Source: a virus (lineage: Duplodnaviria > Caudoviricetes). Taken from it: a stretch of DNA of 64,000 bases. Both the position numbers and the translations under genes were made by a program. Under the pieces are notes generated by a model. That model did not search any database and was not told where the DNA came from. It was given only the letters and a program-made list of their open reading frames with translations. Numbering within the stretch: position 1 is the stretch's first letter; every line of letters starts with the position of its first letter. Below are positions 1-64,000 of the stretch, piece after piece. Where the stretch lies: IMG/VR virus record IMGVR_UViG_3300027847_001698; one strand, written 5' to 3'.

Positions 1-238
1 CTGAATAATCTAATATTATATCTTTGAATGCATTCTGTGCGTCTGTAAAAATTATATTCTTGTCATGATTTAGATCGCCAAGAATATCAATATTTTTTAT
101 CTTCTCTTTTCGTGCGTAATCACAAACCTTTCTTATCAATGAAATAAGATCGCTTAATCTTTTAGGTAGTCCATCTTCTTGGATATTAGAATCTCTATAC
201 CAAGACAGATGTAAATCCGCTAAGGCAATTCTTTTCAT
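1..238 (-). CDS. Mre11/SbcD (T4 gp47-like) metallophosphoesterase nuclease, N-terminal part; runs off the window edge
   Basis: Not in the ORF track; translated by hand from ATG at 238: MKRIALADLHLSWYRD...IDILGDLNHDK, with the calcineurin-like motifs DxH and GDxxH. AGGAG lies upstream (256-260). Confidence 0.75.
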   Translation of the reverse strand, partial: MKRIALADLHLSWYRDSNIQEDGLPKRLSDLISLIRKVCDYARKEKIKNIDILGDLNHDKNIIFTDAQNAFKDIILDYS

Positions 239-294
239 AATCTAAAAAATTTAAACTCCTTTTTGTTTATTCTAAAAGTCGTACAATCTTATCT

Positions 295-1161
295 TTACAA
301 CAGTGTTAGAATCTCAGTGTCATCGTCATCATCTGCACCGTGTTGTATTCCCGCAGAATTTACAGCCTCTTCTTGGCTAATGACATCATGATCCATCAAT
401 AATACATAATCTTGCAAACAAGCACTTCCATCTTCCATTGATTCCATTGCTTGTTCTAATCTTTCTCTCAACATATCAGCGGGATCTACAATAGGAATGT
501 TCATTCCTAGAAAATCTTCACGGTTTCCTACCATTCCTGTCTGATGCTTTACTTGGCCATGGGAATTATAGTTATAATGTCCAGTATGAACAACTGCTTT
601 TTGTTGATAGACCTTTTTACTAACTTTCTCAAGATCAAGATCAAACTTTTTAGTATTTATAATATTAATATCCAACGGTAGTTGAATTCTACCAACTGGA
701 CTATTAATATTAATTATACCTGAATGAATAATTCTATTCACAAACAATAGAGAAAATTCATGATTAACATTGATATACTCATCATCGGTGCCTGAGAATT
801 TTGTACAACCAGAAGGATGTCTATGAATTACTCCATTGAACCCCGCTGGTGCTTCTTCTTTAAAATCTATAGTTGCAGCAGTTACTTCTTGTTCAGGAAG
901 CATCCACTTATTTTCCAGCATTAATATGCCATCGACAACCTTACCCTTTAAATACAATGCAAATTCAACAGAAGAATCTGGAAGATCATATTGGATTTGT
1001 AACATGACTTCCTGTAAATCACTTGGAATTACGACATCTACACTGTTGATTATTTGTAGAGCAGGATTTTCATTTTTCCAAACTACTTCCCCCGAACTCT
1101 TTTTTATTTTCATGTCTGCTTTAGACGTATCTACTGATTCATCCTTTATGGTCGTTAGCAT
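295..1161 (-). CDS. JAB/JAMM (MPN+) metallo-isopeptidase
   Basis: H113-R-H115-P-x6-S123-x2-D126 (HRHPSGCTKFSGTD) has canonical JAMM spacing; upstream EFALYL and PEQEVT motifs are typical of prokaryotic JAB proteins; acidic C-terminal tail. Confidence 0.85.
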   Translation of the reverse strand: MLTTIKDESVDTSKADMKIKKSSGEVVWKNENPALQIINSVDVVIPSDLQEVMLQIQYDLPDSSVEFALYLKGKVVDGILMLENKWMLPEQEVTAATIDFKEEAPAGFNGVIHRHPSGCTKFSGTDDEYINVNHEFSLLFVNRIIHSGIININSPVGRIQLPLDINIINTKKFDLDLEKVSKKVYQQKAVVHTGHYNYNSHGQVKHQTGMVGNREDFLGMNIPIVDPADMLRERLEQAMESMEDGSACLQDYVLLMDHDVISQEEAVNSAGIQHGADDDDDTEILTLL

Positions 1162-1909
1162 TGTACACTTCCTCTGTTACCGGTTGTTGATCTACATTCT
1201 GGCCCAAATAAATTCCTTCTAATAATCGTCCTGTATCAAATGTTATAAGTTTATTAAATAAGTTATCTTTATCATTGCATGAAAAACTTCCATCGTCAAT
1301 TAATGAGTATTTTGGCATTAGAATGTGATTACATACCAAATTTGCAACTAATTGAGCAGAGCAAACAAAAGAAGGAACTATATCATAATTCCCCCGTGCA
1401 CTCGTACCCATTACAGTTGTATGTCTTGGATTTCCGTCTATTGTAACAGACAATCCATCATAACCTAATTTCCAAACCTTTGTATGTTCTGAAAACTGCT
1501 TTATATCTTTAAAGATATTATCTCTACAATCTATAACTACCTCTGGGTAACTCCCCTTCCCCTTAAGTACTTCCAATGAGTTTTCATCATACTTTTCATT
1601 ATATATAACTATATCAATATCAATTCTTCTTTCAAGGATAAGCTCTAATACTACATCTGTTTTATTTCTTCCAATATCACATATTCTAAATAACGTTCTA
1701 TTCAGATTAGTATTTTCAATTGTATCCGAATCGTACATAACTAGTTTCTTAATTTGGCCAGTTAACGCCAAATTAAGAGCAACCCATGAACCTATTCCGC
1801 CAAGTCCAATTACTAGTGCACAATTATATTCTCTAAGATTTAATGATCGTTGTCTGTCACGTACTTCTTCTCCCCGATCATTAACTATATTATAAATTGA
1901 TTGTGTCAT
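1139..1909 (-). CDS. ThiF/MoeB/E1-like adenylating enzyme
   Basis: Rossmann motif VIGLGGIG, then YDSDTIENTNLNR, GRNKT and VIDCRD. No CxxC zinc motifs seen. Confidence 0.9.
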   Translation of the reverse strand: MTQSIYNIVNDRGEEVRDRQRSLNLREYNCALVIGLGGIGSWVALNLALTGQIKKLVMYDSDTIENTNLNRTLFRICDIGRNKTDVVLELILERRIDIDIVIYNEKYDENSLEVLKGKGSYPEVVIDCRDNIFKDIKQFSEHTKVWKLGYDGLSVTIDGNPRHTTVMGTSARGNYDIVPSFVCSAQLVANLVCNHILMPKYSLIDDGSFSCNDKDNLFNKLITFDTGRLLEGIYLGQNVDQQPVTEEVYNANDHKG

Positions 1910-1915
1910 TATAAA

Positions 1916-4039
1916 TCACTCGTTTGTTGAGTTTGTTGAATATCTAATGTCCGGTGAATTATCTATATATTGTATACAATCTGACGCGGATACTATTTTA
2001 TCCTTTATATTCTTATATGCCTCCTTTTCCCAATCTTTAGGTATTATGTCAGATTCTTTAGTCTTCTTTTTGGGTGGAGTTAATAACAATCCAAACTTTT
2101 TCCTTACTGTTTCTGAGAGAAATCCCCATGCCCTACAAATGACATCTCCACCTAATAATGAAAGATTCATGATCACCTTTTCAAAAGTTTCAGGATCATT
2201 AAAAAGCATTGGTCGGGTATATGAATTTTTACAATAGAAATATAAAGGTTTATCACTATCGTGGGAACCATCAGGCAAAAATACACCTATAACAGTTACA
2301 CCATTAGGATGTACCCAAGTTAATCTTCTATCAGAGTTTAAGATGAAAGATGATGAAACAGTTTCGGCATTACGCATTTGATCTAAAATTCGTATATATA
2401 CAGATAATTCTTCAACATCAATTTTATCATCTATAGCCTCTTTAATTACGTCTACATCTATTAATTTGCCGTCCTTAATAATTTCAACTTCATCTTTTCC
2501 ATTTATTGTTCTTGAGGGAGACAGCCCTCTATTATCATCCTTTTCATCATCTATTATTAAATCTCCTGCACCAATAGCAATCATTTTAGATTTAGATGAT
2601 TTTTTAGATACTTTAAGAAATTCTGATTCTGATTTGCATTTAACCTTTAATATTTTGTGATAATACGATTCATTATAAGCACTATCATAATTTAGAATCT
2701 GTAATAACGATTCCATTTTTATTAAATGCTCTTCAATTTTTTCCGTGGGTCCAGAAAATTTAATATTTCCTAAATCACCTAAGCATACTGAACCATCAGA
2801 AGATACATTTGGATGGGTGGATTCTGTAAAAGAAAATCCATCTCCATTAATATATAACCATTTTACTCTAAACATTCTTAACTCTTTAGGAATTATTTTA
2901 CAAACACCATCTCTAAAAAATCGATCAGGTAATATATCTATCTTCTTTTTCCATAACAAATTAGATCTATAATTACTACTAAATCGTTCATGGGTAGCTA
3001 CTTCCCATCCATATTTAGTTAACAGACCAGATATAGTCAATCCTCTATGAAACGATTGTTGTGAGCTGTCTCGATTTTCATTTGAAGCTCGTTCTAATAC
3101 TTTGGTTAATAAACTTGCATATATTTCAGATTTCCCTGATTGATAGATTGTGTCCCACTCTGCGGTAGCCATAGTGCGTTTTAATTCTTTCAAAATCCCT
3201 TCGGAATCTAAAGTAAAGTCTGCATCTGATGGGGAATATTTACATTCCTCTAATCTCTTTATAAGTTTACATATAGATTCATCTTTTCCGTCAGCTTCCC
3301 AATGTTTAATATCTATATCATGAAGTCTATTATGAACGAATGTAATTCGATCAAGAATGTTTTCTAGTAATACATTAACCTTTTCTACATCTCTTGATCG
3401 TCCACTTCTCATCAAATATCTTAATACTGGCCATTTTATATAAGTGGTTCCATCCACACACATAAACCCAACTAAAACTGAATTAGTTCCAACAAAGAAG
3501 ACCTCTGATACTAAACTATCTTTGACATCACAAATATCTTGTAATAATCTTGAATTTACAACTGAAGTAAGATTTGCAAATCCTGGATTTCTAAATCTCA
3601 TATTTGGACATATATTGACACATAATTTTCTAAATGTTACATCGGAATCATTTAAAGGAGTTCCTAAATATTTAGAAAATGACGTAGCCATACTTGCATG
3701 TGAAACTCTAGGATTACATGTAATATATTTTAAAAGATCACTAAGTCCAAAGTTTGTTATAACTAACTTGTGATTCATCTTTAATGACTTACCATATTCA
3801 TCCAAGGTTAGCTGTTCGTCATAAACTAGACTATATGAATTCAACCTATGGGTGTCACCTGGATCGTCAGATATGACATCTCTTACTACTACATTATTTA
3901 CCAAATCTAAATATTTATCATTTACCAAAAGTTTAGAAAGACATTTATTTAGCTTTTCTATAAATCTTCGTTCAAATGTATAATCTCTATGGTTATCTGG
4001 GGTAAACAAACGAGAAAGGGTTTCTTGTGTTCTGCTCAT
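1916..4039 (-). CDS. Large protein with a central prokaryotic E2 (UBC-like) domain
   Basis: STHPNVSSDGSVCLGDL (H409-P-N411, C419) matches the E2 signature HPN-x7-C (compare YHPNINSNGSICLDIL of Ubc4/5). Adjacent to E1 and JAB genes. Confidence 0.7.
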   Translation of the reverse strand: MSRTQETLSRLFTPDNHRDYTFERRFIEKLNKCLSKLLVNDKYLDLVNNVVVRDVISDDPGDTHRLNSYSLVYDEQLTLDEYGKSLKMNHKLVITNFGLSDLLKYITCNPRVSHASMATSFSKYLGTPLNDSDVTFRKLCVNICPNMRFRNPGFANLTSVVNSRLLQDICDVKDSLVSEVFFVGTNSVLVGFMCVDGTTYIKWPVLRYLMRSGRSRDVEKVNVLLENILDRITFVHNRLHDIDIKHWEADGKDESICKLIKRLEECKYSPSDADFTLDSEGILKELKRTMATAEWDTIYQSGKSEIYASLLTKVLERASNENRDSSQQSFHRGLTISGLLTKYGWEVATHERFSSNYRSNLLWKKKIDILPDRFFRDGVCKIIPKELRMFRVKWLYINGDGFSFTESTHPNVSSDGSVCLGDLGNIKFSGPTEKIEEHLIKMESLLQILNYDSAYNESYYHKILKVKCKSESEFLKVSKKSSKSKMIAIGAGDLIIDDEKDDNRGLSPSRTINGKDEVEIIKDGKLIDVDVIKEAIDDKIDVEELSVYIRILDQMRNAETVSSSFILNSDRRLTWVHPNGVTVIGVFLPDGSHDSDKPLYFYCKNSYTRPMLFNDPETFEKVIMNLSLLGGDVICRAWGFLSETVRKKFGLLLTPPKKKTKESDIIPKDWEKEAYKNIKDKIVSASDCIQYIDNSPDIRYSTNSTNE

Positions 4040-4046
4040 ATTAAAT

Positions 4047-4080
4047 AAAAAAGGTGGCTAGAGATTTATCCCTAACCACC
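4047..4080 (-). terminator. Intrinsic terminator-like hairpin between the Ubl-like gene and the E2-like gene
   Basis: Minus strand reads GGTGGTTAGGGAT-AA-ATCTCTAGCCACC followed by TTTTTT. Confidence 0.65.
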
Positions 4081-4101
4081 CTCCTCTATTTATATAATTG
4101 C

Positions 4102-4710
4102 TTACGCAGCTTTATTTACTTTGCCGACTTTCAACGAAAGAATACGACCTTCACCCAGAACGATATCAGTCTTACCGGAAATGTCGGTATTAGTTTTGAC
4201 ATCAGAAACAGCAAACGAGGCCATTCCTTGTTCAGTGGCATAAGTACTAATCGCGGAGAGGGTGTCATTTGCGTCCTCAACCTTGAACTTTGGTTCGCCG
4301 TTGATTACCAAAAGATACGCACCGTCAGCGAGAGACACCTTATAACCTTTCGGAAATGCCTTGTTTGGCGGGCAGTGAACATGAACACGTCCACTCTTTT
4401 TCTTTGCTGTAAACCCAGACAATGTATCAGCAGTCAATGAAGCAGGAGAACCAACCTTGACCATGGGCTTCTTAGATGCTTTGATAGTTGTCACTCCGCT
4501 GGTTCCACTTCCTGCAGAATACGTCACAAATCGACCACCATTATAAACAGAAAGCGTTCCATTTTCTACTAATGTGGTCAGTTCTTCCTTCAGCGATGCT
4601 GATGCCTTTGATGTAAAAAGTACATCCTTGGATATTCTGGTTGCGGTTGAGTTTTCGTTTTTCTTGACATACAACACGACTTTATTACTTACACTTTTTG
4701 TTAGTGACAT
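4102..4710 (-). CDS. Putative winged-helix + ubiquitin-like (beta-grasp) fusion protein
   Basis: aa ~6-66 have a wHTH pattern (helix-helix-helix ending LVENGTL, then a beta wing); a Lys/Ser-rich linker follows; aa ~131-202 have a beta-beta-alpha-beta-beta-beta pattern ending in an exposed small-residue tail KVNKAA. Directly upstream of E2-E1-JAB and visibly more GC-rich than its neighbours. Confidence 0.55.
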   Translation of the reverse strand: MSLTKSVSNKVVLYVKKNENSTATRISKDVLFTSKASASLKEELTTLVENGTLSVYNGGRFVTYSAGSGTSGVTTIKASKKPMVKVGSPASLTADTLSGFTAKKKSGRVHVHCPPNKAFPKGYKVSLADGAYLLVINGEPKFKVEDANDTLSAISTYATEQGMASFAVSDVKTNTDISGKTDIVLGEGRILSLKVGKVNKAA

Positions 4711-4744
4711 AAGGGTATAATTCCTTGGTTAAAAATAAAGAATC

Positions 4745-6166
4745 CTATTTTAATATCTTTTCTTCTATTTGCCAATTCTTTTCTGTATAGAATCCAATCC
4801 GGTACTTTGCCCGATTGATCAAATTATCATCTCCTATATCGACTAAATCTATTACGACTGGTTGTTGTTTATCTGGATGAGATCTAACAACCCGCCCAAC
4901 AGCCTGTTCTAAATTAGAAACAGGAGTAGCCAATATTAAACAATCTAATATTTCTTTATTAGTACCGTCTCTAGCACTTCCATAAGTACTAAAAACTAAT
5001 CTACGCTGTAGATGAGCATCACGCTCATTCTTCGATCTTGGGATGAAGAAACCTACTTCTTCTTTGTTTTTACATGCCTGCGAGGCATGATCTAAAATTT
5101 TAATTCTATCTGCCAAAAATAATAAGTGTCTGGTCGACTTAGACACTTCCATGACCAATTTTTTTATAGCTTTTTTATACGGCTCGGACTTGACTAACAA
5201 ACTCAAATATCTAGCCGTGTCAAAAAACGGTTTAATATTGTTATCCCGATCGTACTTTGTAAGATGTGTAATGTAATTTTTATGATTTTTCATAACACCA
5301 TGATCAAATTTCAATAAGATCACTTTCGGTGCCATAGTGTCTATACCCGAGGAAACCGGTACGTATACCTGTCCAAGATGTTTATATATTATATCTGTAT
5401 TTCCATCTAATCTACTTGGAGTAGCAGACAAACCATAGATTCGTTTAGATGGAATCCAAATCGAAGTTCTAGAAAACTGTTCAGCACTTACCGAAGTATG
5501 ACATTCATCCCATATAGCAATTCCAATTTGTGCATCATTCAATACCTTCTTCATTAGTTCGGGGGGCTTCCGCTTAACCAAACTACAAAATGTTTGAACA
5601 GTTGTGATTATTATATCCTTTTGCAAATCTTCCTCAAATGAAGAAGACCTAAGCCTAGAGATATTATCTTCCGATATATCTGTATGCTCTAAAAACTTAT
5701 CGACCCATTGACTAGCTAAAGAGTCCTTATGTACAAATATTATTGATTTTTTTCCAATTGTACATATCGAGTGGATGCTTACTACTGTCTTTCCTTCTCC
5801 AGGACTTAAACATAGTATACCATTAGTATTCGTTTCAAACCACTTGATCGACTCTTTCTGTCTTTCATTTCTTGGGACGACCTTGGAGGTTATACTTATA
5901 TCCTTCCCTACAATACTTCTATCTGTTATCTGAAACATTGCAGGGAGTTCATAAAAACGTGGAATCATTAATTCGCGAGTTGACTTATCTGTATCGTAAT
6001 ATTTTCTAATATCAACATTTGGAGCATCACTATCTGCCGTTTGTTGATATGACCTGGATTGTCTAGTCAAATCTCGAATTATTCTTGCAAACCATTCCTT
6101 GTCCTTATTGGAATCAACTGGAATTCGAATTGCAGAATCTTTTATGAGAGTTTGACTACATCCCAT
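4745..6166 (-). CDS. Superfamily 2 DNA helicase (UvsW/ResIII-like)
   Basis: Walker A LSPGEGKT, DECH, SATP, QAVGRVVR. Start placed at the ATG at 6166, which overlaps the queD stop; the track ORF extends to 6193. Confidence 0.85.
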   Translation of the reverse strand: MGCSQTLIKDSAIRIPVDSNKDKEWFARIIRDLTRQSRSYQQTADSDAPNVDIRKYYDTDKSTRELMIPRFYELPAMFQITDRSIVGKDISITSKVVPRNERQKESIKWFETNTNGILCLSPGEGKTVVSIHSICTIGKKSIIFVHKDSLASQWVDKFLEHTDISEDNISRLRSSSFEEDLQKDIIITTVQTFCSLVKRKPPELMKKVLNDAQIGIAIWDECHTSVSAEQFSRTSIWIPSKRIYGLSATPSRLDGNTDIIYKHLGQVYVPVSSGIDTMAPKVILLKFDHGVMKNHKNYITHLTKYDRDNNIKPFFDTARYLSLLVKSEPYKKAIKKLVMEVSKSTRHLLFLADRIKILDHASQACKNKEEVGFFIPRSKNERDAHLQRRLVFSTYGSARDGTNKEILDCLILATPVSNLEQAVGRVVRSHPDKQQPVVIDLVDIGDDNLINRAKYRIGFYTEKNWQIEEKILK

Positions 6167-6602
6167 ATTGCGCCCACGAATTAGGAGTTTCAAACAACTT
6201 TACATTGATTAATTCTAATCCTGAAGTTGGCGGTAAATTGTCGTTGACTTGTTCAAAGCACCACCTTGATAATTCTTCTGCTGTTGGGATAAATGGAACT
6301 TTTATAAGATTCCATGTGTCCTTAAATGGTTCAAACATTTCAGCTATCTCTTTGTCATTCTCGTAATAAATAAATCCATGATCTAATACATCATGTACAT
6401 ATGTTGTCATTACATCTTTCAAATCCCCAAAATCAATAACCATTCCTTGTTCAGATGAGCCTGATTCGCTATTTAGATATCCTGAAACTGTACATTCTAG
6501 TCTATATCTATGACCATGGGGATTTCTACATTTACTTTTATGATTAGGGACTCTGTGACCTGCATCAAATTCTATAATTTTAGTTATTCTAATCATCTTC
6601 AC
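6156..6602 (-). CDS. queD: 6-carboxy-5,6,7,8-tetrahydropterin synthase
   Basis: FDAGHR, CRNPHGHRY, VIDFGDLK, LDHG, PTAEEL and ETPNSWA are characteristic QueD/PTPS motifs. Confidence 0.92.
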   Translation of the reverse strand: MKMIRITKIIEFDAGHRVPNHKSKCRNPHGHRYRLECTVSGYLNSESGSSEQGMVIDFGDLKDVMTTYVHDVLDHGFIYYENDKEIAEMFEPFKDTWNLIKVPFIPTAEELSRWCFEQVNDNLPPTSGLELINVKLFETPNSWAQYGM

Positions 6603-6906
6603 TTTTTATTTGGTTTTTATTATTCTGTTCTTTTATTTTCTCTAATAAATCATCATACACAATAGCTAAATTGTCAGTTGGTAAAAAACACATACATTCA
6701 CTCTTCTTCCAAATGTATCTGTCATGTTTAGATGCTTTAACAAAAGCAGGAAATGATAACTCTAAATTATTATCAACGAATTTTACTTCTATTATATTAG
6801 TACATATATATTGATCAACATGTTCGTCTACGACTGTTACTATTAACGTCATTGCGCCATATTGAATTAAAATTACTTTTTTCATTTCAAATATTTCTCC
6901 TTCCAT
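6589..6906 (-). CDS. Hypothetical protein
   Basis: Fills the gap between topoisomerase A and queD with overlapping ends. Confidence 0.6.
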   Translation of the reverse strand: MEGEIFEMKKVILIQYGAMTLIVTVVDEHVDQYICTNIIEVKFVDNNLELSFPAFVKASKHDRYIWKKSECMCFLPTDNLAIVYDDLLEKIKEQNNKNQIKSEDD

Positions 6907-8189
6907 ATGTAATTAGAAAGATCAGCTAGATGAGATTCTACCTCACCCTTTAGTTGCCCAAGCCGCTGTGTATCAGTTGATATTTTAAACAGTCTAGCTA
7001 ATGTATACTTGTCAAACAAACCTTTTAGGATATCCTCAGAGCAAGAGATAGCGGACGATATGTTAGTTATCACCTTATCTAAATCATTTGGATTAGACTT
7101 CAATTCAATGCTCAAATGGGGTTTAATTTTGCCAATTAATGTTAGCTCATCTATTGCAACTTGGAACGCTTTGGTCTTTTTGATTAAATGATTTTTTACA
7201 ACATTAGTAAATACAGAATGAACATTCTTAAGCATTTGATCAATACTTACCAATATTACTTTTCCATCTGTATTACACATGTGACATTCATACGTCACAG
7301 ATCCAATCATCACATCATTCAATTTCTTCACAACTTGTTCAATCTTTAACATTCTAGGCTTTACTATCGTAAATCTAACCTTTGTAGATGTTCTTGATTC
7401 ATCCTGCCAACCAAGTGATTTATCAATAGTAATTTCCTTATTGAACTTTTTTAGAATTGCAGTAAATGTTTTCGATGGGGGGATAGATTCAATAACAACT
7501 GATTTGGTATCAATCTTTTTAAATTTCCCTTTGAATTCAAGTTTTGCTCTTCCTGTTGTGAGTAATGTTTCCAATTCTTCGTTACCTGATATAATCTTAC
7601 TAAGAGATATCGGTTTAATAATTGGCCCATCACCCTTTTTGTCATCTAAAATCCATTCTAATCGTTTTAATAAATCTTTTTGCTTAAAACTAGGAATTAA
7701 TGTTCTGTATCCAAATCCCATACCTTGACAATATGAATTTTGAGGTAATAGACAAATAGGAAACATTGTTGGCAAGAACACTGGCTCTTCTTCCATTTCC
7801 ACTTCATCATACGGAACATCTTTTATATATTCAAACGTCCTATCTAATATATCCTTTTGTAATTTTACTTCTGTGTATCTTTGTGCAGCAGGGGGATTCT
7901 GGTCAACTCCAATGTTATTACCCCAATTTCCTTGTCCTGTTGCAAATCCATTTTGTACAAGCCCAACCAATGACGAATAAGCTGATTCATCTCCATGTGG
8001 ATGATAGTGAGCAATACAATGCCCTACTATCTTGGCAGACTTTACAAAATTAGATTTGGCGACTTCATACAATGAGTACAATAGTCTCCTTTCAACTAAT
8101 TTAGCCCCATCCATAATAAACGGAAAAGATCTAAATTTGTTTATATATTGCCCATACTCAGCGTACAGATCTTTTATTATATCATCCAT
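6882..8189 (-). CDS. gyrA: Type IIA topoisomerase subunit A (GyrA/ParC/T4 gp52-like), lacking the C-terminal pinwheel domain
   Basis: DGAKLVERRLLY, KSAKIVG, YHPHGDES, GQGNWG and catalytic AAQRYTE. Only 435 aa. Confidence 0.92.
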   Translation of the reverse strand: MDDIIKDLYAEYGQYINKFRSFPFIMDGAKLVERRLLYSLYEVAKSNFVKSAKIVGHCIAHYHPHGDESAYSSLVGLVQNGFATGQGNWGNNIGVDQNPPAAQRYTEVKLQKDILDRTFEYIKDVPYDEVEMEEEPVFLPTMFPICLLPQNSYCQGMGFGYRTLIPSFKQKDLLKRLEWILDDKKGDGPIIKPISLSKIISGNEELETLLTTGRAKLEFKGKFKKIDTKSVVIESIPPSKTFTAILKKFNKEITIDKSLGWQDESRTSTKVRFTIVKPRMLKIEQVVKKLNDVMIGSVTYECHMCNTDGKVILVSIDQMLKNVHSVFTNVVKNHLIKKTKAFQVAIDELTLIGKIKPHLSIELKSNPNDLDKVITNISSAISCSEDILKGLFDKYTLARLFKISTDTQRLGQLKGEVESHLADLSNYIWKEKYLK

Positions 8190-8369
8190 TTATATCTCAA
8201 TTATTGGTTGTCCATCCACCAATCCTAGTTTTGGGGCGTCTCCGTCTTTAACATATATTTCAGAGATATCTAAATAATCTTCTTCGTCCCCATCAAATAC
8301 AACAGCTTCCATGTCTAATTGTTCTTCATCCATCTCACCCAACCATTCCTTCAACTCACGGTATATCAT
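8190..8369 (-). CDS. Small acidic hypothetical protein (59 aa)
   Basis: Below the track cutoff; hand translation MIYRELKEWLGEMDEEQLDMEAVVFDGDEEDYLD...GQPIIEI. Its ATG overlaps the gyrB stop and its stop abuts the gyrA start. Confidence 0.6.
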   Translation of the reverse strand: MIYRELKEWLGEMDEEQLDMEAVVFDGDEEDYLDISEIYVKDGDAPKLGLVDGQPIIEI

Positions 8370-10171
8370 ACTAACTTCCTTTTTTCCTCTGACTTTAACA
8401 TCAAGTCAAAAATACCATTACAATCTTTAGGGTAAGCAATCCTAACCAACCTTCTAGTTTTCTCATCTAATAAGCAAACTTGTAATTGGTCTGGATTCAT
8501 TTCACCTAAACCCTTATATCTCTGGATCTTACAGCTAGTATGTTTTTTCTTAAATACGTCTACTTCTTCTTGGGTGTATAACGGGACAAATTTTCCTTTT
8601 AATGTTGAACCGTATAACGGAAGAACTGCTTTATATATGTATCCATTTCTCAATAAATCAGGAACTAGTTTTAACAACACCGTCATTAATAATACAGAAA
8701 TATGTGCGCCATCTGCATCTGCATCTGTTGACACAATAAACTTCCCATATCTAATACCTTCTATATCAAAATCTGGAACATGCCCTGTACCTAAAGCATT
8801 TATCATTTCAATGATTTCTTTATTCTTAAGAAAATCCTTTTTATCATCTGCTATATTTGGTATCTTACCTCTAAGGGGCAATACGGCATGAATCCTAGGA
8901 TTTCTACACATCAACAATGATCCACCAGCCGATTGACCTTCTAATACAAAAAGTTCAGACTCAGAAACATTATGTGTTGTACAATCTCGTAATTTAGAAT
9001 CAACTACTGAATTGAGTCTAGTTACTTGCTTTCCAGTTTTTACAATCTTCTTGCTTGAGTCTTTTTTCTTTCTATAGGAAACAAAAAATTCAAGAAGTTG
9101 ATTTCTAACATCAGGATTTGCAGCTAATTCCTTTTTGAATATAGCTTCAGCTTTAGAATATAGATGAGCTAATTTAGTCCTCGGAGTTGATAACTTTTCC
9201 TTTGTTTGAGAACTATATGATGGCTCGTATAACATTATAGATGTATAACATCTAAATCCAAGCAACGAATCAGTTTTATTAAATTCTATCTTCTCTTTCT
9301 TGGCTTCATTCTCTAATACATTTCTAATAATATCATTTGTGCTATTTACGTGTCCACCATGATTAACACTTAGTATATTAACACATCCTAAATGTTTAGC
9401 AGTTACCGATCCTTCTAACTCCCAACAAAATCGAATATCAAGGGTTTCATCTTTTTGTGAAGTGGAGATATTAAATACTTTACTAATAGAATCTTCACTT
9501 CCACCTAACACATCCTCTTTAAAGAAAGAGTCTAAATCACAATCTATAACTTCTTTCTTTTTATCTACTATAAGTATTAACTTAAGATCATTAAGATGAA
9601 TTGATGCTACTCTAAGTCTCGCCCTAATATCATCTAAATTAAAAATCAATCCTTCAAAGTATTTTTTACTGGGCTTGAATTTTATTTGAGTTGCAAATGG
9701 CCGTTTAGCTGAATCAAAATCTTCTTCTGTATGTTTTGCTACTTCTGCATCTTCAAATCTATAAAAGACATGTTTATCATCTCGATAAACTTCTACTTCC
9801 ATAAAATCACTTAATGCAGTAACAGCAACAATACCAATACCATGAAGACCAGATGCTATCTTGTATACACCACTTTCGCCTTTAGAAAATTTTCCACCAG
9901 AAAACAACTGAGTGGCAATCGTAGGAATGGTGTCATTCTCAAATGGAATTCCTCTTCCATTATCTGCAACGGTGACAGTATGTTTCTTACTATCAATTTG
10001 CACTCCTATAATATCGGAATAGCCACCTTGTGCTTCATCTAATGAATTATCTAATAGCTCATATATCAAATGGTTCGGACATGTCGTATCACCGATATAC
10101 ATTCCCGGATGCTTTCTAATATGATCTAATTGCTCTAATACTTGAATACTTTCGTGTGTATAATCAGACAT
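8366..10171 (-). CDS. gyrB: Type IIA topoisomerase subunit B (GyrB/ParE-like)
   Basis: HIRKHPGMYIG, ELLDNSLDE, DNGRGIP, SGLHGIG (GHKL ATPase); EGQSAGG, PLRGKIPN, DADADG (TOPRIM); RYKGLGEM. Confidence 0.93.
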   Translation of the reverse strand: MSDYTHESIQVLEQLDHIRKHPGMYIGDTTCPNHLIYELLDNSLDEAQGGYSDIIGVQIDSKKHTVTVADNGRGIPFENDTIPTIATQLFSGGKFSKGESGVYKIASGLHGIGIVAVTALSDFMEVEVYRDDKHVFYRFEDAEVAKHTEEDFDSAKRPFATQIKFKPSKKYFEGLIFNLDDIRARLRVASIHLNDLKLILIVDKKKEVIDCDLDSFFKEDVLGGSEDSISKVFNISTSQKDETLDIRFCWELEGSVTAKHLGCVNILSVNHGGHVNSTNDIIRNVLENEAKKEKIEFNKTDSLLGFRCYTSIMLYEPSYSSQTKEKLSTPRTKLAHLYSKAEAIFKKELAANPDVRNQLLEFFVSYRKKKDSSKKIVKTGKQVTRLNSVVDSKLRDCTTHNVSESELFVLEGQSAGGSLLMCRNPRIHAVLPLRGKIPNIADDKKDFLKNKEIIEMINALGTGHVPDFDIEGIRYGKFIVSTDADADGAHISVLLMTVLLKLVPDLLRNGYIYKAVLPLYGSTLKGKFVPLYTQEEVDVFKKKHTSCKIQRYKGLGEMNPDQLQVCLLDEKTRRLVRIAYPKDCNGIFDLMLKSEEKRKLV

Positions 10172-10340
10172 ATTATGTACTAAAACTATTTCTGCAAATC
10201 ATCTGAATCTCCTTAATAAATTTCCTTCAATTCTTATTTCTTATACACTATATTAATCCCATACATATGACTGTTCAACTAACAAGAATTTATTATTCAT
10301 CTTTTTTTACACCAGATCCAATTATCTATATTTAACCATA

Positions 10341-10371
10341 CCCCTATCAAATTAGTTATATTCGATAGGGG
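10341..10371 (-). terminator. Stem-loop downstream of the lipoprotein gene
   Basis: CCCCTATC...GATAGGGG inverted repeat, but no clear U-tract, so terminator function is uncertain. Confidence 0.35.
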
Positions 10372-10395
10372 ACATGTGGTTAATCTTCCAATTCA

Positions 10396-10686
10396 TCAAT
10401 TTTCAGTTTCGGGGACTGAATCGTTCTCACCAATTAAACCATCTATTATTTTATCAACTCCTTTATTGATAATGCCAGCAGCATCTTTCCTTGTAACGTT
10501 AGTATCTGAATTTCGGATAACAACAAATACGTCCTCATTCTGTCTACCTTCGTAAGTAAATTTTCTTACTGGGTCACCAGGAGCATCTAAACTAAGAGTT
10601 CCAAACCCTGGAAGAGTTGTTGTTAAACAGCCACTTGTTAAAAACAAACAACCAATCAACCCCACTACAAATATTACCTTTTTCAT
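10396..10686 (-). CDS. Putative lipoprotein
   Basis: MKK + hydrophobic stretch + lipobox LTSGC. Confidence 0.6.
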   Translation of the reverse strand: MKKVIFVVGLIGCLFLTSGCLTTTLPGFGTLSLDAPGDPVRKFTYEGRQNEDVFVVIRNSDTNVTRKDAAGIINKGVDKIIDGLIGENDSVPETEN

Positions 10687-10753
10687 AAAACGTCTCCCTA
10701 TATCTTTTGACTATTCTTTATAGTTATATGTTCTTTAAATTTTAAATCTAACT

Positions 10754-11806
10754 TTAAGTAACTAAATCTGCATTTGCAAGATATGTCTGACCATCATGAT
10801 CAACAATCTGTTCGCTGAAATCACCACTCATCATTGGACAAGTCCAATTACAACCTTTACAATAATGTTTATAGTCATACTTGATAGCATCTAGTAACTT
10901 GTCAGTGAAAACTCCGTCTGATGAAATGATATCATCTACATCTTTAATTAATGGAGATGCAACTCCCTTAACTCTAAGACACAATCTAAAACTTCCATCT
11001 GGTTCTATACTAACATTATGGAGATCTTTATTTAATGTACATTTCATCTTACTAGGGAGATATTTATATAACTCATCTAGTAATCCGGGAATATGTACTA
11101 GTAATTCCCCACTATCTGCTCCTGCTTTCAACTCATCAAAAATATCTCTGATCTCTTGATCCTGTGGGAGTAGAACTTCTGCTCCAACATTTGAGAAATC
11201 ATAATAAGGAGTTTTTTGATCATCTACAGCAGTTATTGAACTATAGATTCCTTTATCTGTTAATTCCTTTACCATCGTCAAGATGTAGGGAATTGATTCT
11301 TTCATTATGGTGATCTCTGCAACTACATCATCCGATATGCCATCTTTTTTCATAACAGCAAGATTCTCTAATCCCCATCTAGACTTCTTTGCAATATCAT
11401 CATTTCTACCAGGAATGAATGCTACAGGATCAACTGATGAAGTGAATCCTTTAAACTTTCCATACTTCTCATATACCTGATAAATCTTCTTTTTAGCTGC
11501 TGGAGTATTATTTGATATGACCGTGTAATTCATTTTGGTTTCATTAAGATATTTAATGATTCCTGGAAATGATTTTACAATTGTTGGCTCTCCGCCATAA
11601 ATTATGAGAAATACATGAGGATTATTTGCTCTAAGTCTTTCGAATATAGGAATCCATCCATCTGCATCTAATTCAGCTTTATGATAAGCTCTCATTAAAG
11701 GATATTCTTCTGGCATATCCTCATAATCTTTTACAATATTACAATACGAACATGCCAAGTTACAATGTCTTGTAATAAGGATATTTGCTATCCATACTTT
11801 ATTCAT
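10754..11806 (-). CDS. Radical SAM protein with C-terminal Cys cluster (SPASM/Twitch-like)
   Basis: CNLACSYC (CxxxCxxC) and GGEP; C-terminal cysteines KCTL, RLCL, CKGCNWTC. Confidence 0.88.
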   Translation of the reverse strand: MNKVWIANILITRHCNLACSYCNIVKDYEDMPEEYPLMRAYHKAELDADGWIPIFERLRANNPHVFLIIYGGEPTIVKSFPGIIKYLNETKMNYTVISNNTPAAKKKIYQVYEKYGKFKGFTSSVDPVAFIPGRNDDIAKKSRWGLENLAVMKKDGISDDVVAEITIMKESIPYILTMVKELTDKGIYSSITAVDDQKTPYYDFSNVGAEVLLPQDQEIRDIFDELKAGADSGELLVHIPGLLDELYKYLPSKMKCTLNKDLHNVSIEPDGSFRLCLRVKGVASPLIKDVDDIISSDGVFTDKLLDAIKYDYKHYCKGCNWTCPMMSGDFSEQIVDHDGQTYLANADLVT

Positions 11807-11810
11807 ACTA

Positions 11811-12059
11811 TCATCCTAATTCTGTTCTAGTATTGCGTCCGTCTACAATATGAAGTTCACCCATCATATCTTTAATAAAACTTGTTACATCATTGTGATA
11901 TATTCGTTGATTTGTCTTCGAATCAACAACAGTTACACTTGAAAAATCAAGGAGATATTCTAATTTTTGTTTCTTCTGTTGTACAATAAGTCGACTAATA
12001 CAAGGTATCGGAACCGACAGTGGAGGATCATCTTTAACTCTAGCATTTTTTCTTGCCAT
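11811..12059 (-). CDS. Hypothetical protein
   Basis: Co-oriented, tightly packed ORF. Confidence 0.55.
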   Translation of the reverse strand: MARKNARVKDDPPLSVPIPCISRLIVQQKKQKLEYLLDFSSVTVVDSKTNQRIYHNDVTSFIKDMMGELHIVDGRNTRTELG

Positions 12060-12122
12060 AAAATTATCACCTTGTTAACAAATTAATTAATCTTATTAAT
12101 AGGCCATATGTGATCTAAACTA

Positions 12123-12971
12123 TTATAAACCCAAATCAAGTTCCACATCAAGTTCATCTACAACTGAATCAACAACATCCGTTGAATTATCCTCAAATGT
12201 AGGAGCATCATCGTCAACAGATGTCTGCCTTGAATGTCCCCCACTGCCACCATCAACATTGCCAGATAAATCAAACTGCAACTTAAATGGATCTTGCCAT
12301 TTAGACGCCTTCTGGACTATTGATTCTACTGACTTGTCTGGTAACTTCTTGTCTAATGAAAACCCAAATACACTTTTCTTGCCATAATCACTATCAACTG
12401 AATTACGTGTAACTTTAGTTATGAAACGTCTAGGTGTAATGACCGACTCTTCAAACGCATCAGTTCCATCAGATAAATTATCTAACTCCTTAGCCCTCTC
12501 TGAAATTTGATTCAAGAATTCAATAACTGGTCCTACTTTAAGACCATTACACTTGAAAAATATCAAAGCTGCACGTTCGGGATCAGTTTTATCTAGAATT
12601 GGCTTTCCTGCACTATTAACCGCTGCACCAGCTATAACATAATAACATCTAGCTTCCGGAGGATAATTTGGATCCGAATCTGGATCTGCCGAAAAATAAG
12701 TTAGTTTATCTCTATCTCCTAACTTCGTATATGCAGCTCTATACTTGTGTATGAATAACACAATAAAACTAACTTCATCTTCATTTCTAAATACATATTT
12801 TTCATCTACATCTCTAGAATCAAACATACCCGGCCATATTGAATGTAACTTGTGTAATTGTTGTTCATCTCTTTCCTGGCCTGAAATGAAACATGAAATA
12901 AACGGTCCGGACTCTTTTCTTGTAGCAATCGACGTTTCAGCCAGATGCCCATATTCTTCTGCTTTAATCAT
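12123..12971 (-). CDS. Putative single-stranded DNA-binding protein
   Basis: Beta-rich core, Gly linker and a long acidic tail ending in hydrophobic residues (DELDVELDLGL), the usual layout of phage SSBs. Function is inferred only. Confidence 0.45.
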   Translation of the reverse strand: MIKAEEYGHLAETSIATRKESGPFISCFISGQERDEQQLHKLHSIWPGMFDSRDVDEKYVFRNEDEVSFIVLFIHKYRAAYTKLGDRDKLTYFSADPDSDPNYPPEARCYYVIAGAAVNSAGKPILDKTDPERAALIFFKCNGLKVGPVIEFLNQISERAKELDNLSDGTDAFEESVITPRRFITKVTRNSVDSDYGKKSVFGFSLDKKLPDKSVESIVQKASKWQDPFKLQFDLSGNVDGGSGGHSRQTSVDDDAPTFEDNSTDVVDSVVDELDVELDLGL

Positions 12972-13165
12972 TTAAAAACTCCATAAGAAAAATAACTGAA
13001 TGGTTTTATAATCTCCATAACTTATCAACAATCTATAAACTACATCTTCTTGGTTTTGCTTATTAAATACAAAATCCCGATGTAATCAACAGATAACGGG
13101 TCATAACTTATTTCTTCAATCGTAAATTAATATATATGGACTATCAATCTAAAACCAAGTAAAGT

Positions 13166-13405
13166 TTATGGTTGTACAAACGATACAAGATTTTGAGGAT
13201 TAGTAAAATCTATAGTTATATTAGGTGCAGTAGCGGCAGTAACAGTTTCTAACAATCTAGTTATTCTGTTATCTAATTTACAAGGAATGATTATTTCAGA
13301 CTGATCTACAAACTTGAAATATACTTGGTCCATTGATGGCTGAACTGCCATTACGTCACAGTTATTTCTAGTAACGGTCATGCCATGTGTCATAATTGTT
13401 AACAT
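13166..13405 (-). CDS. Hypothetical protein
   Basis: Co-oriented ORF 2 nt after the previous gene. Confidence 0.6.
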   Translation of the reverse strand: MLTIMTHGMTVTRNNCDVMAVQPSMDQVYFKFVDQSEIIIPCKLDNRITRLLETVTAATAPNITIDFTNPQNLVSFVQP

Positions 13406-13407
13406 TT

Positions 13408-14025
13408 TTATTCTACTCCTGTTTGGATTGCGATTTTATTTTCTACAATTTTAGTTTTATATTTCATTATTAATTTAACAACTGTATTGAACACATCTTC
13501 TTTTGATCCAGTTATTAGATAATAATAAACATGTTTGGGTATTGAGTTCTTAAGTTTTTTTATATTATTTATAAACGAATTATAATATAAATCTAGATAT
13601 TCTAAAAGTGTTTCTCTATCATGCATAAAAAATTTATAATCATCAGCAGGAATAGCTCTAGCTAATAAATCACTACAATCTCCTTTTTCAAAAAATCCTA
13701 ATAATACAGTCAAAATTAAACCAGGTTTATTAACTGAATATCTATCTATCAGAAGATCTTCTAGTGTAGTTAACCCGTATATCGTTATTAATTTCTCCAT
13801 ACAAATATTGTAAAAGTTATATAGTGCATCTTGATCTAATTCTTTTAAAATATCATTTAAAAATAGATCTATATTATACGCACATTCCACAGTACCTATA
13901 GTTTCAGAGATAGAATCAACTCTATACTGAGCTTCCCCAGCCAGAATTGCTGACTCTTGATCTCTAGAATCATCCTCTCTAAAAGGATTAACTACAATAG
14001 ATCTATAATATTCTAATGATTCCAT
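13408..14025 (-). CDS. Hypothetical protein
   Basis: 205-aa ORF with no recognisable motif. Confidence 0.65.
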   Translation of the reverse strand: MESLEYYRSIVVNPFREDDSRDQESAILAGEAQYRVDSISETIGTVECAYNIDLFLNDILKELDQDALYNFYNICMEKLITIYGLTTLEDLLIDRYSVNKPGLILTVLLGFFEKGDCSDLLARAIPADDYKFFMHDRETLLEYLDLYYNSFINNIKKLKNSIPKHVYYYLITGSKEDVFNTVVKLIMKYKTKIVENKIAIQTGVE

Positions 14026-14290
14026 CTTTAATATTTATTCTCATTTTGTTAAAAAACATTCTTTTAAGATTAAAAAAACAGGGGAAGAGATTTAATGTAT
14101 AATACAACACCACAAGATAATACAACCCACTCCTGTTATCTTATGAAAATATATATAGTATGATACCATATATAAGGCATAGCCCCAGAACAAATCATCC
14201 AGAATAACATTAACGAAAATAAAATATATATTATCCAAAACTGGGTCTACTTATGTTATTATTCAATATAATAACCGCAGGAGACATATC

Positions 14291-14659
14291 ATGTCAGAAG
14301 AAACAATGGCAGTCGAAGAAGTTACAAAAATAGTCTTAGGTGACTATGGTTGGTTATTTCTAGTTGGTATCATTGTATTAATGAGCAGATCACTGATTAC
14401 TAATATAGTAGCATCAATGATGATTCGTGGCCCTAAATTTTCAGAATTAGATATAATATTTATATCTGGCAGAAAAGCAATGATACTAAATATAGGAATA
14501 AGGAAAACTTCGTTTTATATGTATGATAGACAAACGTTAATGATAGTTCCTAATGAAAAATTAAATTCATTAACTATAGAAGTTGTAGCAGCAGGAATAG
14601 AATTACCTGATCGTCTTAATGGTCATGATAAACCAAAAGACGAAGTAATTTTAGACTAA
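14291..14659 (+). CDS. Short MscS-family-like membrane protein
   Basis: AGGAG RBS; one N-terminal TM region followed by DIIFISGRKAMILNIGIRKT...IVPNEKL, which resembles the MscS middle beta-domain (GDxIxIxG...IGxRxT...IPNxxL). Confidence 0.55.
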   Translation: MSEETMAVEEVTKIVLGDYGWLFLVGIIVLMSRSLITNIVASMMIRGPKFSELDIIFISGRKAMILNIGIRKTSFYMYDRQTLMIVPNEKLNSLTIEVVAAGIELPDRLNGHDKPKDEVILD

Positions 14660-16572
14660 CCTTCTACTATTCCTTTAAACATATCCTTACTCCATTGGAC
14701 TATCTCATCCATCCGTGTTGACAAGTTAGCAGATCCACCAGTATCTAAAGTTAGAGTATAAATATACACCGGTGTATCTTGGCCTATTCTATGGATTCTA
14801 TCACTCGCTTGTTGATAGTCGGTATATCGCCACGGCATATTTAAAAAGATAAGAGTATTTGCTTCAATCAGAGTTACACCAGTTGCCATTGTCTGAACTG
14901 TAGCAATTAAAGGATTTCGTTTAGCATCAGAAGCAAACTCAGCTAATAATGGTTTGATTCTAGAGGATGTATCACCATATACAAGAATAGGATTAAATCT
15001 ATTTTTTTTGAGGTATGATTCACATTGTAATACCACTCCCCGATATGTGGAAAAAATAACAGTCTTCTTCTCAGATTTGTTTATAATATCAATGATTCCA
15101 CTTCTAGGAATCATATGTGCATACATTTCAGATCTCAATTTATTTAACAATCCACCTAGTACTTCTCCTCTAATTTTAAGATCAACATATTTTATAACTG
15201 ATTTAGACTTCAAGAACTTCTTTTTTAAATCCGAAGGTAGCAATTTATAAATTGTGGCTTTCTCGTATATATTTGCCCATACTACATTTTCAACTTGCCG
15301 TTTGTCTCTAGCGTTATATCCCGATTTTTTTAATCTTTTTACTATATATAAATATCTAACAAAATCAGAATCATCATTTAATTGAGTGGATACATATTTT
15401 AAACATTCATTATAATCATTTAAATACTTTCCATAATTCTTATTATAATGTGCTTTTCGTTCAATGACGTATGCCATTATTGTCTTTTTAACTTCTTCTG
15501 TTGTATAATCTTTAGAATTAGAAATCTTTACCTTTATCTTGATTTCATTCTTTTTAGGAAGATTCAATACCTCATGCTTCATTTTCCTATGCATCATGAA
15601 TCCCAATCTATTGTTGAGTATATCTAACGCTATAGTGGTATTAAGTCCAAATGCCTTTTTAAATATAGCAAGAGCTTCATCGTCAAAGAAAGGATCTAAC
15701 ACTTTCAAATAAGGAAGCATGTCAATCCCCAATGCTTTTATAGGAGTTCCGCTCATAAATAAAACATCATTACAATTAGTGAATTCTTTTATCTTTACTA
15801 AATTTGTAGTTCTGACTGAATTTATATTCTTAAAATTATGACTCTCATCTACAATTATTCCAATTCTCTTTGCTTTAGATATATGTGATGCGACTTGAGC
15901 AAATTTAGACAGTGATTCATAATTAAAAATATAATACTTTACTGGCCGAGAAGGAGGTGGTTCCCCAACAATCCACGTTGATTGTTCATCTTTAAATGCT
16001 GCATTTATCTCATTTCTCCATACTGTACTTACAGTATTTTTTGGAGCTATGATAATTACACAATCTTTAGATAGCCCCTCCATTAATGCGAGGCTTGTTA
16101 CAGTCTTTCCTAATCCTTGTTCAAATGACAAAATATAACCATTCAAAAAATACTTTTGTTTCATTGTATCATACAACTTAATAAACTGTTGCTGATATGG
16201 CTTTAAAGTAAATACAATACTTTTATTTATTCTTGATCCCTTTACTCTAGATCTTACATTACCATTTAATGTAGATAACCATGAATCTTCTAATATATTA
16301 TTAACTATTATTGCATATATATTTCTACCTGGAAGCTGTCCTAATATATAAACCAATTCTGGCAAAAAGAAATTATGAATTCGTATAGTACTATTTCCAA
16401 AAAATTTAAATCCTATAGCTTCTAATAATTTAGTTATTTTACTAGTTTTATATACCCGTTTAATATCTAATGCAAATCTATTAACTGGAAAAGATTTTAT
16501 TATAGTATATTTATCTTTAGTAATAACGTCATTACTAAATAATTCAGAAACATAAGTAAACTTAGGATTCAT
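14656..16572 (-). CDS. SNF2-family helicase/translocase
   Basis: LKPYQ, EQGLGKT, IIAPK, VDESHNFKN, MSGTP, GVTLIEA, QASDRIHRIGQ. Confidence 0.85.
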   Translation of the reverse strand: MNPKFTYVSELFSNDVITKDKYTIIKSFPVNRFALDIKRVYKTSKITKLLEAIGFKFFGNSTIRIHNFFLPELVYILGQLPGRNIYAIIVNNILEDSWLSTLNGNVRSRVKGSRINKSIVFTLKPYQQQFIKLYDTMKQKYFLNGYILSFEQGLGKTVTSLALMEGLSKDCVIIIAPKNTVSTVWRNEINAAFKDEQSTWIVGEPPPSRPVKYYIFNYESLSKFAQVASHISKAKRIGIIVDESHNFKNINSVRTTNLVKIKEFTNCNDVLFMSGTPIKALGIDMLPYLKVLDPFFDDEALAIFKKAFGLNTTIALDILNNRLGFMMHRKMKHEVLNLPKKNEIKIKVKISNSKDYTTEEVKKTIMAYVIERKAHYNKNYGKYLNDYNECLKYVSTQLNDDSDFVRYLYIVKRLKKSGYNARDKRQVENVVWANIYEKATIYKLLPSDLKKKFLKSKSVIKYVDLKIRGEVLGGLLNKLRSEMYAHMIPRSGIIDIINKSEKKTVIFSTYRGVVLQCESYLKKNRFNPILVYGDTSSRIKPLLAEFASDAKRNPLIATVQTMATGVTLIEANTLIFLNMPWRYTDYQQASDRIHRIGQDTPVYIYTLTLDTGGSANLSTRMDEIVQWSKDMFKGIVEG

Positions 16573-16575
16573 AAA

Positions 16576-17907
16576 TTATTGTTTAGATGATACAATGATA
16601 GCAGTCATTTCTTTCCATCCATTGGGATTTCCTACTCTGGAATCTACCGCATTTTTATAATCTCTAAATGTTATTTGTAATTTCGGATTCTTTTTATATA
16701 ATGATATAATATACTGATATACTTCCTGTTTAATTTTCATATCTATAGATGGAGATGTAAATTTAAGCATATCACCTATCAATGATATAATCTTTTTAGA
16801 ATCAAAAGCTATTTCAATAGCAGGAGCCCTACTTAATACAGCAGAATCTATTTGGTTAAGTGAAAGGTTAGTAATAATAATTAATTTCCCCTTAAACTCA
16901 AATTTATCTGGGGATGCTGATTCGTCTCCTCCAGTTTCTATCGTTGCCAATGTTGCTTTTTTAGGAAGAGATACTATTCGATTATCATAACTATCAGTAA
17001 TTGATTTTATCAGATTGATAACATCATCGTTCTGTAATGGAGTATCAAAATCATCAAGAATTAAAATTCTTTTCCTGTATTTATACAACATATCATAAAC
17101 CTCAGTCAAGCCCAAACTACTTCCCTTTATTATAGCATAATCTTTTCTAGGAGCTAATCCTGAAAAATGCAAAGCTCGTCTAACATTATATGTTTTAGAC
17201 ATCCCAGGTGGGCCATATATTATTAATGCAGGAGAAGGACCAGTTAGAGTATGATTAATCATATTAACCAAATCATTATACACCGCATATGCAGGTTCAT
17301 CTTTTTTCTGACTAGCAAATAACCCGTCATTTATAGCTTGTTCTAAAGGACCACTTACATACCTTTCTTGATACCAATTATATACTTTCTTAAAAATATA
17401 TCTAGCTTTCAAATAAAGACCAACAAGCCACACTATACCAAACATTGCAGCTATCGCCATCGCCGCAGGGTTGGTTTTTATTTGGTTTATGGCGGTAGCC
17501 TTAAGATCAATATCAGTCGACTCATATTGCATCTTATTCTTTTTAGCTAATATTATCATTCCGATAAACTTAAGAAGATCTTCTTTTTCAATATTACTAT
17601 TTATTGAAAATCCAGCGAGTGCTTGTAATTTATTATTACATATATCTAAACTATATATTTGCTTAAATGATTTATTTTTAGACGTAATTCTGATAACTCT
17701 TAACTTTCCACTAGATAAATATAAGAAATATTTTATAGCAAATAATTTACCATGCGTTTTAGTTGTTATTTCTTCTATATCTGGAATCCTGATAATTTTG
17801 TTAATACCAGGTAAGCGCTCTTTATTCAATTTTAAAACAAAACTAAAATCATTATTTTTAGTCTTCTTCTGTAACTCTTCCTTAGCTATTGTATACTTAA
17901 TATTCAT
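16576..17907 (-). CDS. AAA+ ATPase with N-terminal extension and one hydrophobic helix
   Basis: Walker A GPPGMSKT, Walker B ILILDDFD, IIITN, LSRA; hydrophobic AAMAIAAMFGIVWLVGLYL precedes the ATPase domain. Confidence 0.7.
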   Translation of the reverse strand: MNIKYTIAKEELQKKTKNNDFSFVLKLNKERLPGINKIIRIPDIEEITTKTHGKLFAIKYFLYLSSGKLRVIRITSKNKSFKQIYSLDICNNKLQALAGFSINSNIEKEDLLKFIGMIILAKKNKMQYESTDIDLKATAINQIKTNPAAMAIAAMFGIVWLVGLYLKARYIFKKVYNWYQERYVSGPLEQAINDGLFASQKKDEPAYAVYNDLVNMINHTLTGPSPALIIYGPPGMSKTYNVRRALHFSGLAPRKDYAIIKGSSLGLTEVYDMLYKYRKRILILDDFDTPLQNDDVINLIKSITDSYDNRIVSLPKKATLATIETGGDESASPDKFEFKGKLIIITNLSLNQIDSAVLSRAPAIEIAFDSKKIISLIGDMLKFTSPSIDMKIKQEVYQYIISLYKKNPKLQITFRDYKNAVDSRVGNPNGWKEMTAIIVSSKQ

Positions 17908-17922
17908 TTTATATCTCGTTAG

Positions 17923-20900
17923 TTATCCTATATCAGTCTCTAACATCATTCCACGCATATAAGTATCAAATAGATCCTTAGTGGGAGATGTTCTTGGGGT
18001 TCTGTATTCTGCACTTCCTGTCTGAATAATATCAGCTACAATTTGATCTTTAGTTACATGATCATCAGCTAAAGGTCCAAAGAATTCTCTTAAAATATTA
18101 GTTGCTCCATGATTTATAATAGAATAACTATCCATCTCACCAATTCTCTGTCCTCCACCCTTACCAGACATAGCCTGTTTAGTAACAGAGCTTACCATTC
18201 CAGTTGATCTTGCTGACAATTTAATTCCACTTTGTTGTTCAAGTTTCTTGTAGTATAGGTATCCTACAGCAATATCAGTGGATGTACTTGTTCCATACTC
18301 TTTAATTTTTAATTTATATCCTTCCTTTGCACCAACTAACCGTAAGGCAGCTCTAATATGTATAATAGTTGGCTCTTGGAATGGAGGAACAATGATAGGA
18401 ATAAATCCACCTCTATCTACAACAGTTTTTAACCATTTTTGATATGTAGCATTGGTCATTGAATTGACTGCAGTAACCACTTGTCTAGAATAGGACTTTC
18501 CTTTAGTTCCATCTAATACGCCTAACACTTTAGTAAGTAGAGCAATAGTCTTATCATTTTTTCGTGGTCCATAACCAATTATTTTAGTAGCCATGAATTT
18601 AGAAATTAAGGATAAATATAATTCTTTAATGGTTGAGGGGTTCATTCTATTTACAATAGCAATAGGATTAAGAATGATATCTACATGTTCACCCCAAGGA
18701 GTTAGTGGCATATTCTCTTCTTTTTCAATTTTAGCAATAACGCCCTTTCCACCATAGTTGTTAGTGATCTTGTCTCCAAGTTCAGCAACCTGAGTTTCTT
18801 CTATTTTAAATCTGATTAATACTCCAGAAAACTGCTGTTTCTCAGAACCAACTCTAGCAGTAAATTTCTTTGGTGTTGCGTGACCTTGTGCTTCCTCATA
18901 TTTTTCTTTATATGCAGCATGTGCCTTCTTTAATGCAGGAAATTTACTTATAGGAGAATTTGCATAAACCTCTAGGGAAATAATCTTTCCACCTGGAGAT
19001 TTTGTTATTAGCTGACCTTGCTGTATTTCATCTTCTTCGAGACCAACAACATCTTCCACTTCTTTAGAAATTCTCATTAGAAGTGGTTCGCCCCGCTTAG
19101 TCAATACTCCTTCTTGATTAATAAAACTAACTCTGTCTGTTGGTTTTACCAAAATCTCAATTTCATGATATGCTTCAGATGTTAATTTTGTTTTTGCAAT
19201 TTTGTCTGAAACAATATATCCATCCTCATATGAATAACCTTTCCATGTCATAACTGCACACAATAAATTAGTTCCTACAGAAATAACGCCATCTTGAATA
19301 TGTTTCCCTTCCGCAACAATCTGATTCTTTTTAACCTTCTGATTCTCAACCACAATAGGCTTGAAGTAATTTAATGCACTTTGTCCCTGACCAGCTCTTA
19401 ATATCTTAGTAGCAAGAGATATAGTTTGAAGTCTACCAGATTTTAGTTTTATAACAATAGCATTAGTGGTAATACTTCTAACTATACCATCACTAATTGC
19501 TTTCTTAACATAGTTATCAGATAACATAGATGTTAATACGCTTTCATATCCAGTTTGAACAATAGGAGCTTCTTCTCCATTTATAGGAATAGCCTGCCGA
19601 CCTTGGCTTCCTGCGAACATAACTCTAGCTCCATCACAAGATCCGATAAATGGAATCATAACTGAATTTACCCCTAAGATTCCTGACTTCTCATCTCTGC
19701 CATCAGTCTTATCAACAAAGGCACCTCTAGAATTAGTTATAGCAGCACCAACAGAAAGCTGATTAATTATTCCTACATTTTCACCTTCTGGTGTATCCAT
19801 TGAATCTATATTGCCATAATATGTAGGATGAATATTTCTAGCTTGTTTTGTTATTGCATTAGAATCTGGTATACCACCTTCACCAATAGGCTTAAGTCTA
19901 GTCAAGCATGATAATTCTTCAGTAGGATTAATATTCTCTAAATCATCCATCAGTTTAGAGTTAACAATTCTCTTTATAGCTTCTGTTACATCTAACTTGT
20001 ATTCAGCATCTTTAAACCCTGAAATTCTACGCTCTCTGTAATCTGTATATGACCCCAAAATCAATTTCTGAATTTGGTGGGCAAATACTTCTGATGTTCT
20101 AATTCTTTGCTTAGATATATCATTTCGGTCATCAACTCTTTCCTTTACTAACTCTTCACAAATATATAAAACAATTTGGGGATATGTAAATGGTAGAAGT
20201 TTTGATTTCAGTACTTGAGTAGCAACAGGTTCCATTATATTCTCTAATACTTGCTTTACTTTCCATGTAGAGTTTCTATTACCTGTTATTTTGATTAATG
20301 CCTGTTCAAATGTTTTTTGATCCTCTAAGTTATCTTCTGTAAAAATATTTGGAGATTCTGCAAATGAATTTAATAAAATTCTTGCGGCATCTGTTTTATA
20401 ATCTACAACAATAAAGTTACCATCACTCAATATCAGATAATTGATTCCTTCAGGTGGTTCTGTGTCAACTATTTTATATTTAACACCAAACAATCGACAT
20501 GTCTTCTTAAATCCAATGTAATAACCCATGAGAACAATTAATGGGAGTTTATATCCCCCTATCAATATCTGAAAGTATTGCTTTTTAACGGTCTTCTTGA
20601 GGTAAATAGTAGAAACGGCATATAGCGTTTCTAACTTGGCTTGTCCCTTTTTAACAAAGAAAATAGGATCTAATATGATCTGATATGTAAGATACTTCTT
20701 CTTTCCATTTATTAAAAATGTACCATCACCCATTAGACGGGGTATTTGGATTTCTACTTCATGTTTATTTTTCTTGTCATCTTGTAATACAACAATATAC
20801 CTATCATATAAAGAAGGATTCAAGTCACCAGGATCAGATGGGATAGGTTCCTTTTTCATACTGAATAGTTTCAATGGATAATCTTTTTTCTCCAACAATT

Positions 20901-22122
20901 TAAATGAATTTAATAAATCCTTTTCAAATGAGGTAGCAAAATCTAATTGACGTTTATTTAATATATGACTAGGATCTTTATGTTCAACTAACCCATGTAT
21001 ATCAACTTTAGAATGAATCAAATCTCTATTATTGTTTTGTGGTGGATCTCGTTTAACCACATCAGATAACAATTCCTTCTTAACCTGATCCAACATATAC
21101 TTTCTTCGTTCAGGAACAACTGTTTCAACTGTTTCATTTGATTTTTTAAGATCTCCAGATACACTAAACAAAATAGATTTTGTTGCTAGAGTTGTCGCTG
21201 CATTCTTATCAATACTTCTAGATAAAATACTTCTCCTAACTTGAGGTGGCATTGCTTTCAGGTAATTTGCAACTGCATATCTAATAGTATCTCTTTCTTC
21301 TTCTGTTTTTTCTATAATCGGATCAACTGTTACTGTATCTTCTGTATCTGAAATAATTTCATCAGTCGTCTTGTTATTGGGTAACTTAACAACCATGTCA
21401 TCATTAGGAACTATATCAATTTTACCAACTGCCAAATCAGCAGCAGCCATTGCTTCATCTTGACTTATAAAATCAGTTTTAGTCGATATAAGGGACTTTA
21501 AGATATTTCTAATTCTTGTATAGGGGAGACTATCATTTTCATTCCCCAACATTGAATATTTAGTTATTCCGTTTTTGATGATCGCTATTAGGAAATATTC
21601 AAAAGGATTTTCACCTTCAGTCTTTAACATTTCTAGAATTGGCCAAGCTCGTCTTTTAGTTATTCCTCTTGGTAATTCCTCATCTAGATTCACAACATAC
21701 AGTAAGACTTTCTTTCGGCCTTCATGTAAGCCTCTAAGACCAGATAAATATTCCTTTATCCTTGAACTAACAACGTTTCTTCTGTAATTTCCTTTTTTGA
21801 ATTTTACATCAATAGCATCCAAGTATCTAGTTAAATCAATATAAATATTATCTGCTTGACGTTGTAAATTTCTAGCTACAATTAATCCCAGCTTTCTATA
21901 AGGAAGAATTGCCTTACCATTAATCATAACTCTAGGATATCTAGACGCTATAGGAACAATCTTTCTGACATGTGTTTTCTTTATCTTAAGATGTTCATAT
22001 GTTGTTATAAAATCCACATTCTCTGGATAGAAAAAAATGGAATATGAACTAGCCCGTGAATTATCAATTCCTATTTGGGCAGTAGAAAACGGGAATAATT
22101 TTAACCGATCAATAAATATCAT
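17923..22122 (-). CDS. rpoB: Multi-subunit RNA polymerase beta subunit with long N-terminal extension
   Basis: GTFLING (aa 467), DTPEGENVG, GSQGRQA, YSYEDG, GDKITNNYGGKGVI, DIILNP, GQRIGEMD. Confidence 0.95.
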   Translation of the reverse strand: MIFIDRLKLFPFSTAQIGIDNSRASSYSIFFYPENVDFITTYEHLKIKKTHVRKIVPIASRYPRVMINGKAILPYRKLGLIVARNLQRQADNIYIDLTRYLDAIDVKFKKGNYRRNVVSSRIKEYLSGLRGLHEGRKKVLLYVVNLDEELPRGITKRRAWPILEMLKTEGENPFEYFLIAIIKNGITKYSMLGNENDSLPYTRIRNILKSLISTKTDFISQDEAMAAADLAVGKIDIVPNDDMVVKLPNNKTTDEIISDTEDTVTVDPIIEKTEEERDTIRYAVANYLKAMPPQVRRSILSRSIDKNAATTLATKSILFSVSGDLKKSNETVETVVPERRKYMLDQVKKELLSDVVKRDPPQNNNRDLIHSKVDIHGLVEHKDPSHILNKRQLDFATSFEKDLLNSFKLLEKKDYPLKLFSMKKEPIPSDPGDLNPSLYDRYIVVLQDDKKNKHEVEIQIPRLMGDGTFLINGKKKYLTYQIILDPIFFVKKGQAKLETLYAVSTIYLKKTVKKQYFQILIGGYKLPLIVLMGYYIGFKKTCRLFGVKYKIVDTEPPEGINYLILSDGNFIVVDYKTDAARILLNSFAESPNIFTEDNLEDQKTFEQALIKITGNRNSTWKVKQVLENIMEPVATQVLKSKLLPFTYPQIVLYICEELVKERVDDRNDISKQRIRTSEVFAHQIQKLILGSYTDYRERRISGFKDAEYKLDVTEAIKRIVNSKLMDDLENINPTEELSCLTRLKPIGEGGIPDSNAITKQARNIHPTYYGNIDSMDTPEGENVGIINQLSVGAAITNSRGAFVDKTDGRDEKSGILGVNSVMIPFIGSCDGARVMFAGSQGRQAIPINGEEAPIVQTGYESVLTSMLSDNYVKKAISDGIVRSITTNAIVIKLKSGRLQTISLATKILRAGQGQSALNYFKPIVVENQKVKKNQIVAEGKHIQDGVISVGTNLLCAVMTWKGYSYEDGYIVSDKIAKTKLTSEAYHEIEILVKPTDRVSFINQEGVLTKRGEPLLMRISKEVEDVVGLEEDEIQQGQLITKSPGGKIISLEVYANSPISKFPALKKAHAAYKEKYEEAQGHATPKKFTARVGSEKQQFSGVLIRFKIEETQVAELGDKITNNYGGKGVIAKIEKEENMPLTPWGEHVDIILNPIAIVNRMNPSTIKELYLSLISKFMATKIIGYGPRKNDKTIALLTKVLGVLDGTKGKSYSRQVVTAVNSMTNATYQKWLKTVVDRGGFIPIIVPPFQEPTIIHIRAALRLVGAKEGYKLKIKEYGTSTSTDIAVGYLYYKKLEQQSGIKLSARSTGMVSSVTKQAMSGKGGGQRIGEMDSYSIINHGATNILREFFGPLADDHVTKDQIVADIIQTGSAEYRTPRTSPTKDLFDTYMRGMMLETDIG

Positions 22123-22125
22123 GTC

Positions 22126-22551
22126 TTACTTCAATTTCTTTAATGTAACAAGTCCTTTCTTTTTACTAGCAGTAAGACTCCATTTGCCTTCCAATATCTC
22201 AGACGTAAATACGAAACGTTCTGATCCTGCATTCACATTTCCTTTCAGATTATAGCTTCCCTGTCTTGTCTTTCCTGCAAACTTAATCCGTTGTTTAAAT
22301 GTTTGAGGTTTAGAAGCTGGCATTATACGGCCCATAATCTCATCCCCCTTTTTTAACAGTTCAATTGGTGTTTGAGATATGAGCATATATGACGCCCATC
22401 CGTCTGCAAGATTGGTTCCATCTGAAACTGAATTAAAATATTTAAAATGTAAAGCTAACTCTTTCCCACTATTTGAAAAGGATATTGCTAATATATTATC
22501 CATCTTTGCTTCAAACAGAATACGTTTAATGTAAAAAAATTTATTATCCAT
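22126..22551 (-). CDS. Hypothetical protein (possibly virion-associated)
   Basis: Tightly packed between the peptidase and beta genes. Confidence 0.65.
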   Translation of the reverse strand: MDNKFFYIKRILFEAKMDNILAISFSNSGKELALHFKYFNSVSDGTNLADGWASYMLISQTPIELLKKGDEIMGRIMPASKPQTFKQRIKFAGKTRQGSYNLKGNVNAGSERFVFTSEILEGKWSLTASKKKGLVTLKKLK

Positions 22552-22553
22552 GG

Positions 22554-23417
22554 TTAATGTCCAATTTTCTTGTTTTTCATTGCAGATATAATTTTATCTG
22601 CTGAAATATTAAATATGCCCGCCACCTTTGTTGCTACATTTTTTGGTTTATCAATTTTTTCATTTTTCATTGATCCTCTGGCTTCTTCTATTCTTTTTCT
22701 CATATCGGGATGAGTTTTGAATATTTCAGTAAACTTGTTAACTGCGACCATAAATTTAGACTTGGATTTATTTAAATTCATTTTGTATGCATTAGCTAGA
22801 ATTTTAAATGCTTGAATTAACTCCTTTCCGTATCCCATCTTCACAGCAAAATCATCAGCTCTATACTCAAATCGTCTTGACATATAATTAGGAACTGTGG
22901 CTACTAATAGAGCAGTGACAAACATAAAAATACCTACTATTTTAAGGTCTTTGATATTCCCGGACTTCATGAGATCCAGTGGCTTGCCGATCTCTAAATT
23001 AAGTGACACTAACACCTGAACAAGAATAAAAGCACTAGATCTCTTAATAACATCATTATTAGTAGAATGTGCCACTTCGTGTAATAATATCGATATTGCT
23101 TGTCTATCATTAGTTAATTTTACAAGACTATCGGTTATGTACAAATTTTTACCTCCAAATGTAAACGCATTTGGGATTGGCTTTTTTCCACCACTCATGT
23201 CATCTATTTCATGAACGATCCATCCACCTTCCTTCTTTGCCTTCTTCATAATATCATTAAGAAGTTTAGTAAACTTCTTATGAATTTTAGTAGAATTTGC
23301 TAACTTAGCAGCTCGGAGCATACACACCGTAATCATAATAACTACAAAAACAGGAGTTGCCATGAAGGTTGGACTATCCATTAACCCTTCTTTGACTTCT
23401 AAATATTTTTTATTCAT
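22554..23417 (-). CDS. M48/HtpX-like zinc metallopeptidase
   Basis: PNAFTFG, LLHEVAH (HExxH), EYRADDFA, THP; hydrophobic helices. Confidence 0.85.
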   Translation of the reverse strand: MNKKYLEVKEGLMDSPTFMATPVFVVIMITVCMLRAAKLANSTKIHKKFTKLLNDIMKKAKKEGGWIVHEIDDMSGGKKPIPNAFTFGGKNLYITDSLVKLTNDRQAISILLHEVAHSTNNDVIKRSSAFILVQVLVSLNLEIGKPLDLMKSGNIKDLKIVGIFMFVTALLVATVPNYMSRRFEYRADDFAVKMGYGKELIQAFKILANAYKMNLNKSKSKFMVAVNKFTEIFKTHPDMRKRIEEARGSMKNEKIDKPKNVATKVAGIFNISADKIISAMKNKKIGH

Positions 23418-23492
23418 AATATTAAATATTCCTTATTTATTATTTTGTTCTGAGATTTAAGGTTTTATAAATATGAACCATAACCAACTGTC

Positions 23493-26400
23493 TTAAAGTG
23501 TACCATTTACCATTTGTTCCAATATGCTTTCACTCTGGTCTCTATCATAAGTGAGACCAGTCATAACTGCTAATCCCGGATTTTCAAAACTAAGAGCAGA
23601 TAACCAACTTTCCAATGAAGGTATCTTTTTAAGACTTACTACTATTGCATTATAATCTTTGTTTAATCTTGCTGGGAATGACGGGTTAGATTTATCTCGT
23701 AAAAGTTGACTTGCGAGAATTTCAAAATGAACCATATCTGCACCTGTCATTGGGCCATACTGATCATAAATTTTCATACAAAAGTGATCGGCTGATTTCC
23801 ATGGTTTCTTACCAGACAGTAAATGATTAATTATTCTAACCTTATCTGAAAAATCAGATGTAGAAGCAGGACATGTAAATACTGCTGAGTTATCAGAAAA
23901 CGGAATAGTGATTATATTACCATCATCTTGTACTTGGCGTCCCTTCAATGGAATATGAGTATGAAAATCCAATGCACAATCAATCACAACTCTATCTTTT
24001 GTAACTATCTCAAAATAACCATACTCTAATTCAAATGTATCACCAACTTTCTTAATATCCTTTTTCGGATCTAAAAATTGATTTCTATTAATGATAATAC
24101 TTCCAGATGTTTTAGTCACTAAGTCATTGATCTTTTGTGAAAACATTTTAGAGAAATACTGACTAGTCTTAACATCCATATTTGCGGTTAATGGCTTTAT
24201 GATATCCACAGCAGTAACAGATATCGCTCCACCACTATGAAATGTATTATGATTTTGAATTCCTCCCAACATATAATCTTTAGTATTGGTTTGGATATCG
24301 TATACAGGATAATCCCATTTCCAAATATCTTTTACTGTAGATACTACATCAAAGCCACGAACAGGCAAGTCTCTTCTTATTTTTATTGGTAGAATTTTAC
24401 CATTTGCTTTTAGTTTTTCACTACTAAGATTCTCATTTTTTAGAAATCGTATATCAATTGCAAAATTAGGTCTTTTTTGTTTACACCCCTTAGATCCTTC
24501 TTTATCTGGAGGGACAATACATGTATTACATTTATAACCTAACTTATCACATATAGCTTTAATCTGCTGAACCAGATAATAACTACAAGTGTACACCCTG
24601 CAACACGTACTAGCTGTATTAAATACAGTCCCGTCTCCATCAATCATTCCAGATAGAAAATCTTTTAACCATGATTTACTAAAATCTATAAAATTCTCTG
24701 GGAGTCTCTTTTCCCATGCATACGAACCATAAACAACATCATTAACATATCTATCATTATCTACAATAGTAATATATTTATCATAAACTCTAATATCATT
24801 ATATTGTTTTTTCAATTCTGATATTATTCTAGGCTTTATATAATTATCATGTTGGGAGATTATGTTCCCTTTAGTATTTCTGCCTTCTCCCGCTTTACAT
24901 CCTTCGGCACAATATATTCCAGCAACATAACCACTTACACCAGGAACTACTCTCTTTTTATTATTAGATGCAATGGTCGAATCTATCCATATGGCATCAT
25001 GTTTTGTTAACTCAGATGCTTCTATCTCAATTAATTCTTCATCGGTTATTGTAAATGGTGTTCGGGTAGATTGTGTTTCATTATATAATCTATCCCCAAT
25101 AAGCCTACACTTGTCATTAGAATATTTTGAATGAATAGAAGTTTTCTTGATCCATAATGGATGATTGGATTGGCACACCAACGTATGGCCACTTTTTGTA
25201 GTTATGAACATCATCTTTTCAGTAGGATCATGTTTTTGTATTGTAAGTGCCTTAACCTCTCCTTCCTTTCCTTGTACGGTAAAAGTAGATGGTAATTCTT
25301 TTGTTTCTTTTCCATCAATAATATCAATATCAGATGATACTGAATTCCATAAATCCTTAAATGCTATAAGGTTAGAATTATGATGAACTAATCCATCTGA
25401 ACATTTCATAATCATCTGGGTTCCACGTTCACCAAAGATCTGACCAGCCAATACTCCAACGTAAGGAGTTCTATTTCTTTCTAATAGATCACCATAACAA
25501 GTTTTGCATATTTTAGGAGATATACAATACAGTGGAGACTTTAAAGAAATGACTTTACCCATAGCTTTACTGGGATCTAGTTTAATAGGATTACCAACTT
25601 TATTAAGATAGTATCGGCCTTCTAATCGTCTTGCTATATCTGGAGTTACTTTTAATTGGAATCCCCGTTGGGTCTTACAATTAAAAATAGTAGGATCAGC
25701 TTCTACCCGTTGAAGTGCGAATACTAACTGTCTGCTCAAATATCCAGTATCAGCAGTATTCAATACACGATCAGCAATACCACGTCTACTTCCTGCTCCA
25801 CTCATAAAGAAATCTTTACTGGTCATTCCTTCTGCATATGACTGGGCAATTGGCTCTTGGATATTCCCTTCATTATCAGAAATTAATCCTTTAGCTACAA
25901 GTATCTGTCTAGCTTGATCATAACCACCTTTTAGAACTCCAGCTTTTCCTAACGTCCCAATATTGCCATCTTTCTTTTCTAAATGAGCACCAATATCAAC
26001 AGTGGATTGTTGAATTATTCTATCAGCCTCTTGTGGTGATTTTCCTACTAATTGTTTTTTAGCATCGACAATAGATTTTGGAATTTCAAGGTCTTCAAGG
26101 CCAAATGAAGGAGAACCAATTGTTCCATACTTATAAGATATTTTTAATATCTTATCAGCCCAATCAACATATTTTTCTCTTCCATATGTTATAAAGTATT
26201 CATTAGCTATATTGTTTAGCTTCTTCTGATTCACTTGTTCATTTATAAATGTATGACCATCAGGAAAGATATCATTAAACATAATCCTTCCAACTGTGGT
26301 ATCAAGTGTTCCATACTTTACTTTATCATTAATAGGCAATCCTTTTAACTGTCCAGGTCTAGTTACCCTTACTGCCGCCTTTCTAGACTTCGAATCCTTA

Positions 26401-27665
26401 GTAAGCAAATAGATACCAATTGCACTATCTTTATCAAACGAATCACTAATTTGATTTATTGAGTCCTTTGATGTGGTGACCATCATCTTGTCCTTTGCTT
26501 CCTCAATAGCCTGTCTAGTTATTGGGACATAGACTGCCATTTGATCCCCATCAAAGTCTGCATTATAAGCTGAACATTTCATGGGATTAATTCTAATGGT
26601 ATTTCCGTCTACTAATACAGGTTTAAATGCTTGCACCGATTCAGCATGGAGACTAGGATCTCTTTTTGCTAATACAATTTTATCTTTGATTGCATTATTT
26701 GTTGAAACTACTAATATGTCATATAACTCTTGAGATATTTCATCATGCTTTGATATTGCAATGAATAGTCTTCTTAGACTTAATGCAGATAATTTACTTC
26801 CGTCAAAACGTTCTAATGCATCAGAAAGCTGTTCTTTTGGTATATTTCCACTATTCAATAAATCAAATATAATAAATGGTTCAAATAGTTTAACAAGAAG
26901 CCTTAATGGTATTCCTAATTCGTCTGCACGTAGTTCGGATGCAGCTCCAGATATAACTGCCCTAGCTGTAAAATCTACTCTCTTACCCAATAAATCACTT
27001 CTAAGTAATCCTTTCTTCTTAGAGACTTTACTTGTAAGATAATTGTATAATTCGAGTACTAACTCATGCATTCTAAATGCTAATACATCATATACGGGTC
27101 CTGATGTTTGTGTTCTTAATTGTAATGACAATCTAAGAATTTTAAGGTAGTAATCATTTAAAGGATTAACTGTAATATCCCCAGTATCAGTGATCTCAAG
27201 TTGTCTATAATCTGGAGGAATAATGATACACTTATCAGTAAATGCATGTCCTTTCTTTGTATAGAAATCAACCATTCCAATTAAATCAGCTCTCGATTTT
27301 GAATCTGCTGAAAATTTTATTTTTGACCAATTATCAACCACTGAAGACATTCCCGTTATCTCACCATCCTCATCAAGAATCAATTCACCGTTCTGTAGAG
27401 TAAATGTTTTCTCTCCTGACATTGCAGTTATAACAGATCTCTTTAATCTCCTTATAGTACCAAATAACGCTGGATGTAAAACATTACAATTTAAATCAAT
27501 GAAAGAATATATTTTTCTTCTATCTGAAGTATCAACTGCCCCAAAGATCTTTTCAGAGAAAAATCCTTCGGGGTGAAATGTTGTAGTTTTTCCTACGAAA
27601 TATTCAGTAGATGTAACAGGAACTAATTTAGATGTCTCCTTATCTATATTCAACAATTTTAGCAT
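23493..27665 (-). CDS. rpoC: Multi-subunit RNA polymerase beta' subunit, intein-containing
   Basis: IIPPDYR, LLGKRVDFTARAVI, catalytic YNADFDGDQM, TADTGYLSRQL, C-x-C-x-CxxC zinc site, and GERGTQMIMK^TFHSGG split by an intein. Confidence 0.95.
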   Translation of the reverse strand: MLKLLNIDKETSKLVPVTSTEYFVGKTTTFHPEGFFSEKIFGAVDTSDRRKIYSFIDLNCNVLHPALFGTIRRLKRSVITAMSGEKTFTLQNGELILDEDGEITGMSSVVDNWSKIKFSADSKSRADLIGMVDFYTKKGHAFTDKCIIIPPDYRQLEITDTGDITVNPLNDYYLKILRLSLQLRTQTSGPVYDVLAFRMHELVLELYNYLTSKVSKKKGLLRSDLLGKRVDFTARAVISGAASELRADELGIPLRLLVKLFEPFIIFDLLNSGNIPKEQLSDALERFDGSKLSALSLRRLFIAISKHDEISQELYDILVVSTNNAIKDKIVLAKRDPSLHAESVQAFKPVLVDGNTIRINPMKCSAYNADFDGDQMAVYVPITRQAIEEAKDKMMVTTSKDSINQISDSFDKDSAIGIYLLTKDSKSRKAAVRVTRPGQLKGLPINDKVKYGTLDTTVGRIMFNDIFPDGHTFINEQVNQKKLNNIANEYFITYGREKYVDWADKILKISYKYGTIGSPSFGLEDLEIPKSIVDAKKQLVGKSPQEADRIIQQSTVDIGAHLEKKDGNIGTLGKAGVLKGGYDQARQILVAKGLISDNEGNIQEPIAQSYAEGMTSKDFFMSGAGSRRGIADRVLNTADTGYLSRQLVFALQRVEADPTIFNCKTQRGFQLKVTPDIARRLEGRYYLNKVGNPIKLDPSKAMGKVISLKSPLYCISPKICKTCYGDLLERNRTPYVGVLAGQIFGERGTQMIMKCSDGLVHHNSNLIAFKDLWNSVSSDIDIIDGKETKELPSTFTVQGKEGEVKALTIQKHDPTEKMMFITTKSGHTLVCQSNHPLWIKKTSIHSKYSNDKCRLIGDRLYNETQSTRTPFTITDEELIEIEASELTKHDAIWIDSTIASNNKKRVVPGVSGYVAGIYCAEGCKAGEGRNTKGNIISQHDNYIKPRIISELKKQYNDIRVYDKYITIVDNDRYVNDVVYGSYAWEKRLPENFIDFSKSWLKDFLSGMIDGDGTVFNTASTCCRVYTCSYYLVQQIKAICDKLGYKCNTCIVPPDKEGSKGCKQKRPNFAIDIRFLKNENLSSEKLKANGKILPIKIRRDLPVRGFDVVSTVKDIWKWDYPVYDIQTNTKDYMLGGIQNHNTFHSGGAISVTAVDIIKPLTANMDVKTSQYFSKMFSQKINDLVTKTSGSIIINRNQFLDPKKDIKKVGDTFELEYGYFEIVTKDRVVIDCALDFHTHIPLKGRQVQDDGNIITIPFSDNSAVFTCPASTSDFSDKVRIINHLLSGKKPWKSADHFCMKIYDQYGPMTGADMVHFEILASQLLRDKSNPSFPARLNKDYNAIVVSLKKIPSLESWLSALSFENPGLAVMTGLTYDRDQSESILEQMVNGTL
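24246..25403 (-). mobile_element. Intein (386 aa) with LAGLIDADG homing endonuclease
   Basis: Starts at Cys (CSDGLV), block B-like QSNHPLW, endonuclease motifs YVAGIYCAEG and FLSGMIDGDG, ends His-Asn, +1 residue Thr. Removing it restores GTQMIMKTFHSGG. Confidence 0.9.
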
Positions 27666-27712
27666 AAATATTTCCTTCCGTTACACGTTATCTATATACA
27701 GAAACTTATATT

Positions 27713-28855
27713 TTAGAGAGTCTTTTCGAATTCTTCTCTACCATCTACATCACTTTGCTTAACTTTACTTAGATTATAATTATCTACCATTTCTGCAAAT
27801 AGGTACATAATAATAGCTCCACATATAATCGGAATTGCAACCTTTATTGTTAATTCCCCAATCTTGGTTCCATGAAATTTTCCTTTACTAAGAGCGCTAC
27901 TAAGAGATTTAGGGGGAGCTAAGTCATGATGTTTAATCTTCTTACCAGTAGAATCAACAACCTTTTTAATGAGACCTGTATTCAGGTCCTTTGCCGTGTC
28001 CTTGATTATTGTTGATCCGTCTGTCGACCATATGGCTTTCTTTGTCTTTTCATAGGAGCCTTTTATCCCCGTAAGCCAAGGAATTTCATCACCAGCATTT
28101 GCAACAAAATCTTTAATACCCCATATACCTCTAGCTAAACCTTTACCCAATACACTAAATGCTCCAATTACTTTAGTTTTGAATACTTTTGTTCTAATAA
28201 AAATAAGGAATGCTGTAATTATAGCAGTACCAATAGCAAATCTACCCTGTTCCTTTTCTAACTTTAAGGTAGTAAACCATCTCTTAAATCCAGAAATTAC
28301 ATTTTTAGATGCAGATTTAATATCAATTACTTTTGATTTATCTCGCATATCTTTAGTTTGTTCAACTGCATTAATAATACATGTTATAGTTAAAATCAAT
28401 GCGATAGGAATAACAATAGGGGCATTTAATAAACCCAATGATACTCCAAATCCAACAGTCCCTAATGCCTTAACTACCACGACCAATGATGCATCAAATA
28501 CCTGATCAACATCTCCAGCTTTCAATCCAGGAAGTTTTTTGTCAAGATAACCGGTCAGCTTCTTTAAAAATGATTTTGCTTCTCGGGTTGTTTTAGGTCC
28601 ATCACGTTTAACAGGAGAGTTAGTGCGAGATGGCTTAGATGTATCACCAAATAGATCATCATCCGCCGACGCTAATGCTAGTTGTGTCGCATTAATAACA
28701 ACTTTCTTATGATTACTAAATACTTTCTTTATATCCGCCCAATTTTTAATGTTAGATGTTGAATCTATTGCTTTCTTTAATGGACGCAGTTTAGTAAATT
28801 CTAATACAACGCTTCCCTCTTGTAGATAAGAAGTAATTTTTTTCTCTGAACTCAT
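27713..28855 (-). CDS. Hypothetical membrane-segment protein (possible virion/ejection protein)
   Basis: Several hydrophobic helices separated by Lys-rich regions; N-terminal YLQEG motif. Confidence 0.65.
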   Translation of the reverse strand: MSSEKKITSYLQEGSVVLEFTKLRPLKKAIDSTSNIKNWADIKKVFSNHKKVVINATQLALASADDDLFGDTSKPSRTNSPVKRDGPKTTREAKSFLKKLTGYLDKKLPGLKAGDVDQVFDASLVVVVKALGTVGFGVSLGLLNAPIVIPIALILTITCIINAVEQTKDMRDKSKVIDIKSASKNVISGFKRWFTTLKLEKEQGRFAIGTAIITAFLIFIRTKVFKTKVIGAFSVLGKGLARGIWGIKDFVANAGDEIPWLTGIKGSYEKTKKAIWSTDGSTIIKDTAKDLNTGLIKKVVDSTGKKIKHHDLAPPKSLSSALSKGKFHGTKIGELTIKVAIPIICGAIIMYLFAEMVDNYNLSKVKQSDVDGREEFEKTL

Positions 28856-28870
28856 TAGTGTAATCCTATT

Positions 28871-29764
28871 TTACTGTGTCTCTGGTGGCTCTATGCTACC
28901 TGTTTTACGTTCTGTAGATTGGCTTTGGTCAGCTTCTCTAGCTGCTACTTTAAATTTCTTCAATCTTTCTTCTTCTGTTTTTAAGATGTCATTATATTTT
29001 GCAACATGCTCAATCAGTTTACGTTGACATGATTCTGGATTATCGGTCACTTTACAATCACTTACATCCCGACGCAATTTAGCTATGACATCTGCTAATC
29101 CTCCAATTTTACATCTAGAAATACATATTTTTAAATCCAAACCTTGGTGATTCTCCTTACGACATTTATCCTTACATAAACTTTTTCTTTTCTCAATTGA
29201 TATAAATAATATTTTAGTTAATAGTTTAGACATTATCTCATAACCAACCATAATCATAAATACTGCGGCAGCCGCCTTTCCACCCTTCCCAAGTTTTCCT
29301 GCTATATTACTTAACCCTGTATTAAGTCCTCTAGATTTTGGCGTAAGACCTAATGTCTTAGCTGTGTTCCCAATCTTCTTAGCTACTGCCGTATAATATC
29401 CTTTATTTTTACCAGTCTTAAATGAATGTAATAATTTCTTTTTTATTCCGCCTGCAAACAATGCAAGAGATAAAGTCATTATACCAGAAATTATTCCTTC
29501 AGTATTTTTTAACCTAAGATTCCTCTGGGCATCAGCTTCTACTTCTCCTAGATTAGCTTCTTCTAACATATCAAAGTTTCTTCCAACTGAAAGAACTACT
29601 TCATTATATGACATTTCATGGACAATATAACTAGTCAATCCTCCATAGTCTTTATACTCGCCTTGATCAATTGCATCTAATAGATATGCTCTACAAAAGA
29701 TATCTACACTATTTTTATCTATCATTCTATGAAACTCCAATTTTTTAATTTGTTCTTGTCGCAT
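28871..29764 (-). CDS. Hypothetical protein with hydrophobic helices and Cys-rich helical C-terminus
   Basis: Two hydrophobic segments; spaced cysteines CKDKC...CISRC...CKV...CQ. Confidence 0.65.
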   Translation of the reverse strand: MRQEQIKKLEFHRMIDKNSVDIFCRAYLLDAIDQGEYKDYGGLTSYIVHEMSYNEVVLSVGRNFDMLEEANLGEVEADAQRNLRLKNTEGIISGIMTLSLALFAGGIKKKLLHSFKTGKNKGYYTAVAKKIGNTAKTLGLTPKSRGLNTGLSNIAGKLGKGGKAAAAVFMIMVGYEIMSKLLTKILFISIEKRKSLCKDKCRKENHQGLDLKICISRCKIGGLADVIAKLRRDVSDCKVTDNPESCQRKLIEHVAKYNDILKTEEERLKKFKVAAREADQSQSTERKTGSIEPPETQ

Positions 29765-29854
29765 ATTTAAAATAGTCAGGATCCTTTCTTGTATGTCGAG
29801 TCAGCTCTATATATATTACTTTACCAAGAGTAACATTTATCAATAGGAGCATCC

Positions 29855-31261
29855 ATGATAAAACTCAACAAAACAGAGAAGAGGAAATATGATGTTGTAT
29901 ACATCAACGGGGAAGAGGAAGAAAATTTGGTTTCTCTAGACCTTATTTTTACCCCTGCCACAAATAAGTTTGACAAGATTGTAGAGTTTGTAGAAGATTG
30001 CTCTTTGACATTAGGAGCCGAATTTGATGATTGGTTCAAATCATATATAACAGAATACATATCATCAGGATATGATTCAGGAATCATCAAAAAGAATATT
30101 CCGCAGATAACTTCATTGTGTGATAAATACCTTGAAGCATGTGAAATTGATTTTGATGGATATGTGGATAAAGGTAAAGTATCTAAAAATTCGATTTTTT
30201 TCGATTCGCCTGAAATCAAGAAGATCGTGCGCGTATCTAATTATTTAAAGTTATATTTTATTATATCACAGGACATCAATCTAAAATTACCAATAAAGTT
30301 TCATAGAGAAGTATACAATGAATTAGTAGCACCAATAACGGAATGTGATATTCTACACAAGCTATTCAAGATTGTATCTTCTAAAACATATAAGTATAAT
30401 ATGTCTGATTCATATATGTGGGAATACATTAGAACGATCTACTGTAAAACTACGGACATGCACATCATGTCTATTTTTAATTTTATTGTCAACAACATTC
30501 TTGTAGCATGTGATACAAGAAAGAATCCAATACCATTCATCATTACAGTTGTTGATGAATCTATTAGATGGATCCTTCAAAGTGTATATAAGGATGCAGT
30601 TGTATATTCTGATACAATAAACACAGAAGATACATATTCAACTCCAGGTAAAGATAATCTCAAAACATATGCATACAATGACTCAATTGGTAAATTGGTT
30701 GTTATCGCATATAACTATCTGGAAGATCATGGAATTTCCGATGTATCGTTTAATGAATCAGTAAAGGCAAATAATGAAATTTCATTATTCTCAACCTATT
30801 TGACATATCCGATTTTATGTAAAGTACTTAACATCCCATATCGTCATTTCCTAACGATTCCTGCTGAACATGGTTATCTGTTGAATATCTTATTGTACCA
30901 TCACTTACCTGAAGGATTCAAACGTAAATATTCGACAATTATAAATCTCCTATTATTCTACAACAAGAATAAGGCGATATCGAAAACAACTTATAAAATT
31001 AAAGATATAAATCATTTTACTTCGACTACTGGGAACTTCCTTGGATTCAAAAACCAAATGTTTGTTTATGAATTCTATTCTAGTATTGTAGGTAAAATTG
31101 CTAGAAACTCATATATCGGTTTTAAAACCGGAGAAGAGATATCTAATTTTCCTTTAGCCAAACTTGAAAAGGATTTAGTATCATTTTATAATGATTACTT
31201 TGATGGTAAGTTAGATGAACCATTTAAAGAGATTCAAGATAAATTAGATTCACTAGTATAA
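29855..31261 (+). CDS. Hypothetical 468-aa helical protein, opposite strand within the RNAP/virion block
   Basis: Long ORF with AGGAG RBS; no motif recognised. Confidence 0.75.
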   Translation: MIKLNKTEKRKYDVVYINGEEEENLVSLDLIFTPATNKFDKIVEFVEDCSLTLGAEFDDWFKSYITEYISSGYDSGIIKKNIPQITSLCDKYLEACEIDFDGYVDKGKVSKNSIFFDSPEIKKIVRVSNYLKLYFIISQDINLKLPIKFHREVYNELVAPITECDILHKLFKIVSSKTYKYNMSDSYMWEYIRTIYCKTTDMHIMSIFNFIVNNILVACDTRKNPIPFIITVVDESIRWILQSVYKDAVVYSDTINTEDTYSTPGKDNLKTYAYNDSIGKLVVIAYNYLEDHGISDVSFNESVKANNEISLFSTYLTYPILCKVLNIPYRHFLTIPAEHGYLLNILLYHHLPEGFKRKYSTIINLLLFYNKNKAISKTTYKIKDINHFTSTTGNFLGFKNQMFVYEFYSSIVGKIARNSYIGFKTGEEISNFPLAKLEKDLVSFYNDYFDGKLDEPFKEIQDKLDSLV

Positions 31262-31270
31262 GAGGATTGA

Positions 31271-31463
31271 ATGGTTATTAAAAATCCTGAGAAATTAATT
31301 GAAAAACTAAATAGTTTACAACAAGAATGGAATGAAGGTCAATCATATCATTGGGGGTAACGATGATCATAGATATGACGAAGGTATCGAGACAGGAAAA
31401 CAAGGATGTGCTTCGGAACTAGAAGATTTACTTCTAGTTCATAATTTACTCAAACCTAAATAA
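31271..31463 (+). pseudogene. Small ORF apparently interrupted by a frameshift in a G5 run
   Basis: AGAGGA RBS then MVIKNPEKLIEK...SYHWG* (stop 31358-31360). The +1 frame continues GNDDHRYDEG...HNLLKPK* to 31463. Removing one G gives a continuous ~63-aa ORF. Confidence 0.35.
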
Positions 31464-31503
31464 AGGTTAGTCAATAAGACTAATTAATAAGAACGATATT
31501 AGT

Positions 31504-32148
31504 TTATGTAATCAACTGTTTAAGTTCTGCCGTATGTTTTTTCAAACCATATAATTCTTGTGCATACAATGATGCATAGCGTTTATGAGCAGCATCTTTG
31601 CATATTTCTATATCTTTAGTAATTTTTGGAATTAATGTGGATACAAAGAATTTAGCTTTCTTGTTATCATCTACTTCTTTTCCCATTTTGTACAACCTGT
31701 ATTGTTTATTATATTTATACAAAATTACACTCATAACATAAACGGGATGTCTTTTTGCCAATTCTTCGAGTGGAAGTTCCGCAGCCGTTTCTTTCATGGA
31801 AGAAAATTTATCTTTACGTAATTTAATAAACAATTCATTAATAAGTGCTAATATTCCTGCAATTCCTGCAATTTTTCCTAATGACAAATTTTTGAAAATA
31901 GGAACTACATATGGGTTGGAAGGCACCTGTAACCAAGATAATATCCCAGCAAATGTTATAGATGTTATCCCCATTCTACTCAAAACAAATCCTATTTTGC
32001 CCCATACTCCACCATCTGGTTTAACTCCATCTTTTCTCCACCGATCATTACTAACATTTGAAGTTAAAACCTTTCTTTTTAGTTTATCTAACATTGATAA
32101 ATTATCCTCTAATACTAATATACGATTTACTTCATTATACTTATTCAT
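31504..32148 (-). CDS. Hypothetical protein with two hydrophobic helices
   Basis: GITSITFAGILSWL and IAGIAGILALI segments. Confidence 0.65.
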   Translation of the reverse strand: MNKYNEVNRILVLEDNLSMLDKLKRKVLTSNVSNDRWRKDGVKPDGGVWGKIGFVLSRMGITSITFAGILSWLQVPSNPYVVPIFKNLSLGKIAGIAGILALINELFIKLRKDKFSSMKETAAELPLEELAKRHPVYVMSVILYKYNKQYRLYKMGKEVDDNKKAKFFVSTLIPKITKDIEICKDAAHKRYASLYAQELYGLKKHTAELKQLIT

Positions 32149-32281
32149 TTTTTTTCCCTTTATTAAATAATTTTTTCACTGCATTAACGGTCGATAATTT
32201 ATTAAAAAGTTCAATTATCTTGAATTCTTCTTTATCTTTTGATTCTAATAATATAGCTACTAACGTATATTTGTCATTCAT
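32141..32281 (-). CDS. Small hypothetical protein (46 aa)
   Basis: Hand translation MNDKYTLVAILLESKDKEEF...KGKKNE; overlaps both neighbouring genes at its ends. Confidence 0.5.
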   Translation of the reverse strand: MNDKYTLVAILLESKDKEEFKIIELFNKLSTVNAVKKLFNKGKKNE

Positions 32282-32937
32282 TTTTGTTCCTTCAATAAAA
32301 GATTTTTTACTGCGCTATATGTTGAGTCAAATAATATTTTCCTGGATACATCATACGGTATTTCTGTCTCGTATATCGACAGAACATTTAACCAATCTTT
32401 TTTGATCATCTCAACTGGATCAAATGTTCCCCCCTCGTTCCCAGGATAAGGTTTCATATTTAAAATATTCTTGGTTGCAGTTACGTGAGTCTTTATTATT
32501 TTTTTTGCATACTGTACATTAGATTTTTCCCATTTAGGTTCTAAATTTAATGAGAATGCTTCATCATCATAAATAATATATTTTTTTTGATTTTTAGATA
32601 ACCACTTTAATAAAAAATCAAAACTTTTATAAAACTTTTCTGATTTATCTTCTATGTTTAATTTATTAGTAAGAAGTCTAAGTCTCTTTAAATTATCTAA
32701 TCCTTTCTTATAATCTGAAATAAAAATATTTTGAGTGAATTCACTTCCATCAAAAGAATCTCGGCTTTTAACTTTTATAAATTTAAGAGGCTTAGACCCA
32801 ACTAAAAATATAAAAGGAATAATCATATATACATTTTGAGAATATATACTAGAATATATAGAAAATTCACCTTTACCACTATCGTCATAATCCTTTGGAA
32901 AATTATTAGATCCATGTATTGAACATCTTACACCCAT
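32278..32937 (-). CDS. Hypothetical protein
   Basis: 219-aa co-oriented ORF. Confidence 0.6.
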   Translation of the reverse strand: MGVRCSIHGSNNFPKDYDDSGKGEFSIYSSIYSQNVYMIIPFIFLVGSKPLKFIKVKSRDSFDGSEFTQNIFISDYKKGLDNLKRLRLLTNKLNIEDKSEKFYKSFDFLLKWLSKNQKKYIIYDDEAFSLNLEPKWEKSNVQYAKKIIKTHVTATKNILNMKPYPGNEGGTFDPVEMIKKDWLNVLSIYETEIPYDVSRKILFDSTYSAVKNLLLKEQK

Positions 32938-32943
32938 AATAAA

Positions 32944-33471
32944 TTATCCCTTCGGAATGGCAACCATTCTTACATGCGCTAATAGTTTCTTTTTATCAAA
33001 GTTTCTACCAGGACATGCATTTTCCATTTCCTTGTCAGTAGTTACTTCACTATGCAACATAATCTTTGTGTACGGTACTCTAAATAATTGAGCTATGGGA
33101 GCCAAAACTCTATATGCCAATTGTTTATACAGCCTAGCATTAGGACTTTCATATACAAAATTACCCATAACTGCAATATGAATAGCGTTCTTATATGGAT
33201 CAATAATATCATCAAAATCACAATGTGCTGTAATTGGACGACCAACTACTGTTTCGTAGTCATCTCCAATTCGTTCTGCGATAAAATGAAAACTTAAATC
33301 ACTTTCACCATGCAAAACATAATCATTGACCCTAAGTCTATTAGACTGCATTTTAATTGAGTCTTTATAGAAATCGGATAGGTGAGAGAACTTACAAGAC
33401 ACATCATGGATAATAATGTACCTTACTTTTTTTAGTCGTTTAAATGACGCTGGTTTATATGGGATTCTCAC
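32944..33471 (-). CDS. N-acetylmuramoyl-L-alanine amidase (Amidase_2-like)
   Basis: YIIIHD, SFHFI, IHIAVMGNF, LHSEV, ACPG zinc-amidase pattern; GTG start; next to the gp5-like gene. Confidence 0.7.
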   Translation of the reverse strand: MRIPYKPASFKRLKKVRYIIIHDVSCKFSHLSDFYKDSIKMQSNRLRVNDYVLHGESDLSFHFIAERIGDDYETVVGRPITAHCDFDDIIDPYKNAIHIAVMGNFVYESPNARLYKQLAYRVLAPIAQLFRVPYTKIMLHSEVTTDKEMENACPGRNFDKKKLLAHVRMVAIPKG

Positions 33472-33496
33472 TATCTAGCTTCTTTATATTTTTGTT

Positions 33497-34558
33497 CTAA
33501 TCTTCAATATCTGATATTATTAATGTGGTAGGCAATACAATAGGATTCGTAACTGGTAGTTCATCTTCTGGACCTTGAGTTGATCCGGGTATAATTCTTT
33601 CTCCGTTAGGTTCAGGTGGAGTTGCCACAATTCCAGAAACCAAAGAAGATATTGATGTGCTTGACTGTTGGGACACTTTAGAAGCATCTATATTTACTGT
33701 ACCACTTGCCTTAAAATGAATTGAATTACTAATGGATGTTTGAAATATTCCTCCATCCACTTTTATATTACAATCCCCTCCAATATTCTCACTCAACGAA
33801 TTACCAATATCAATATTCGCATCAATATTCGCTGTAATATTTATATTCTTATGAGCTAGTAATTCAATATTATCAGCAGCTTCAAAGAATATAGATTTTC
33901 CACTTTTAATTCTAATATTTTTAGTAAACGAAATATGTAATTCTTGATTCTCAATATCAAAGTTAATAAAGTTACCTTTATGATCTTTGATTAAAATTTG
34001 TTCTTCCCCATCTCTCTCATTCAACAAGATAATGGTTTGATTATCTTGAGTGTCATATACACTCTCGGGGTTACCAGATACATCATCCCCACTCAACTTT
34101 CTTTTTTTACCCGTTATTTCTACACGTTCATCATGAGGATCATCAGATACTATAATGGTCCGACCTTTGCTAGACTTGAATATGGTAGTCTTGTTGTAAT
34201 ATTCATCACCTTGTTGATTCTCAATAGGGACTTTAGACTGACCAAAATCTCCAGCAGCAAAATATCTAGGTTCTGTAGGATCATTATATTCAAAAAATAT
34301 ATAAACCCAACTCCCAACAGGAGGTATATAACATGTTCCTTGGTAATGGTGATTTGATCCGTTTTCCACTACGTTACGGCCACCTAATGGGTTATTAGCA
34401 GGTCTCGCCCATATACCTTTATCATCATCTATTTCGGGCATAGTATCAGGACACCAAATTTTAACTCGTCCTTGATACTCAGGATCTTTAGCGTCTATGA
34501 CCTTAGCTCTATAATTTCCTGTCCAAGAAAACCCACTATCTTCTCCTGGATTTGGCAT
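33497..34558 (-). CDS. Baseplate hub/spike protein (T4 gp5/VgrG OB-fold + beta-helix)
   Basis: YRAKVIDAKDPEYQGRVKIW, WARP, IPPVGSWVYIFFE, KSSKGRTI and repetitive beta-helix segments. Confidence 0.8.
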   Translation of the reverse strand: MPNPGEDSGFSWTGNYRAKVIDAKDPEYQGRVKIWCPDTMPEIDDDKGIWARPANNPLGGRNVVENGSNHHYQGTCYIPPVGSWVYIFFEYNDPTEPRYFAAGDFGQSKVPIENQQGDEYYNKTTIFKSSKGRTIIVSDDPHDERVEITGKKRKLSGDDVSGNPESVYDTQDNQTIILLNERDGEEQILIKDHKGNFINFDIENQELHISFTKNIRIKSGKSIFFEAADNIELLAHKNINITANIDANIDIGNSLSENIGGDCNIKVDGGIFQTSISNSIHFKASGTVNIDASKVSQQSSTSISSLVSGIVATPPEPNGERIIPGSTQGPEDELPVTNPIVLPTTLIISDIED

Positions 34559-34569
34559 ATATTATCTCC

Positions 34570-35064
34570 TTAGGTAATTACAAGACGTCCAACAATTTTA
34601 AACGTATTTATAAGATTCTTCTTTTGCCATAATTTAATTATATCATTTTTAGATCTTAGTTTAGACAATCTTTTGCTTTCCATCTTATATCGTCTATTTT
34701 TATTTTTAGATATACCAGCATAAAATACATCAGCTAAAGTTATATCATATACAGAATTATTATCTATATTTCTTCTACAATAAAAATTAAATGAAATACT
34801 ACCAGCCGATGATGACATGGAGCAGAACATCACTACATAATTTTTTACTTGCATATTATGTTTATCTTTAGGATAATCCACAGATATGGTTTTACCATGA
34901 GTTATATGACTAGGGTCTACAACTTTTAATTCATCATTAATAATATCAAGTGTTTTATTTGTAATTGGTCTAAACATATTAGCCAACGTATCAAATTCTC
35001 TAATTTGTATATGATGAGGCTTGTCTTTAAAAAACCCTTCGGTTAGTATGAATTTATTATTCAT
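34570..35064 (-). CDS. Hypothetical protein
   Basis: Co-oriented; N-terminal ILTEG motif. Confidence 0.6.
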   Translation of the reverse strand: MNNKFILTEGFFKDKPHHIQIREFDTLANMFRPITNKTLDIINDELKVVDPSHITHGKTISVDYPKDKHNMQVKNYVVMFCSMSSSAGSISFNFYCRRNIDNNSVYDITLADVFYAGISKNKNRRYKMESKRLSKLRSKNDIIKLWQKKNLINTFKIVGRLVIT

Positions 35065-35942
35065 TATGTAATGTCTTTTTTCATAGTATCTATTATTTTC
35101 GTAAACAATTGCGGATGATATTTTGCTATAGCTGGAGAAAATAAATCATTACCATTAATAGTAGATGCTCCCAATGTGGCCATAAATCTCATACCATCTT
35201 CAAACATAGAAAGACTTTGTACTCCAAATGTTCTAATTATCTTAGATGCAAACTCATATGTTGTCAATCCATGCAGTACACCACTATCAGATAAACATCT
35301 AAGAAAGTCTTTAGCATCTGAAAAATCAAAATCAGTTAAATCAATATCAAAATCCTTAATAGTAATTTGAGATAGATTACCTGCCTTTTTGAATGCTTTA
35401 CTTAGACTTGCATTAAAGAATGACTTCATTGTAAATGTAGTTACAAGAAATCTTAATTTATTAATTTCCCCTGCATAACTACCCATTAGTCCATATCTCT
35501 TTGCAAATAATTTAATATAAATACTAGACATGAAATCACAAATATCATTTTCAAATGCAGGCTTTATTGGTTTAACTGAATAATATGCACAGATGTAACC
35601 ATAAATTATAATAGAATATAAATCTTGTGGGGGAATATTAAAAACATTCTTTCTCCCCCATACAGACATGTTTATTAAAATCTTTTTTGTGTTAGTATTA
35701 AATGCTGCGGGTAGAATATATTTTTGAATATCCACGAACGTATAATTTTTAAGGTCGTTACCCATTTGTCTCTGTACTAGTTCGTATGCAAAATTACCTT
35801 TTGCTTTATTCGAAAATAATTCTACAGTATCAAGAATTGCCTTTCTGCCTTCTTCTTCTACTTCGAATGAACTTAGCTTAGACTTTGGATAGTCTAAAAT
35901 ATTCTTAGCATTGTTTAATAAAACTAATTTTTGCTTAGCCAT
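35064..35942 (-). CDS. Hypothetical protein (virion block)
   Basis: 292-aa ORF with 1-nt overlaps at both ends. Confidence 0.7.
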   Translation of the reverse strand: MAKQKLVLLNNAKNILDYPKSKLSSFEVEEEGRKAILDTVELFSNKAKGNFAYELVQRQMGNDLKNYTFVDIQKYILPAAFNTNTKKILINMSVWGRKNVFNIPPQDLYSIIIYGYICAYYSVKPIKPAFENDICDFMSSIYIKLFAKRYGLMGSYAGEINKLRFLVTTFTMKSFFNASLSKAFKKAGNLSQITIKDFDIDLTDFDFSDAKDFLRCLSDSGVLHGLTTYEFASKIIRTFGVQSLSMFEDGMRFMATLGASTINGNDLFSPAIAKYHPQLFTKIIDTMKKDIT

Positions 35943-36733
35943 TAATTAGCATCCTCATCTTTAGCATATCTAACCTCTAAAATATCATTAACTTCTAATG
36001 TCCCATCCATTCCATCACCCAATGCGTTATCTACTGCTTTCCATGATAATCGCTTTGCATCACCACTAATATCATCTATTAAAACATAATCTTTATTATA
36101 TACAGGAAGAGCTGATAACTTGACCTGTGTAGGAGAAGCTATTGCAATATCTACCGATTCAGGATGCGGGACATAAGCCAAATCAATAAACCCATTATCT
36201 ATGTTCGTATCGGTAAGATCAAATTTTTGTCTGATAAAAAATACACTTGTTGCCACTGTGGTTTCCTCTGCTGCAAAAATACTCAATTTAGGCTTAACTT
36301 TAGTTGAAAATAACTGAAGAGTTAACGTATTAGTATTAACTTCTGGAGATGCATCTAAATTAATCAAATTAACTGATATTTGATTATCTCTAGCTATATC
36401 CAAAATAGCCGAATGAGTAGGAACTAAAATTTCTGATTTTGTAAAATCTTCAATTGATGCCATGTCATTTATATATAGGAGCAATGTCCATAATCCAGTA
36501 ACGCTATATTCTTCATATGAAAAATAATCTGGTCGGTAATGAAACTTCTGTTCTACTTTCTTCTTAACTGAATTCTTTAGAAGATAATATCTGAATTTTT
36601 CATATGTAACTATTTCAGGTGAAACAAACTGGACAGTTACAGATCCTTCTTTTTTTAGGAATCTTCTTCTATGTTTATCGACATCAGTAATAAGATTCCT
36701 AAGCTTCTTTGCTTCAACATCTATTGTAGCCAC
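35942..36733 (-). CDS. Putative baseplate wedge protein (gp53/LysM-like)
   Basis: YRPDYFSYEEYSVTGLWTLLLYIND...ILVP resembles the gp53/LysM-like RPDxISYxxYG...W.IIL..N pattern; near the gp5-like gene. Confidence 0.5.
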   Translation of the reverse strand: MATIDVEAKKLRNLITDVDKHRRRFLKKEGSVTVQFVSPEIVTYEKFRYYLLKNSVKKKVEQKFHYRPDYFSYEEYSVTGLWTLLLYINDMASIEDFTKSEILVPTHSAILDIARDNQISVNLINLDASPEVNTNTLTLQLFSTKVKPKLSIFAAEETTVATSVFFIRQKFDLTDTNIDNGFIDLAYVPHPESVDIAIASPTQVKLSALPVYNKDYVLIDDISGDAKRLSWKAVDNALGDGMDGTLEVNDILEVRYAKDEDAN

Positions 36734-36751
36734 TTATACGTCTCCTAGTTA

Positions 36752-37450
36752 CTAATATGGGAGAGTACCAACGACTTTCCCTGTTTCTGTAATCATTTTA
36801 ATTTCAGGCTTAGGTGGAAGAACTGATGTAGAATCTTTCTTCTTATCACTTGATCCCGGATACATATCTTTTCCCCATGTCATATTACATTCTTCAGTAG
36901 TAATAGTCGCTAACCCCATTATCCTTTCACGTTCGTCGTCATCAACAGGGTAAGTCTCTATTATATGCTTCCAATTCCCGCTTACGTGGTCAATAGGAAG
37001 GTTTAAGTATCCATTATGATACTTAGCATGTAAATCAGATAACAATGGCATACATCCTACTTTGTTTTGAAAATGTAATTCAATAACATCCTTACATATA
37101 TCAAATGTACAGAAAGATAATCCTTTATTTAATTTATCAGATATTACAGCTTTACAAATAGTAAAAAGGTTTATTGGATGGTGATGTATTTCAATGCTAC
37201 ATTCAGAAGATAACTCTTTAGTCAAAGAACATGCATTCTTCCCTAAGTTTTCAACTAAATATCTTATCCATTGTTTATACTCTAAACTACTTCTAATCAA
37301 TCGTTCAGTATTTTTTATAAACTTGATAAAATCACTTTCAGCATAAAAACATTTTATACGGAGAGACAAAGTGAAGGGACTATCATTTACTTGTATAGTA
37401 TTATCTTCTTCGTCGTTAGACTGTTGTATTAATTCTTTTTCTAGATTCAT
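36752..37450 (-). CDS. Putative HNH/His-Me finger-like protein
   Basis: C...C..IEIHHHP and VGCMPLLSDLHAKYH pattern. Confidence 0.4.
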   Translation of the reverse strand: MNLEKELIQQSNDEEDNTIQVNDSPFTLSLRIKCFYAESDFIKFIKNTERLIRSSLEYKQWIRYLVENLGKNACSLTKELSSECSIEIHHHPINLFTICKAVISDKLNKGLSFCTFDICKDVIELHFQNKVGCMPLLSDLHAKYHNGYLNLPIDHVSGNWKHIIETYPVDDDERERIMGLATITTEECNMTWGKDMYPGSSDKKKDSTSVLPPKPEIKMITETGKVVGTLPY

Positions 37451-38789
37451 TTACTGCATCCGTAAATCCATCGTGATACATAGATAGCCTGTTAATAGCT
37501 TCATTCTGTACATCCATGCTTTCTTTCATTTTCTTGAGATTAGTTCTCTTAAACTTACCAACTACTCGTTTAGTAAATCCTGATAAGGCTTCTAAATCTT
37601 TAAATAAATCTGAACCATTTAAACTATGGAACAGATGTGAATATGGAATCTTTGTACACATTCCACCTTCATAATAAGAGCAAAAGATCAATTTCTGTTC
37701 GGTATCATTCATTACCCCAAAACTATTCCATCCTACTTTAAATAATTTTGAAACCTTAGCTGGGTCTGAAAAGAAATCTTGTTCTTGATGGCGAATATCA
37801 TCTGCGCTCATTAAAACTATTGCCGCTGAATATTTTTGATAACTTGGTCCTTGTGTACTCGATCTAAATGTACCCGCATCAATGTATCCTTTCTTATTCA
37901 AGAGAATATCTTTGTACAATGAAATATCCTCACCATCTATAAAAATATTGGTAAATTTTCTAATCATTGTTCCAAAATAAGAATTAAGTTTTCCTGCAAA
38001 TGCCCTAAATACTCCTTTATAAATAGAAGAATATTTATTAGCATAGTAATCATCAACTAGTACATCATATATGCTTGAAAAATTATTTGCTATCATTGGA
38101 ACTACTTTAACACTTAATGGAATTGATCTTTCGTCAGGCTCACCACGGGTAGGAGCATCAAAATGTATCTTCTGTCTTACCTCTATCTTAGCGGTAATAG
38201 AAGTAGACGTAGGACGCAAATCTAACATCGTACTAGTATCTACTCTAATATTAGTTGCTCCTTTTGAATATGTTGCCTTAGGAGCTTTATCTTTTTCTTT
38301 AGCTGCTGCAGCTACATCTCGCTCTGAATTCTGTATTAGTTTTTGGATATGGCGAATATCATCTACTATTGCCTCTAGACTATCTTTTGCGGCGACATAA
38401 TCACCATATAACTTCGAGTCTTTATATCTGCGTTCGTTATCTGGGCCACCGCCAGAATGAGCTGTTGCCTTTCTTATAACTGCTAGAGCTTTATCTCTCT
38501 TTTTTGTGAGATCTGCTAAATCAGTTAGTTGTTGATTTAATTTCTCTTCTAATTCTTCTTTGTTATCTTCAAATAAAATTGCTTTATTTACATCAGTATC
38601 AGTAGACTCCAATCTGATCTCAGAAAATTTACCAGTTATTCTATTTTGTGTAATATAAAACTGGAGAGTTCCACTTGAGACCGCTTCAGTTATGTGGTGC
38701 AGATAGTATAACTCTATAGTCTTTATCATACCGGGAAGATATCTCTCCTCAATATTACCTGAAATAATGGCGGGGTATACAAATATCAT
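37416..38789 (-). CDS. Putative virion structural protein with coiled-coil insertion
   Basis: 457 aa in the structural block; resembles from memory a conserved jumbo-myovirus virion protein family (N-terminal FVYPAII, RPT, SVKV). Unverified. Confidence 0.4.
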   Translation of the reverse strand: MIFVYPAIISGNIEERYLPGMIKTIELYYLHHITEAVSSGTLQFYITQNRITGKFSEIRLESTDTDVNKAILFEDNKEELEEKLNQQLTDLADLTKKRDKALAVIRKATAHSGGGPDNERRYKDSKLYGDYVAAKDSLEAIVDDIRHIQKLIQNSERDVAAAAKEKDKAPKATYSKGATNIRVDTSTMLDLRPTSTSITAKIEVRQKIHFDAPTRGEPDERSIPLSVKVVPMIANNFSSIYDVLVDDYYANKYSSIYKGVFRAFAGKLNSYFGTMIRKFTNIFIDGEDISLYKDILLNKKGYIDAGTFRSSTQGPSYQKYSAAIVLMSADDIRHQEQDFFSDPAKVSKLFKVGWNSFGVMNDTEQKLIFCSYYEGGMCTKIPYSHLFHSLNGSDLFKDLEALSGFTKRVVGKFKRTNLKKMKESMDVQNEAINRLSMYHDGFTDAVNESRKRINTTV

Positions 38790-38804
38790 CTTTATAATCC
38801 TATT

Positions 38805-39095
38805 TTACCAAAGGGTAACAATATCTCTTTTTTTATTAACTTTTTTCTTTTTAAATTTTTGATTGATATTTTTCAATCTAGAAATTTTAGTTTGAGCCGT
38901 TGTCTCCTCAACAATAGCACTACTATCTTGAGGAGATTCAATAGCTTCTTCTACCTCAGGAGCTTGTGCAATTACAGTTACTGGTCGTTCAGTTAAATAA
39001 TGTTTAACAATAGATTTCTTTTCAGATTCTAATCTATCAGCAACCTCTTTATGAATTGCGGGCATTGCGGACATCTCGAGCATTTCGAGTACCAA
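38805..39095 (-). CDS. Hypothetical protein
   Basis: Fills the gap; start uncertain, overlaps the upstream gene. Confidence 0.4.
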   Translation of the reverse strand: MVLEMLEMSAMPAIHKEVADRLESEKKSIVKHYLTERPVTVIAQAPEVEEAIESPQDSSAIVEETTAQTKISRLKNINQKFKKKKVNKKRDIVTLW

Positions 39096-39972
39096 CTTGC
39101 GCTTTCGAAGGCTCTAATCCATGTCGTTTATATAAATCAGCAAGAGCACGTTCATATTGAGAAGCAGAAGTAATCTTTCCAGCTGAAACAGCTTGTTTTA
39201 AACGAAGAACTCCAATTTTTAAATCGCTATTTCTTCCTGTTCCTATTCTAGATACCTTTCTAGCAGCATTAGCCATAGTTGTTCTCAAACTATTAGAAAT
39301 ATTTAATGGATTTAAATGTCTAACAGCTTTTTTTATTCCATGTGTAGTGTCTGTTTTATCTCTGTTATACTTTCTACCAACGGCATGGACAATGAAACCT
39401 TCTTGGAGTGTTCCTGAGTCATCAACTTTTTCACATGTTAATGCTAAACGAACTATTGCATCTCTATTCATCTTATGTGCCTTTTCAAGAATCTGACACT
39501 CAAAACTACAAGTAGAATTTATAGATTCACTTTCAAGCAAAGGAATACCGATTAGACAATTATCTAATGATATCTGCATAAACTTCTCATGAATTATTTT
39601 TCCTTGAAATGAATCTAGGTCTGTAATGTTTCTAGATGTAGATTCTGAGATTATATAATTCTTTAAACTAGTTTTTACACTATTCTTTGATAACATATCA
39701 GATGCTAACATTTTACTTTTCTTCGCAGTATTAACTGCTGATTCTTGTAAAGTCTTAACTGTATTAGGAATAACTCTATTTTTTGGTTTATAACCAACAT
39801 GATTCCAATACTCAAACAAATTACTTAATAATCCAGCCTTTAATACACAATATTCCCGATATGCACTTCCTTCACGAATAATGTTTCTGGCATGGCCATT
39901 AAATAAAATTGAGTCAATAGAATACCAGTTTTCCAAGTTAGTTGAAACCCTTGTTTTAAATGTCTTATCCAT
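39049..39972 (-). CDS. Hypothetical protein, possible internal head/scaffold-like protein
   Basis: Repeated xLxE(S/G) motifs (TLQES, LLESE, TLQEG) and a basic C-terminus. Confidence 0.55.
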   Translation of the reverse strand: MDKTFKTRVSTNLENWYSIDSILFNGHARNIIREGSAYREYCVLKAGLLSNLFEYWNHVGYKPKNRVIPNTVKTLQESAVNTAKKSKMLASDMLSKNSVKTSLKNYIISESTSRNITDLDSFQGKIIHEKFMQISLDNCLIGIPLLESESINSTCSFECQILEKAHKMNRDAIVRLALTCEKVDDSGTLQEGFIVHAVGRKYNRDKTDTTHGIKKAVRHLNPLNISNSLRTTMANAARKVSRIGTGRNSDLKIGVLRLKQAVSAGKITSASQYERALADLYKRHGLEPSKAQVGTRNARDVRNARNS

Positions 39973-40036
39973 AGTATAAGTAATCCTTGTGTATTTTTCG
40001 ATAATAAAAAATCTTTTATTTTTGTTCTGTTAGTAT

Positions 40037-40474
40037 TCAATCAAGTAAATCCGATAAGAGGGATCTATCTGGAATATCTTCCTTGTTCCTATTAGCTCTG
40101 TGTTCCATTCCTGTTATTTCATTATCAGTAAACAATAAACAAAATTCAGAACTATTCTCAACTATGACAGCATAGTAAAAGTCTTTTGCTTTCCAATGCC
40201 TCTTATTTTTATTTGGTACTTGTTCTATTCGGCCTAGTTTTTTAGAACTTCCGAATATTTTAGAGAATAATCCTGTATCTCGTTCTATGCAATCTTCTTT
40301 ATTTTTTGATGTTCTAACCAATGCTCTATCATATTCTTCATGTGTGAGTAACCAACATCTTTCATTTGAGCCATTTGAGTCTTCAACCCAAATGGCATAA
40401 TAAGCATTTTTAGCATTAGTGAATACAGGTTTATCTCTATTTATTATCTCTGTAACTATTCCCATTTTCGACAT
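40037..40474 (-). CDS. Hypothetical protein made of two tandem homologous domains
   Basis: YYAIWVED...RCWLLT...RTSKNKED and YYAVIVEN...FCLLFT...RANRNKED. Confidence 0.65.
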   Translation of the reverse strand: MSKMGIVTEIINRDKPVFTNAKNAYYAIWVEDSNGSNERCWLLTHEEYDRALVRTSKNKEDCIERDTGLFSKIFGSSKKLGRIEQVPNKNKRHWKAKDFYYAVIVENSSEFCLLFTDNEITGMEHRANRNKEDIPDRSLLSDLLD

Positions 40475-40485
40475 TTTTAATTCTC

Positions 40486-41781
40486 CTATTCAATTACGGC
40501 TTTATAACGATCTATAATTTCTGTTTGAATTGTCTCTTGTACTGCTGCGTCAAACTCTTTTGCAAACTCGGGATTTTCATTATATTTAACTAAACAATTT
40601 TTAGTCCCTTGCCATTTTACTTCTGGACATGTAATCAATTTACCCCATGCTCCAGGTTGTATTCTTTTATGATTTACTAATAAGTTATAATTAGTCCAAA
40701 AATTAGAAATGCCAGTATTGAAATCAACAACTAACTGGATAATTACATTTGGGGGAAATAACTTATTCTTTACACATTTAGCATCTATCATTACACCATC
40801 AAATCCCCATTGATCATATTTAAGATCAGATTTGACTTTCAATAGTAATAAATGAAATGCATTATATTCAATAGCCTTGCCTCCTGGCATAACTCTATTC
40901 TGGCCTAAGTATCTCAAAGGATTGGCTGTTTTAAATTGTCCTATATCAATTTTATCTCTTAATTGATTGATTGCTATAAGGCTAATATTACTCTTTCTCA
41001 TTTTAGAAATATATCTAGGTAAACAAGATGATAAAATTCTAGCCTTTAAACCCATTGTTTTTGCAGGGTCAGTTTCTTCACTCTCTCTTTCTTTATCCGT
41101 TGACGTATTTGCAATGGAATCCCATGCTACTATAGCTGGATAGTCTTCAATGCCTTTACTTATCTTGTATGCCATAGTACCTTGAATAGTCTTGAAAACC
41201 TTCTCAACCGATATATCAGTTGAAATTTTTAATCGTCTGGCACCCATTGATGCACCACGTTCCACTGTCATAGCTTCCTCTGAATCCAGGAACTTGTGTA
41301 GCAATTTACCATTAAACTTTTTCTGACTAGTGCCTATAATCTGAGCTAGGAGTGCAGACTTAAATGTTCCTGGTTCCCCAACAATAATTGAAAATGCACC
41401 ACATGCAAATCCTCCACCCAAAATAGCATCTAATACATCTACTCCTGTTGGGAAAGTTTCTATGATTCCTGAACTCTGACTTATATCTGCCTTTGTTTCT
41501 AAGAACTCAGAAAAGTCATCAAGTAATTCATCACTCTGAACTTGTTCTTCGTCAGATAGACCATTATCTTTCCAATTGTTGTCTGGCTTTAATACTTCTA
41601 CTTCTTGATCTTTCTTAGAATCTATTAATTTCTGTTCGTCTTCATTTAAATTGAGAGTCATGCTCTCTAATGATTTTTTTGCAGCAGCATTAAGTTCATG
41701 TTCTGCATTTTCATCAAATAGCTCTTCAACGCTATCAACAGTATCTACATCGTCAGGACCTATGGTTATCTCTTTAGGCAT
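40486..41781 (-). CDS. recA: RecA/UvsX recombinase with acidic N-terminal extension
   Basis: TGVDVLDAILGGG, Walker A GEPGTFKS, DSEEA, WDSIA, INQLRDKI, PGGKAIEY, KNKLFPP. Confidence 0.9.
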   Translation of the reverse strand: MPKEITIGPDDVDTVDSVEELFDENAEHELNAAAKKSLESMTLNLNEDEQKLIDSKKDQEVEVLKPDNNWKDNGLSDEEQVQSDELLDDFSEFLETKADISQSSGIIETFPTGVDVLDAILGGGFACGAFSIIVGEPGTFKSALLAQIIGTSQKKFNGKLLHKFLDSEEAMTVERGASMGARRLKISTDISVEKVFKTIQGTMAYKISKGIEDYPAIVAWDSIANTSTDKERESEETDPAKTMGLKARILSSCLPRYISKMRKSNISLIAINQLRDKIDIGQFKTANPLRYLGQNRVMPGGKAIEYNAFHLLLLKVKSDLKYDQWGFDGVMIDAKCVKNKLFPPNVIIQLVVDFNTGISNFWTNYNLLVNHKRIQPGAWGKLITCPEVKWQGTKNCLVKYNENPEFAKEFDAAVQETIQTEIIDRYKAVIE

Positions 41782-41847
41782 TTATAACTTCCTCATCTAT
41801 TCTACAAGTGTTAAACTTATTGTTAATTTATTCTTAATCGCCATTTA

Positions 41848-42216
41848 TTAATCCTTAGTTGAAACTTTAAGACCTTCCGATTCTAGTCTCGCTACAATGT
41901 CTCTAACGCCCAATTCTTCATCACCACCCGCAGCACTTAGCTTTCTTCTCACTTCAATTTCTTGTAGAATAAGTTTATTAATTTCTTGATTCATTGTTAA
42001 AATAGTAGAGAAGAAAGATGTAGTCGTTTTAACTTTTTCTTCCATTATGAACTTATGTTTATAATCCATATCCTTAGGAAAAATAGCAGAGACCCCATCT
42101 TTCAAATCATATAGATCTTGTAGATCAGTTTCTATTCTTGCTTTCTTCTCAGTTAGATCAGCTAACAGTTCATAAATTTTAGGATCAATTTTATCTACTG
42201 CAAAATCATCTGCCAT
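41848..42216 (-). CDS. Hypothetical coiled-coil protein
   Basis: Heptad-rich 122-aa ORF immediately after the actin-like gene. Confidence 0.65.
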   Translation of the reverse strand: MADDFAVDKIDPKIYELLADLTEKKARIETDLQDLYDLKDGVSAIFPKDMDYKHKFIMEEKVKTTTSFFSTILTMNQEINKLILQEIEVRRKLSAAGGDEELGVRDIVARLESEGLKVSTKD

Positions 42217-42218
42217 TA

Positions 42219-43280
42219 TTAATCCCCATAATCAGATATACCCTTTATTAATAATCCCTCCGCTACACATGCTAGAGGATCTTGAGCATGAACTATGTCC
42301 TGTATCTCAAATGGAAATTCATCATAATCACCAATGATCCCTTTAAACATATCCATGAACCCTTTAGCCATACTAGTTCCACCAGATACAACCACAGGGA
42401 CCGATTCGGGCAATTGAACGTCCTGTAGTTCATTGTCTAATTTATCTTTAATGGTGTCTAATGCATATGTTATTAAATTCTGATAGTAATAACAAATAGC
42501 TTCTCTAATTCTACGTTCTTTTTTGTTTCCTTGTTTATAATCCGAAATATCTGTATTATTTTCTTTTATTGATGTGATTCTGTTTGGAACTGTTCCAAAT
42601 TGTCTAGCTACATTGTCGTCAATCCAATCTCCACCTCTACCAACACTAAATTCCAAAACTAGATTTCCTTTAAAAGACATAGCACAATTCGTCATACCCG
42701 ACCCAAATGAAAATGAAAGCCCAGTAAAATTACTATCTGAACATTCATTATATATTATAGCCATTGCTTCATTGACAGGAACTGCTTTATATCCTAACTC
42801 GTTGAATATTCGCTTAAATACATTTGTATGGTACAAGATATCATTATTAGAATCTATTGATGCAGCAGGAATTGAATAATAACATATTCCGTTTTTGGTT
42901 CGACCAACTAAATGTTCCATAACTAATGCAAGAACATCTAATGAATCAACATCTGATGATGATATAAGACCGTCTTTCATTGGTCTCTTTACAGGATTAC
43001 CAAAAATATTAGCCATCCTATAAGCATCTTCTGATATGATGTATATCATATCTTCTGTTTCAACATAACTAAGTTGAGTTAAATCGGAAACATTTGACGA
43101 ATCCTTTTCAATTGGAAGATACATATTTCTGATACTTTTTACTGATATAGCCGAATCATTATCATCCTGTCGGGCACAAACTAAGTTCATTGTACCCACA
43201 TCGAGTCCAATAATATCTAGCTTTTCTTCTTGTTTAGATGTTAAATCTGTTATTTCGGATTCATCTTTTTTCTTTGGCAT
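42219..43280 (-). CDS. Actin-fold ATPase (MreB/FtsA/ParM superfamily)
   Basis: Phosphate-1 GLDVGTMN, connect-1 NEAMA, phosphate-2 FSFGSGMTN, GRGGDWID, adenosine VSGGTS, connect-2 AEGL. Confidence 0.8.
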   Translation of the reverse strand: MPKKKDESEITDLTSKQEEKLDIIGLDVGTMNLVCARQDDNDSAISVKSIRNMYLPIEKDSSNVSDLTQLSYVETEDMIYIISEDAYRMANIFGNPVKRPMKDGLISSSDVDSLDVLALVMEHLVGRTKNGICYYSIPAASIDSNNDILYHTNVFKRIFNELGYKAVPVNEAMAIIYNECSDSNFTGLSFSFGSGMTNCAMSFKGNLVLEFSVGRGGDWIDDNVARQFGTVPNRITSIKENNTDISDYKQGNKKERRIREAICYYYQNLITYALDTIKDKLDNELQDVQLPESVPVVVSGGTSMAKGFMDMFKGIIGDYDEFPFEIQDIVHAQDPLACVAEGLLIKGISDYGD

Positions 43281-43779
43281 CTTCTTTTCCTATATTCTTA
43301 AGGTTTTTTATTCTGTCTTTTATGTTTTTTAGTGGTTTCTTCTGTTTAGTATTTACTACACCCTTTACAGACATTCCACCTGTATCAATAGTTGGAATAT
43401 AATCATCAACATCATTCTTGTTAGTTCTTTGTTTAGATGTATCATCATTTCCAGATACAACAATTCCACTAGTCACCAATATCTGAAGTTGGTCATTTAT
43501 TAGAGCTAAAGACTTATCTAAAGATCCAGATTTATCATTAACTAATTTTTCCAATTCACTAAACCGTTTATTAACACTAGATCTTAATCTATTTATAGAT
43601 TTTTCAATTGTTGGTGCATCTGTATCTTCTTCATCATTACCAAGAACAGGAATATTATATTGATTGTGCATAAGGTCACACATCATGTCAAGATTTTCTA
43701 ATACCCGTCCTTCCCAATTTATCTTAAGTTTTTCAGCATCCCTTTCAAGTTGCTTGGTTCTCGCTTTTATATTACTCAC
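43261..43779 (-). CDS. Hypothetical coiled-coil protein
   Basis: GTG start; central heptad region; overlaps the start of the actin-like gene. Confidence 0.6.
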   Translation of the reverse strand: MSNIKARTKQLERDAEKLKINWEGRVLENLDMMCDLMHNQYNIPVLGNDEEDTDAPTIEKSINRLRSSVNKRFSELEKLVNDKSGSLDKSLALINDQLQILVTSGIVVSGNDDTSKQRTNKNDVDDYIPTIDTGGMSVKGVVNTKQKKPLKNIKDRIKNLKNIGKEDAKEKR

Positions 43780-43800
43780 ATTCCACTCAATATGTTATGA

Positions 43801-46302
43801 TTATGAACAACCACTAAATCCACAGTTTGTACACATTATGCAACCATTTTCATACTTTAAGGATTTAGTTTCACAACTGGCACAATAATCTGCGGATGTT
43901 TGTCCATCGTTGATATATTTCTTTAACACTCTTGAAATTCCTTTCTCAAAAGTAAACATATTTATATCTGATGTTTTGTGAAGTTGCTCACATATAAAAT
44001 GAATCGGTACATAATGTCTCAACATTGTTGATACCATTCTAGTATACGTTCCCAAATCCGGTCTAAATGAAGATGCTAAATCCTTTATTACCATTCCTTC
44101 ATCCCCATCTACAGATCCTAAATACAAATCATAAGTCCTAATACCATTATCACTTCTTTTATTTTTCTTAATCCACCCTGACTTATATTTAGACGGAATA
44201 GATATTTCTCCCTTCTGACCACCAAATATCTCATACGGTTGGCCATCAATTTGTCCTACAAAAAAGATCCATTCGTTTCCTTCAATAGTTGAATAGTGAA
44301 TATCACATTGTAACATATCAGGACGTTTAGATGGAAAAACTTCTTCATTTTTATCTTCATCAATTGGTTCTTTTGATATTAGAACTCCACTTCTGCAACC
44401 ATCTCTATAAATTGTAATACCCTTTAATCCATGTTTCCATGAGTCCATATAAATATCACAAACTTCATCAACAGTAACATCACTTGGTAGATTAATAGTA
44501 GAAGATATAGAATGAGTTATATATTTTTGAACAATGCCTTGAAGTTTAACTCGTTTGCTCCAATTGATGTCCGACGCAGTACATCCCCAATATGGAGATT
44601 CTTCTAAATTAGTTTTCTTTGTTGCTGTTCTCCATGCTGCTAACTGTGGATGATCTGTATCAAATTCCATCCATGAATCACCAAGGTCATCAACAAAATC
44701 AACTTTTGCACCTGGATCATTTGGATTTACCTTTCTGCGTCTTGTATATGATAATTGGTATACTGGCTCAATGCCGGATGAAACGTTAGCCATAAGTGAA
44801 ACTGTTCCAGTAGGAGCAACTGTACTTATTGATACATTACGTCTACCATATTTCATGTTTCGGTTATATATCTCAGGAAAATCAGATTTAAGCATTTGAA
44901 TGAAGTCAGAAGTTTTCTCTATGTTGGGATCGAATCCTGCAAATGGACCCCTTTCAACAGCCATATCAATAGATGAATCCCATTCAGCTTCACACTTAAC
45001 TTTCATTATCATATCAGTAATAGTTAAAGCATCATCGCTATCAAACTTGATATTTTGTGCCGCTAAACAATCACCTAATCCAGTAAAACCTAATCCGGTT
45101 CTTCTTCCCTGTTCTGCCTGAAAACGAATCTCCATCCATGTTCGTTTTTCTATCTCTTTTATATGTACAGGACAGTCATCAGAAGCTACCTTTTCTAAAA
45201 TTCTATCAATGTATTTAATTTCCAAATCTACAACATCATCCATAAGGCGTTGTGCTTCATACGTGTACTCATAAAACAATTCAAAATCAAACTGTGCATT
45301 TTCAATAAAAGGGTTCTTTACAAAGCTATAAAGATTCATACACATCAATCTACAAGTATCGCCGCCCTGCATCGCAATTTCCGAGCAAGGATTTGTAGAA
45401 CTATTCTCATACTGAGGATAAACTGAAGATGGCGAATAATTATGCTGAGTATCCCAAAAAATTAAACCAGGTTCTGCTGTTGAATGAGCAGATTCATTTA
45501 TCTTCATCCATAATTCTTTTGCATTAACAGTCTTGTAAATATTATCTGAATTACATGGCCAACACAAATCAAATGTATCATCATTTTCAACTGCATTCAT
45601 AAAATCATCACTAAGACGTACTGATATATTTGCACCAGTCACCTTAGTCAAATCGGCTTTAACTGAAATAAACGCTTCAATGTCAGGATGCCTAACGTCC
45701 ATTGTAATCATCAATGCTCCACGCCTTCCACCTTGTGCAACTTCACGTGTAGTATTAGAGAATCGCTCCATAAAAGAAACTGATCCAGTTGACGATATCG
45801 CCGCATTACTCACATGTGTGCCTGCTGGTCTTAAATCAGAAATATCGACTCCAACCCCACATCTCCGTTTCATCAATTGTGCTAACTGTTGATCACTATA
45901 ACATATACCCGCATATGAATCATGTGGGGGATCTATAACCACACAATTAGATAGTGATCCAATCTGTTTATCATTACCCAATATGGACATAATTGATCCT
46001 TGGGGTATTATATATCTAAATCCGTGTATAAGATGATAAATTTTAGAACGAGTTAATTGTTTTCTATTTCTGCCATACTCTGATAATTTTCCAGTATCTT
46101 TTACCTTTTTAGTTGATTCTACTTCAGATTTAAAAAATTCATCAGCCAATCTGCTATGCATATCATCTGGGGTTAATTCAAAATAGTTTCCACTAGAATC
46201 TTTTACACAATATTTATTTATCCACGTTGTTGATGGTAAATCTTCTCCGTTGAAATAATTAGTAGCGGCACCTAATACATCCTCAAATTTATAGCTATCC
46301 AT
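43801..46302 (-). CDS. nrdJ: Class II (adenosylcobalamin-dependent) ribonucleotide reductase
   Basis: SLSNC, RRCGVG, RRGALM, TNPCSEI, RRTGLG, APTGTVS, ISSTIN, YRDG and C-terminal CxxC...CxxC; no small subunit nearby. Start set at the ATG at 46302 behind AGGAG; the track ORF extends to 46389. Confidence 0.93.
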   Translation of the reverse strand: MDSYKFEDVLGAATNYFNGEDLPSTTWINKYCVKDSSGNYFELTPDDMHSRLADEFFKSEVESTKKVKDTGKLSEYGRNRKQLTRSKIYHLIHGFRYIIPQGSIMSILGNDKQIGSLSNCVVIDPPHDSYAGICYSDQQLAQLMKRRCGVGVDISDLRPAGTHVSNAAISSTGSVSFMERFSNTTREVAQGGRRGALMITMDVRHPDIEAFISVKADLTKVTGANISVRLSDDFMNAVENDDTFDLCWPCNSDNIYKTVNAKELWMKINESAHSTAEPGLIFWDTQHNYSPSSVYPQYENSSTNPCSEIAMQGGDTCRLMCMNLYSFVKNPFIENAQFDFELFYEYTYEAQRLMDDVVDLEIKYIDRILEKVASDDCPVHIKEIEKRTWMEIRFQAEQGRRTGLGFTGLGDCLAAQNIKFDSDDALTITDMIMKVKCEAEWDSSIDMAVERGPFAGFDPNIEKTSDFIQMLKSDFPEIYNRNMKYGRRNVSISTVAPTGTVSLMANVSSGIEPVYQLSYTRRRKVNPNDPGAKVDFVDDLGDSWMEFDTDHPQLAAWRTATKKTNLEESPYWGCTASDINWSKRVKLQGIVQKYITHSISSTINLPSDVTVDEVCDIYMDSWKHGLKGITIYRDGCRSGVLISKEPIDEDKNEEVFPSKRPDMLQCDIHYSTIEGNEWIFFVGQIDGQPYEIFGGQKGEISIPSKYKSGWIKKNKRSDNGIRTYDLYLGSVDGDEGMVIKDLASSFRPDLGTYTRMVSTMLRHYVPIHFICEQLHKTSDINMFTFEKGISRVLKKYINDGQTSADYCASCETKSLKYENGCIMCTNCGFSGCS

Positions 46303-46396
46303 TTTCTTCTTAGTTCTCCTAGATTTTTTAACTACAGTACTCTTCTTTAAGACCATTAAAAAAACTTCCTTTCTTGTCGGATTCTTCAAATCCTAA

Positions 46397-47143
46397 TCAT
46401 TCTAACTTCTTATGTAAACAAAGAGCGATACCGATAGAATCCGCAATATCTGAAGATACTCCAGTTTGTGAATAGATGTCATTTCCTATCACGGATAACT
46501 CTTTGTCGATTTCCTTTTGCTCAATCTTAAATTTGATTTTATTATTTTCATAGAGCAAGGTCTCATCCTTTATTTTGTTCTCTATTTCAACTTTTTCATC
46601 TCCACTAAATGGGTTTCGTTTTCTCTTCAATGACGACTTTAGTTTATCTAGAAGCTTCTTTTCACCAACTAATTGCTTTTTAAAGTTATCAATATAAATA
46701 TTCTTTTCTGCTATTAAATAATCAAAAGTTTCAAAATCACCAGTAACACTAATGTTAAAAGTTCGACATACCTCTAATTGTGTTTTCCATTTTGGTGTGT
46801 TGGATGCAATTCCATTCAATGAATTGGATTTCCAATGGCTAGGATCATACAATACAATATTGTCTTTTACTGCTGAATATGCAGCATGTATAAATACTCC
46901 ATTTATCCTAGCCAAATACGTCAAAGTCTTAGCTCCTGAAATAGCCAAGATTACATCCTCCATAGCAACATAATCAGGTTTATATCTATTAAATAATCGA
47001 GTAGCTTCATTGTGATAGAAACTTAATTTCTGAGGAAGACTTAATTTAGACGATGGGCAAATAGATCCATAATCAACTAACAATCCATCATCTAATACCG
47101 ACCACCCTGTTGTGGTGGCCGGATCAAAGCCTAATATTATCAT
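46397..47143 (-). CDS. ruvC: RuvC-like Holliday junction resolvase with coiled-coil insertion
   Basis: ILGFDP, VAMED and DIADSIGIA catalytic acidic motifs. Confidence 0.75.
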   Translation of the reverse strand: MIILGFDPATTTGWSVLDDGLLVDYGSICPSSKLSLPQKLSFYHNEATRLFNRYKPDYVAMEDVILAISGAKTLTYLARINGVFIHAAYSAVKDNIVLYDPSHWKSNSLNGIASNTPKWKTQLEVCRTFNISVTGDFETFDYLIAEKNIYIDNFKKQLVGEKKLLDKLKSSLKRKRNPFSGDEKVEIENKIKDETLLYENNKIKFKIEQKEIDKELSVIGNDIYSQTGVSSDIADSIGIALCLHKKLE

Positions 47144-47625
47144 TATGGAGTAACCTTCTCTCGTATATCCATTAATATTTTACCTAATTGATTTTGACCT
47201 CTATTTGAATAACCCCAATAATTACTAAACGGTGACATTTCCCGAAGTTCTTTATCTCCAGTTGAAATTAGACGTGACTTCAATTCAGGATTCTGATCAA
47301 ATTTAGCATAGCAGCCATCATACATCAACTGCCACTTGTTATTATCCCAATCATCTATTGACTTGCACCCTTTAGATATAGCTTTAGCTTCTGCTGGAGT
47401 AGTTGCCGCCTTTATGTATGCCCAGTCTCCAGGTTCATCACATCTTCTAGTATAATACCATTGTGCCACACTATCCCACCATTCATCATCCAAATAAAAC
47501 TTTGATGGATGAAATACTGATAGAAAATAAAACACACTGCTACTATGTGGACCATGGAAATCTATATAAGATACTCCTCTTGGGATATTTATAACTTTAT
47601 CTCTTTTCTGTTTTTTTAATGCCAT
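47143..47625 (-). CDS. NADAR (YbiA-like) family protein
   Basis: FLSVFHPS, AKFDQNPELK..LISTG, LRE.SP, YWG, GQNQLGKILMDIRE. Confidence 0.85.
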   Translation of the reverse strand: MALKKQKRDKVINIPRGVSYIDFHGPHSSSVFYFLSVFHPSKFYLDDEWWDSVAQWYYTRRCDEPGDWAYIKAATTPAEAKAISKGCKSIDDWDNNKWQLMYDGCYAKFDQNPELKSRLISTGDKELREMSPFSNYWGYSNRGQNQLGKILMDIREKVTP

Positions 47626-47640
47626 TTTATAACCTCTCTA

Positions 47641-48570
47641 TTATAAAGACCAAGATTGTGTATGTAATTTCACAATCTCAGAAGTAACATTCTCATTATC
47701 AGGAATACTAACAATATTACAAGCTAAGTCAAACTCATCTACTGAATTATCAAAGAATACTGTACATTCCAATTTGTGACATAAACAATATGTAATATAT
47801 CTCGACGGAAATCCAAAGAATCGTTCACATGAATGTAATATATTTACTATATTTTGATCCGTTACATTTGAAACTGGCATCACATTCAATAATTCTTTTA
47901 TTTCAGACATCTGATGATATGTATAATGTTCACTTAGATCACCTAATATGTAAACTATCAGTGATTTATGTTTTCTTGCTAAAAATTCTAAATAACTAAA
48001 CTCAATCATTTGGTCCTCATCAGATTTCTCTAAGTGAAGAATAATAAATGGTCGGTGTGACTGAATTCTTGCAGTTGGAGGCATTAAAAAGAAATCATCT
48101 TTCTTTAAAGAATTAAATTCTTCTATAACGCCATCCTGTTTATTATTACCATGAATAGTTTCAGGTTTACCTTTTGGTGTTTCTACTATTCTAGGATCCT
48201 TTTTCTTTTCCTTTTCAGTTCTCATATCAGAAGCAGTAAAATCAGTTATGCAATCATGATCTGCTTCCTCATCAACTTTTCCACATTCTACACATAAAGA
48301 TTTCTTTCGTCTATATGATAAAATAGTTTTTATTCGCGCATCCAATTCAGGAATAACCTTTAATGGAGTAGATTCTTCGGGTTTAAGTTCGGGCTTACCC
48401 GAAATTATATCTTTGTCTTCTAACTCAACTCCTCTCATATCAGATTTAACATAATTTTCATAACATGTATGTTCTGATTCAGCTTCCGCTGTACCACACA
48501 ACACACATAAATCTTTCTTTTTTCTATATCCGGAGATAGATCTCTTTTTGGGTTCTGATACTCTTTTCAC
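47641..48570 (-). CDS. Protein with two CxxC...HxC repeats and a degenerate GT-B/GT9-like C-terminal half
   Basis: Repeats YRKKKDLCVLCG...HTC...SDMR and YRRKKSLCVECG...HDC...SDMR. The C-terminal ILHSCERFFGFPS...CTVFF parallels the GT9 segment of the neighbouring gene. Confidence 0.5.
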   Translation of the reverse strand: MKRVSEPKKRSISGYRKKKDLCVLCGTAEAESEHTCYENYVKSDMRGVELEDKDIISGKPELKPEESTPLKVIPELDARIKTILSYRRKKSLCVECGKVDEEADHDCITDFTASDMRTEKEKKKDPRIVETPKGKPETIHGNNKQDGVIEEFNSLKKDDFFLMPPTARIQSHRPFIILHLEKSDEDQMIEFSYLEFLARKHKSLIVYILGDLSEHYTYHQMSEIKELLNVMPVSNVTDQNIVNILHSCERFFGFPSRYITYCLCHKLECTVFFDNSVDEFDLACNIVSIPDNENVTSEIVKLHTQSWSL

Positions 48571-48578
48571 TTAAATTC

Positions 48579-49811
48579 CTATAGTTGTAATAATCTATTT
48601 ATTTTTTCGTGTGCCTGTTCAAAATCAATATTATTGAAACAAGGGGACATTCCATTATCATTAAATGGACATGGGGTATGACCATGTAAACAACAGTATC
48701 GCCCACCATAACTACATACATCACTTGGCTTAGGTTCTATGTAATCAACATTATCATATAAACTAACTCGTATATGACCAGGAAATGGACCATACAATGA
48801 AAATGCAGGAACCCCCAATGCAGCAGATAAATGTACAAACGATGAATCTGGTGTTATAACCATTTTAGAATGGGCTATAATACTAACAGCAATAGCTATC
48901 GTTGAACTTAACTTTGATATGTTATATACATTCTTTCTTAAATCAGGAGGGATAGTTGCTTCAATAAACTTATCCATCTGTTCTTTTAAATCTGGTCTGT
49001 CAACTATGACTATAGTTCTACCTTGTTCTAATAATGGAGTTAAAATATTCTTCCAGCATAGCAATGAAGGAGTTCTAATAGGTGACGAAGCTCGTATCTG
49101 AACTCCTATAAATTCACCTGCGGTTATACCCATCTCTTTCAGTTTAGCAGCTACAATGTCGTTATTTTCAGTTTTAGTGTACTGTATGGGTTTTAATTCA
49201 TTATCCGGTATATCAAGTCCCATCCACCTTGAAAATAGTTTATATGCATTTACTTTCTTAGCTTCATTGCATCGCTCTATGACTCCTTCAAATGTTACAT
49301 GATAATCTGCTTTCTGAAAGTAGTTATAATCAATTGGTAGGTGGACCAACTCATCTATACATTCCCAATTATCAACTAATGAAAAGTAATTAGGAGCACA
49401 CGAGAAGATTATGTGACAGCTAGGATATTTCTTTTTGAGATAGTATAGATTAGGCTGGATAAACATCAAGTCACCTATTCCTCCAGTTCTCCACACCAAT
49501 ATTGATTTGTTAGTTAAATCTTGTCCATTGTATGGACGATATATATCTTTGAATTTAACCTTGGAAGGTTCTAAACATTCATCCCCATTAGGATCTTGTT
49601 TTAATCTATCATACAAATAGATAGACATTACCTTTGATGTTCCTTTTGTGAATTTATGCTTTGCAAATCTATCTATTGAAAATTCAAATGTGACTTTAGA
49701 TGTTCCTATAACCATACCTGGGGTAGATTTTCGCAACTCTTCAATATTATCATACATAGTAGTAACATCGCTATGGACAATACCTAACTCAGTTAATAAT
49801 TTAGGATCCAA
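48579..49811 (-). CDS. Glycosyltransferase family 9 (heptosyltransferase-like)
   Basis: RTGGIGDLMFIQP, ITPDSSFVHLSAALGVPAFSLYGP, and a C-terminal Cys cluster. Confidence 0.8.
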   Translation of the reverse strand: MDPKLLTELGIVHSDVTTMYDNIEELRKSTPGMVIGTSKVTFEFSIDRFAKHKFTKGTSKVMSIYLYDRLKQDPNGDECLEPSKVKFKDIYRPYNGQDLTNKSILVWRTGGIGDLMFIQPNLYYLKKKYPSCHIIFSCAPNYFSLVDNWECIDELVHLPIDYNYFQKADYHVTFEGVIERCNEAKKVNAYKLFSRWMGLDIPDNELKPIQYTKTENNDIVAAKLKEMGITAGEFIGVQIRASSPIRTPSLLCWKNILTPLLEQGRTIVIVDRPDLKEQMDKFIEATIPPDLRKNVYNISKLSSTIAIAVSIIAHSKMVITPDSSFVHLSAALGVPAFSLYGPFPGHIRVSLYDNVDYIEPKPSDVCSYGGRYCCLHGHTPCPFNDNGMSPCFNNIDFEQAHEKINRLLQL

Positions 49812-49813
49812 TT

Positions 49814-50158
49814 CTAATTTTTCCTCAGGTTCAATATTAATTCAGTTTGCTTATGTAATATAGAATCGTGTAAACAATTCAAGGTAGTTGAATCAAACAG
49901 AGTAACTGCTCTTCTACCAGCCTTCTCCAAAAAATCAAAATATTGAGTTATATGGGTTTCTACTTCCTCCATTTGAGAGATCGGATTCAATAACGATAAA
50001 GATATAGCTTTTATAATCGAATCATTTCCTTCACGGTATAACTCTTTCTTATCTTTGTTATCTAATATTTTAGATCTACTTCCTATCTTTGAAATCTTCC
50101 TAAGAAGTATTCTCTTAGTTTTTCTGTAACTTCCAACTTCAATTTTAATTTTTGCCAT
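49814..50158 (-). CDS. Hypothetical protein
   Basis: First gene of the long leftward block. Confidence 0.6.
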   Translation of the reverse strand: MAKIKIEVGSYRKTKRILLRKISKIGSRSKILDNKDKKELYREGNDSIIKAISLSLLNPISQMEEVETHITQYFDFLEKAGRRAVTLFDSTTLNCLHDSILHKQTELILNLRKN

Positions 50159-50368
50159 TTACTCATTTATTCTTTATATAAGTAACAGTATCTTATTTGT
50201 GAGTATAAAAAGATATATTATATATATTAATAATTGGAATACTTCTTATGTAGTATTCTGTGGTGGTAGCTGGTGGGATTTTTATTATCAATATTATTTA
50301 GAACATATTTAAAGAAGGTTCATCAACGATACAGCCTTCAAAAAGAAACTAAAAAAAGGAAACACAAA

Positions 50369-50596
50369 ATGGAAAGCAACGAACAAGTACCAGTACCAGT
50401 AGCGGAAGTAGAACTAGATGCATATGATTCAACTATTTCATCACTACAAGGCAAGTTCACTGCATTCGTAACTGAAGCTCAATCCGGAAAAGGAAAAAAA
50501 GCCTCTGCTCTTAGAGCAAGAAAACTAAGTCTCGAACTTAGAAAGGATCTACAAGAATTCAGATCAGCTTCAGTTACTAACGATAAAGCACACTAA
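50369..50596 (+). CDS. Small histone H1-like (Hc1-type) DNA-binding protein
   Basis: AAGGA RBS then MESNEQ...; GKKASALRARKLSLELRKDLQEFRSAS resembles the GNKAAGxRARKxSLEL...FRKxS signature of short bacterial H1-like proteins. Confidence 0.7.
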   Translation: MESNEQVPVPVAEVELDAYDSTISSLQGKFTAFVTEAQSGKGKKASALRARKLSLELRKDLQEFRSASVTNDKAH

Positions 50597-50611
50597 GATT
50601 TTATTTTTTAG

Positions 50612-50656
50612 TAAAAAAAAAGCGACTTAGGAATAACCCCCTAAGTCGCTTCTTTC
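50612..50656. terminator. Bidirectional intrinsic terminator between convergent genes
   Basis: A9-AGCGACTTAGG-loop-CCTAAGTCGCT-TCTTTC. Confidence 0.85.
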
Positions 50657-50666
50657 ACGTCTTGGA

Positions 50667-51203
50667 CTACTCTGGTGACTTCATCAACTTGATTCCGAAC
50701 ACTTGTTGGGCATCGGTGATGAACGAGGTCACCGCAGCATCCCGTGCACTCAAATGCAAAGCACGAAGTCTATCAATTTGATCATCGATTTGATGGAGGG
50801 CTGTTGCGTATTGTGTCGGCGTTGTCGCTGCCTCCACATCATGCTGAAGCATGTCGAATTCAGTACGACGTGACTTCGGAGGTGTGGGGGTAGATGACGG
50901 AGTAGCCACCACCATCTCCTCCACATCCAAATCAATCAGATGCGAAACATCCATATGACGTTTTCCCTTGATCCGGTTCTTTCCCTTGTTTCCTTTCTTC
51001 CACCTTTGCCTATCAATGGTGGTTATCCCGAGGATGTTGCAAATATTCGTCGACCGCATCGTGGGATATATGGTCGCGATTGCATTGTACTGCCCCAAAA
51101 GAATTCCCTTCTGATCTTCGGACCACATCCGGGAAATTCCTGAACGCTTCTTCTTCATACTGATCGGACCCAAAATAAGGTCCTGTTGGACGTTGATGGT
51201 CAT
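50667..51203 (-). CDS. Hypothetical protein, GC-rich relative to the genome
   Basis: GAGAGGGA RBS, basic N-terminal half, helical C-terminal half; ends at a strong terminator. Confidence 0.7.
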   Translation of the reverse strand: MTINVQQDLILGPISMKKKRSGISRMWSEDQKGILLGQYNAIATIYPTMRSTNICNILGITTIDRQRWKKGNKGKNRIKGKRHMDVSHLIDLDVEEMVVATPSSTPTPPKSRRTEFDMLQHDVEAATTPTQYATALHQIDDQIDRLRALHLSARDAAVTSFITDAQQVFGIKLMKSPE

Positions 51204-51236
51204 GATGTTCCCTCTCTGTAGAGATGTTTTTTGTGA

Positions 51237-51269
51237 AGGATGAAACTAAAGACCAAATAGTTTCATCCT
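51237..51269. promoter_or_regulatory. Perfect 12-bp inverted repeat in the divergent region upstream of the polymerase gene
   Basis: AGGATGAAACTA-(9 nt)-TAGTTTCATCCT; operator or leader hairpin. Confidence 0.5.
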
Positions 51270-51356
51270 GATTTAAAAGATATATATATAGTACAGATTA
51301 CTCATAAAACAAGAATTTATTTTAGAAATAAGGAATAACAGTTAAAGGAGCTTTTA

Positions 51357-54300
51357 ATGTATAAAATTACCAGCAGTCATGCTGATTGTAACAATTGCGA
51401 ATTACTAGATTGCGCGTCCGCCACATCTGATACCAACTGCAAGGATAACTTAAAGTCAGTAAACGTATTTATTGTTTCAGAAAATCCAAGTAAGGAAGAT
51501 ACCATCGGGGGGACATGCCTAGGTATAACATATCCACCCGGAACCCCATTGATAGGCAAAGGTGGAAAATTATTCAGGGAAGTATTTAATGATACAATTA
51601 TCCCTTTAAATATTAATTATTTTATTACAAACATGGTGTTGTGTCATAGTACGAAACCAGATGAATCTCCACAATCAAAGATTGCACATACAGAACATTG
51701 CAAACCAAACATGTTAAAAATGTTAGAGGTATGTGAACCTGATTTAATCATTTCATTAGGCGCAAATCCAATGAAAACATTTGGTATTCACGGAGGAGTA
51801 ACCAGTAATAACGGAAGAATGTTTTCATACACACACGAAGGAAAACAATATCCAGTATTAGTTGCAACTTCCCCTAATTATATTGACAAGAAAGGTGGAC
51901 TGAACTCTGAAGCTGGAGATGAATTCATATTGGCATTTAAAAATGCAGCAGCATTCTTAAATGGAGAGGAAATAGACGATGGGGCCGAAGAATCAGAAGG
52001 CCAGAAACATTTATTCAATATTGATCCTAAATATTACAGCGAAGATTACAGACTTGTAGATATTCAATATATCGCAAGACAACAAAAATTGATATTCATC
52101 TTTAGAGATAAAGATAATAATAAAATCTTCTATGAACAAGATCAACAAGATAAAAACTACTACTGGTACACTAATAATTCAGAGGGAAAGTTAATTGAAT
52201 CATTTGAAGATTTAACTCTTAGAGTTGGCAATTATAAGCAACGTGGATTAACCAGTAACTGCTATGAATCAGATATTAGACTACCTGAAAAACATGCAAT
52301 AGATTATTATATCCAATCAAAAGGAGAATGCAGTATTGAAAAACAAAATATTTTATTTTTTGATATTGAAGTCTATACTTATGACTATAAGGGTTTTCCT
52401 GGCGTACAAAAGGCCGAATGGCCAGTAAATGCTATTTCGTTTGCTTTAGATGATGACGATACAGAGATGTACCTTTACCATATTGAAGGGAGAATTGATT
52501 CACGGATAGAAGACGAAAAAGATAAATATCCAACTTTAAAAATCTTCAAAAGTGAAAATCAAATGTTAGAAGCATTTATAAAACGTATTCATGAATTGGA
52601 ACCAGATTATATTGTTGGATGGAATAGCATCCGTTTCGATATGAGTTATTTATATCAACGAATGATGAACATAAAAGTCAAGTTCAACAATATGTCCCCC
52701 TTCAAAAGTACATGGGTAGATGCAGAAAAGGGAAAATGTGATGTAACGGGTTATATATGTTATGACATGTTACAGTTATACAAAAACTTAACATATATAA
52801 ATGAGCCTAGTTATAAATTAGATAGTATTGCACAAAAGGTACTCAAGACTAATAAAATAGAATACACTGGCAGTTTAAATCATATTTATGAAAATGATAT
52901 TGCGACATTCTTAAAATATTATGCGACTGACACGGATCTTCTAAAAGGTCTTGATAAAGCATTAGGTCATGTTGCATTACAAGACGAGTTGAGACGAGCA
53001 GCAACAACAACTCACCATGGAGCAAATTCTACGACTGGACTTGCAGATGGGTTATTCAATTATGCATTGAAGACTGATGGATATGTAATGAAGAATTCCA
53101 GTAAGGGTTATAAAGAATCTATTATAGGTGCATATGTAAGAGATCCAATAGGTGGAGTATATGATTGGGTAATTGATTTTGATTATACTAGTTTGTATCC
53201 ATCTATCATCTGTTCATTTAACATTGGACCGAATACATGGTTGGCTAAAATCAATCCAACGTTGGCACACGATTACACCTATAAAACAGATGAAGTAACC
53301 GATAAGACGTTTGACATAACACTTGATCCCCTGTATAACCCCACAGTTGAACAATGGTCCTATGACACGTTTACAGCGTTTATAAAGGAACGTAATGCCA
53401 TTATAACCCCATCGGGTTGCATATTTAAAAATCACACAGAAGAGAAATCTATTTTCTATAAAATCATCAAAACCTTATTCCAAAAGAGAAAGGAATATAA
53501 AACCTTGATGTTTCAGTGTAAAGAATCTGGAGATTCATCAAATCAACAGATCTTTGATAATAGACAAATGGCATACAAGATTTTATTGAATAGTTTATAT
53601 GGCGTTTTGGCACAAGAATACTTTCGATTTTTTAATCTCGATTTAGCATCAACTGTTACATTATCAGGTAGAGAGTTAATTAGATTTGCTGGAGAACATG
53701 TAGATAATTGGATGATAGATGATACTAATACTGATATTAACTGTAACTTCAATGAAGATGTAGATAGTCAGAAGGAGTATTTCAAATATGCAGATACTGA
53801 TTCAGTATTCTTGCACGTTCAGCCTTATTTAGAAAAAAAGGGGCTTCCTGTTGACAAGGAAACAATCGTAGATGAAGCATTAAAAATTCAAACGTATCTA
53901 AATATCGAATTACTTCCAAGATATGCAATAATTCATAATATTGATCCTGTTGAAAGTATGTTTGAGTTAAAAAACGAATTGATATGTAGACGATATTACA
54001 CGTTGAGCACTAAAAAGAAATATGCTTTACATGTAGTTGTAAATGAAGGAGTAGATACAGATGAGGTTGATATTAAAGGTCTAGAAATAAAACGATCTGA
54101 TTATTCAGTGTTAACAAAAACAATGTTAACTAAAATATTAGATATGATTATAAGACCTGAAGGTCAACCAGATATTGATAAAATATTAGATTACGTTAGT
54201 GAGACTAAAACGTATGCAACTCAGTTAGCTATTGATGGCAATGCTGATTTATTCAAGAAAGTATCATTCAACAAACCATTAGAAGAATATAAAAATACTC

Positions 54301-54623
54301 CTCAACACATCAAAGGTATGTTAATATGGAATGCTCTAGAATATGAGTATTTCCAATTAGGTAGCACAGGTATCTTATATCCTCTAAAATCATTTGAATT
54401 ATTTAATGCACCAGATGAGATTCAAGATAACTTCCAGAATTTATTTCTAAAGAAGTTTGAGCAAAAGGATTTAGATGTTATTGTTCTCCCAGAGGACGTT
54501 GATTCATTACCTGATTACTACGGAGTAGATGTAAATAAAATTGTAGATTTTTCAGTTAATGATCGTGCTGATATATTATTGGAGCCACTAGTCAAAAAGA
54601 CAGATGACTTATTATTATGGTAA
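51357..54623 (+). CDS. polB: Family B DNA polymerase with N-terminal family-4 uracil-DNA-glycosylase-like domain
   Basis: Exo motifs FFDIEV, VGWNSIRFD, YYATD; Pol motifs DFDYTSLYPS, KILLNSLYG, YADTDS. aa 1-~203 align by eye to UDG4 (CxxC, SENP, PLIGKGG, FITN..LC, HC, LGA). C-terminal DDLLLW is a clamp-binding-like peptide. Confidence 0.95.
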   Translation: MYKITSSHADCNNCELLDCASATSDTNCKDNLKSVNVFIVSENPSKEDTIGGTCLGITYPPGTPLIGKGGKLFREVFNDTIIPLNINYFITNMVLCHSTKPDESPQSKIAHTEHCKPNMLKMLEVCEPDLIISLGANPMKTFGIHGGVTSNNGRMFSYTHEGKQYPVLVATSPNYIDKKGGLNSEAGDEFILAFKNAAAFLNGEEIDDGAEESEGQKHLFNIDPKYYSEDYRLVDIQYIARQQKLIFIFRDKDNNKIFYEQDQQDKNYYWYTNNSEGKLIESFEDLTLRVGNYKQRGLTSNCYESDIRLPEKHAIDYYIQSKGECSIEKQNILFFDIEVYTYDYKGFPGVQKAEWPVNAISFALDDDDTEMYLYHIEGRIDSRIEDEKDKYPTLKIFKSENQMLEAFIKRIHELEPDYIVGWNSIRFDMSYLYQRMMNIKVKFNNMSPFKSTWVDAEKGKCDVTGYICYDMLQLYKNLTYINEPSYKLDSIAQKVLKTNKIEYTGSLNHIYENDIATFLKYYATDTDLLKGLDKALGHVALQDELRRAATTTHHGANSTTGLADGLFNYALKTDGYVMKNSSKGYKESIIGAYVRDPIGGVYDWVIDFDYTSLYPSIICSFNIGPNTWLAKINPTLAHDYTYKTDEVTDKTFDITLDPLYNPTVEQWSYDTFTAFIKERNAIITPSGCIFKNHTEEKSIFYKIIKTLFQKRKEYKTLMFQCKESGDSSNQQIFDNRQMAYKILLNSLYGVLAQEYFRFFNLDLASTVTLSGRELIRFAGEHVDNWMIDDTNTDINCNFNEDVDSQKEYFKYADTDSVFLHVQPYLEKKGLPVDKETIVDEALKIQTYLNIELLPRYAIIHNIDPVESMFELKNELICRRYYTLSTKKKYALHVVVNEGVDTDEVDIKGLEIKRSDYSVLTKTMLTKILDMIIRPEGQPDIDKILDYVSETKTYATQLAIDGNADLFKKVSFNKPLEEYKNTPQHIKGMLIWNALEYEYFQLGSTGILYPLKSFELFNAPDEIQDNFQNLFLKKFEQKDLDVIVLPEDVDSLPDYYGVDVNKIVDFSVNDRADILLEPLVKKTDDLLLW

Positions 54624-54735
54624 CACCTATGGAAGACCGAACAAGATTTAGAAAAATTAAAAAAGAGTTAGATATGAAACAATAGAATGAACGGATACAC
54701 CCATAGGGAAGAGTATCTATACATAAAAGGTAATT

Positions 54736-55134
54736 ATGGACATATTGAAAACATACAAGTTAAAAAAGGGGAAGTATAAAGATATACCCATTATAGAAGT
54801 ACCGAGATGGTATCTAAAATGGGCATTAGAAAAGTGGGATGAATGTGAAGACACAACAATGTGTGCAACTGTATTATCTTTAGATAATAAACGAAACAAA
54901 CCACTAAATAATATAACTGAAGAGTGTATGTGTACTATGAATGACATGGATGGAATTGTTTTATTTCATGGAAAAATATCAGAACTACAAACAGAAATCT
55001 TTGGTAATGATAAAAGTCTTAGAATGGAAAAGCCAGGATTGATAACTAAATGTGCATTTCCAGACAGAGACCCATATGGTACTAATGAAAAATATGCGAC
55101 TTTAAGTATAACACCAATAATGACAAAAAAATGA
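54736..55134 (+). CDS. Hypothetical protein with DUF3820-like N-terminus
   Basis: LKKGKYKDIPIIEVPRWYLKW resembles the (F)GKYKG..I.EVP..YL.W motif. Confidence 0.55.
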   Translation: MDILKTYKLKKGKYKDIPIIEVPRWYLKWALEKWDECEDTTMCATVLSLDNKRNKPLNNITEECMCTMNDMDGIVLFHGKISELQTEIFGNDKSLRMEKPGLITKCAFPDRDPYGTNEKYATLSITPIMTKK

Positions 55135-55400
55135 CTAATAAGATAGTTAGATCTGTTTATAAATCGAAAGAACAAAAAAACGAGGATCGATTATTTGGAA
55201 TTAGGATACTCTACCATAATACGATAGTATCATTGGAGACTAATCCATTTCAAGTCTCATCCTTCCCTATAAGGGATGAGTAGTGATCATATTAATAATA
55301 CTAATATTGATCACTGCCTTTTAACTCTCAATAGTTTTTGGGGTTCTAACATAACATAACATAAGAATAATTAATTGAAGTTAAGGAGATTTTATAGTCC

Positions 55401-56097
55401 TATGAGACTAATTGGGTATTCAAGTGGGGCACTAGCTAAAGGGAAATTCAACGTTGCAATTGATATGTTAAATAAACATAAAAATGTTACAGCAATTGAA
55501 TTATCCGCTCTATTATACTCTGAACTAAAAACATTAATAGATGCAATTCATACATTAAATTTATCAAAATATGAATACATATCCATACATGGTCCCAAAT
55601 TTGAAAATGAAACAGAGGAAGAAATAACAGTAGAAACATTACTTCCTCTAATAGATTTAAATTGGAATATTATATTACATCCAGATGTGATATGTGATAT
55701 TAATAAATGGAAAGTATTTGGGAAATTACTATGTATTGAAAATATGGATAATAAAAAATCATTTGGCCAAACAGCAGAAGAATTACAAACCATATTTGAA
55801 GAGTTACCAGATGCGTCAATGTGTTTCGATATAGGCCATGCCTTTCAAGTAGATCCTACAATGAAAGAAGCAAAGAAAATTCTATGGATGCACGGTCACA
55901 GATTACAAGAAATTCATATGAGTTATGTAAAACCAGATGGTAGTCATAATCCTTTATCAGTTCAATGTTACAAGCAATACCAATTAGTAGCTAGATATAT
56001 AACAGAAGATATACCAATAATATTAGAATCTGGAATAGAAGCTAATAAAATACAAGATGAACTTAAAACCGCTCATAAGTATTTAAAAATAAAATAA
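55401..56097 (+). CDS. Xylose-isomerase-like TIM barrel (AP endonuclease 2 superfamily)
   Basis: IELS, IHGP, LHPD, IENMD, FDIGHA, EIHMS, ILES metal-ligand pattern. Start set at the ATG at 55401 behind AAGGAG. Confidence 0.7.
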
Positions 56098-56698
56098 ATC
56101 TAATCTTTTAACTTTTAAAAGAATGTTTTTATTTTAAATAAGAACAACAAACAATTGCTACAATGGTATGTTGAATATTATTCTCAAGTCGTTAGACAAT
56201 TCAACAGTAAATAGTCCTAAGCAATCAATGGATGTCAGTTTTTTTAGTTCCGAAAGGAACTTAGGATGTTTCTGGCCTTGGAAATAATCACCCAAGTATT
56301 AAAACCAAAAAAATAACCTGAATAAATAGGCCAAAGTAATTTCTATCGGGTCAGAGAAAGATTCGATGCGTCAGCTTTAATTCCTGCACTGAAAATCAGA
56401 TGGAAGGTCAAGTCATTTTAATCGGATGGTGGCGCGATCGGAGGGAGGGCGTAGCCCTCCGATTAGCCCAAGTTCAAATATCCTATTAACACCTGAAGAT
56501 TAAATATTAATCAAATAATCAAGCAAAAACAGAAGAGCGCGGAACGCCAGTGGATGTGCCTCTACTGGAGCTAGAAGTTCAGAAAGAATCCAATTAAAGG
56601 GGAAAAAAAGGAAGTTAATTAAAGAGAAATTCGTCAAGATCCAAGTGCCCCAGGAAGGCAGTCCTGACGGACAGCTTCCCTCCTAGGTCTCAGATAAA

Positions 56699-57037
56699 TC
56701 AATATTCTTTGATTTCTTCTTTCAATTGAATATTATTAGATTGTGAGTTAATAACCTTTTGAACCCTTAAGATTACTAACTTCTGACAGATTACAAAGAT
56801 GACAATTAATAATATTTCAAATGTAATCTTCTTCCATGTATAAATATCAAAGATACAAGTTAAGATAATCAATGAAAGGGATATAAGTGACAACCCCATT
56901 ACATATTTAAATATTATCAATCCTATAAATTCTTTTTTAATTGTAAATGGTGAAGGGATAATATCCCATCCAACTGTAAAAGTTGATACTCCCATTAATA
57001 TGCATCCTACTGCAAGAAAAAGAGTTAAAACATCCAT
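56699..57037 (-). CDS. Hypothetical membrane protein
   Basis: Three hydrophobic segments. Confidence 0.5.
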   Translation of the reverse strand: MDVLTLFLAVGCILMGVSTFTVGWDIIPSPFTIKKEFIGLIIFKYVMGLSLISLSLIILTCIFDIYTWKKITFEILLIVIFVICQKLVILRVQKVINSQSNNIQLKEEIKEY

Positions 57038-57217
57038 TTTTTTTGATTCCGATTAGTGTTAGAAATGATTAGAACTATTTTAAAGTTCTAATTGTGAGAT
57101 GAAGGAGATAATATTCAATAAACTTCCTTCGGTCGAATTACCCTCTTATTTTCCTACCCGGTGGGGAAACCCTTCGGGTTTATCCTGTCCTTCGGATAGA
57201 TAAGTTTATCTTGATCT

Positions 57218-57562
57218 TTAAGTTACGAGGTTAAATATTATTAATGATATAAATGATATAATTACATATCCAATAGAAGCCTGAAATGCAGGTTCGCTTT
57301 TTCTAATAGTTGAATCATGATATGTTGCACCAGCCAGAAATGCGAATCCAATAGATATGATATGAGACATAAAAATAATTACAAATGATACTATCTTTAA
57401 GGGATAAATTATCATTGCAAGTATGACGAGTACCACACATGCTGTATTTGTCCCTTTTAATTTTTCAGTGTTTGATTGGTATAAATATCCAGCTGTTGCA
57501 GAACACCCAACTGATACTATTACTAATACCATAGTGATAAGTAAAGATGATAAAATAATCAT
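57218..57562 (-). CDS. Hypothetical membrane protein
   Basis: Almost entirely hydrophobic, 3-4 TM segments. Confidence 0.5.
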   Translation of the reverse strand: MIILSSLLITMVLVIVSVGCSATAGYLYQSNTEKLKGTNTACVVLVILAMIIYPLKIVSFVIIFMSHIISIGFAFLAGATYHDSTIRKSEPAFQASIGYVIISFISLIIFNLVT

Positions 57563-58038
57563 TTGATTTCCAGATTGAGTGTTATAGATTCAGAAGAAGT
57601 GGAATCTAAAAATATATAGAAGTTCTGACAATAGGCTAAGTAATATCAAAACTCTTACATTCTCTAATTTTATTAAAGACCACAAGTTAATCAATTCTTA
57701 GATTTTTATTTGGATCTTAAGTTTAGAAATTATCTGATTTGTTATAGATATTTTTATTTAAATTAAGGCTTATTAATCTTCCTGTTTTAAAAGATAACAT
57801 ATCTTCTTTGGTAACTACTATCCAATTTAGTGTCTATCATATACTGATGTATGGGATGTCATCATTTGTGAGATTCATTAGTTGATACGCACCCTGATGT
57901 AATAACAAGTATGATTATTATGAATAGATGTCTCATGAATAAAGATTCATGTTGGGATAGATTGTTAATTCAAAAATTAATATATATAGATAAGAATTCA
58001 TTTACTTATATGAGAATAAACAATAAAGGAAATTATAT

Positions 58039-59016
58039 ATGTCAATTGAATCTGATGCATTAGATTCGTTATGGGTCGAAAAACATCGTCCCAAGGAACT
58101 AGCTGAAGTAGTACTAGAAAAGGAACATCAAGATAAAATAGAAGAATGGTTAAAGAAAGGGGCGATTCCTCATTTATTAATGGTAGGTCCAGCAGGATCA
58201 GGTAAGACCACCACCGCTAGAATTATATGCAATTATATTATTAAGGATGATGCAGATATTTTAGAACTGAATGGTTCTGATCAAACTGGAGTAGATACTG
58301 TTAGAGATTCTATTAAAGGATTTTTAAAATCTCCCCCACATCTTAGTGCTCATAAAATAGTATTCATTGATGAGTTTGATTATATGTCCCAAAATGCACA
58401 AGGTGCACTTAGAAATATATTTGAGACATATGCAGGCACAGGCAGATTTGTATGTACGGGTAATTATAAATCAAAGATCATAGATGCATTACTATCAAGA
58501 TTTCAAATTTTTGAGATGAAAACAGTATCTCAAGAGTTTGCGATTAAATATTGTCAAAGTATTTTAGATTTTGAAAAGATAGAATATGATATTGATACGG
58601 TATCGGTTATTGTTGAAAGTCTTATTCCTGATGTTAGAAAGATTGTTGGTACATTACAACAAACCGTAATAGATGGAAAGCTACACAAGATTGATAAAAA
58701 TTCTATAGCTACAGCCGAGAAAAAACTAGTAGGGTTAATCTGTATGATGTTAGACTCTATTGGAACTATTGGTTGTAAAGAAATAGTTAATTCTAGTATT
58801 GTAGAAGTACATGAATTATTAAATCAAGGAGAGGTAGATTATCTTTCTATTTATGATTTATTATTTCATAATAAGAAGATTCCAGTATGGGCGAAGATCG
58901 TTGTAAATAGATATAGTAATATGCATTATCAATGTTTATTTCCGAACATGCATTTTGTTGCAATGGTTTATGAGTGTATACAGAATGGTAAGAAATATCA
59001 CGAAACATTTGAATAA
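58039..59016 (+). CDS. Sliding-clamp loader ATPase subunit (T4 gp44/RFC-small-like)
   Basis: LWVEKHRP, PHLLMVGPAGSGKTT, ELNGSD, DEFD, AQGALR, LLSRF (SRC-like). Confidence 0.92.
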   Translation: MSIESDALDSLWVEKHRPKELAEVVLEKEHQDKIEEWLKKGAIPHLLMVGPAGSGKTTTARIICNYIIKDDADILELNGSDQTGVDTVRDSIKGFLKSPPHLSAHKIVFIDEFDYMSQNAQGALRNIFETYAGTGRFVCTGNYKSKIIDALLSRFQIFEMKTVSQEFAIKYCQSILDFEKIEYDIDTVSVIVESLIPDVRKIVGTLQQTVIDGKLHKIDKNSIATAEKKLVGLICMMLDSIGTIGCKEIVNSSIVEVHELLNQGEVDYLSIYDLLFHNKKIPVWAKIVVNRYSNMHYQCLFPNMHFVAMVYECIQNGKKYHETFE

Positions 59017-59039
59017 ATAATATAGGGACCAAGGGGTAT

Positions 59040-59378
59040 ATGATTAAAACTATACAAGAACGATTAAAGAACATAGAAGAAATAAAAGATACAGTCTCAG
59101 AGTTTGTTGAGGACTTAAATACTGTGATGGGAGAACCAGTTTTTTCCCATGAATCAGATATTGTATATTATAAAATATCTAATATAAAAACTCCATTATT
59201 AGAAGTACATATTATGACAAGTAGGCTTGATGGTTTCCCTGTTAAACTTCATTGTGAAATAGATACAAGATTAGGATTCAGTGCTGAATCCGTTGAGGAA
59301 TTGGAATCTAATTTATCTATGTTTTCAAATCAATCGGTTATTACTGAATTGTTATCTAGAATTAAATCTAAACTATGA
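59040..59378 (+). CDS. Hypothetical protein
   Basis: Co-oriented; stop overlaps the primase start. Confidence 0.6.
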   Translation: MIKTIQERLKNIEEIKDTVSEFVEDLNTVMGEPVFSHESDIVYYKISNIKTPLLEVHIMTSRLDGFPVKLHCEIDTRLGFSAESVEELESNLSMFSNQSVITELLSRIKSKL

Positions 59379-60412
59379 ATATAGACAATCTTAGAAAGCT
59401 AATAAAAGATAAAAAATTATGGGTAAAGGAAACTACTAAAAATATAATATGCATATGCCCTTATTGTGGTGATCACAAAGATGATAGAAAAAAAGGACAT
59501 TTGTATGTTAGTAAGAATCCTGAAATTCCAGTGGTTCATTGTTTTATTGGGGGATGTGCTAAAGGATTAGTACAATTTATTGAAGATATTTCAGGTTCAA
59601 GAGTTGCTGCTGATTTAATCATTTCTAAAGAAGAAGTGAATAAAGCAAAAAAGAAGTCTAAATCAGAAGGAGCAGTACAAAAAAATCAAGATGTATATGA
59701 TATACCTAAACTCGACATTAAACCATTTCCAATGAAGGTGTCACACATCAAAAAAAGAACTAATGGTAATTTGACACCTGAACAGGTACCAAATCTTATT
59801 TTTGATTTTCAAACATTCTTTAGTATGAATAATCTTGGAAGTGTAGTTGAAAATGAAGTTGGGGAATTTTTAACTACCCTGCAACGTCAATATGTTGGAT
59901 ACTTAGTTGAAAATCAATCATATATAGTATGTAGAAATATTGATCCTAAATCTGAATTTAAACATAGAAAGATTATGATCAGAGAACGGAATTTTGGATT
60001 ATTGGATTACTACAAAGTAGATGGGGGTAATCCTGATAGTGATAAAATTGTGTTAGCAGAAGGAGTTTATGATGTATTGGGTGAATATTCAGCCAACTCA
60101 TTAAAGTACAAAGGCAATGTTAGATTATATGCATCTGGACAATCGTATTCTTATGCATCATTACTTAAAGCTGTTTTATTTGACGAATGTTTATGTAAAG
60201 CAGATGTTGTTATTTTAAGTGATTCTAATATCAGCACCCCATTTTATAGAAAATTATTAACTAACTATAAGCACGTTATAAAGAATTTAAAAGTGTTTTA
60301 TAATAAAAATAAAGGAGGAGATTTTGGAAGCTTCCCACTCGCACCTGTGGAACTCAGAGTACAACCATACAAAAAATGGAATGGCTCTACAAATAAACAA
60401 TATCGCAGATAA
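59375..60412 (+). CDS. DNA primase (zinc finger + TOPRIM)
   Basis: ICPYCGD...HCF..C zinc-binding domain; LAEGVYD and LSD TOPRIM motifs. Confidence 0.75.
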   Translation: MNIDNLRKLIKDKKLWVKETTKNIICICPYCGDHKDDRKKGHLYVSKNPEIPVVHCFIGGCAKGLVQFIEDISGSRVAADLIISKEEVNKAKKKSKSEGAVQKNQDVYDIPKLDIKPFPMKVSHIKKRTNGNLTPEQVPNLIFDFQTFFSMNNLGSVVENEVGEFLTTLQRQYVGYLVENQSYIVCRNIDPKSEFKHRKIMIRERNFGLLDYYKVDGGNPDSDKIVLAEGVYDVLGEYSANSLKYKGNVRLYASGQSYSYASLLKAVLFDECLCKADVVILSDSNISTPFYRKLLTNYKHVIKNLKVFYNKNKGGDFGSFPLAPVELRVQPYKKWNGSTNKQYRR

Positions 60413-60980
60413 TTTAGATGCACTTAGATTCAAAACAGTAGTAATGACCAATGGGTGTTTTGATCTATTTCATATAGGTCATTTGTATACTTTGCAAGAA
60501 GCCAAAAAGTTTGGTGACATCCTTGTAATTGCTATAAATTCAGATGAAAGCATAAGAGCGTTAAAGGGTGCCGGTAGACCCATTCTTAATTTAGAAACTA
60601 GAATGGCGATATTGTCATCATTAGAAATGGTAGATTATGTTATCCCGTTTTCAGGGGAAAGAGCAACTGATGTAATAGCTCAGATTGAACCAGATGTATA
60701 TGTCAAGGGTTCAGATTACACGTTAGATACGTTAGATGATGGGGAACGGGAAGCATTAGAAAATGTTGGTGCTCAAATCAAATTCATAAATACAATAGCT
60801 ACTGAATCCACTAGTGATATATTAGATAGAATTAAAAAATCTGATAATAATACTGAAGTTAAGTCTAAATTTATAAATGATGGTAATCAACTTTCAGTGG
60901 GTTGGAGATATGGTGACGAAGAGATAAAAGTCGGCATTGATGCATCTAGTGGTAATGTATTATGGGTCATGGGTGTTTAG
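60381..60980 (+). CDS. HldE/RfaE domain II-like nucleotidyltransferase (ADP-heptose synthase-like, cytidylyltransferase fold)
   Basis: VVMTNGCFDLFHIGH, LVIAINSDESIRALKGAGRPI, VDYV, PDVYVKGSDY, STSDI. Start set at the ATG at 60381. Confidence 0.85.
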   Translation: MALQINNIADNLDALRFKTVVMTNGCFDLFHIGHLYTLQEAKKFGDILVIAINSDESIRALKGAGRPILNLETRMAILSSLEMVDYVIPFSGERATDVIAQIEPDVYVKGSDYTLDTLDDGEREALENVGAQIKFINTIATESTSDILDRIKKSDNNTEVKSKFINDGNQLSVGWRYGDEEIKVGIDASSGNVLWVMGV

Positions 60981-61007
60981 AAAAAAAGGGCTCATGTCCC
61001 TTCTTTT
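60981..61007. terminator. Short bidirectional terminator-like hairpin
   Basis: A7-GGG-CTCATGT-CCC-TTCTTTT between convergent ORFs. Confidence 0.45.
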
Positions 61008-61076
61008 GTTGGATCCCCTTCCACCCAAAGTGGGTGCTTTCGAATCTCATCTCGAATCTCTGGTGTTGAGTGAAAG

Positions 61077-61208
61077 TTACTGCGGGTAATTTTCGAGGTC
61101 GTACTGCGCTTCGGCATCTCCCACTTCAGCGACTTTACGGGTGGCGTACGAAAAGCCGGTAAAGATCCCGTTCCGGATTTTCTTCAGAAAGTTCTTTAGG
61201 CTAAACAT
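61077..61208 (-). CDS. Small GC-rich hypothetical protein (43 aa)
   Basis: AAGAGG RBS then MFSLKNFLKKIRNG...ENYPQ. The longer track ORF runs into AT-rich promoter-like sequence. Confidence 0.4.
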   Translation of the reverse strand: MFSLKNFLKKIRNGIFTGFSYATRKVAEVGDAEAQYDLENYPQ

Positions 61209-61382
61209 AATAAACCTCTTGATAAATTGTTGATTAGAACTCCCAATCATATAATTAGTATATAATTGTATTCCTTTCAAATTATTATATATATAGACGG
61301 ATATAATATATAACAAGTAAGAATCTAAAATTAAATTTGAGAACAACAAGTAATAATAAACAATTTTAATGGATTAAATAAT

Positions 61383-61727
61383 ATGGCTAGAACGCAATCG
61401 GTAGTTAAAAAATTGTATAATGAGACTGTATCTGGTGATATTGTTTTGGATTCAGAAGCACTACCAGTTGACATTATTAGAGAATGTAATGACAAAAAGA
61501 CACTTTGTGAACATGACGGATTTTATATGGCATTCTGTAAAGCAAAACATGAAGACCAGAAATGCGTTAGGATGATTTTTGCAATCAAAGAAGGAAATAA
61601 AGTAAAGAATATAAGTAAGATAATGGATATGATTAAAAATTTAGAATCAGTTTTTGTTTACATGGATCAGTGTTTGACAAGTAAAGAAAATGGATTCTCA
61701 TATATTGATGCAATCAAGATGGCATAA
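61383..61727 (+). CDS. Hypothetical protein
   Basis: 114-aa ORF leading a plus-strand operon. Confidence 0.65.
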   Translation: MARTQSVVKKLYNETVSGDIVLDSEALPVDIIRECNDKKTLCEHDGFYMAFCKAKHEDQKCVRMIFAIKEGNKVKNISKIMDMIKNLESVFVYMDQCLTSKENGFSYIDAIKMA

Positions 61728-61741
61728 CAAAGGACATTAAA

Positions 61742-62539
61742 ATGAATTTAGTTGAAGACGTAACAGAGGAAATTAAAAAGGAACCATCAAAGGAAGTTTC
61801 ATTAGAGGATTTTCAAAAGTTGGTAGAATGTTTTAGAATAATCACTGAAACAAATTGTACTGATTGTGACATCGAGAAGGGGGTTATCAGACAACGAACG
61901 AATGATAGACATTCTCTATTACGAATGGACTTGACTCCAATTCTAGGAGATTTTAATTTAGGTATTGCATCCACTAAACAGAAAGTGGGTATAATGAGAA
62001 TGTTTTCAGATTTTGAAGATTCGAAGAATATTCTAATAACTGATAAAGGTACATTCTTCAGATATAATGATCAACATTCAAAGATTGAAAGCACAAAGCC
62101 AGATAGAGCATTACTTGACAATCAATATATTTCAGATGAAAAATATAATGATTACACCAATATAGATTCGGATGAACTTCTATTATCTACTGAAATTGAA
62201 TCTAATTTTAATAAAAAGATTAGTATTGTAGGTGAGCATATTGATTCAGATATGGTTATCATTTCAATGAATAAGCTAACTGCAACTATTGGATTAGAAG
62301 AAGCAAATAAAGAAAATAAAATAACAGTAGTTAAGGATATTCCTCTTAATCAGGAAGTTGAAAAGTCATCTTGTAGGGTTTTTATTCTACCATTCAAAAT
62401 GGAAACAATTGGACCAATCAGTCTTAATATTTATAAACGAAAGAAGAATGTTGCGTTTTGTCAGTTCGATATGACACTAATAAACGGAATTACTTTCAAT
62501 GTCTATATCTTAGCAAAAATAACTTATACCACGAAGTAA
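61742..62539 (+). CDS. Putative DNA sliding clamp (gp45/PCNA-like)
   Basis: 265 aa with an alpha/beta two-domain pattern; N-terminal FQKLVECF...IRQRTNDRHSLLRMDL resembles the PCNA N-terminus; clamp loader and PolB are nearby. Confidence 0.5.
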   Translation: MNLVEDVTEEIKKEPSKEVSLEDFQKLVECFRIITETNCTDCDIEKGVIRQRTNDRHSLLRMDLTPILGDFNLGIASTKQKVGIMRMFSDFEDSKNILITDKGTFFRYNDQHSKIESTKPDRALLDNQYISDEKYNDYTNIDSDELLLSTEIESNFNKKISIVGEHIDSDMVIISMNKLTATIGLEEANKENKITVVKDIPLNQEVEKSSCRVFILPFKMETIGPISLNIYKRKKNVAFCQFDMTLINGITFNVYILAKITYTTK

Positions 62540-62561
62540 TAATACATAGGAATACATTAGA

Positions 62562-62759
62562 ATGAAATTCATTGTAGTATGGTTAGCAGGTATGATTATA
62601 TCCCCAGAAGATAGATTAAATTGGAAGATTGAGTTTCAAGTAACAAAAACTGGATACACTGGAACTTCGTTTTTTAATACAGCGGGGATCGTGGGTCTCT
62701 TAATTAAAGGTGGTTTTAGAAGTTATGAATCTTGTACTATTACTAAGTTGAAAGGTTGA
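62562..62759 (+). CDS. Hypothetical protein
   Basis: Short co-oriented ORF. Confidence 0.45.
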   Translation: MKFIVVWLAGMIISPEDRLNWKIEFQVTKTGYTGTSFFNTAGIVGLLIKGGFRSYESCTITKLKG

Positions 62760-62808
62760 AAGAAGTAATTGGGAATACCCGAAATTAAACTAGTATGGAA
62801 CATAATCT

Positions 62809-62994
62809 GTGATTATGATATACGACATACTGACTGACAATTTTATAATACAGCTAGAATTGATGGGAGGGTCCTGTAGTTGCAGAAAGCAACGAGTGAG
62901 ATTTACCCCTATCTCATATGAACAGGTAATAGAAATAATGAATCATAAAAAACCATTTAAGGTAGTAGATCATCATAACCGAGAAGACGAATGA
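62809..62994 (+). CDS. Hypothetical protein
   Basis: Short ORF; stop overlaps the next start (ATGA). Confidence 0.4.
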   Translation: MIMIYDILTDNFIIQLELMGGSCSCRKQRVRFTPISYEQVIEIMNHKKPFKVVDHHNREDE

Positions 62995-64000
62995 ATATAT
63001 CACAACTAATGAACTATTATCCCAAATACTCATATTTGGATCAGATAGTATCTTCATCTGGTAAAGACAAAATAACGCTCTTTATTGATTTAAAGAGTTG
63101 TATGCAATCTCTTTATCAGGAGTGGGCAGTTCGATATATCATAGATCAATCAAGAGGAACCCGTCAAGTGGATTGCTCTATGTTTGGATCTCTGTTAGAG
63201 TTTATCTCATGGCATAAAAACTATGCAAAAAAACGAGGATTGGGGATCTCCTTCTTCGTTTTTTTGGAGTCAGGAAAATCGGGTTACCATACAAACATAG
63301 AACCTCGGTATAAAGCAAATCGTAAACTAACAGATTTTTTTGGTCTTGATTCAGATACCAAAGAGCTGTTCTTTAATGTAATGGATAAAAACTACAATGT
63401 AATAGAAAAGGTATGCAATAAGCTTCCTGATGTTACTTGTATCAGGTTAAGGTATCTTGAAGCTGATTTTATTCCATGGTATACTGTCAAAAATTTAAAT
63501 GTAATGGATGAAGATCAGGTTGGGGTTATATATTCAACTGACAAAGATATGTTACAATGTTTAGATGATGGGAAAATGTATCAATTTTATAGGCATTATA
63601 AAAATCATAAAATCTTATCTGGTAAAGATGTGTTTGATCATTACTTTAAAGATACGTTAGAGTGGAATTATGATCCTGAATATATTGCTTTAATATTAGC
63701 AATTGTTGGGGATACTGCCGATGGAATCGAAGGTATAAAGGGAATAGGGGATAAAACTATTAAAAAAGTTCTCCCTGAAATTATTGAATCATGTGGGTCT
63801 ATGGAAGATATTTGCAAAAAGGTACTAAATAAAGAAAAACTATTTGAAAATCTCGGAACAAATAAAAATAAACCTCTAGAAAAAATTGCAGCAAATGAGG
63901 ATATTGTAACCAGAAATTTGAAACTTACATCATATAGAATATTATCTGATCATGTATCTAATAGTATTGATTATGTAGAAAGAGTCAAAACGATAGGAGA
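62991..64000 (+). CDS. 5'-3' exonuclease/flap endonuclease (T4 RNase H-like); runs off the window edge
   Basis: Not in the track; hand translation gives LFIDLKS, YKANR, LEADFI, YSTDKDMLQ and the H3TH motif GDTADGIEGIKGIGDKT. Confidence 0.85.
   Translation, partial: MNISQLMNYYPKYSYLDQIVSSSGKDKITLFIDLKSCMQSLYQEWAVRYIIDQSRGTRQVDCSMFGSLLEFISWHKNYAKKRGLGISFFVFLESGKSGYHTNIEPRYKANRKLTDFFGLDSDTKELFFNVMDKNYNVIEKVCNKLPDVTCIRLRYLEADFIPWYTVKNLNVMDEDQVGVIYSTDKDMLQCLDDGKMYQFYRHYKNHKILSGKDVFDHYFKDTLEWNYDPEYIALILAIVGDTADGIEGIKGIGDKTIKKVLPEIIESCGSMEDICKKVLNKEKLFENLGTNKNKPLEKIAANEDIVTRNLKLTSYRILSDHVSNSIDYVERVKTIG

Follow-up and report, generated by a model that had tools for sequence, protein, structure and literature searches.

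The 64,000-nucleotide stretch of DNA analysed here (the window) carries, on its minus strand, four adjacent genes that we regard, with a probability of about 0.7, as a ubiquitin-like protein-conjugation system encoded by the phage itself and as a conserved element in the core genome of an uncultured clade of jumbo phages. No biochemistry is available, and no conjugate or target is known. In the order of transcription the module consists of a modifier or tag (202 aa, 4102..4710), an E2 (707 aa, 1916..4039), a minimal ThiF/MoeB-type E1 (256 aa, 1139..1909) and a JAMM/JAB metallopeptidase (288 aa, 295..1161), whose gene begins 23 nt before the E1 gene ends. Upstream, outside the module, lies an SF2 helicase gene of the UvsW type (4745..6193, minus strand; Pfam ResIII and DEAD), and downstream the 5′ part of an Mre11/SbcD gene (2..238, minus strand), which runs past the window and is followed by Rad50; the full gene is present in L003, and Metallophos and AAA_23 genes are the neighbours in the syntenic loci. 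The original prediction, made from this DNA alone, had proposed that the virus possesses its own modifier, E2, E1 and JAB eraser. The four co-oriented open reading frames and both flanking genes were as it described, and its central inference is supported by the domain identities, the phage core context, the synteny and the conserved tail of the tag.

The contig is a real jumbo phage, of marine origin, and not a host defence island. The record is labelled as a provirus and has a CheckV completeness of 61%, and related E1-JAB operons are present in bacterial bins, so that the module might be thought to belong to a host, either as a defence island or as mis-binned cellular DNA; such an origin would have refuted the original prediction. 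This explanation is already contradicted, and we consider it unlikely to the point of being negligible. The same IMG/VR record holds a Gp23-type (T4-type) capsid gene (E 2e-31) and a terminase gene, together with the phage core genes RNA polymerase, DNA polymerase, UvsX and RNR. For tens of kilobases on both sides the module is flanked by genes for topoisomerase II, helicases, RNA polymerase subunits, UvsX, RNR, DNA polymerase B and Mre11/Rad50, and the synteny is repeated in contigs of up to 141 kb. No match was found among 50,697 deposited phage genomes by blastn of positions 1-6200 or by tblastn of the E2.

A survey of gene neighbourhoods, which had been suggested as a check, showed that the order tag, E2, E1, JAB, Mre11, Rad50 is kept in 11 of 12 other metagenomic loci examined. 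These syntenic loci were sampled from marine, lake, saline and gut environments, and Mre11 is the conserved downstream flank in all 11. The UvsW-like helicase is also the upstream neighbour in four loci (L005, L006, L014 and L015). The E1 family comprises more than 150 metagenomic homologues with 37-51% identity, and the E2 family 65 cluster representatives. Scans of IMG/VR with E1 or E2 as single query protein found nothing, while a scan with the helicase gave one distant locus and scans with the tag alignment gave two IMG/VR loci and one JGI locus; word-indexed protein searches with the E2 and with the tag returned only self-matches. A published description of the four-gene phage operon was not found in the literature searched.

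The tag is composed of a winged-helix domain of the DNA-binding type (residues 4-66; 4513..4701, minus strand), a disordered Lys-rich linker and a putative beta-grasp domain (core residues 131-202; 4105..4320, minus strand) ending in N-K-A-A. The first domain aligned in VIA with the winged helices of IclR, MarR, Z-alpha and cullin-WHB (Z 9.6-8.2), and the structure and feature matches of the tag in the ESM Atlas were wHTH families; a PDB profile search with the tag gave weak winged-helix matches only. The AF2 model, built from 12 sequences, has a mean pLDDT of 77.5, with values of 80-91 in the C-terminal domain, where residues 132-197 are predicted to follow the secondary-structure order b-b-a-b-b-3_10-b. 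When residues 131-202 were submitted to Foldseek, the best match was the PB1 domain of NBR1 (prob 0.99, E 9e-3), followed by parkin Ubl, DWNN, ELMO RBD and the bacterial Ubl 8tyx_A; NLP PB1 was matched as well. The C-terminal domain thus models as the beta-grasp fold that had been anticipated, on the strength of its AF2 topology and of matches to the ubiquitin superfold. Nevertheless, as the Foldseek E-values are weak (0.009-0.13), this assignment is the least firmly shown part of the analysis. Sequence profiles gave no link between the tag and any Ubl family, and the VIA-wide and Atlas shape searches with the tag model were occupied by winged-helix matches, which left the C-terminal domain unprobed.

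The end of the tag (N199-K200-A201-A202; 4105-4116, minus strand) is strongly conserved. Across the 12 aligned orthologues the tail K-[H/V]-N-K-A-A hardly varies: K200 and A202 are the same in every sequence and N199 and A201 in nearly every one, the residue before A202 being A or G. Five of the 12 orthologues have 1-14 extra residues past the two alanines, while the present phage has none. These extensions resemble, by analogy, those of ubiquitin-like precursors, and C-terminal extensions of this pattern have been reported for the BilA and BubA precursors (PMC10557695; PMC11601596). The C-terminal glycine conjugation site is absent, as the protein ends with Ala202. A C-terminal glycine has been stated to be obligatory for Ubls (bioRxiv 10.1101/2023.09.04.556158); none of the characterised Ubls in the literature searched has a terminal alanine, and the phage system questions the rule that such tags end in glycine.

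The E2 contains a poorly conserved N-terminal region of about 300 aa, the UBC core (residues 326-468; 2636..3064, minus strand) and a variable C-terminal region. The 65 representative homologues span 126-780 aa, most of them 400-780 aa. In 58 homologues the HPN-x7-C motif (H409 to C419; 2783-2815, minus strand) showed invariant P410, N411 and C419 and a near-invariant H409 (98%), and N450, D452 and S453 were invariant as well. Pfam UQ_con matched residues 405-465 with an E-value of 2.9e-4, below the gathering score. The AF2 model of residues 326-468 reached a pLDDT above 90 over most of the core, and in VIA it aligned over nearly whole UBC domains (Z 5.4-6.5, rmsd 3.5-4 Å, 105-115 residues), with E2 or UEV proteins in all 50 top rows, UBE2S, UbcH7 and Ubc13 among them. 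The E2 motif and the catalytic residue C419 had therefore been identified correctly, and the region models as UBC. Searches with the E2 gave nothing in the ESM Atlas and nothing significant in BFVD; in the AFDB clusters one uncharacterised protein (E 1.7e-4) and "UBC core" entries were found.

In the JAB protein, the residues of the JAMM motif, including H113 and D126 noted earlier, are invariant across 12 orthologues: the HxHx7Sx2D motif (784-825, minus strand) contributes H113, H115, S123 and D126, and the catalytic Glu66 is encoded at 964-966 (minus strand). Pfam Prok-JAB matched 10 of the 12 orthologues weakly (best E 5e-4), and the ESM-Atlas feature score to a viral Prok-JAB cluster was 0.97; a PDB profile search with the JAB gave no match.

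The E1 was assigned to Pfam ThiF (E 5e-22), and its ATP/Mg motifs R19-Q20, GxGGIG, D60/D62, N68-L-N-R71, K83 and D127-C-R-D130 show no variation among 12 orthologues, which confirms the adenylation fold of the original prediction. Its PDB matches were Uba1, MccB, NAE1, ThiF and Cap2. The 12 orthologues have no conserved catalytic cysteine in the crossover loop: the only invariant cysteine, C128, lies within the DCRD motif aligned to the core of the adenylation domain, and position 183 is variable. Two tyrosines, Y150 and Y175, are invariant in the alignment. Co-folding of the E1 with the C-terminal domain of the tag gave an ipSAE of 0.59 against 0.00 for the best control, with at least 70% of the contacts agreeing between runs and a partner pLDDT of at least 83. 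The mark set for such co-folds was passed by 58 of 80 solved complexes and by 2 of 110 mismatched pairs; passes at an ipSAE of 0.60 or under comprised only 7 of the 80 solved complexes and both of the passing mismatches. The predicted complex is weak support for an E1-tag interaction.

A minimal ThiF/MoeB-type E1 without catalytic cysteine, with MccB, ThiF and MoeB among its top PDB and NCBIfam matches, could also serve a non-conjugating purpose, activating the C-terminus of the small protein by adenylation, either for sulfur transfer (as in ThiS, MoaD and TtuB) or for a peptide-nucleotide product (MccB), for instance in the modification of nucleic acid. A PTPS/QueD gene two genes upstream of the module (6156-6602), present also in L005, L006 and L015, would fit with this; however, it is missing from the neighbourhood of the module in L007, L008, L010, L016 and L017. 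Each of the 11 syntenic loci has, along with the E1, an E2 with near-invariant HPN and invariant Cys as well as a JAMM peptidase, the tail of the tag is Ala-Ala and not Gly-Gly, and no rhodanese or cysteine desulfurase was seen in the four proteins of the module or in the annotated neighbours (without a family search). We consider sulfur carriage or a related activation unlikely, with only a slim chance of being correct, and return to conjugation.

Between the tag and E2 genes lies a terminator-like hairpin (4047..4086, minus strand) with 18 pairs followed by a T run. It folds at -27.9 kcal/mol (z -6.5), and a hairpin occurs at the same position 3′ of the tag gene in all 10 loci inspected, with z-scores from -3.0 to -7.6. 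Contigs from seawater RNA libraries covered the tag gene in four of four libraries and ended at 4103-4148, in the fourth library at 4250, while the 2.1-kb E2 gene was represented by one internal piece of 151 nt and one at its 3′ end. Such contigs cannot rank expression, and RNA libraries may hold DNA.

The same phage has a second, paralogous set of E1, small protein and E2 genes upstream, just before an RNA-polymerase subunit gene. The small protein of this set has 92 aa, and neither BLAST nor hhalign matched it to the tag.

From these data a conjugation cycle can be inferred. The tag gene would be transcribed together with the upstream helicase block, and the conserved hairpin would attenuate read-through, so that the tag, needed in stoichiometric amounts, outnumbers the enzymes. 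Judging from its motifs and from analogy with BilC and BubC, the JAB would trim residues past N-K-A-A and later strip the tag from its targets. Adenylation of the Ala202 carboxylate would fall to the minimal E1, probably a homodimer like ThiF and UBA5; here the motifs are conserved and the chemistry is inferred. As this E1 has no conserved cysteine, the tag might be transferred from the adenylate directly to Cys419 of the E2, or via a tyrosine oxyester as in the Bub E1, and Cys419 would then carry it as a thioester and pass it to lysines. Since no E3 is present, substrate selection would rest with the large parts of the 707-aa E2 that are not catalytic. Every conjugate would bear the winged-helix domain. 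The module lies between the UvsW-like helicase and Mre11-Rad50, and the second set precedes an RNA-polymerase subunit gene; these positions suggest that the targets take part in replication, recombination or transcription, or are nucleoid proteins of the host. The clamp and the recombination proteins named as targets in the original prediction, and its decoy idea, are speculation only.

A bolder version is possible, although we hold it only tentatively and would sooner bet against it than for it: the clade would run reversible ubiquitin-like signalling with two E1/E2 sets and alanine-ended tags, one of them placing a winged helix on proteins of replication, recombination or transcription, whether of the phage or of the host, and thereby reprogramming the cell, by a new chemistry in which a cysteine-less E1 feeds a cysteine E2 from an acyl-adenylate or a tyrosine oxyester. 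The literature searched treats ubiquitin-like conjugation in prokaryotes (CBASS Cap2/3, Bil, Bub) as a means by which hosts fight phages. If our reading is true, bacterial viruses also use conjugation chemistry for their own programme, much as eukaryotic viruses exploit ubiquitin, a widespread clade having made the full set of writer, tag and eraser part of its core genome, and the rule that E1-to-E2 transfer needs an E1 cysteine comes into question. As Lys200 precedes Ala-Ala, tryptic digestion is expected to leave Ala-Ala on modified lysines, and this remnant could readily be used to find the targets by proteomics.

The phage module departs from Bil, Bub and CBASS in its terminal alanine, the winged-helix fusion, the combination of an E1 lacking a conserved cysteine with a cysteine E2, and the second E1/E2 set. 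PADLOC and NCBIfam models gave no match for tag, E2 or JAB; in PADLOC the E1 matched only the CBASS Cap2 "E1-E2" models, and these partially (best E 7e-13). Bil (BilABCD, types I and II), a bacterial ISG15-like anti-phage defence, likewise has four separate genes for Ubl, E2 with catalytic Cys, JAB and E1 and no E3, the choice of target being attributed to the E2; some of its Ubls have short C-terminal overhangs cut by the JAB, and extra N-terminal domains are possible (PMC10557695; bioRxiv 10.1101/2024.11.21.623966). However, the Bil E1 consists of IAD, AAD and CYS domains and its Ubl ends in an invariant Gly, whereas the phage E1 is a single adenylation domain without conserved Cys, the tag ends in an invariant Ala, and the module belongs to a core gene set instead of a bacterial defence island. 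Bub (6E/DUF6527; Ye et al., PMC11601596) resembles the phage in the processing of its Ubl by the JAB, inferred for the phage, and in the varied N-terminal domains of its Ubls. The Bub E1 is a homodimeric minimal adenylation domain without crossover cysteine and with an invariant crossover tyrosine; the phage E1, probably a homodimer, is also minimal and has no conserved cysteine, and its invariant Y150 and Y175 may or may not correspond to Bub Y370. In contrast to the phage E2 family, which keeps HPN-x7-C, the Bub E2 is Cys-less and uses Ser/His oxyester chemistry; the Bub proteins are fused (Ubl-E2, JAB-E1 or E2-E1), not separate, their Ubls end in Gly, and Bub has a DUF6527 serine protease, while DUF6527 (PF20137) is absent from the phage genome record.

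Type II CBASS shares E1 and E2 chemistry and a JAB eraser with the phage, and the phage E1 matches the E1 domain of Cap2 in the PDB. In Cap2, however, E2 and E1 are fused and each domain has a catalytic cysteine, and the substrate is the C-terminus of a CD-NTase, not a beta-grasp tag; no nucleotidyltransferase or CD-NTase was seen among the annotated flanking genes (annotation only, without a dedicated search). Phages lambda and T1 also pair a beta-grasp protein (TAPI) with a JAB peptidase (TAPK) (Iyer et al. 2006, PMC1779556), yet this pair comes without E1 and E2, belongs to a tail-assembly context and has a conserved Gly at the end of its beta-grasp domain. In Flavobacterium phage FpV4, the genes beside ThiF were discarded as candidates after neither the E2 nor the JAB profile of the present phage family matched them.

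The bacterial E1/E2/JAB systems characterised so far act against phages (PMC10557695; PMC11601596; bioRxiv 10.1101/2023.09.04.556158), phages often capture host defence modules, and the closest cellular E1/JAB relatives are compact Ignavibacteria operons, some of them near genes that, judged from N-terminal peptides alone, have the look of ATPases or restriction specificity. The same apparatus might thus serve counter-defence, tagging and inactivating host defence or nucleoid proteins, or stripping or out-competing conjugation of the Bil, Bub or CBASS type in the host. We give this a small chance, as a doubtful but not dismissed explanation. Neither the host nor a host conjugation system is known, and throughout the clade the module is found at one constant position within the replication/recombination block, not in a variable accessory region. 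The second E1/E2 set, arisen by duplication, lies beside RNA polymerase genes. Furthermore, the addition of about 300 N-terminal residues to the phage E2 and of a winged helix to the tag points to dedicated, conserved targets.

The closest relatives by sequence are four-gene operons in Ignavibacteria bins (L019, L021, L022 and L026), for which no publication or family model was found; three-gene E1-E2-JAB sets occur in Acidilobaceae/Desulfurococcales archaeal bins. Against the phage profiles the cellular relatives scored E-values of 1e-45 to 1e-52 for the E1 and 1e-35 to 1e-42 for the JAB. In the Ignavibacteria operons the E2 has HPN..C and DSAY motifs (hhalign E 1e-5), and the gene upstream encodes a small protein with the C-terminus R-F-N-V-A-A plus 0-1 residue; its alignment to the C-terminal domain of the phage tag is co-linear but weak (E 6e-3). 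Unlike the phage proteins, this tag has about 86 aa and no winged helix, and the E2, with 265-319 aa, does not have the large additions; the contigs that carry the operons belong to cellular genome bins and reach 742 kb. Where N-terminal peptides of adjoining genes were read (without a family search), some were ATPase- or restriction-specificity-like.

Four closely packed ORFs were found on the minus strand at 295-4710 of the window: a putative ubiquitin-like modifier, hereafter the tag (p202, 4102-4710), an E2 (p707, 1916-4039), an E1 of 256 aa (1139-1909), and a JAB protein of 288 aa (295-1161). Only 6 nt separate the E2 stop from the E1 start, 23 nt are shared by E1 and JAB, and the 62 nt between tag and E2 form the sole long gap of the module. 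The original prediction of a phage Ubl-E2-E1-JAB module was confirmed as an observation, and its core interpretation was supported: the conjugation apparatus has good support from sequence, predicted structures and comparative genomics; what is said of the Ala-terminal chemistry and of the transfer between E1 and E2 is inference, and this applies most of all to the targets, which are not known.

A host defence island would have contradicted this reading. The window (G000:C1:89369-153368 of the 193.5-kb IMG/VR virus record) also encodes two giant RNA-polymerase subunits, a family-B DNA polymerase, UvsX, RNR, topoisomerase II and helicases; a Gp23-type major capsid gene (E 2e-31) and a terminase gene are located elsewhere in the same record, and Mre11, then Rad50, follow downstream of JAB. 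The contig is therefore phage, not a host island, and the module phage-borne. IMG/VR labels the record a “provirus” of 61% completeness; all parts examined were phage-like, and relatives extend to 141-230 kb. A QueD/PTPS (6-carboxy-tetrahydropterin synthase) gene (6156-6602, minus strand) overlaps the helicase gene at its start and occupies the equivalent position in three other metagenomic loci (L005, L006, and L015), a hint of 7-deazaguanine metabolism in the phage clade.

The neighbourhood was compared in 12 other loci, ten with E1 homologues (nine with DNA, the tenth as a gene table alone) and two from scans with the tag alignment. Of the 12, 11 shared the order tag (~200 aa), E2 (~500-780 aa), E1, JAB, Mre11, and Rad50, the last counted wherever the contig extends that far; only L009 departed from it. 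In one branch of the clade (L007, L010, L016, and L017) a DUF2786/DUF7168 protein of ~290 aa replaces the helicase before the tag gene, and L006, L014, and L015 carry a ~125-aa gene between helicase and tag.

The E1 matched Pfam ThiF (E 5e-22) and reached no cut-off of the curated NCBIfam models; its PDB matches included Uba1, MccB, NEDD8 E1, ThiF, and Cap2. More than 150 metagenomic homologues were found at 37-51% identity. The Arg-Gln finger, GxGGIG, the ribose Asp, NLNR, Lys83, and DCRD proved invariant across 12 orthologues, as did Y150 and Y175; no conserved cysteine was found in this alignment outside DCRD. When E1 was co-folded with tag residues 97-202, the ipSAE was 0.59 (best control 0.00), with at least 70% of contacts agreeing between runs and a partner pLDDT of at least 83. 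Of 80 solved complexes 58 passed the mark, as did 2 of 110 mismatched pairs; with values of 0.60 or under, only 7 of those 80 complexes passed it, together with both passing mismatches. The predicted complex receives weak support from the model.

The E2 matched Pfam UQ_con below threshold (E 2.9e-4, residues 405-465). Scanning 1.8 billion representatives in full with HMMER yielded 65 homologues, mostly of 400-780 aa. In an alignment of 58 sequences, best conserved in the core at 300-470, P410, N411, V418, C419, G421, L446, N450, D452, and S453 were invariant and H409 was present in 98%, so that the proposed HPN-x7-C motif is nearly invariant. The AF2 model exceeded a pLDDT of 90 over most of 320-460, and residues 326-468 superposed on nearly whole UBC domains (105-115 residues, rmsd 3.5-4 Å) with modest Z values of 5.4-6.5. 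We based the E2 assignment on the canonical motif and on the uniformity of the structural matches, all 50 listed being E2 or UEV proteins. A second “VHPN” string (window 2303-2320, minus strand; residues 574-579) lies in the poorly conserved C-terminal region and is aligned by BLAST with the active site of E2b; it is not conserved in the family, and alignment occupancy falls below 0.5 past residue 580.

The tag was modeled by AF2 from 12 orthologues (mean pLDDT 77.5) in three parts: a winged helix (residues 4-66; window 4513-4701, minus strand; Z up to 9.6 to IclR, MarR, and Z-alpha domains), a disordered, Lys-rich linker (69-96), and a C-domain (97-202), of which 132-197 follow the ubiquitin order b-b-a-b-b-3_10-b. 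Foldseek matched residues 131-202 to the NBR1 PB1 domain (prob 0.99, E 9e-3, rmsd 3.7 Å) and the C-domain to parkin Ubl, DWNN, the ELMO RBD, and the bacterial Ubl 8tyx_A. The beta-grasp-like character suspected earlier is supported by structure prediction, at weak Foldseek E-values; no sequence profile recognizes the domain. The C-terminal consensus is K-[H/V/I]-[N/D]-K-[A/G]-A, K200 and the last Ala being invariant, and 5 of the 12 orthologues extend 1-14 residues past this end (A, A, M, TA, and a 14-mer in L017). The same pattern of a conserved end with variable overhangs has been reported for BilA and for the BubA pre-protein, whose reactive ends are uncovered by JAB (PMC10557695; PMC11601596; bioRxiv 10.1101/2023.09.04.556158). 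The winged helix also matched ADAR Z-beta and BlaI and, weakly in sequence (E 0.007-0.17), those of Hop2, Mnd1, RPA32, and RecQ RQC; a possible kinship to recombination and replication winged helices is a lead only.

The JAB protein, the single one in the genome, had no match in Pfam, and 10 of 12 orthologues gave weak Prok-JAB matches. The JAMM motif noted in the original prediction held, with E66, H113, H115, S123, and D126 invariant. In the ESM Atlas it falls among viral Prok-JAB clusters (score 0.97) and Rpn11/AMSH-type models.

A GC-rich hairpin and, after it, a T run lie between the tag and E2 genes (4047-4086). A hairpin of differing sequence was found at the equivalent position in all ten loci tested (z -3.0 to -7.6). 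Many DNA runs from seawater, drawn from separate studies, contain this stretch in nearly identical form. Contigs from four of four seawater RNA libraries covered the tag gene, ending just before the hairpin in three (4103-4148) and at 4250 in the fourth. RNA contigs from the E2 gene comprised one internal 151-nt piece and one spanning the E2 3′ end and E1 start. Because expression cannot be ranked from contigs, and DNA may have been carried over, this is no more than suggestive of an abundant tag transcript.

A second set (L003:5697-7220; G000:C1 ~83.7-85.2 kb) lies some 4 kb upstream of the window, directly before an RNA-polymerase beta-prime gene. It consists of an E1-like gene (187 aa), an ORF of 92 aa, and an E2-like gene (233 aa), without a JAB of its own. 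The E1-like protein lacks NLNR and the E2-like protein carries HPN-x8-C. Profile comparison with the module enzymes gave E 4e-12 for E1 and E 1.5e-9 for E2, the latter including the HPN..C and NxDxxY motifs; these similarities show the two to be paralogues of the module E1 and E2. The 92-aa family ends P-x-T-[G/T]-x-A, its terminal Ala invariant in five of five loci; the protein of this phage ends LTGTA.

Among GTDB species genomes the nearest E1 relatives lay on contigs of up to 742 kb from Ignavibacteria bins. Their compact operons (~4400-7900 in each of L019, L021, L022, and L026) encode a ~86-aa protein ending R-F-N-V-A-A plus 0-1 residue, an E2 of 265-319 aa (HPN..C), E1, and a clear JAB homologue; E1-E2-JAB sets also occur in Acidilobaceae and Desulfurococcales bins. 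Compact cellular cousins of the phage family thus exist, and they share its Asn-x-Ala-Ala end; the phage version has gained the tag winged helix, ~300 N-terminal E2 residues, and a variable E2 C-terminal region. The Ignavibacteria operons are preceded by one to three paralogous ~100-aa genes (starting MSNRYSFRVPY or MNKY...), and some neighbours resemble, by N-terminal peptides only, ATPase or restriction-specificity genes.

Compared with known systems, the module equals Bil in gene content (Ubl, E2, JAB, E1, no E3) but differs in E1 architecture, terminal residue, and model matches. The minimal, cysteine-less E1 is reminiscent of that of Bub, which relies on a crossover tyrosine that is invariant (PMC11601596). 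Bub nevertheless differs in other ways: its proteins are fusions, the Bub E2 lacks the Cys that the phage E2 has, and the DUF6527 protease of Bub is absent from the phage genome record. In CBASS, Cap2 is instead an E2-E1 fusion with a nucleotidyltransferase as its substrate. The literature searches turned up no account of a phage that encodes a full set of tag, E2, E1, and JAB, the nearest find being E1-like genes of Asgard archaeal viruses (bioRxiv 10.1101/2021.07.29.454249). In the cultured Flavobacterium phage FpV4 (KT876724.1, 59145-69510), a ThiF gene annotated “thiamine biosynthesis protein” adjoins one for a 423-aa protein with a weak Prok-JAB match; two genes upstream, a 289-aa protein looks ubiquitin-like over its first ~83 residues, which end ..KSGG before a long acidic extension. 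This gene group may be a further unannotated phage Ubl system.

Follow-up and report, generated by a model that had tools for sequence, protein, structure and literature searches.

A winged-helix protein with a conserved Ala-Ala tail as the candidate ubiquitin-like modifier of a phage-encoded E1-E2-JAMM cassette

Can a bacteriophage carry its own ubiquitin-like (Ubl) modifier, and can such a modifier react through alanine in place of glycine? These questions are raised by the gene P0001 in the 64,000-nucleotide stretch of Caudoviricetes DNA analysed here (IMG/VR record IMGVR_UViG_3300027847_001698; hereafter the window). The initial annotation described P0001 as a winged-helix-Ubl fusion ending in Ala-Ala and named three observations that would tell against a modifier: a C-terminus that varies among homologues, homologues unlinked to E1/E2/JAB genes, and a fold other than beta-grasp. 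Because the alignment, the gene neighborhoods and the structural model each point the other way, the modifier reading is supported, and we favor it: P0001 is probably the Ubl modifier of a phage-encoded E1-E2-JAMM conjugation cascade, activated at its C-terminal Ala. We found no description of this phage cassette in the published literature.

The P0001 gene begins with ATG and encodes 202 residues, the last of which (...GKVNKAA) directly precede the stop codon, in agreement with the free Ala-Ala C-terminus without a pro-peptide that had been proposed. The GC-richer codons noted earlier were recovered as well; at 0.381, the GC3 of P0001 is second-highest among the 49 open reading frames, for which the mean is 0.230 (z 2.5). 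The positions of P0001, its domains and the cassette genes are collected in Table 1.

Table 1. Positions in the window of P0001, its domains and the neighboring cassette features
Feature	Position	Strand	Basis or remark
Winged-helix-Ubl fusion gene P0001	4102..4710	minus	ORF and translation; stop codon included
Winged helix-turn-helix domain, aa 1-66	4513..4710	minus	
Disordered Ser/Gly/Thr/Lys linker, aa 67-99	4414..4512	minus	pLDDT about 50; composition; length variation among homologues
C-terminal domain, aa 100-202	4105..4413	minus	Three-strand extension, then beta-grasp core (about aa 128-202)
Tail Asn-Lys-Ala-Ala, aa 199-202, presumed activation site	4105..4116	minus	Conservation among homologues
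Intrinsic terminator-like hairpin and T-run, between Ubl and E2 genes	4047..4086	minus	Hairpin search
707-aa protein with internal UBC-type E2 domain	1916..4039	minus	Pfam UQ_con, PDB E2 matches, motif
256-aa ThiF-type E1 adenylating enzyme	1139..1909	minus	Pfam ThiF, 5e-22
288-aa JAMM/JAB-type metalloprotease candidate	295..1161	minus	Sequence motif

An AlphaFold2 model of P0001, computed with a 47-sequence alignment, reached a mean pLDDT of 87 (33 from the single sequence) and exceeded 90 across residues 100–200. The model places the anticipated N-terminal winged helix at residues 1–66, with the three helices and beta-hairpin wing of a winged helix-turn-helix domain. Its best structural matches are repressors of the MarR, ArsR and IclR types; by sequence it is a member of none of these families nor of the Z-alpha family (no Pfam match). 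Lys35 is invariant in the homologue alignment and residue 60 is mostly basic; going by these positions and the modelled fold, the winged helix most likely binds nucleic acid. Z-alpha domains are recognized by an Asn/Tyr pair in helix 3 and a Pro-Pro-x-Trp motif in the wing. Inspection found neither in P0001, and a Z-alpha assignment was rejected. The linker that follows had been called Lys-rich, a description that does not clearly apply because its 33 residues are dominated by Ser, Gly and Thr and hold 4 Lys.

Past the linker, the C-terminal domain is modelled as three extra strands followed by strand 132–136, strand 139–144, helix 147–160, strand 166–170, a short strand, a 3-10 turn and strand 190–197; from the first of these numbered strands onward, the predicted order is that of a beta-grasp (beta-beta-alpha-beta-beta-3-10-beta). 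The Foldseek matches in the PDB that lack a winged helix are all beta-grasp proteins, namely the NBR1 PB1 domain (probabilities 0.98 and 0.91) and the parkin Ubl (probability 0.87, TM 0.49), at weak E-values of 0.04–0.1 with the full-length model as query, so that one AlphaFold2 model and these matches together make up the assignment of a beta-grasp topology. The Ubl domain of about 70 residues proposed earlier holds for the core, of about 75 residues, and falls short of the C-terminal domain overall, of about 100. Matches from the wide VIA-align search, AFDB clusters, Atlas and BFVD are dominated by the winged helix and for that reason are no test of the C-terminal domain. Sequence searches with P0001 and with a profile of the C-terminal domain against Pfam, PHROGs, PADLOC, NCBIfam and PDB returned no match and recognized no Ubl.

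An exhaustive HMMER search gave 50 matches, about 47 of which are true homologues; P0036, P0042 and P0048 were excluded as unrelated proteins of repetitive sequence. Word-indexed protein searches, with P0001 alone or with the alignment, recovered only P0001 itself or two members that were already known, and neither megablast nor tblastn matched P0001 to any deposited phage genome. The alignment of homologues shows where the family is constant: in 44 of the 47, the C-terminus consists of N/D-K/R-[AG]-[AG] plus zero to three variable residues, a conservation far above chance expectation. Asn199 and Lys200 are each conserved in at least 90% of homologues, with Asp replacing Asn199 in two, and the motif forms the very end of the protein in 29 of the 44. 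Its last two residues are AA in 31 tails, AG in nine, GG in three and GA in one; the 31 motifs of the form N/D-K/R-A-A thus contain no Gly at all, and what the family conserves is the position and the small size of these residues, not the Gly in which Ubl tails end. Judged by sequence, the pattern is the one expected when short pro-peptides are removed from a Ubl. The three homologues without the motif (P0039, P0043 and P0047) are short. The 76-residue P0038 ends in ...VNKAA and equals the beta-grasp core, while others carry two winged helices in tandem, and linker length varies among homologues.

Downstream of P0001, the 707-residue protein carries the motif HPN-x7-Cys (HPNVSSDGSVC) at residues 409–419 (window 2783–2815), which is kept in the orthologues of loci L002/L003, L009 and L012 and would mark these proteins as UBC-type E2s. 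Its Pfam UQ_con match (E 2.9e-4, 20.9 bits) lies below the curated 27-bit cut-off, and E2 matches in the PDB have E-values of 0.013–0.7. The protein is large, its E2 domain being flanked by about 330 additional residues on the N-terminal side and 270 on the C-terminal side. The E1 consists of one adenylation domain. Its PDB matches, to Uba1, MccB, PaaA, ThiF and Cap2, cover the Rossmann part only, and PaaA and MccB rank first when the E1 family profile is the query; its best NCBIfam matches are ThiF and MoeB, all below cut-off. The E1 has relatives in at least 158 clusters, with GxGGxG, NLNR and DCRD as invariant motifs of the family. The sole invariant Cys lies within DCRD, Tyr175 and Ser180 are invariant, and there is no invariant catalytic Cys. 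The JAMM candidate had no sequence match in Pfam, PADLOC or PDB, and since no profile recognizes it, its assignment derives from the motif His113-x-His115-x7-Ser123-x2-Asp126 (window 784–825), preceded by a Glu in the context E-x4-L-x-G; HxHx7Sx2D is kept in the L005 and L013 orthologues. Within the cassette we saw no separate E3, no CD-NTase or effector gene and no other Ubl candidate.

A predicted complex of the E1 with the Ubl domain scored 0.53, with 0.01 for the best of three controls, which we grade as weak support: 58 of 80 solved complexes and 2 of 110 mismatched pairs pass the mark for this score, but scores of 0.60 or less belong to just 7 of those 80 complexes plus both passing mismatches. 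Contacts agreed to at least 91% between runs, and the partner pLDDT was at least 84.

The linkage to E1, E2 and JAB genes is present at all loci with enough flanking DNA: each has the Ubl gene, then an E2-like gene with HPN-x7-Cys, a ThiF-type E1 of 230–260 residues and a JAMM protease. The order Ubl, E2-like, E1, JAMM is seen in the window, in L009, in L010/L012 and in the distant L005, where the Ubl is about 25–29% identical and the upstream genes differ; the L002/L003 loci are incomplete, and at the P0114 locus the sizes of the genes agree. The E1 gene lies two genes downstream of the Ubl gene in the window, L009, L010/L012, L005, L003 and L013. In L013, from one divergent phage, the slot before the E2-like, E1 and JAMM genes is taken by a stand-alone 78-residue protein, P0173, that ends in ...QVNKAG and matches the family profile over its entire length (hhalign E 0.0034). 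By hhalign, the 92-residue protein of a second module has no similarity to that profile. A related-locus search with the E1 alone gave no loci, and a narrower alignment gave two. The cassette is located between genes for a helicase and topoisomerase II on one side and for Mre11/Rad50 and RNA polymerase on the other, a location that is retained in related phages. QueD and radical SAM genes lie near the cassette, and the genome also has FolE and a QueC-like gene; the QueD linkage is missing in L005 and L010/L012.

The terminator noted directly after P0001 was confirmed as a hairpin of 18 pairs with a T-run, the best of five such sites in 12 kb. P0001 is covered by RNA-library contigs in all four of the seawater metatranscriptome runs, and these contigs end at 4103–4148, none of them crossing the terminator. 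High expression of P0001, which the initial annotation had suggested, receives some support from the terminator, the RNA contigs and the GC3 rank.

Taken together, a model for the cascade emerges, in which we infer the chemical steps, the targets and the binding of nucleic acid. The small E1 would bind the beta-grasp domain and adenylate the free C-terminal Ala202; in homologues with one to three residues past N-K-[AG]-[AG], the JAMM protease would trim these first. Conjugation of cGAS-like enzymes by Cap2 through a C-terminal Gly or Ala provides a precedent for a reactive Ala (PMC10097602). Against it stands the terminal Ala of Type II Bil systems, which prevents ATP from binding and has to be removed so that Gly is exposed (PMC10557695). 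The acyl group would then pass to Cys419 of the E2 domain, either directly from the adenylate or via a residue of the E1 crossover loop; we propose these two routes because the only invariant Cys of the E1 family belongs to DCRD, while Tyr175 and Ser180 are invariant as well. The large E2 protein, without a separate E3, would hand the tag to amino groups of targets, and the JAMM protease would reverse the modification. Variable N-terminal domains are known from bacterial Ubls (PMC11601603), and here the winged helix would be the cargo: with nucleic acid as its most likely ligand, it would give a DNA/RNA-binding module to tagged proteins or to chains made of the tag. The initial annotation had further suggested that conjugation might tether target proteins to the DNA of the phage or polymerise a protein that coats DNA. 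A more specific version is a tentative possibility, namely a "DNA-binding ubiquitin" that the phage E1 and E2 attach through Ala-Ala to phage or host proteins or build into chains. Within it, tagged proteins might perhaps be kept on nucleic acid or taken off it, for instance at the replication and transcription machinery encoded by the flanking genes, a suggestion that we advance with equal reserve.

Other readings of the same locus have to be weighed against this model. The same chemistry could serve an end other than the phage's own replication, namely Bil-like defence, in which a phage or prophage would disable the proteins of its competitors by tagging them (superinfection exclusion). Every relative characterised so far (Bil, CBASS Cap2/Cap3, probably Bub) works in immunity against phages (PMC11601603, PMC10557695), and the IMG/VR record is labelled as a provirus; however, PADLOC models match nothing beyond generic Cap2-type E1 similarity, and the cassette is embedded among genes that serve a large phage in replication and recombination, a position that it keeps in related phages. 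Defence islands are usually variable, and we consider this role unlikely. Conjugation might also not involve P0001 at all, which would then regulate the operon, or genes of the phage, by binding DNA; the beta-grasp would be a non-conjugated docking or sensing domain, and E1 and E2 would have some other substrate. Integral UBL domains occur in many eukaryotic proteins, the winged helix most resembles repressors, and P0001 heads the cassette and is set apart from it by the terminator. HTH regulators often precede bacterial Bub and CBASS operons (PMC11601596). A regulator would nonetheless leave unexplained the strictly conserved end of two small residues with its variable extensions of one to three residues; P0038 and P0173, which take the same slot without any winged helix, keep this tail, the cassette offers no other Ubl candidate, and the tandem winged helices of some homologues fit cargo or avidity equally well. 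We regard the regulator as rather improbable.

Two further alternatives keep P0001 as an E1 substrate and change the chemistry. As a sulfur carrier of the ThiS/MoaD type, it would receive a thiocarboxylate from the E1 for a thio- or deazapurine-type modification of nucleic acid, with the JAMM protease trimming it as in CysO/Mec+ and QbsE/QbsD. Trimming of sulfur carriers by JAMM proteases is established, the E1, of ThiF type, is small and has a single domain, with the sub-threshold ThiF/MoeB matches and missing invariant catalytic Cys described above, and QueD, radical SAM, FolE and QueC-like genes are at hand. Yet the cassette keeps a canonical UBC-type HPN-x7-Cys E2, whereas sulfur-carrier systems have none; we saw neither a rhodanese nor a cysteine desulfurase or sulfurtransferase in it, QueD does not accompany it in two of the related settings, and it is not obvious what a winged-helix fusion would do in sulfur transfer, all of which makes a sulfur carrier very unlikely. 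The other alternative shifts the reactive residue to Asn199, through an intein-like Asn cyclisation that releases Lys-Ala-Ala, or through MccB/PaaA-type E1 chemistry on a trimmed Asn. It can draw on the near-invariance of this residue, on a His preceding it in 31 of the 44 tails, on the PaaA and MccB matches of the E1 profile, and on weak Pfam Intein_splicing matches in six family members (best E 0.0048). P0001 itself, however, has Val at position 198, and the PaaA and MccB matches span the shared Rossmann part with E-values near that of ThiF. Moreover, Lys200 and the two small residues are as well conserved as Asn199, and because conservation stops right after the second small residue, we take that residue as the mature end; a reactive Asn199 seems highly improbable. 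The reading that P0001 is a modifier activated at its terminal Ala thus remains the one that we favor.

To our knowledge, ubiquitin-like conjugation in prokaryotes has so far been shown solely as a bacterial defence against phages (CBASS Cap2, Bil, probably Bub). With a full set of such genes retained in the replication region of widespread marine phages, the virus itself would command this chemistry; if our reading is true, this would be the first Ubl conjugation system serving a bacteriophage's own programme and the first Ubl family with alanine as the normal reactive residue. The Ala-Ala terminus of most family members is relevant to substrate selection by E1 active sites, and a cargo of nucleic-acid-binding type suggests that tagging would shift the location of a protein instead of marking it for destruction. 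Trypsin cleavage after Lys200 should leave an Ala-Ala remnant on modified lysines; because this remnant is analogous to that of di-Gly, targets could be found by standard proteomics.

Among known systems, the closest layout is that of Bil (BilABCD, Types I and II), which likewise has separate Ubl, E2, JAB/JAMM and E1 genes and no E3; trimming of a short C-terminal extension by JAMM is expected in both, and Bil Ubls, too, have varied N-terminal domains (PMC11601603, PMC10557695). In Bil, the Gly of the Ubl is universally conserved (PMC10557695), in contrast to the mostly Ala-Ala phage tail, and the N-terminal domains described for the Ubls of Bil and Bub comprise N/G-rich tails, coiled coils and DUF1508 (PMC11601603), where the phage family has a winged helix. 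The phage E1, with a single adenylation domain in 256 residues, lacks the architecture of Bil E1s (PMC11601596), PADLOC did not match the phage Ubl, E2 or JAMM proteins, and Bil serves bacterial defence whereas the phage cassette is found among replication genes. Type II CBASS shares with the phage an E1 similar to the E1 domains of Cap2 (PADLOC E 7e-13; Cap2 matches in the PDB) and a conjugated C-terminus that is Gly or Ala, the Ala-ending E. cloacae enzyme being conjugated (PMC10097602), with reversal by the JAB protease Cap3. Cap2 is an E2-E1 fusion, however, whereas the phage enzymes are encoded by separate genes; its substrate is a CD-NTase without a beta-grasp in which only the last residue is conserved, as opposed to a beta-grasp protein with a conserved four-residue tail, and the effector gene and CD-NTase of CBASS were not seen in the phage cassette.

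The small, homodimer-type E1 without a catalytic Cys is a feature that the phage shares with Bub (formerly 6E/DUF6527), as is the diversity of Ubl architecture. Bub E1 uses a crossover-loop Tyr (BubCD Tyr370), for which the invariant Tyr175 in the corresponding region of the phage E1 is a candidate equivalent; unlike the phage E2 with its HPN-x7-Cys, Bub E2 relies on a Ser/His pair and oxyester intermediates, and the Ubl-E2 or E2-E1 fusions and DUF6527 serine protease of Bub were not seen in the phage cassette, whose neighboring genes gave no DUF6527 match. Lastly, CysO/Mec+ and QbsE/QbsD likewise combine a small ThiF-type E1 and a beta-grasp protein with an adjoining JAMM gene (Iyer et al. 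2006, PMC1779556), and some of their members carry one to three extra C-terminal residues, as in the phage family. These systems end in Gly-Gly and have neither an E2 nor protein conjugation, whereas the phage cassette pairs a UBC-type E2 with the N-K-[AG]-[AG] tail.

The putative modifier terminates in ...GKVNKAA with the stop codon immediately thereafter, in agreement with the free Ala-Ala C-terminus, devoid of a pro-peptide, described in the initial annotation. Word-indexed protein searches with this Ubl matched nothing but itself; HMMER, run exhaustively over 1.8 billion cluster representatives, returned 50 matches, three of which were repetitive false positives. Conservation in the alignment peaks at Asn137, Lys35, and the C-terminal residues Asn199 and Lys200. 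Invariance of the C-terminus, which the initial annotation had tied to the modifier reading, is largely borne out: an N/D-K/R-[AG]-[AG] tail with zero to three added residues closes 44 of the 47 aligned sequences. The small-residue pair is AA in 31 of these tails, AG in nine, GG in three, and GA in one; 29 carry no extension, 13 a single residue (C, A, M, R, K, F, or I), and one homologue each carries two and three. Because conservation ends exactly behind the second small residue, the tail looks like that of a Ubl with its mature end at this residue and occasional pro-peptides that would be trimmed. The N-terminal part is variable in the family; several members possess a tandem pair of winged helices, and a 76-residue homologue (P0038) comprises the beta-grasp core alone, still ending in ...VNKAA.

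The Ubl gene is followed by genes for an E2-like protein, a ThiF-type E1, and a candidate JAMM protease, the linkage whose absence the initial annotation had named as evidence against its reading. The E2-like protein has a Pfam UQ_con match (E 2.9e-4) below the cut-off together with PDB matches to E2 enzymes; PDB matches of the E1 are Uba1, MccB, PaaA, ThiF, and Cap2. Two IMG/VR contigs (L009 and L010/L012) show the cassette order again, as does, with different upstream genes, a distant locus of an NCBI MAG (L005), where identity to the window is about 25-29% for the Ubl, 31% for the E1, and 46% for the JAMM protein. It is partially present in L002/L003, and in the P0114 locus, compared by gene size, the sizes equal those of the cassette. 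Clustered at 90% identity, the E1 clade forms 158 or more groups, which are metagenomic throughout and many of which lie on 50-230 kb contigs. On a 122-kb contig with a divergent clade member (L013), the E2-like gene is preceded by a gene for a 78-residue protein lacking the winged helix; missed by the family HMM, it aligns end-to-end by hhalign over the helix, last strands, and tail (E 0.0034). Since this stand-alone protein ends in ...QVNKAG, the tail motif tracks the E1 clade and not the winged helix. Taken together, conservation and synteny render the Ubl a well supported candidate modifier of an E1-E2-JAMM cascade, as initially proposed.

Coordinates of the cassette and neighbouring features (window positions unless a locus is named; L011 and G000:C1 belong to the phage's own genome)
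Feature	Position	Strand	Details
Ubl gene	4102-4710	minus	202-aa ORF, ATG start
Strong terminator	4086-4047	minus	directly downstream of Ubl gene
E2-like protein, 707 aa		same as Ubl	second cassette gene; HPNVSSDGSVC, UBC E2 signature, aa 409-419
ThiF-type E1, 256 aa	1139-1909	same as Ubl	Pfam 5e-22
JAMM candidate, 288 aa		same as Ubl	fourth cassette gene; His-x-His-x7-Ser-x2-Asp motif
Mre11/SbcD-like phosphoesterase	L011:12600-13607		directly after JAMM gene; extends into window 2-238
Rad50/SbcC-like ATPase	L011:10087-12603		directly after JAMM gene
QueD	6156-6602	minus	
Radical SAM gene	10754-11806		
FolE (GTP cyclohydrolase I)	G000:C1:76718-77260		
QueC-like gene	G000:C1:68099-68713		

A second, paralogous mini-module is also kept (L011:7697-9220, lying some 4-5.7 kb past the start of the window; L012:14942-16357; L009:13812-15377). 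It encodes an E1-like protein of 175-190 aa, a small protein of 84-110 aa ending in small residues (...PLTGTA, ...PVTGAA, or ...PIPSSA), and an E2-like protein of 203-254 aa with an HPN/HPH-x8-9-Cys motif; no profile similarity was detected between its small protein and the Ubl studied here.

AlphaFold2 modelled the Ubl with a pLDDT of 87 from the 47-sequence alignment, versus 33 from the single sequence. Residues 67-99 are disordered; the description of this linker as Lys-rich was overstated, the segment being rich in Ser, Gly, and Thr with just four Lys. Residues 100-202 are modelled confidently: three extra strands precede strand, strand, 14-residue helix, strand, short strand, 3-10 turn, and final strand, which is the beta-grasp order. 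All non-winged-helix Foldseek matches in the PDB are beta-grasp domains, namely two NBR1 PB1 entries (probability 0.98 and 0.91) and the parkin Ubl (probability 0.87, TM 0.49), at weak E-values of 0.04-0.1. For the proposed beta-grasp fold, the modelled evidence is good, though short of decisive.

When the E1 was paired with the Ubl C-terminal domain in a controlled complex prediction, the support was weak, with a score of 0.53 (best of three controls, 0.01), contacts agreeing to at least 91% between runs, and partner pLDDT of at least 84. Of 80 solved complexes, 58 reach the mark applied, as do two of 110 mismatched pairs; just seven of those 80, and both passing mismatches, reach it with a score of 0.60 or under. 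The prediction adds slightly to an already likely E1-Ubl pairing but is no proof of it. Among 60 E1 homologues, the sole invariant Cys lies within the DCRD metal-site motif; Cys183 is kept in 35, and Tyr175, Pro179, and Ser180 are invariant. With these residues, the E1 may pass on the acyl group without forming a thioester, perhaps as do Bub E1s, whose oxyester chemistry relies on a Tyr of the crossover loop (PMC11601596); Tyr175 is a candidate equivalent of that Tyr.

A mechanistic model can be proposed. The terminal Ala would be adenylated by the E1, after JAMM trimming where an extension exists, and the acyl group would be passed to Cys419 of the E2. Targets would be chosen by the large E2 protein, which possesses about 600 residues beyond its E2 part; a partner E3 is absent. 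The JAMM protease would reverse the modification. For a reactive C-terminal Ala, Cap2 offers a precedent: it conjugates cGAS-like enzymes through their last residue, Gly or Ala, the one from E. cloacae naturally having Ala there, and thioester formation survived a Gly-to-Ala mutation (PMC10097602). In Type II Bil, by contrast, Ala at the terminus prevents the binding of ATP and needs removal (PMC10557695).

The winged helix (pI 9.6) has an invariant Lys35 (44/44) where helix 3 begins; wing-tip position 60 is basic in 79% of sequences, and Tyr64 is kept in 40 of 42. These residues fit the backbone contacts of a putative nucleic-acid-binding winged helix; winged helices mediate protein contacts too. 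The domain is a good structural match to Z-alpha, but the residues that define Z-alpha do not back this match. That conjugation might tether targets to DNA, or chain a DNA-binding unit, is a reasonable idea.

High expression had been suggested from GC-richer codons and a terminator right after the gene, and both features are present: the Ubl gene has a GC3 of 0.381 versus a mean of 0.230 over the window's 49 ORFs (z 2.5, second highest). In all four seawater metatranscriptome assemblies, contigs map to the Ubl gene (for example 4123-5329, 4103-4253, 4258-4538, 4250-4552, 4561-4741, 4148-4307, and 4323-4484), while the 2.1-kb E2 gene has two 151-nt contigs from one run only, and none of their contigs crosses the terminator. 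These observations are consistent with an abundant Ubl transcript ending at the terminator, bearing in mind that contigs cannot rank expression and that RNA libraries may contain DNA. At 0.556, the GC3 of a 178-aa ORF (50667-51203, minus) far exceeds that of every other ORF in the window. This ORF has a basic N-terminal half, a Pro/Thr/Ser-rich middle, and no PHROG match, and may be strongly expressed or a recent acquisition.

The window belongs to a 193.5-kb IMG/VR virus record, estimated 61% complete, and its neighbouring genes form a large-phage set: family-B DNA polymerase, ribonucleotide reductase, UvsX-like recombinase, and helicases, with topoisomerase II, QueD, and radical SAM enzyme genes also near the cassette. 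Mre11/Rad50-like genes and a two-subunit RNA polymerase lie just beyond the window's start. Because the Mre11/SbcD-like and Rad50/SbcC-like genes again directly follow the cassette in L009, L012, and the P0114 locus, the cassette is firmly set within the recombination/replication block. Directly upstream of the Ubl gene, a DUF2786/DUF7168 protein takes the helicase's place in several related phages (L012:4603-5463, L008:2665-3483, P0114 locus). A split topoisomerase II large-subunit gene occurs in a related phage (L002:524-4293); its parts are separated by a weak intein-splicing match and a DUF7487 ORF, which suggests an intein or homing element that the window's copy lacks. QueD, FolE, the QueC-like gene, and the radical SAM gene suggest a 7-deazaguanine pathway; the 193 kb of this roughly 61% complete record yielded no TGT/DpdA-type transglycosylase. 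The phage is widespread and active at sea, since at least a dozen seawater metagenome studies (2017-2025) contain DNA near-identical to window positions 1-6600 and six metatranscriptome runs contain parts of it.

In the literature covered, we found no publication on a phage-encoded E1-E2-JAB-Ubl cassette, and an earlier description may exist; the cassette is of real interest for research on prokaryotic ubiquitination and phage-host conflict. Bil and Bub Ubls are listed with N/G-rich tails, coiled coils, and DUF1508 as N-terminal domains, winged helices not being among them (PMC11601603). Among known systems, Bil, CBASS Cap2/Cap3, and Bub come closest. With Bil the cassette has the four-gene layout in common, but it lacks the multi-domain E1 and the conserved Gly; with Cap2 it shares tolerance of a terminal Ala, whereas its genes are separate and its substrate carries a beta-grasp domain; with Bub it shares a small Cys-less E1, yet it keeps a Cys-type E2.

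Follow-up and report, generated by a model that had tools for sequence, protein, structure and literature searches.

The window analyzed here, a stretch of 64,000 nucleotides, comes from an uncultured marine jumbo phage and carries genes that encode beta' and beta of an RNA polymerase (RNAP), which we call set B. The question raised by this locus is what kind of enzyme these genes specify and at which stage of infection it would act. The answer that we favor, and hold to be reasonably probable, is that they encode the phage's own bacterial-type RNAP core, an enzyme made late, packed into the capsid, injected and transcribing early. The features on which the analysis is based are listed in Table 1.

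Table 1. Features of the set B locus and position of set A (window coordinates unless indicated otherwise)
Feature	Position	Strand	Details
Set B beta gene	17923..22122	(-)	1399 aa, unsplit; ORF and translation
Rifampicin-pocket (cluster I) segment	19873..19959	(-)	beta aa ~722-750; strongly substituted relative to E. coli RpoB
GTFLING motif	20704..20724	(-)	beta aa 467-473; G467 aligns with E. coli G134
Beta N-terminal extension	21055..22122	(-)	aa 1-356; conservation profile, models, profile search
141-aa ORF	22126..22551	(-)	directly upstream of beta; no Pfam or PHROG match
M48-family zinc metallopeptidase	22554..23417	(-)	287 aa, HEVAH; PF01435, E 1.8e-22; between beta' and beta
AGAACAAA motif, candidate late promoter element	23444..23451	(-)	34 nt upstream of the unit made up of M48, the 141-aa ORF and beta
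Set B beta' gene	23493..27665	(-)	ORF and translation; 1390-aa precursor, 1004 aa post-splicing
LAGLIDADG intein	24246..25403	(-)	386 aa, beta' aa 755-1140; exact gap relative to intein-less P0127
Missing zinc-ribbon site in beta'	27480..27554	(-)	aa ~38-62; alignment with set A, Carin-5, Churi, SXP01, MarsHill
Two ORFs, 380 aa and 297/284 aa	27713..29764	(-)	co-directional, directly upstream of beta'; no PHROG match
Second AGAACAAA motif	29749..29756	(-)	31 nt upstream of GGAG-preceded ATG at 29725
Set A	genome 77305-83117		~24 kb upstream of set B, same record

Two polymerase gene sets in one phage record

Each set B subunit is a single polypeptide, as the earlier note had stated, and is encoded by one uninterrupted minus-strand ORF. 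The beta' product matched the Pfam families for Rpb1 domains 2, 3 and 5 (PF00623 with E 4.5e-31, PF04983 and PF04998) and beta those for Rpb2 domains 3, 6 and 7 (PF04565, PF00562 with E 7.8e-37, and PF04560). Both catalytic subunits are whole and their active-site motifs are kept: the NADFDGD Mg-binding loop is intact at beta' aa 368-374, and beta retains the GDK...GGKG and GGQRIGEM motifs. Judged by these domains and motifs, set B is a bacterial-type RNAP core of the two double-psi-barrel kind. Set B shows high sequence divergence, and its trigger loop is broken up by an intein, as might be expected if it were a decaying duplicate without polymerase activity. We nevertheless find this hardly credible: besides the motifs named above, the trigger-loop and bridge regions are intact, the splice residues of the intein are canonical, and the family is large, with more than 80 full-length homologues (31-59% identity) and many invariant columns over 24 relatives.

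The earlier note had described a single RNAP. The whole 193.5-kb record, however, holds a second unsplit set outside the window, the more cell-like set A, with subunits of 919 and 1019 aa and the zinc ribbon kept, and this changes the picture to that of a two-polymerase, phiKZ-like programme. In seven cases a set A cluster and a set B cluster have a longest contig of equal size, which suggests that both sets recur on shared contigs. Relatives possess either one ORF per subunit, as here, or a beta gene that a split intein has fractured; by analogy, the products of the fractured gene should be rejoined via trans-splicing.

Pfam searches of the record detected no alpha, omega or sigma-70 r2/r4 (PF01000, PF01192, PF04542, PF04545), in line with the earlier observation that none was recognisable. 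This absence is provisional because the record is estimated to be only 61% complete. Taken as it stands, it suggests that the set B enzyme would function without alpha, omega and sigma.

Distinctive features of the set B subunits

Alignment confirmed that beta' passes from IFG to DRRK...IDL without the CxC...CxxC ribbon, as had been claimed from the sequence of the window. This zinc ribbon, which belongs to the N-terminus, is found in set A, in Cobetia phage Carin-5 and in phiKZ gp55. It is missing also from the virion RNAP (vRNAP) beta'-N of Churi and SXP01, where the flanking sequence is similar to that of set B. Loss of the ribbon is also seen outside vRNAP, namely in the Staphylococcus jumbo-phage beta'-N of non-virion RNAP (nvRNAP).

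The second peculiarity of beta' is an insert in the trigger loop, located between ...TQMIMK and TFHSGG at the conserved site TQxxM(K/R) / TFHxGG. Its splice residues are canonical (C755, HN at 1139-1140, and T1141 at +1) and a LAGLIDADG-type motif is present; Pfam gave weak Intein_splicing, LAGLIDADG_3 and Hom_end matches, all under the curated cut-offs. A relative of 1017 aa (P0127) has no intein and is continuous across the junction, and another (L025) retains it. The insert thus has all the sequence hallmarks of a class 1 intein with a LAGLIDADG homing endonuclease, and is classed as such. Removal of 386 aa from the 1390-aa precursor therefore leaves a mature beta' of exactly 1004 aa, where about 1004 had been estimated before. 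For activity, this trigger-loop intein has to be spliced out of beta'.

In beta, alignment with E. coli RpoB (reference from NC_000913.3) identified Q513D, F514D, D516E, H526C, S531K and A532P as the substitutions at the main rifampicin contacts. With six contact positions substituted, the pocket is as diverged as the earlier note had reported, and the set B enzyme would be rifampicin-insensitive.

The same alignment gave an N-terminal offset of +333 at GTFLING, in agreement with the roughly 330 extra residues that had been deduced from the position of this motif. Matches to cellular beta N-termini in AlphaFold DB begin at about residue 357, and the true extension is therefore about 355 aa long. 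Its N-domain (aa 1-215) is of the alpha/beta type and is joined to a helical domain (aa 268-355) by a linker that is acidic and variable (aa 216-265). Conservation had been named as the test that the extension might fail; the profile search found it in 154 clusters (at 50% identity), always N-terminal. Structure models covering the extension had pLDDT values of 83.5 and 92, the latter for the extension-only model (aa 1-356). When this model was searched against BFVD, high-probability matches were obtained solely with proteins of the vRNAP beta-N type, namely G4KK38 (1393 aa, E 2.8e-6), a 921-aa protein of PBS1 (5.7e-6) and an 'RNA polymerase beta subunit' of PDCC-1. At the level of predicted structures, this shows that the extension shares its fold with the N-terminus of the gp178/g099-type virion beta-N proteins.

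The profile of the family's extension was collinear with the N-termini of phiR1-37, DC4 and LPJP1 in hhalign (E 1e-4). In a library of 1.84 billion proteins it reached no cultured vRNAP beta-N at E <= 0.001, so that the homology of the extension rests on the fold together with a weak profile-profile score. The conserved GTF.ING residue lies at 467 in set B beta (P0002), 493 in g099 and 577 in Churi gp139; the corresponding numbers are 94 in set A and 128-134 in bacteria. The extension is not unique to set B, a homologous one being found in the vRNAP beta-N of cultured jumbo phages.

The N-domain of the extension also exists on its own, as a 251-aa protein encoded between beta' and beta in one relative (L006) and, according to the profile search, as many proteins of 200-330 aa. 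Such an occurrence fits a dissociable factor. It would suit an intracellular alternative, in which set B serves as a second polymerase of non-virion type (for example, middle/late or specialised) and the extension, instead of acting in packaging or ejection, takes the place of sigma or alpha as a built-in factor for specificity or assembly. We regard this alternative as rather unlikely, in view of the evidence on affinity and on upstream motifs given below.

Virion-type affinity, upstream motifs and origin

Among the PHROGs of split phage polymerases, set B beta scored best with phrog_3148 (2.9e-56) and phrog_14872 (2.7e-42), which are vRNAP beta-N families, and set B beta' with phrog_2986 (4.6e-48, from residue 2), a vRNAP beta'-N family. 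The vRNAP families include the phiKZ-group gp178-like 'structural head protein', the phiR1-37 g099 'phage structural protein' and, from Shewanella phage SXP01, a beta'-N gene with the annotation 'virion-associated'. Set A prefers phrog_3295, the family of the non-virion subunit AR9 g089, and phrog_2987, a beta'-N annotated 'non-viral' (i.e. non-virion) in Staphylococcus phage MarsHill. The same preference was seen with phmmer: the bit scores of set B beta' were 78.8 with the Churi vRNAP beta'-N and 49 with nvRNAP, and those of set A beta' were 79 with nvRNAP and 17 with vRNAP. The order of the set B genes, beta' upstream of beta, is the same as in the Churi, SXP01 and sm033 vRNAP loci.

Analysis of upstream regions revealed two promoter-like motifs. 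The first, AGAACAAA, occurs 31 times in the record; 21 of the 31 copies are intergenic, while intergenic sequence makes up 11.8% of the genome (p 4e-13). Copies precede, by 13-59 nt, the gene of the tail sheath, two genes of the baseplate wedge and genes of virion structural proteins, and some genes without structural identification are also preceded by one. Both set B units follow a copy of AGAACAAA, the upstream one comprising the 284-aa ORF, the 380-aa ORF and beta'. An M48 gene, such as the other unit contains here, is located about 5 kb from beta in the relative L006 as well. The second motif, TCTATATATAT, is present in ten copies, every one intergenic, and it is behind this motif that set A is found, one copy heading the operon that runs into it.

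Taken together, the profiles, the ribbon loss, the fold of the extension and the presence of AGAACAAA identify set B, as far as genes allow, as the counterpart of the phiKZ-type virion RNAP. From the profile preference, the missing ribbon, the extension fold and the late-type motif we infer that it is packaged in the virion. The intracellular alternative gains from the fact that the N-termini of both set B subunits bear no resemblance to a T4-type capsid-targeting tag. Against it, the profiles, ribbon deletion, extension fold and gene order agree in indicating the virion paralogue that cultured jumbo phages possess. In several of these phages the homologues carry structural or virion-protein annotations, and the upstream motif of set B is the one common to tail and baseplate genes.

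If set B is a virion polymerase, labour would be divided between the two sets in the manner of phiKZ and AR9. Synthesis of set B would occur late, from the AGAACAAA-type promoters common to tail and baseplate genes, and the enzyme would be packed into the capsid and injected along with the DNA. It would then transcribe the early TCTATATATAT-N8-GAR units, including the set A operon, after which set A would transcribe the AGAACAAA units. The N-terminal module of beta may serve in packaging/ejection, in promoter recognition, or in both.

Phylogenetic analysis, which had been proposed as a check for nesting of the subunits within bacteria, placed set B in a clade of its own (97/95), outside the bacterial clade (99/99), in the beta core tree; set A grouped with nvRNAP (93/87). 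A recent capture of bacterial rpoB/rpoC, or host sequence bordering an IMG/VR 'provirus' record, is very improbable as the source of these genes. The best solved-structure matches are indeed bacterial RNAPs (E 1e-55 to 1e-58, the best for beta being bacterial beta with E 1.9e-58) as against 1e-19 for the AR9 nvRNAP, and the best beta tree joins set B weakly to bacteria (79/52). However, identity to bacterial beta is merely about 25-30%, the genes are situated deep within a phage gene array with GC similar to the remainder of the window, and relatives are found on phage-like contigs of up to 254 kb. In addition, the order beta' then beta is opposite to E. coli rpoB-rpoC, and neither the extension nor the ribbon loss is seen in the cellular sequences compared.

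Grouping of set B with vRNAP was not rejected for beta (AU p 0.43) and appeared at 70/79 in a small tree of beta' N-terminal sequences. These values leave some room for the intracellular alternative. Since the trees do not decide, the suggestion of the earlier note that the enzyme is close to the pre-split ancestor is not supported. We put forward only tentatively, as a possible view, that this marine clade keeps the virion-type and the non-virion-type polymerases in their original two-chain form. If true, the vRNAP/nvRNAP duplication would be older than gene splitting, and the five- or four-piece phiKZ/AR9-like enzymes would have arisen via fragmentation rather than being pre-LUCA relics; an origin from a multi-piece pre-LUCA enzyme has been proposed for split phage RNAPs (PMC7824862). 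The fracture of beta by a split intein plus endonuclease in a close relative would then be a live example of how splits start. With two unsplit polymerases in one phage, the origin of phiKZ-like enzymes is now testable.

Comparison with known phage polymerases

The closest known systems are the vRNAPs of jumbo phages (phiKZ-like, phiR1-37, Staphylococcus, Bacillus AR9 and PBS1; gp178/gp180-type; PHROGs 3148, 14872 and 2986). They share with set B the bacterial-type two-barrel architecture and the lack of alpha, omega and sigma. In both, the zinc ribbon is missing from the beta' N-terminus, beta (beta-N in the split enzymes) begins with a long extension for which the same fold is predicted (GTF.ING at about 470-580), the beta' gene stands directly upstream of that for beta, and a second RNAP set of non-virion type is present. 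Set B differs in having one polypeptide per subunit, whereas the core of the cultured-phage enzyme consists of at least five polypeptides (PMC7598289, PMC13282480), and its catalytic core is much nearer to bacterial RNAP. The record yielded neither tubulin (Pfam) nor a phmmer match to phiKZ gp68 or gp54 (chimallin, the protein of the nuclear shell), so that membership of the phage in the nucleus-forming phiKZ group is not demonstrable.

The nvRNAPs of AR9 and phiKZ (PDB 7S00 etc.) are also alpha-less and sigma-less phage multisubunit RNAPs, and according to reviews they are rifampicin-insensitive (PMC13282480). Set B scores on nvRNAP families below those of set A, and nvRNAP beta-N has no long N-terminal extension: with the longer model, the match of AR9 beta-N extended across no more than about 181 columns, which fits the canonical part of beta alone.

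Unsplit beta and beta' have been described in multi-subunit-RNAP-encoding Caudovirales (mReC), uncultured aquatic tailed phages, some larger than 200 kb, whose subunits form a deep clade apart from cells (Weinheimer & Aylward 2020, PMC7481178). The text of that paper gives one beta/beta' pair per contig, and the words 'virion', 'intein' and 'copies' do not occur in it. Compared by description only, set A fits mReC best and set B is a second, more derived pair. Unsplit beta' followed by beta is also found in the marine or soil tailed phages Carin-5 (Cobetia), RHph_TM30 (Rhizobium) and Va2 (Vibrio), whose records each have one place matching the set A beta' query. In Carin-5 the zinc ribbon of beta' is kept and an annotated sigma factor adjoins the RNAP genes. 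These single unsplit RNAPs resemble set A, not set B. What distinguishes the phage described here is the predicted counterpart of a virion-type RNAP in the form of two whole proteins, next to a second unsplit set.

Two unsplit RNA polymerases in one genome

The window corresponds to bases 89369-153368 of a 193,518-bp IMG/VR virus record with a completeness rating of 61%, and its GC content is about 32% throughout; a longer contig of 229 kb from other sources bears the same proteins as the record, and the contigs of relatives reach 254 kb. Checking of the sequence observations in the earlier note bore out all of them. The beta' and beta subunits (P0001 and P0002, here set B) are each a single polypeptide encoded by a long minus-strand ORF, and 287-aa and 141-aa ORFs stand between them (Table). 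Alignment with MAFFT placed G467 of P0002, in the GTFLING motif, opposite G134 of E. coli RpoB (from NC_000913.3). The same comparison revealed a diverged rifampicin pocket, with Q513D, F514D, D516E, H526C, S531K and A532P at the main contact positions of E. coli. The zinc ribbon is missing from beta', where P0001 runs from IFGAVDT directly into DRRK...IDL.

The 1004-aa length of mature beta' was likewise reproduced by removal of an intein at residues 755-1140 of P0001, which begins with Cys, ends in His-Asn, is followed by Thr (+1) and contains a LAGLIDADG-type motif. Its insertion site is in the trigger loop (TQMIMK/TFHSGG), and the relative P0127 (1017 aa, 47% identical to P0001) reads through this point as ...TQTIMR/TFHVGG. 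In a related 149-kb contig (L025) beta' also carries the intein, and the beta gene is broken at the equivalent of P0002 residues 780/781. The N-terminal piece has about 100 extra residues at its end, the C-terminal piece opens with about 43 residues ending in ...THN/S, and a 512-aa ORF lies between the two. Judged from these sequences, this is the layout of a putative split intein with a free-standing homing endonuclease. DUF7487 proteins were seen near the polymerase genes of two relatives: just downstream of beta' in L025, with an additional Mom domain, and about 4.4 kb upstream of beta' in a second locus, L006.

A Megablast search of 50,697 phage records with the region gave no matches, tblastn found no cultured phage covering at least 80% of set B beta, and a related-locus search of IMG/VR with this protein yielded no confirmed locus.

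A second RNAP pair (set A; P0005 and P0006) was found outside the window. It too is unsplit and has the order beta' then beta. The presence of two multisubunit RNAPs is the hallmark of phiKZ/AR9-like jumbo phages, where a virion-borne enzyme transcribes the early genes and a second one is synthesised once infection has begun (PMC7598289, PMC13282480). Seven pairs of set A and set B clusters have longest contigs of equal size (153454, 92745, 78896, 104052, 97262, 126191 and 149414); co-occurrence read from these matching sizes suggests that carrying both polymerases is usual in the clade.

Coordinates of RNAP genes, motif copies and associated features in the record and in related loci
Feature	Location	Strand	Remarks
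Set B beta' (P0001)	window 23493-27665	-	1390-aa ORF; Rpb1 domains 2, 3, 5 (Pfam)
Set B beta (P0002)	window 17923-22122	-	1399-aa ORF; Rpb2 domains 3, 6, 7 (Pfam)
M48 zinc metallopeptidase	window 22554-23417	-	287 aa; HEVAH motif; Pfam; between beta' and beta
TCTATATATAT-~8 nt-GAR	window 29806	+	candidate promoter motif
TCTATATATAT-~8 nt-GAR	genome 86072	-	candidate promoter motif
Gene faced by a TCTATATATAT copy	window 29855-31261
Set A, whole locus	genome 77305-83117	-	L005:7306-13118; outside window
Set A beta' (P0005)	genome 80358-83117	-	919 aa; zinc ribbon kept; no intein
Set A beta (P0006)	genome 77305-80364	-	1019 aa; normal-length N-terminus; GTF.ING-type motif at residue 94
MarsHill nvRNAP beta'-N	L016:1691-3001		no zinc ribbon; Staphylococcus jumbo phage
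DC4 nvRNAP beta'-N	L024:301-1611		no zinc ribbon; Staphylococcus jumbo phage
Carin-5 sigma factor (annotated)	L022:1347-1937		directly upstream of beta'
Paralogue of extension N-domain	L006:9242-9997		251 aa; 31% identity, E 1e-32
DUF7487 protein	L006:889-1788	opposite to beta'
Broken beta gene	L025:10001-16281		N-piece, 512-aa ORF, C-piece
DUF7487 + Mom protein	L025:6289-8133		614 aa

Relationship to virion and non-virion RNAPs

The two pairs were assigned by means of PHROG families, which were first mapped using proteins with an annotated role in cultured phages. Three families proved to be of virion type (vRNAP): phrog_3148 is the phiKZ-group gp178-type protein (Churi gp139, annotated "structural head protein"), phrog_14872 is phiR1-37 g099 (annotated "phage structural protein"), and phrog_2986 comprises the beta'-N gene that immediately precedes the genes of these two families, called "virion-associated" in Shewanella phage SXP01. 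Two are of non-virion type (nvRNAP): phrog_3295 is AR9 g089, a non-virion subunit by annotation, and phrog_2987 is MarsHill beta'-N, annotated "non-viral RNA polymerase beta-prime subunit", i.e. non-virion. The top scores of set B were with the three virion families (2.9e-56, 2.7e-42 and 4.6e-48 for phrog_3148, phrog_14872 and phrog_2986, respectively), and those of set A with the two non-virion families (3.2e-41 and 2.3e-32). A reciprocal preference of the same pattern was obtained by phmmer: set B beta' scored 78.8 bits against vRNAP beta'-N and 49 bits against nvRNAP beta'-N, the corresponding values for set A beta' being 17 and 79 bits.

The zinc-ribbon deletion, with similar flanks, is common to set B and the vRNAP beta'-N of Churi and SXP01. 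At the same site the CxC...CxxC ribbon is kept in set A, Cobetia phage Carin-5 and phiKZ gp55. Its loss is an imperfect vRNAP marker, since nvRNAP beta'-N of Staphylococcus phages is also without the element that gp55 retains; the ribbon has seemingly been lost more than once in phage RNAPs.

In a tree of the beta core (384 columns), each of five groups (set A, set B, cultured vRNAP, cultured nvRNAP and bacteria) came out as a clade with support of 97/95 or more, and set A grouped with nvRNAP (represented by beta-C) at 93/87. The best tree joined set B weakly to bacteria at 79/52, and forcing it together with vRNAP cost 0.6 log-likelihood units (AU p 0.43); a beta' N-terminal tree of 11 sequences placed set B with vRNAP at 70/79. 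Set B forms its own clade beside separately monophyletic bacteria and is, from these beta core and beta' results, clearly no recent bacterial acquisition.

Overall, the reading that fits set B best is that of an unsplit equivalent of the jumbo-phage vRNAP, accompanied by an unsplit enzyme of non-virion type. Four independent features give good support to homology between set B and the vRNAP lineage; packaging, timing of expression and rifampicin insensitivity we infer. The interpretation in the earlier note, of a virion-packaged, alpha-independent, probably rifampicin-insensitive enzyme that may be close to a pre-split ancestor, is supported in part and is substantially extended. In agreement with that note, Pfam models for alpha, omega and sigma-70 regions 2 and 4 had no match in the 193.5-kb record, itself incomplete. 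The Pfam tubulin model also found nothing in this incomplete record, and phmmer with phiKZ gp54 (chimallin), gp68, gp50, gp69, gp70 and gp75 gave nothing at E <= 0.01; none of these negatives is evidence of absence, since the record is incomplete and the phiKZ searches were insensitive single-sequence ones. A regular-expression scan of the record for T4-type capsid-targeting N-termini was negative.

The N-terminal extension of beta

In the AlphaFold database, matches to cellular beta N-termini start at about residue 357 of P0002, so that the added part comprises some 355 residues. Its conservation was evident: over 80 proteins from metagenomes, 1330-1440 aa long, span 100% of P0002 at 31-59% identity, and a profile of residues 1-356 retrieved 154 clusters from 1.84 billion representatives, with the extension N-terminal in all of them. 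Conservation is high in residues 1-200 and 300-460 and low in the acidic linker. Confident AlphaFold models were obtained (pLDDT 83.5 for residues 1-530 and 92 for 1-356), with an alpha/beta domain (1-215) containing near-invariant E34, N35, P63, D96 and Y142 that is joined by a linker to a helical domain (268-355).

Fold matches of the N-domain were generic (zeta toxin/PezT and SRP GTPases by PDB Foldseek, VIA-align and AlphaFold DB clusters). This likeness to P-loop kinases and GTPases was not taken as an enzymatic assignment: the matches (Z <= 7.2) lie in the range that the tool itself gives as noise, and there is no Walker A motif. An ESM Atlas feature search with residues 1-215 gave no meaningful scores (<= 0.77), and an HMM search of six-frame ORFs found no second copy of the extension in its own genome. 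Relative L006 has the order beta' (1017 aa, no intein), a free-standing paralogue of the N-domain and beta (1381 aa). The profile search also returned numerous proteins of 200-330 aa that contain this domain, some of which may be contig-end fragments. L006 also has an M48 gene near beta.

Judging by the predicted structures, the extension is not exclusive to the set B beta family and appears also in cultured proteins of vRNAP beta-N type. Their GTF.ING motif is similarly displaced, to residue 493 in phiR1-37 g099 and 577 in Churi gp139. The extension-only model, which holds no canonical beta residues, matched in BFVD G4KK38 (1393 aa, the length of g099; E 2.8e-6) and a 921-aa protein of PBS1 (5.7e-6); the other high-probability matches were uncharacterised phage proteins and the "RNA polymerase beta subunit" of PDCC-1, with no further kinds. 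AR9 nvRNAP beta-N aligned to the longer model over only about 181 columns, as would be expected if just the canonical part were matched. Profile-profile comparison with the N-termini of phiR1-37, DC4 and LPJP1 was collinear (E 1e-4, probability about 55%); at the sequence level the link is weak, the cultured vRNAP proteins having been missed by the profile search of the whole library. The module of about 355 aa is a defined candidate for getting an enzyme of roughly 270 kDa into and out of the capsid, or for replacing sigma.

Promoter-like motifs and comparison with known systems

Two candidate promoter motifs were counted over the sequence. AGAACAAA occurs in 31 copies in the whole record, and 21 of the 31 lie in the 11.8% without an ORF of at least 100 aa (binomial p 4e-13), as against a median of 2 intergenic copies for control 8-mers of the same composition. 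Copies were found 13-59 nt ahead of genes for the tail sheath, for two proteins of the baseplate wedge and for structural proteins of the virion. Further copies stand 34 nt ahead of the unit containing M48, the 141-aa ORF and beta, and 31 nt ahead of a GGAG-preceded ATG opening a unit of a 284-aa ORF, a 380-aa ORF and beta'. RGAACAAA copies are located upstream of set B genes in two relatives as well. The M48 gene of the window sits downstream of a motif of late type. All ten copies of TCTATATATAT are intergenic, usually with GAR 8 nt after; one heads an operon that reaches set A by way of a small ubiquitin-like cassette. Another points away from the upstream region of set B. A sigma-70-type promoter scan was uninformative (110 matches, 101 expected), and terminator-like sites were at background level. 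The layout of the motifs is what late production of set B for the virion and early production of set A would lead one to expect.

Unsplit beta and beta' of uncultured Caudovirales are described in the mReC paper, the text of which does not use the words "virion", "intein" or "copies". Reviews of 2020-2026 present vRNAP solely as an enzyme of five or more pieces and give the origin of both enzymes as unknown, including, in a 2026 jumbo-phage review, whether they arose by duplication or separate acquisition (PMC13282480). We found no paper on an unsplit virion-type RNAP among open-access papers and preprints. In the 2026 phiKZ virion atlas gp178, gp180 and vRNAP are absent from the text, and no structural localisation of vRNAP subunits was found. 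An enzyme of vRNAP type made of two polypeptides should pose far fewer difficulties in expression, purification and imaging than one of five pieces, and the two candidate motifs provide ready templates for an in vitro test. It has been argued that the RNAP pieces are primordial and were fused later (PMC7824862); another proposal, relayed by PMC7598289, derives split genes from whole ones via mobile introns. The outgroup-like sequences needed for testing such views are offered by a lineage whose two paralogues are both unsplit and nearer to cellular RNAP. Unlike the present genome, in whose 193.5-kb record sigma was not found, the cultured Cobetia phage Carin-5, which has a single unsplit RNAP, carries an annotated sigma factor beside it.

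Follow-up and report, generated by a model that had tools for sequence, protein, structure and literature searches.

A volactin-family actin and its conserved upstream partner: a candidate cytoskeletal gene pair of large phages

Introduction

To our knowledge, the phage-built cytoskeletons described so far are limited to the PhuZ tubulin of jumbo phages and a single prophage actin, AlpC. PhuZ of the Chimalliviridae serves as a jumbo-phage cytoskeleton, placing the replication compartment and trafficking capsids. Whether large phages may also organise the infected cell with an actin is the question raised by a 64,000-nucleotide stretch of phage DNA (hereafter the window), in which the gene of an actin-fold protein, P0001, is packed tightly between the genes of two small proteins, P0003 and P0002. 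The first-pass annotation of this locus had read the three genes as one unit, an actin-based filament system with adaptors on both sides.

Gene content of the locus

The IMG/VR virus record around the window is 193.5 kb in length with 33% G+C, and is incomplete (CheckV estimate 61%). The window sequence is also present on a 229-kb contig, and at least half of its sampled words were recovered in 11 or more metagenome runs of marine or seawater origin, which come from many studies. The genes of interest belong to a co-directional run on the minus strand, in the order ribonucleotide reductase (RNR) gene, P0003, P0001, P0002, RecA/UvsX-like gene, with the following features:

43801-46389, minus strand: RNR gene of the large-chain type, context (PF02867, E 4.5e-89; phrog_84)
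43261-43779, minus strand: P0003, putative cognate adaptor, 172 aa, GTG start (AF2 model, family alignments, tail profile)
43393-43401, minus strand: first tail motif of P0003, Y127-I128-P129 ([FY]-[IV]-P), within a disordered stretch (family alignment)
43270-43329, minus strand: second tail motif of P0003, predicted C-terminal amphipathic helix, residues 151-170 (AF2 model, alignment)
42219-43280, minus strand: P0001, volactin-family actin-fold ATPase, 353 aa (PF25216, E 4e-74)
41848-42216, minus strand: P0002, 122-aa helical protein, putative companion of the RecA/UvsX-like gene (neighbourhood in sampled contigs)
40486-41781, minus strand: RecA/UvsX-like recombinase, context (PF00154, E 1.6e-15; phrog_97, E 8e-46)

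The actin gene had been described as lying between nrdJ and recA; the genes that flank the trio are an RNR gene of the large-chain type (PF02867) and a RecA/UvsX-like gene (PF00154). Tight coupling on both sides was borne out: the P0003 ORF and the start of P0001 overlap by 20 nt, the gap between the P0001 stop and the P0002 ATG is only 2 nt, and purine-rich stretches precede the starts of both P0001 and P0002. No terminator-like site was found on the minus strand of the RNR-to-RecA run, and the count of sigma-70-like promoter sites did not exceed the shuffle expectation, so that no operon boundaries can be drawn from the promoter sites. Two contigs from one metatranscriptome map inside the actin gene, which may be a faint sign of expression and could also reflect DNA carry-over; stretches of the locus not covered by RNA libraries are uninformative in this respect. 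PHROGs contains no family for P0001, P0002 or P0003, nor for their neighbours in relatives.

P0002, a probable companion of the recombinase gene

Within the set of actin loci, P0002 has relatives only in the small clade to which the window itself belongs. A P0002-like gene stands directly before a RecA_N gene in all six of the contigs sampled; the flanks of four of these are free of Volactin genes, one has a Volactin gene upstream with another ORF between, and one begins at the P0002-like gene. Judged by these neighbourhoods, P0002 is a companion of the RecA/UvsX-like gene and lies outside the actin module. Its restriction to one clade among actin loci, together with its position before RecA-like genes elsewhere, led to its rejection as a second actin adaptor. 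Since P0002 would belong with the RecA/UvsX-like gene, the sandwich arrangement appears to be a chance adjacency of two modules, contrary to the single three-gene unit first proposed. The idea of a filament with adaptors is thereby upheld for P0003, by its tail signature and by co-folding that surpassed controls (see below), and given up for P0002. The description of both flanking proteins as coiled-coil is plausible, P0003 being modelled with long helices; the Atlas model of P0002 is a helical hairpin of low confidence, and a coiled coil is not strictly shown.

UvsY is the mediator protein of T4, and the position and size of P0002 recall it, as an analogy by position only. Homology to UvsY was rejected, with no support from Pfam or the PDB and no tblastn match in GenBank phages. 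A profile search of the full library with P0002 returned 300 representative clusters, and the protein would define a large family of recombinase companions.

P0001 is a volactin-family protein with an actin fold

P0001 matches the Pfam Volactin family PF25216 with 250.3 bits (gathering cut-off 35) over model positions 3-319 of 321. Four control genomes responded to PF25216, Haloferax volcanii included, and one control scored above the cut-off. Scores against MreB_Mbl (PF06723, 17.3 bits) and FtsA (PF14450, 13.1 bits) lie under the respective gathering cut-offs of 27 and 31.8, ParM was matched in neither the Pfam nor the PDB sequence searches, and no AlpC-like or other actin-family model scored above cut-off. 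The PDB sequence search with P0001 alone gave no match, and that with the P0001 family profile found only MreB (E 0.017). P0001 is thus a member of the Volactin family, and not an MreB, FtsA or ParM.

The actin-superfamily ATP motifs ascribed to this 353-aa protein in the first-pass annotation are all present: phosphate-1 (D27-x-G29-T30), connect-1 (N170-E171-A, i.e. N-E-A), phosphate-2 (S191-x-G193-x-G195), adenosine (G300-G301-T302) and connect-2, which corresponds to the C-terminal helix. The one caveat is that the usual phosphate-2 Asp is replaced by Ser (S191), a substitution nearly invariant family-wide. In an alignment with 39 relatives, D27, G29, T30, E171, G193, G195, G300 and G301 are invariant. 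The AF2 model built with these 39 relatives is of good quality (pLDDT 88, pTM 0.86) and has the actin fold with its four subdomains, and a Foldseek comparison with solved structures places MreB, MamK and actin at the top (TM ~0.63, E ~5e-14, ~15% identity), with EutJ at rank 47. Among viral models, the best match to the fold is gp506 of Bacillus phage G (12% identity), and viral Hsp70 homologues are also matched. MreB and MamK are hence the nearest solved folds to P0001, yet share only ~15% identity with it and are far outgroups in the tree described below.

An adaptor-like partner gene with a conserved tail

Word-indexed homologue searches with P0003 and with P0002 found only the query itself in each case. 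As both proteins diverge too fast for this type of search, neighbours were gathered via the actin gene, from 165 loci. In these, the ORF directly 5' of the actin gene nearly always has a common C-terminal signature: acidic residues are followed by [FY]-[IV]-P-[ST] and, after a spacer, by an amphipathic helix of the form D-(D/E)-A-A-x-A-L-(K/R)-x-(L/M)-(R/K). Across 46 diverse aligned tails, invariance is limited to the Pro and one Leu, at a spacing of 27-33 residues (median 30). A profile of this tail matches the ORF 5' of the actin gene in 73 of 86 viral loci. The remaining 13 include 7 with a tail match further away, 1.5-3 kb upstream, and 3 that are truncated by the contig end. Matches extend to 16 of the 18 Magnetococcales loci and to 8 haloarchaeal proteins of the DUF7139 family, themselves neighbours of volactin. 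Background was low, with 9 matches among 1431 other ORFs, 7 of these 9 being displaced adaptors. At loci with a profile match, the adaptor lies a median of 10 nt from the start of the actin gene. Neighbours in Archaeoglobaceae and Omnitrophota have a similar terminal helix without [FY]-[IV]-P. On the strength of this recurrent pairing and the shared tail sequence, P0003 is the cognate partner of P0001.

The heads of the adaptors are by contrast variable. Many marine phages have a domain of ~55 residues with a P-F-R-T-P-A motif, while Cys-rich heads and a small beta domain are found in other relatives, and the Magnetococcus head starts with a hydrophobic N-terminal segment that, as read from the sequence, appears to span the membrane, as also in the DUF7139 proteins. 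Heads thus appear to have been exchanged across relatives on a constant tail, which favours the reading of these proteins as modular adaptors. In P0003 itself, the AF2 model features two long helices (residues 2-41 and 58-103), a disordered linker and the terminal helix 151-170. No cargo-binding domain is recognisable in its head, and no DNA-binding domain was detected by Pfam, PHROGs or an atlas feature search. Leads to scaffolding proteins from the latter search (score 0.81) were dropped, shuffled sequences reaching the same range.

Predicted docking of the P0003 tail on P0001

Clues on the mode of interaction of the two proteins came from co-folding of P0001 with the last 75 residues of P0003, each with its own alignment. 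An ipSAE of 0.75 was obtained (runs 0.71, 0.77 and 0.75), the best of three controls reaching 0.01, so that co-folding, as suggested in the first-pass annotation, spoke for the upstream partner. Of 80 solved complexes 58 attain this ipSAE mark, as do 2 of 110 mismatched pairs, a calibration that holds only roughly here, where own alignments were used. The runs had at least 63% of contacts in common, with a partner pLDDT of at least 58. Contacts of lowest error join tail residues 56-66 (P0003 153-163) to P0001 residues 177-185, 204-206 and 341-349, i.e. to the C-terminal helix and the terminal part of the inter-domain helix, which in the model delimit the cleft separating subdomains IA and IIA. 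For the [FY]-[IV]-P region, contacts are predicted with P0001 residues 38-50, 67-76 and 82-84.

The model thus supports docking of the P0003 tail helix in the IA/IIA cleft of P0001 in the style of ParR or WH2, and may partly mirror a learned ParM-ParR or actin-WH2 geometry. This cleft is the binding site of ParR on ParM and the WH2 site on actin, and also serves contacts along filaments. As the predicted site coincides with that of along-filament contacts, the model suggests that the tail binds monomers or one filament end. Binding in the cleft could equally represent monomer sequestration or capping instead of coupling to a cargo.

Distribution and phylogeny

P0001 has 1413 homologues in a metagenome protein collection, and an alignment-based scan of IMG/VR detected relatives on at least 525 contigs; an IMG/VR scan with one protein as the query gave no match. 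Only 90 matches to the family were found in ~186,000 species genomes, and these cellular matches fall in Magnetococcales, Omnitrophota, one Desulfosarcina, haloarchaea, Archaeoglobaceae and a few phage-like MAG contigs. Among GenBank phages, no cultured phage has a P0001 relative, and only two uncultured huge phages match.

A FastTree phylogeny was built from the best 80 matches per collection and rooted with MreB. Archaeal proteins form one clade and Omnitrophota proteins a second, and a third clade (support 0.98) unites all viral sequences but one, with 17 Magnetococcales sequences nested within. One huge-phage sequence branches outside all three clades. P0001 falls in the viral and Magnetococcales clade, grouping with two uncultured marine contigs, and MreB and MamK-like proteins are far outgroups. 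Because the Magnetococcales clade is nested among phage sequences, an exchange of volactin genes between phages and cells is likely, as suggested by a tree that includes no test of the direction of transfer. Since the gene pair is found again and again, in hundreds of large phages as well as in certain bacteria and archaea, the system looks like a widespread viral cytoskeleton.

Comparison with known filament systems

VolA (HVO_2015) of Haloferax volcanii forms dynamic filaments whose tips are anchored to the membrane (Schiller et al. 2024, PMC10869688). It is a determinant of cell shape, and its binding factors were termed "as-yet unknown" (PMC10869688). P0001 shares with VolA the Pfam family PF25216, the actin fold and the motif set. 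In haloarchaea, too, a partner gene precedes the volactin gene, and the C-terminal region of this DUF7139 partner matches the phage tail profile. Archaeal volactins nevertheless constitute a clade separate from that of viruses and Magnetococcales, and their partner differs in being a multi-pass membrane protein without [FY]-[IV]-P. For Mad28 of deep-branching magnetotactic bacteria, both polymerisation in vitro and filaments in E. coli are on record, and the protein has Ser for the phosphate-2 Asp and an xExx connect-1 motif (PMC10653835), the same two motif deviations as in P0001. Its role is different, relating to magnetosome chains, and it is presumably a protein of the Omnitrophota clade, in which the partner also differs, being a long coiled-coil protein without [FY]-[IV]-P. 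In one magnetotactic Omnitrophota MAG, a tandem pair of PF25216 genes adjoins HEAT, ParA/MinD-like and coiled-coil genes. By analogy with these relatives, P0001 most likely polymerises with ATP into dynamic filaments.

The arrangement also recalls the ParM/ParR/parC system, in which an actin-like filament is paired with a small adaptor whose C-terminal helix enters the IA/IIA cleft, as predicted here. On the phage side, however, the actin is not a ParM, the adaptor gene is located upstream, and neither an RHH DNA-binding domain nor centromere repeats are present. A phage parallel is AlpC/AlpA of the Corynebacterium prophage CGP3, a phage-encoded actin-like protein with a co-transcribed adaptor, an early gene pair on which efficient replication of the phage DNA depends (Donovan et al. 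2015, PMC4446434). AlpA differs in that it binds a DNA site in its own promoter (PMC4446434), nothing comparable being seen here, and CGP3 is a small temperate prophage and not a jumbo phage. PhuZ, finally, differs from P0001 in having the tubulin and not the actin fold.

Genomic context

Adjacency of both RNR and RecA genes to the actin gene is confined to the window's own clade (5 of 87 viral loci), and was for this reason rejected as a general clue to the function of the actin. In other clades, the pair has as its neighbour a 399-aa protein family at 55 loci, a Zn-ribbon protein at 31 and a GT9 enzyme at 13. The gene neighbourhood may therefore give a slight hint of a link to replication.

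The suggestion to look for PhuZ or chimallin in the same genome had a negative outcome. The 193.5-kb record lacks tubulin (PF00091), phiKZ-type chimallin (PF25677) and the PhuZ C-terminal domain (PF22334). Neither PF25677 nor PF00091 was found in 7 other volactin phages, 2 of which are complete with terminal repeats, and both were recovered in phiKZ as a control. The record being incomplete, these negatives hold for the part sequenced, and a very divergent shell protein could escape such a search. With no PhuZ-type tubulin and no phiKZ-type chimallin, the actin would not be an accessory of the known phage nucleus. No centromere-like repeat array was found between positions 39000 and 48000, and neither an integrase nor ParB in the 193.5-kb record, which renders a role in partition unlikely.

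A proposed cytoskeletal module and its alternatives

On balance, we consider that P0003 and P0001 probably constitute a two-gene cytoskeletal module, in which a dynamic filament is coupled through an adaptor to phage cargo during replication. P0001, as a volactin-family actin, would polymerise into dynamic filaments driven by ATP, and P0003, translated just ahead of it, would act as the cognate adaptor. According to the model, the P0003 tail (Y-I-P, ~30 residues and the amphipathic helix) would wrap one actin protomer, its helix plugging the hydrophobic IA/IIA cleft, while the helical N-terminal part may dimerise and hold the cargo. Because the pair is embedded in a run of replication and recombination genes, its probable task would be to place or move phage cargo (replicating DNA, the replication factory or assembling particles) in the replicative phase. 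Such a job may be likened to that of PhuZ in chimallin phages, and of AlpC/AlpA in prophage CGP3.

Four other readings of the pair were weighed. The filaments could serve to take over the host, altering its shape or size or blocking its division, much as volactin affects the shape of Haloferax. The role of VolA as a determinant of cell shape agrees with this, as does the membrane character of cellular partners (the hydrophobic segment in Magnetococcus, haloarchaeal DUF7139), and in most phage clades the module is not linked to replication genes; P0003, however, has neither a membrane segment nor an amphipathic anchor other than the predicted actin-binding helix, and control of host shape has no phage example, which makes this an unlikely function. 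P0003 might also do nothing else than tune filament dynamics, as a sequestering, capping or nucleating regulator akin to thymosin or WH2. WH2 and thymosin peptides bind actin monomers, and the predicted interface, which comprises the IA/IIA cleft and a path along IA to IB on a single protomer, resembles theirs. It is hard, however, to fit a pure regulator with heads as variable as TM-like, Cys-rich and beta domains on a constant tail, and the long helices of P0003 suggest a dimeric tether; we regard this option as quite unlikely.

Partition of an extrachromosomal, plasmid-like prophage in the manner of ParMRC would follow the type II logic of an actin with a cleft-binding adaptor, and the record does bear the label "provirus" in IMG/VR. 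Against this stand the lack of a repeat array nearby, of a DNA-binding domain in P0003 and of an integrase or ParB in the 193.5 kb, a gene order opposite to that of parMR, and the lytic jumbo-phage features of the genome, so that very little probability attaches to it. It is scarcely more credible that P0001 is a non-polymerising actin-fold ATPase (of the EutJ, Hsp70 or kinase-like type) with P0003 as a small co-factor partner. EutJ and viral Hsp70 homologues do figure among the fold matches, and the phosphate-2 Asp is a Ser; yet the studied members of the family form filaments, MreB, MamK and actin, which head the fold matches, are all filament formers, P0001 has no substrate-binding domain, and the cleft into which its partner is predicted to dock serves filament and adaptor contacts.

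An actin-based counterpart of the PhuZ spindle?

It is tempting to speculate further that a volactin-type actin with a modular, cleft-docking adaptor represents a widespread actin cytoskeleton of large phages devoid of tubulin and chimallin, as a counterpart of the PhuZ spindle, and that the tail signature also marks the factors which anchor the filaments of archaeal volactin (the DUF7139 proteins) and those of the homologues in Magnetococcales. This broader proposal is tentative, and we hold it to be possible rather than probable. If true, the conserved actin and adaptor pair would provide phages with a second, actin-based way of organising the infected cell.

The volactin family and the idea of phage actins are already known. 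The phage branch of the family, its abundance and the adaptor signature were not found in the searchable literature, and three reviews of jumbo phages (PMC13282480, PMC7824862, PMC9123017) mention no phage actin. The tail signature is short and sharply defined, and is thus directly amenable to tests by peptide binding and point mutants.

Actin-partner pairs in phages and cells

In the phylogenetic tree, the phage sequences enclose a single clade of 17 Magnetococcales actins (loci L091-L112), whose partner proteins combine an N-terminal hydrophobic segment with an [FY]-[IV]-P tail of the phage type. The nesting of this clade within phages, together with the phage-type tail of its partners, suggests that the actin-partner pair has moved between phages and cells. 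Two Volactin-family genes (330 and 481 aa) are also found in tandem in an Omnitrophota MAG (L117:1-6966), adjoining genes for HEAT-repeat, ParA/MinD-like and long coiled-coil proteins; this arrangement resembles a magnetosome 'mad' cluster, in which Mad28 would be the actin.

Pairs of the phage clade were further detected on contigs of MAGs assigned to Neomarinimicrobiota, Clostridium, Thermoplasmatales, Halanaerobiaceae and Legionellales (L093, L095/L006, L100, L104, L106, L127), and these are probably mis-binned phage contigs. The 193.5-kb record that contains the window is labelled 'provirus' in IMG/VR. Neither a tyrosine integrase nor ParB was found in the whole record, and the label may be a by-product of the trimming of a 229-kb jumbo-phage contig.

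Adaptor heads

The N-terminal domain of many marine phage adaptors is conserved; it spans about 55 residues and includes a P-F-R-T-P-A motif (L022:3449-3919 and relatives; adaptor alignment A3). This domain, which has no family match, is a possible cargo-binding head, of which P0003, the adaptor encoded in the window, seems to keep the second half only.

Neighbouring genes

In 55 of 87 viral loci (e.g. L007:4986-6104, L040:5355-6551), the actin is followed by a member of an unannotated protein family (about 399 aa), often accompanied by a 146-aa Zn-ribbon protein (31 loci); both are absent from the record of this phage. In 13 related phages, the gene immediately 3' of the actin encodes a GT9-type glycosyltransferase (L013:5258-6511 and 12 others), a homologue of which is present in the window:

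About 48582-49841: GT9-type glycosyltransferase homologue, in the same gene run as the actin P0001, about 5 kb apart

On the recombinase side of the actin lies the gene of another small protein:

41848-42216, minus strand: P0002, helical protein, upstream of the RecA/UvsX-like gene (40486-41781, minus strand)

The P0002 family comprises 300 representative clusters of helical proteins of 115-180 aa, with no match in Pfam, PHROG or PDB. In uncultured phages, its members directly precede RecA/UvsX-like genes, whether or not an actin is encoded in the vicinity (L178-L183). The family members represent candidate recombination mediators.

One metagenomic relative of the actin (P0071, 562 aa, 53% identity to P0001), encoded on a 42.6-kb contig, contains an intein domain (PF14890) beside PF25216.
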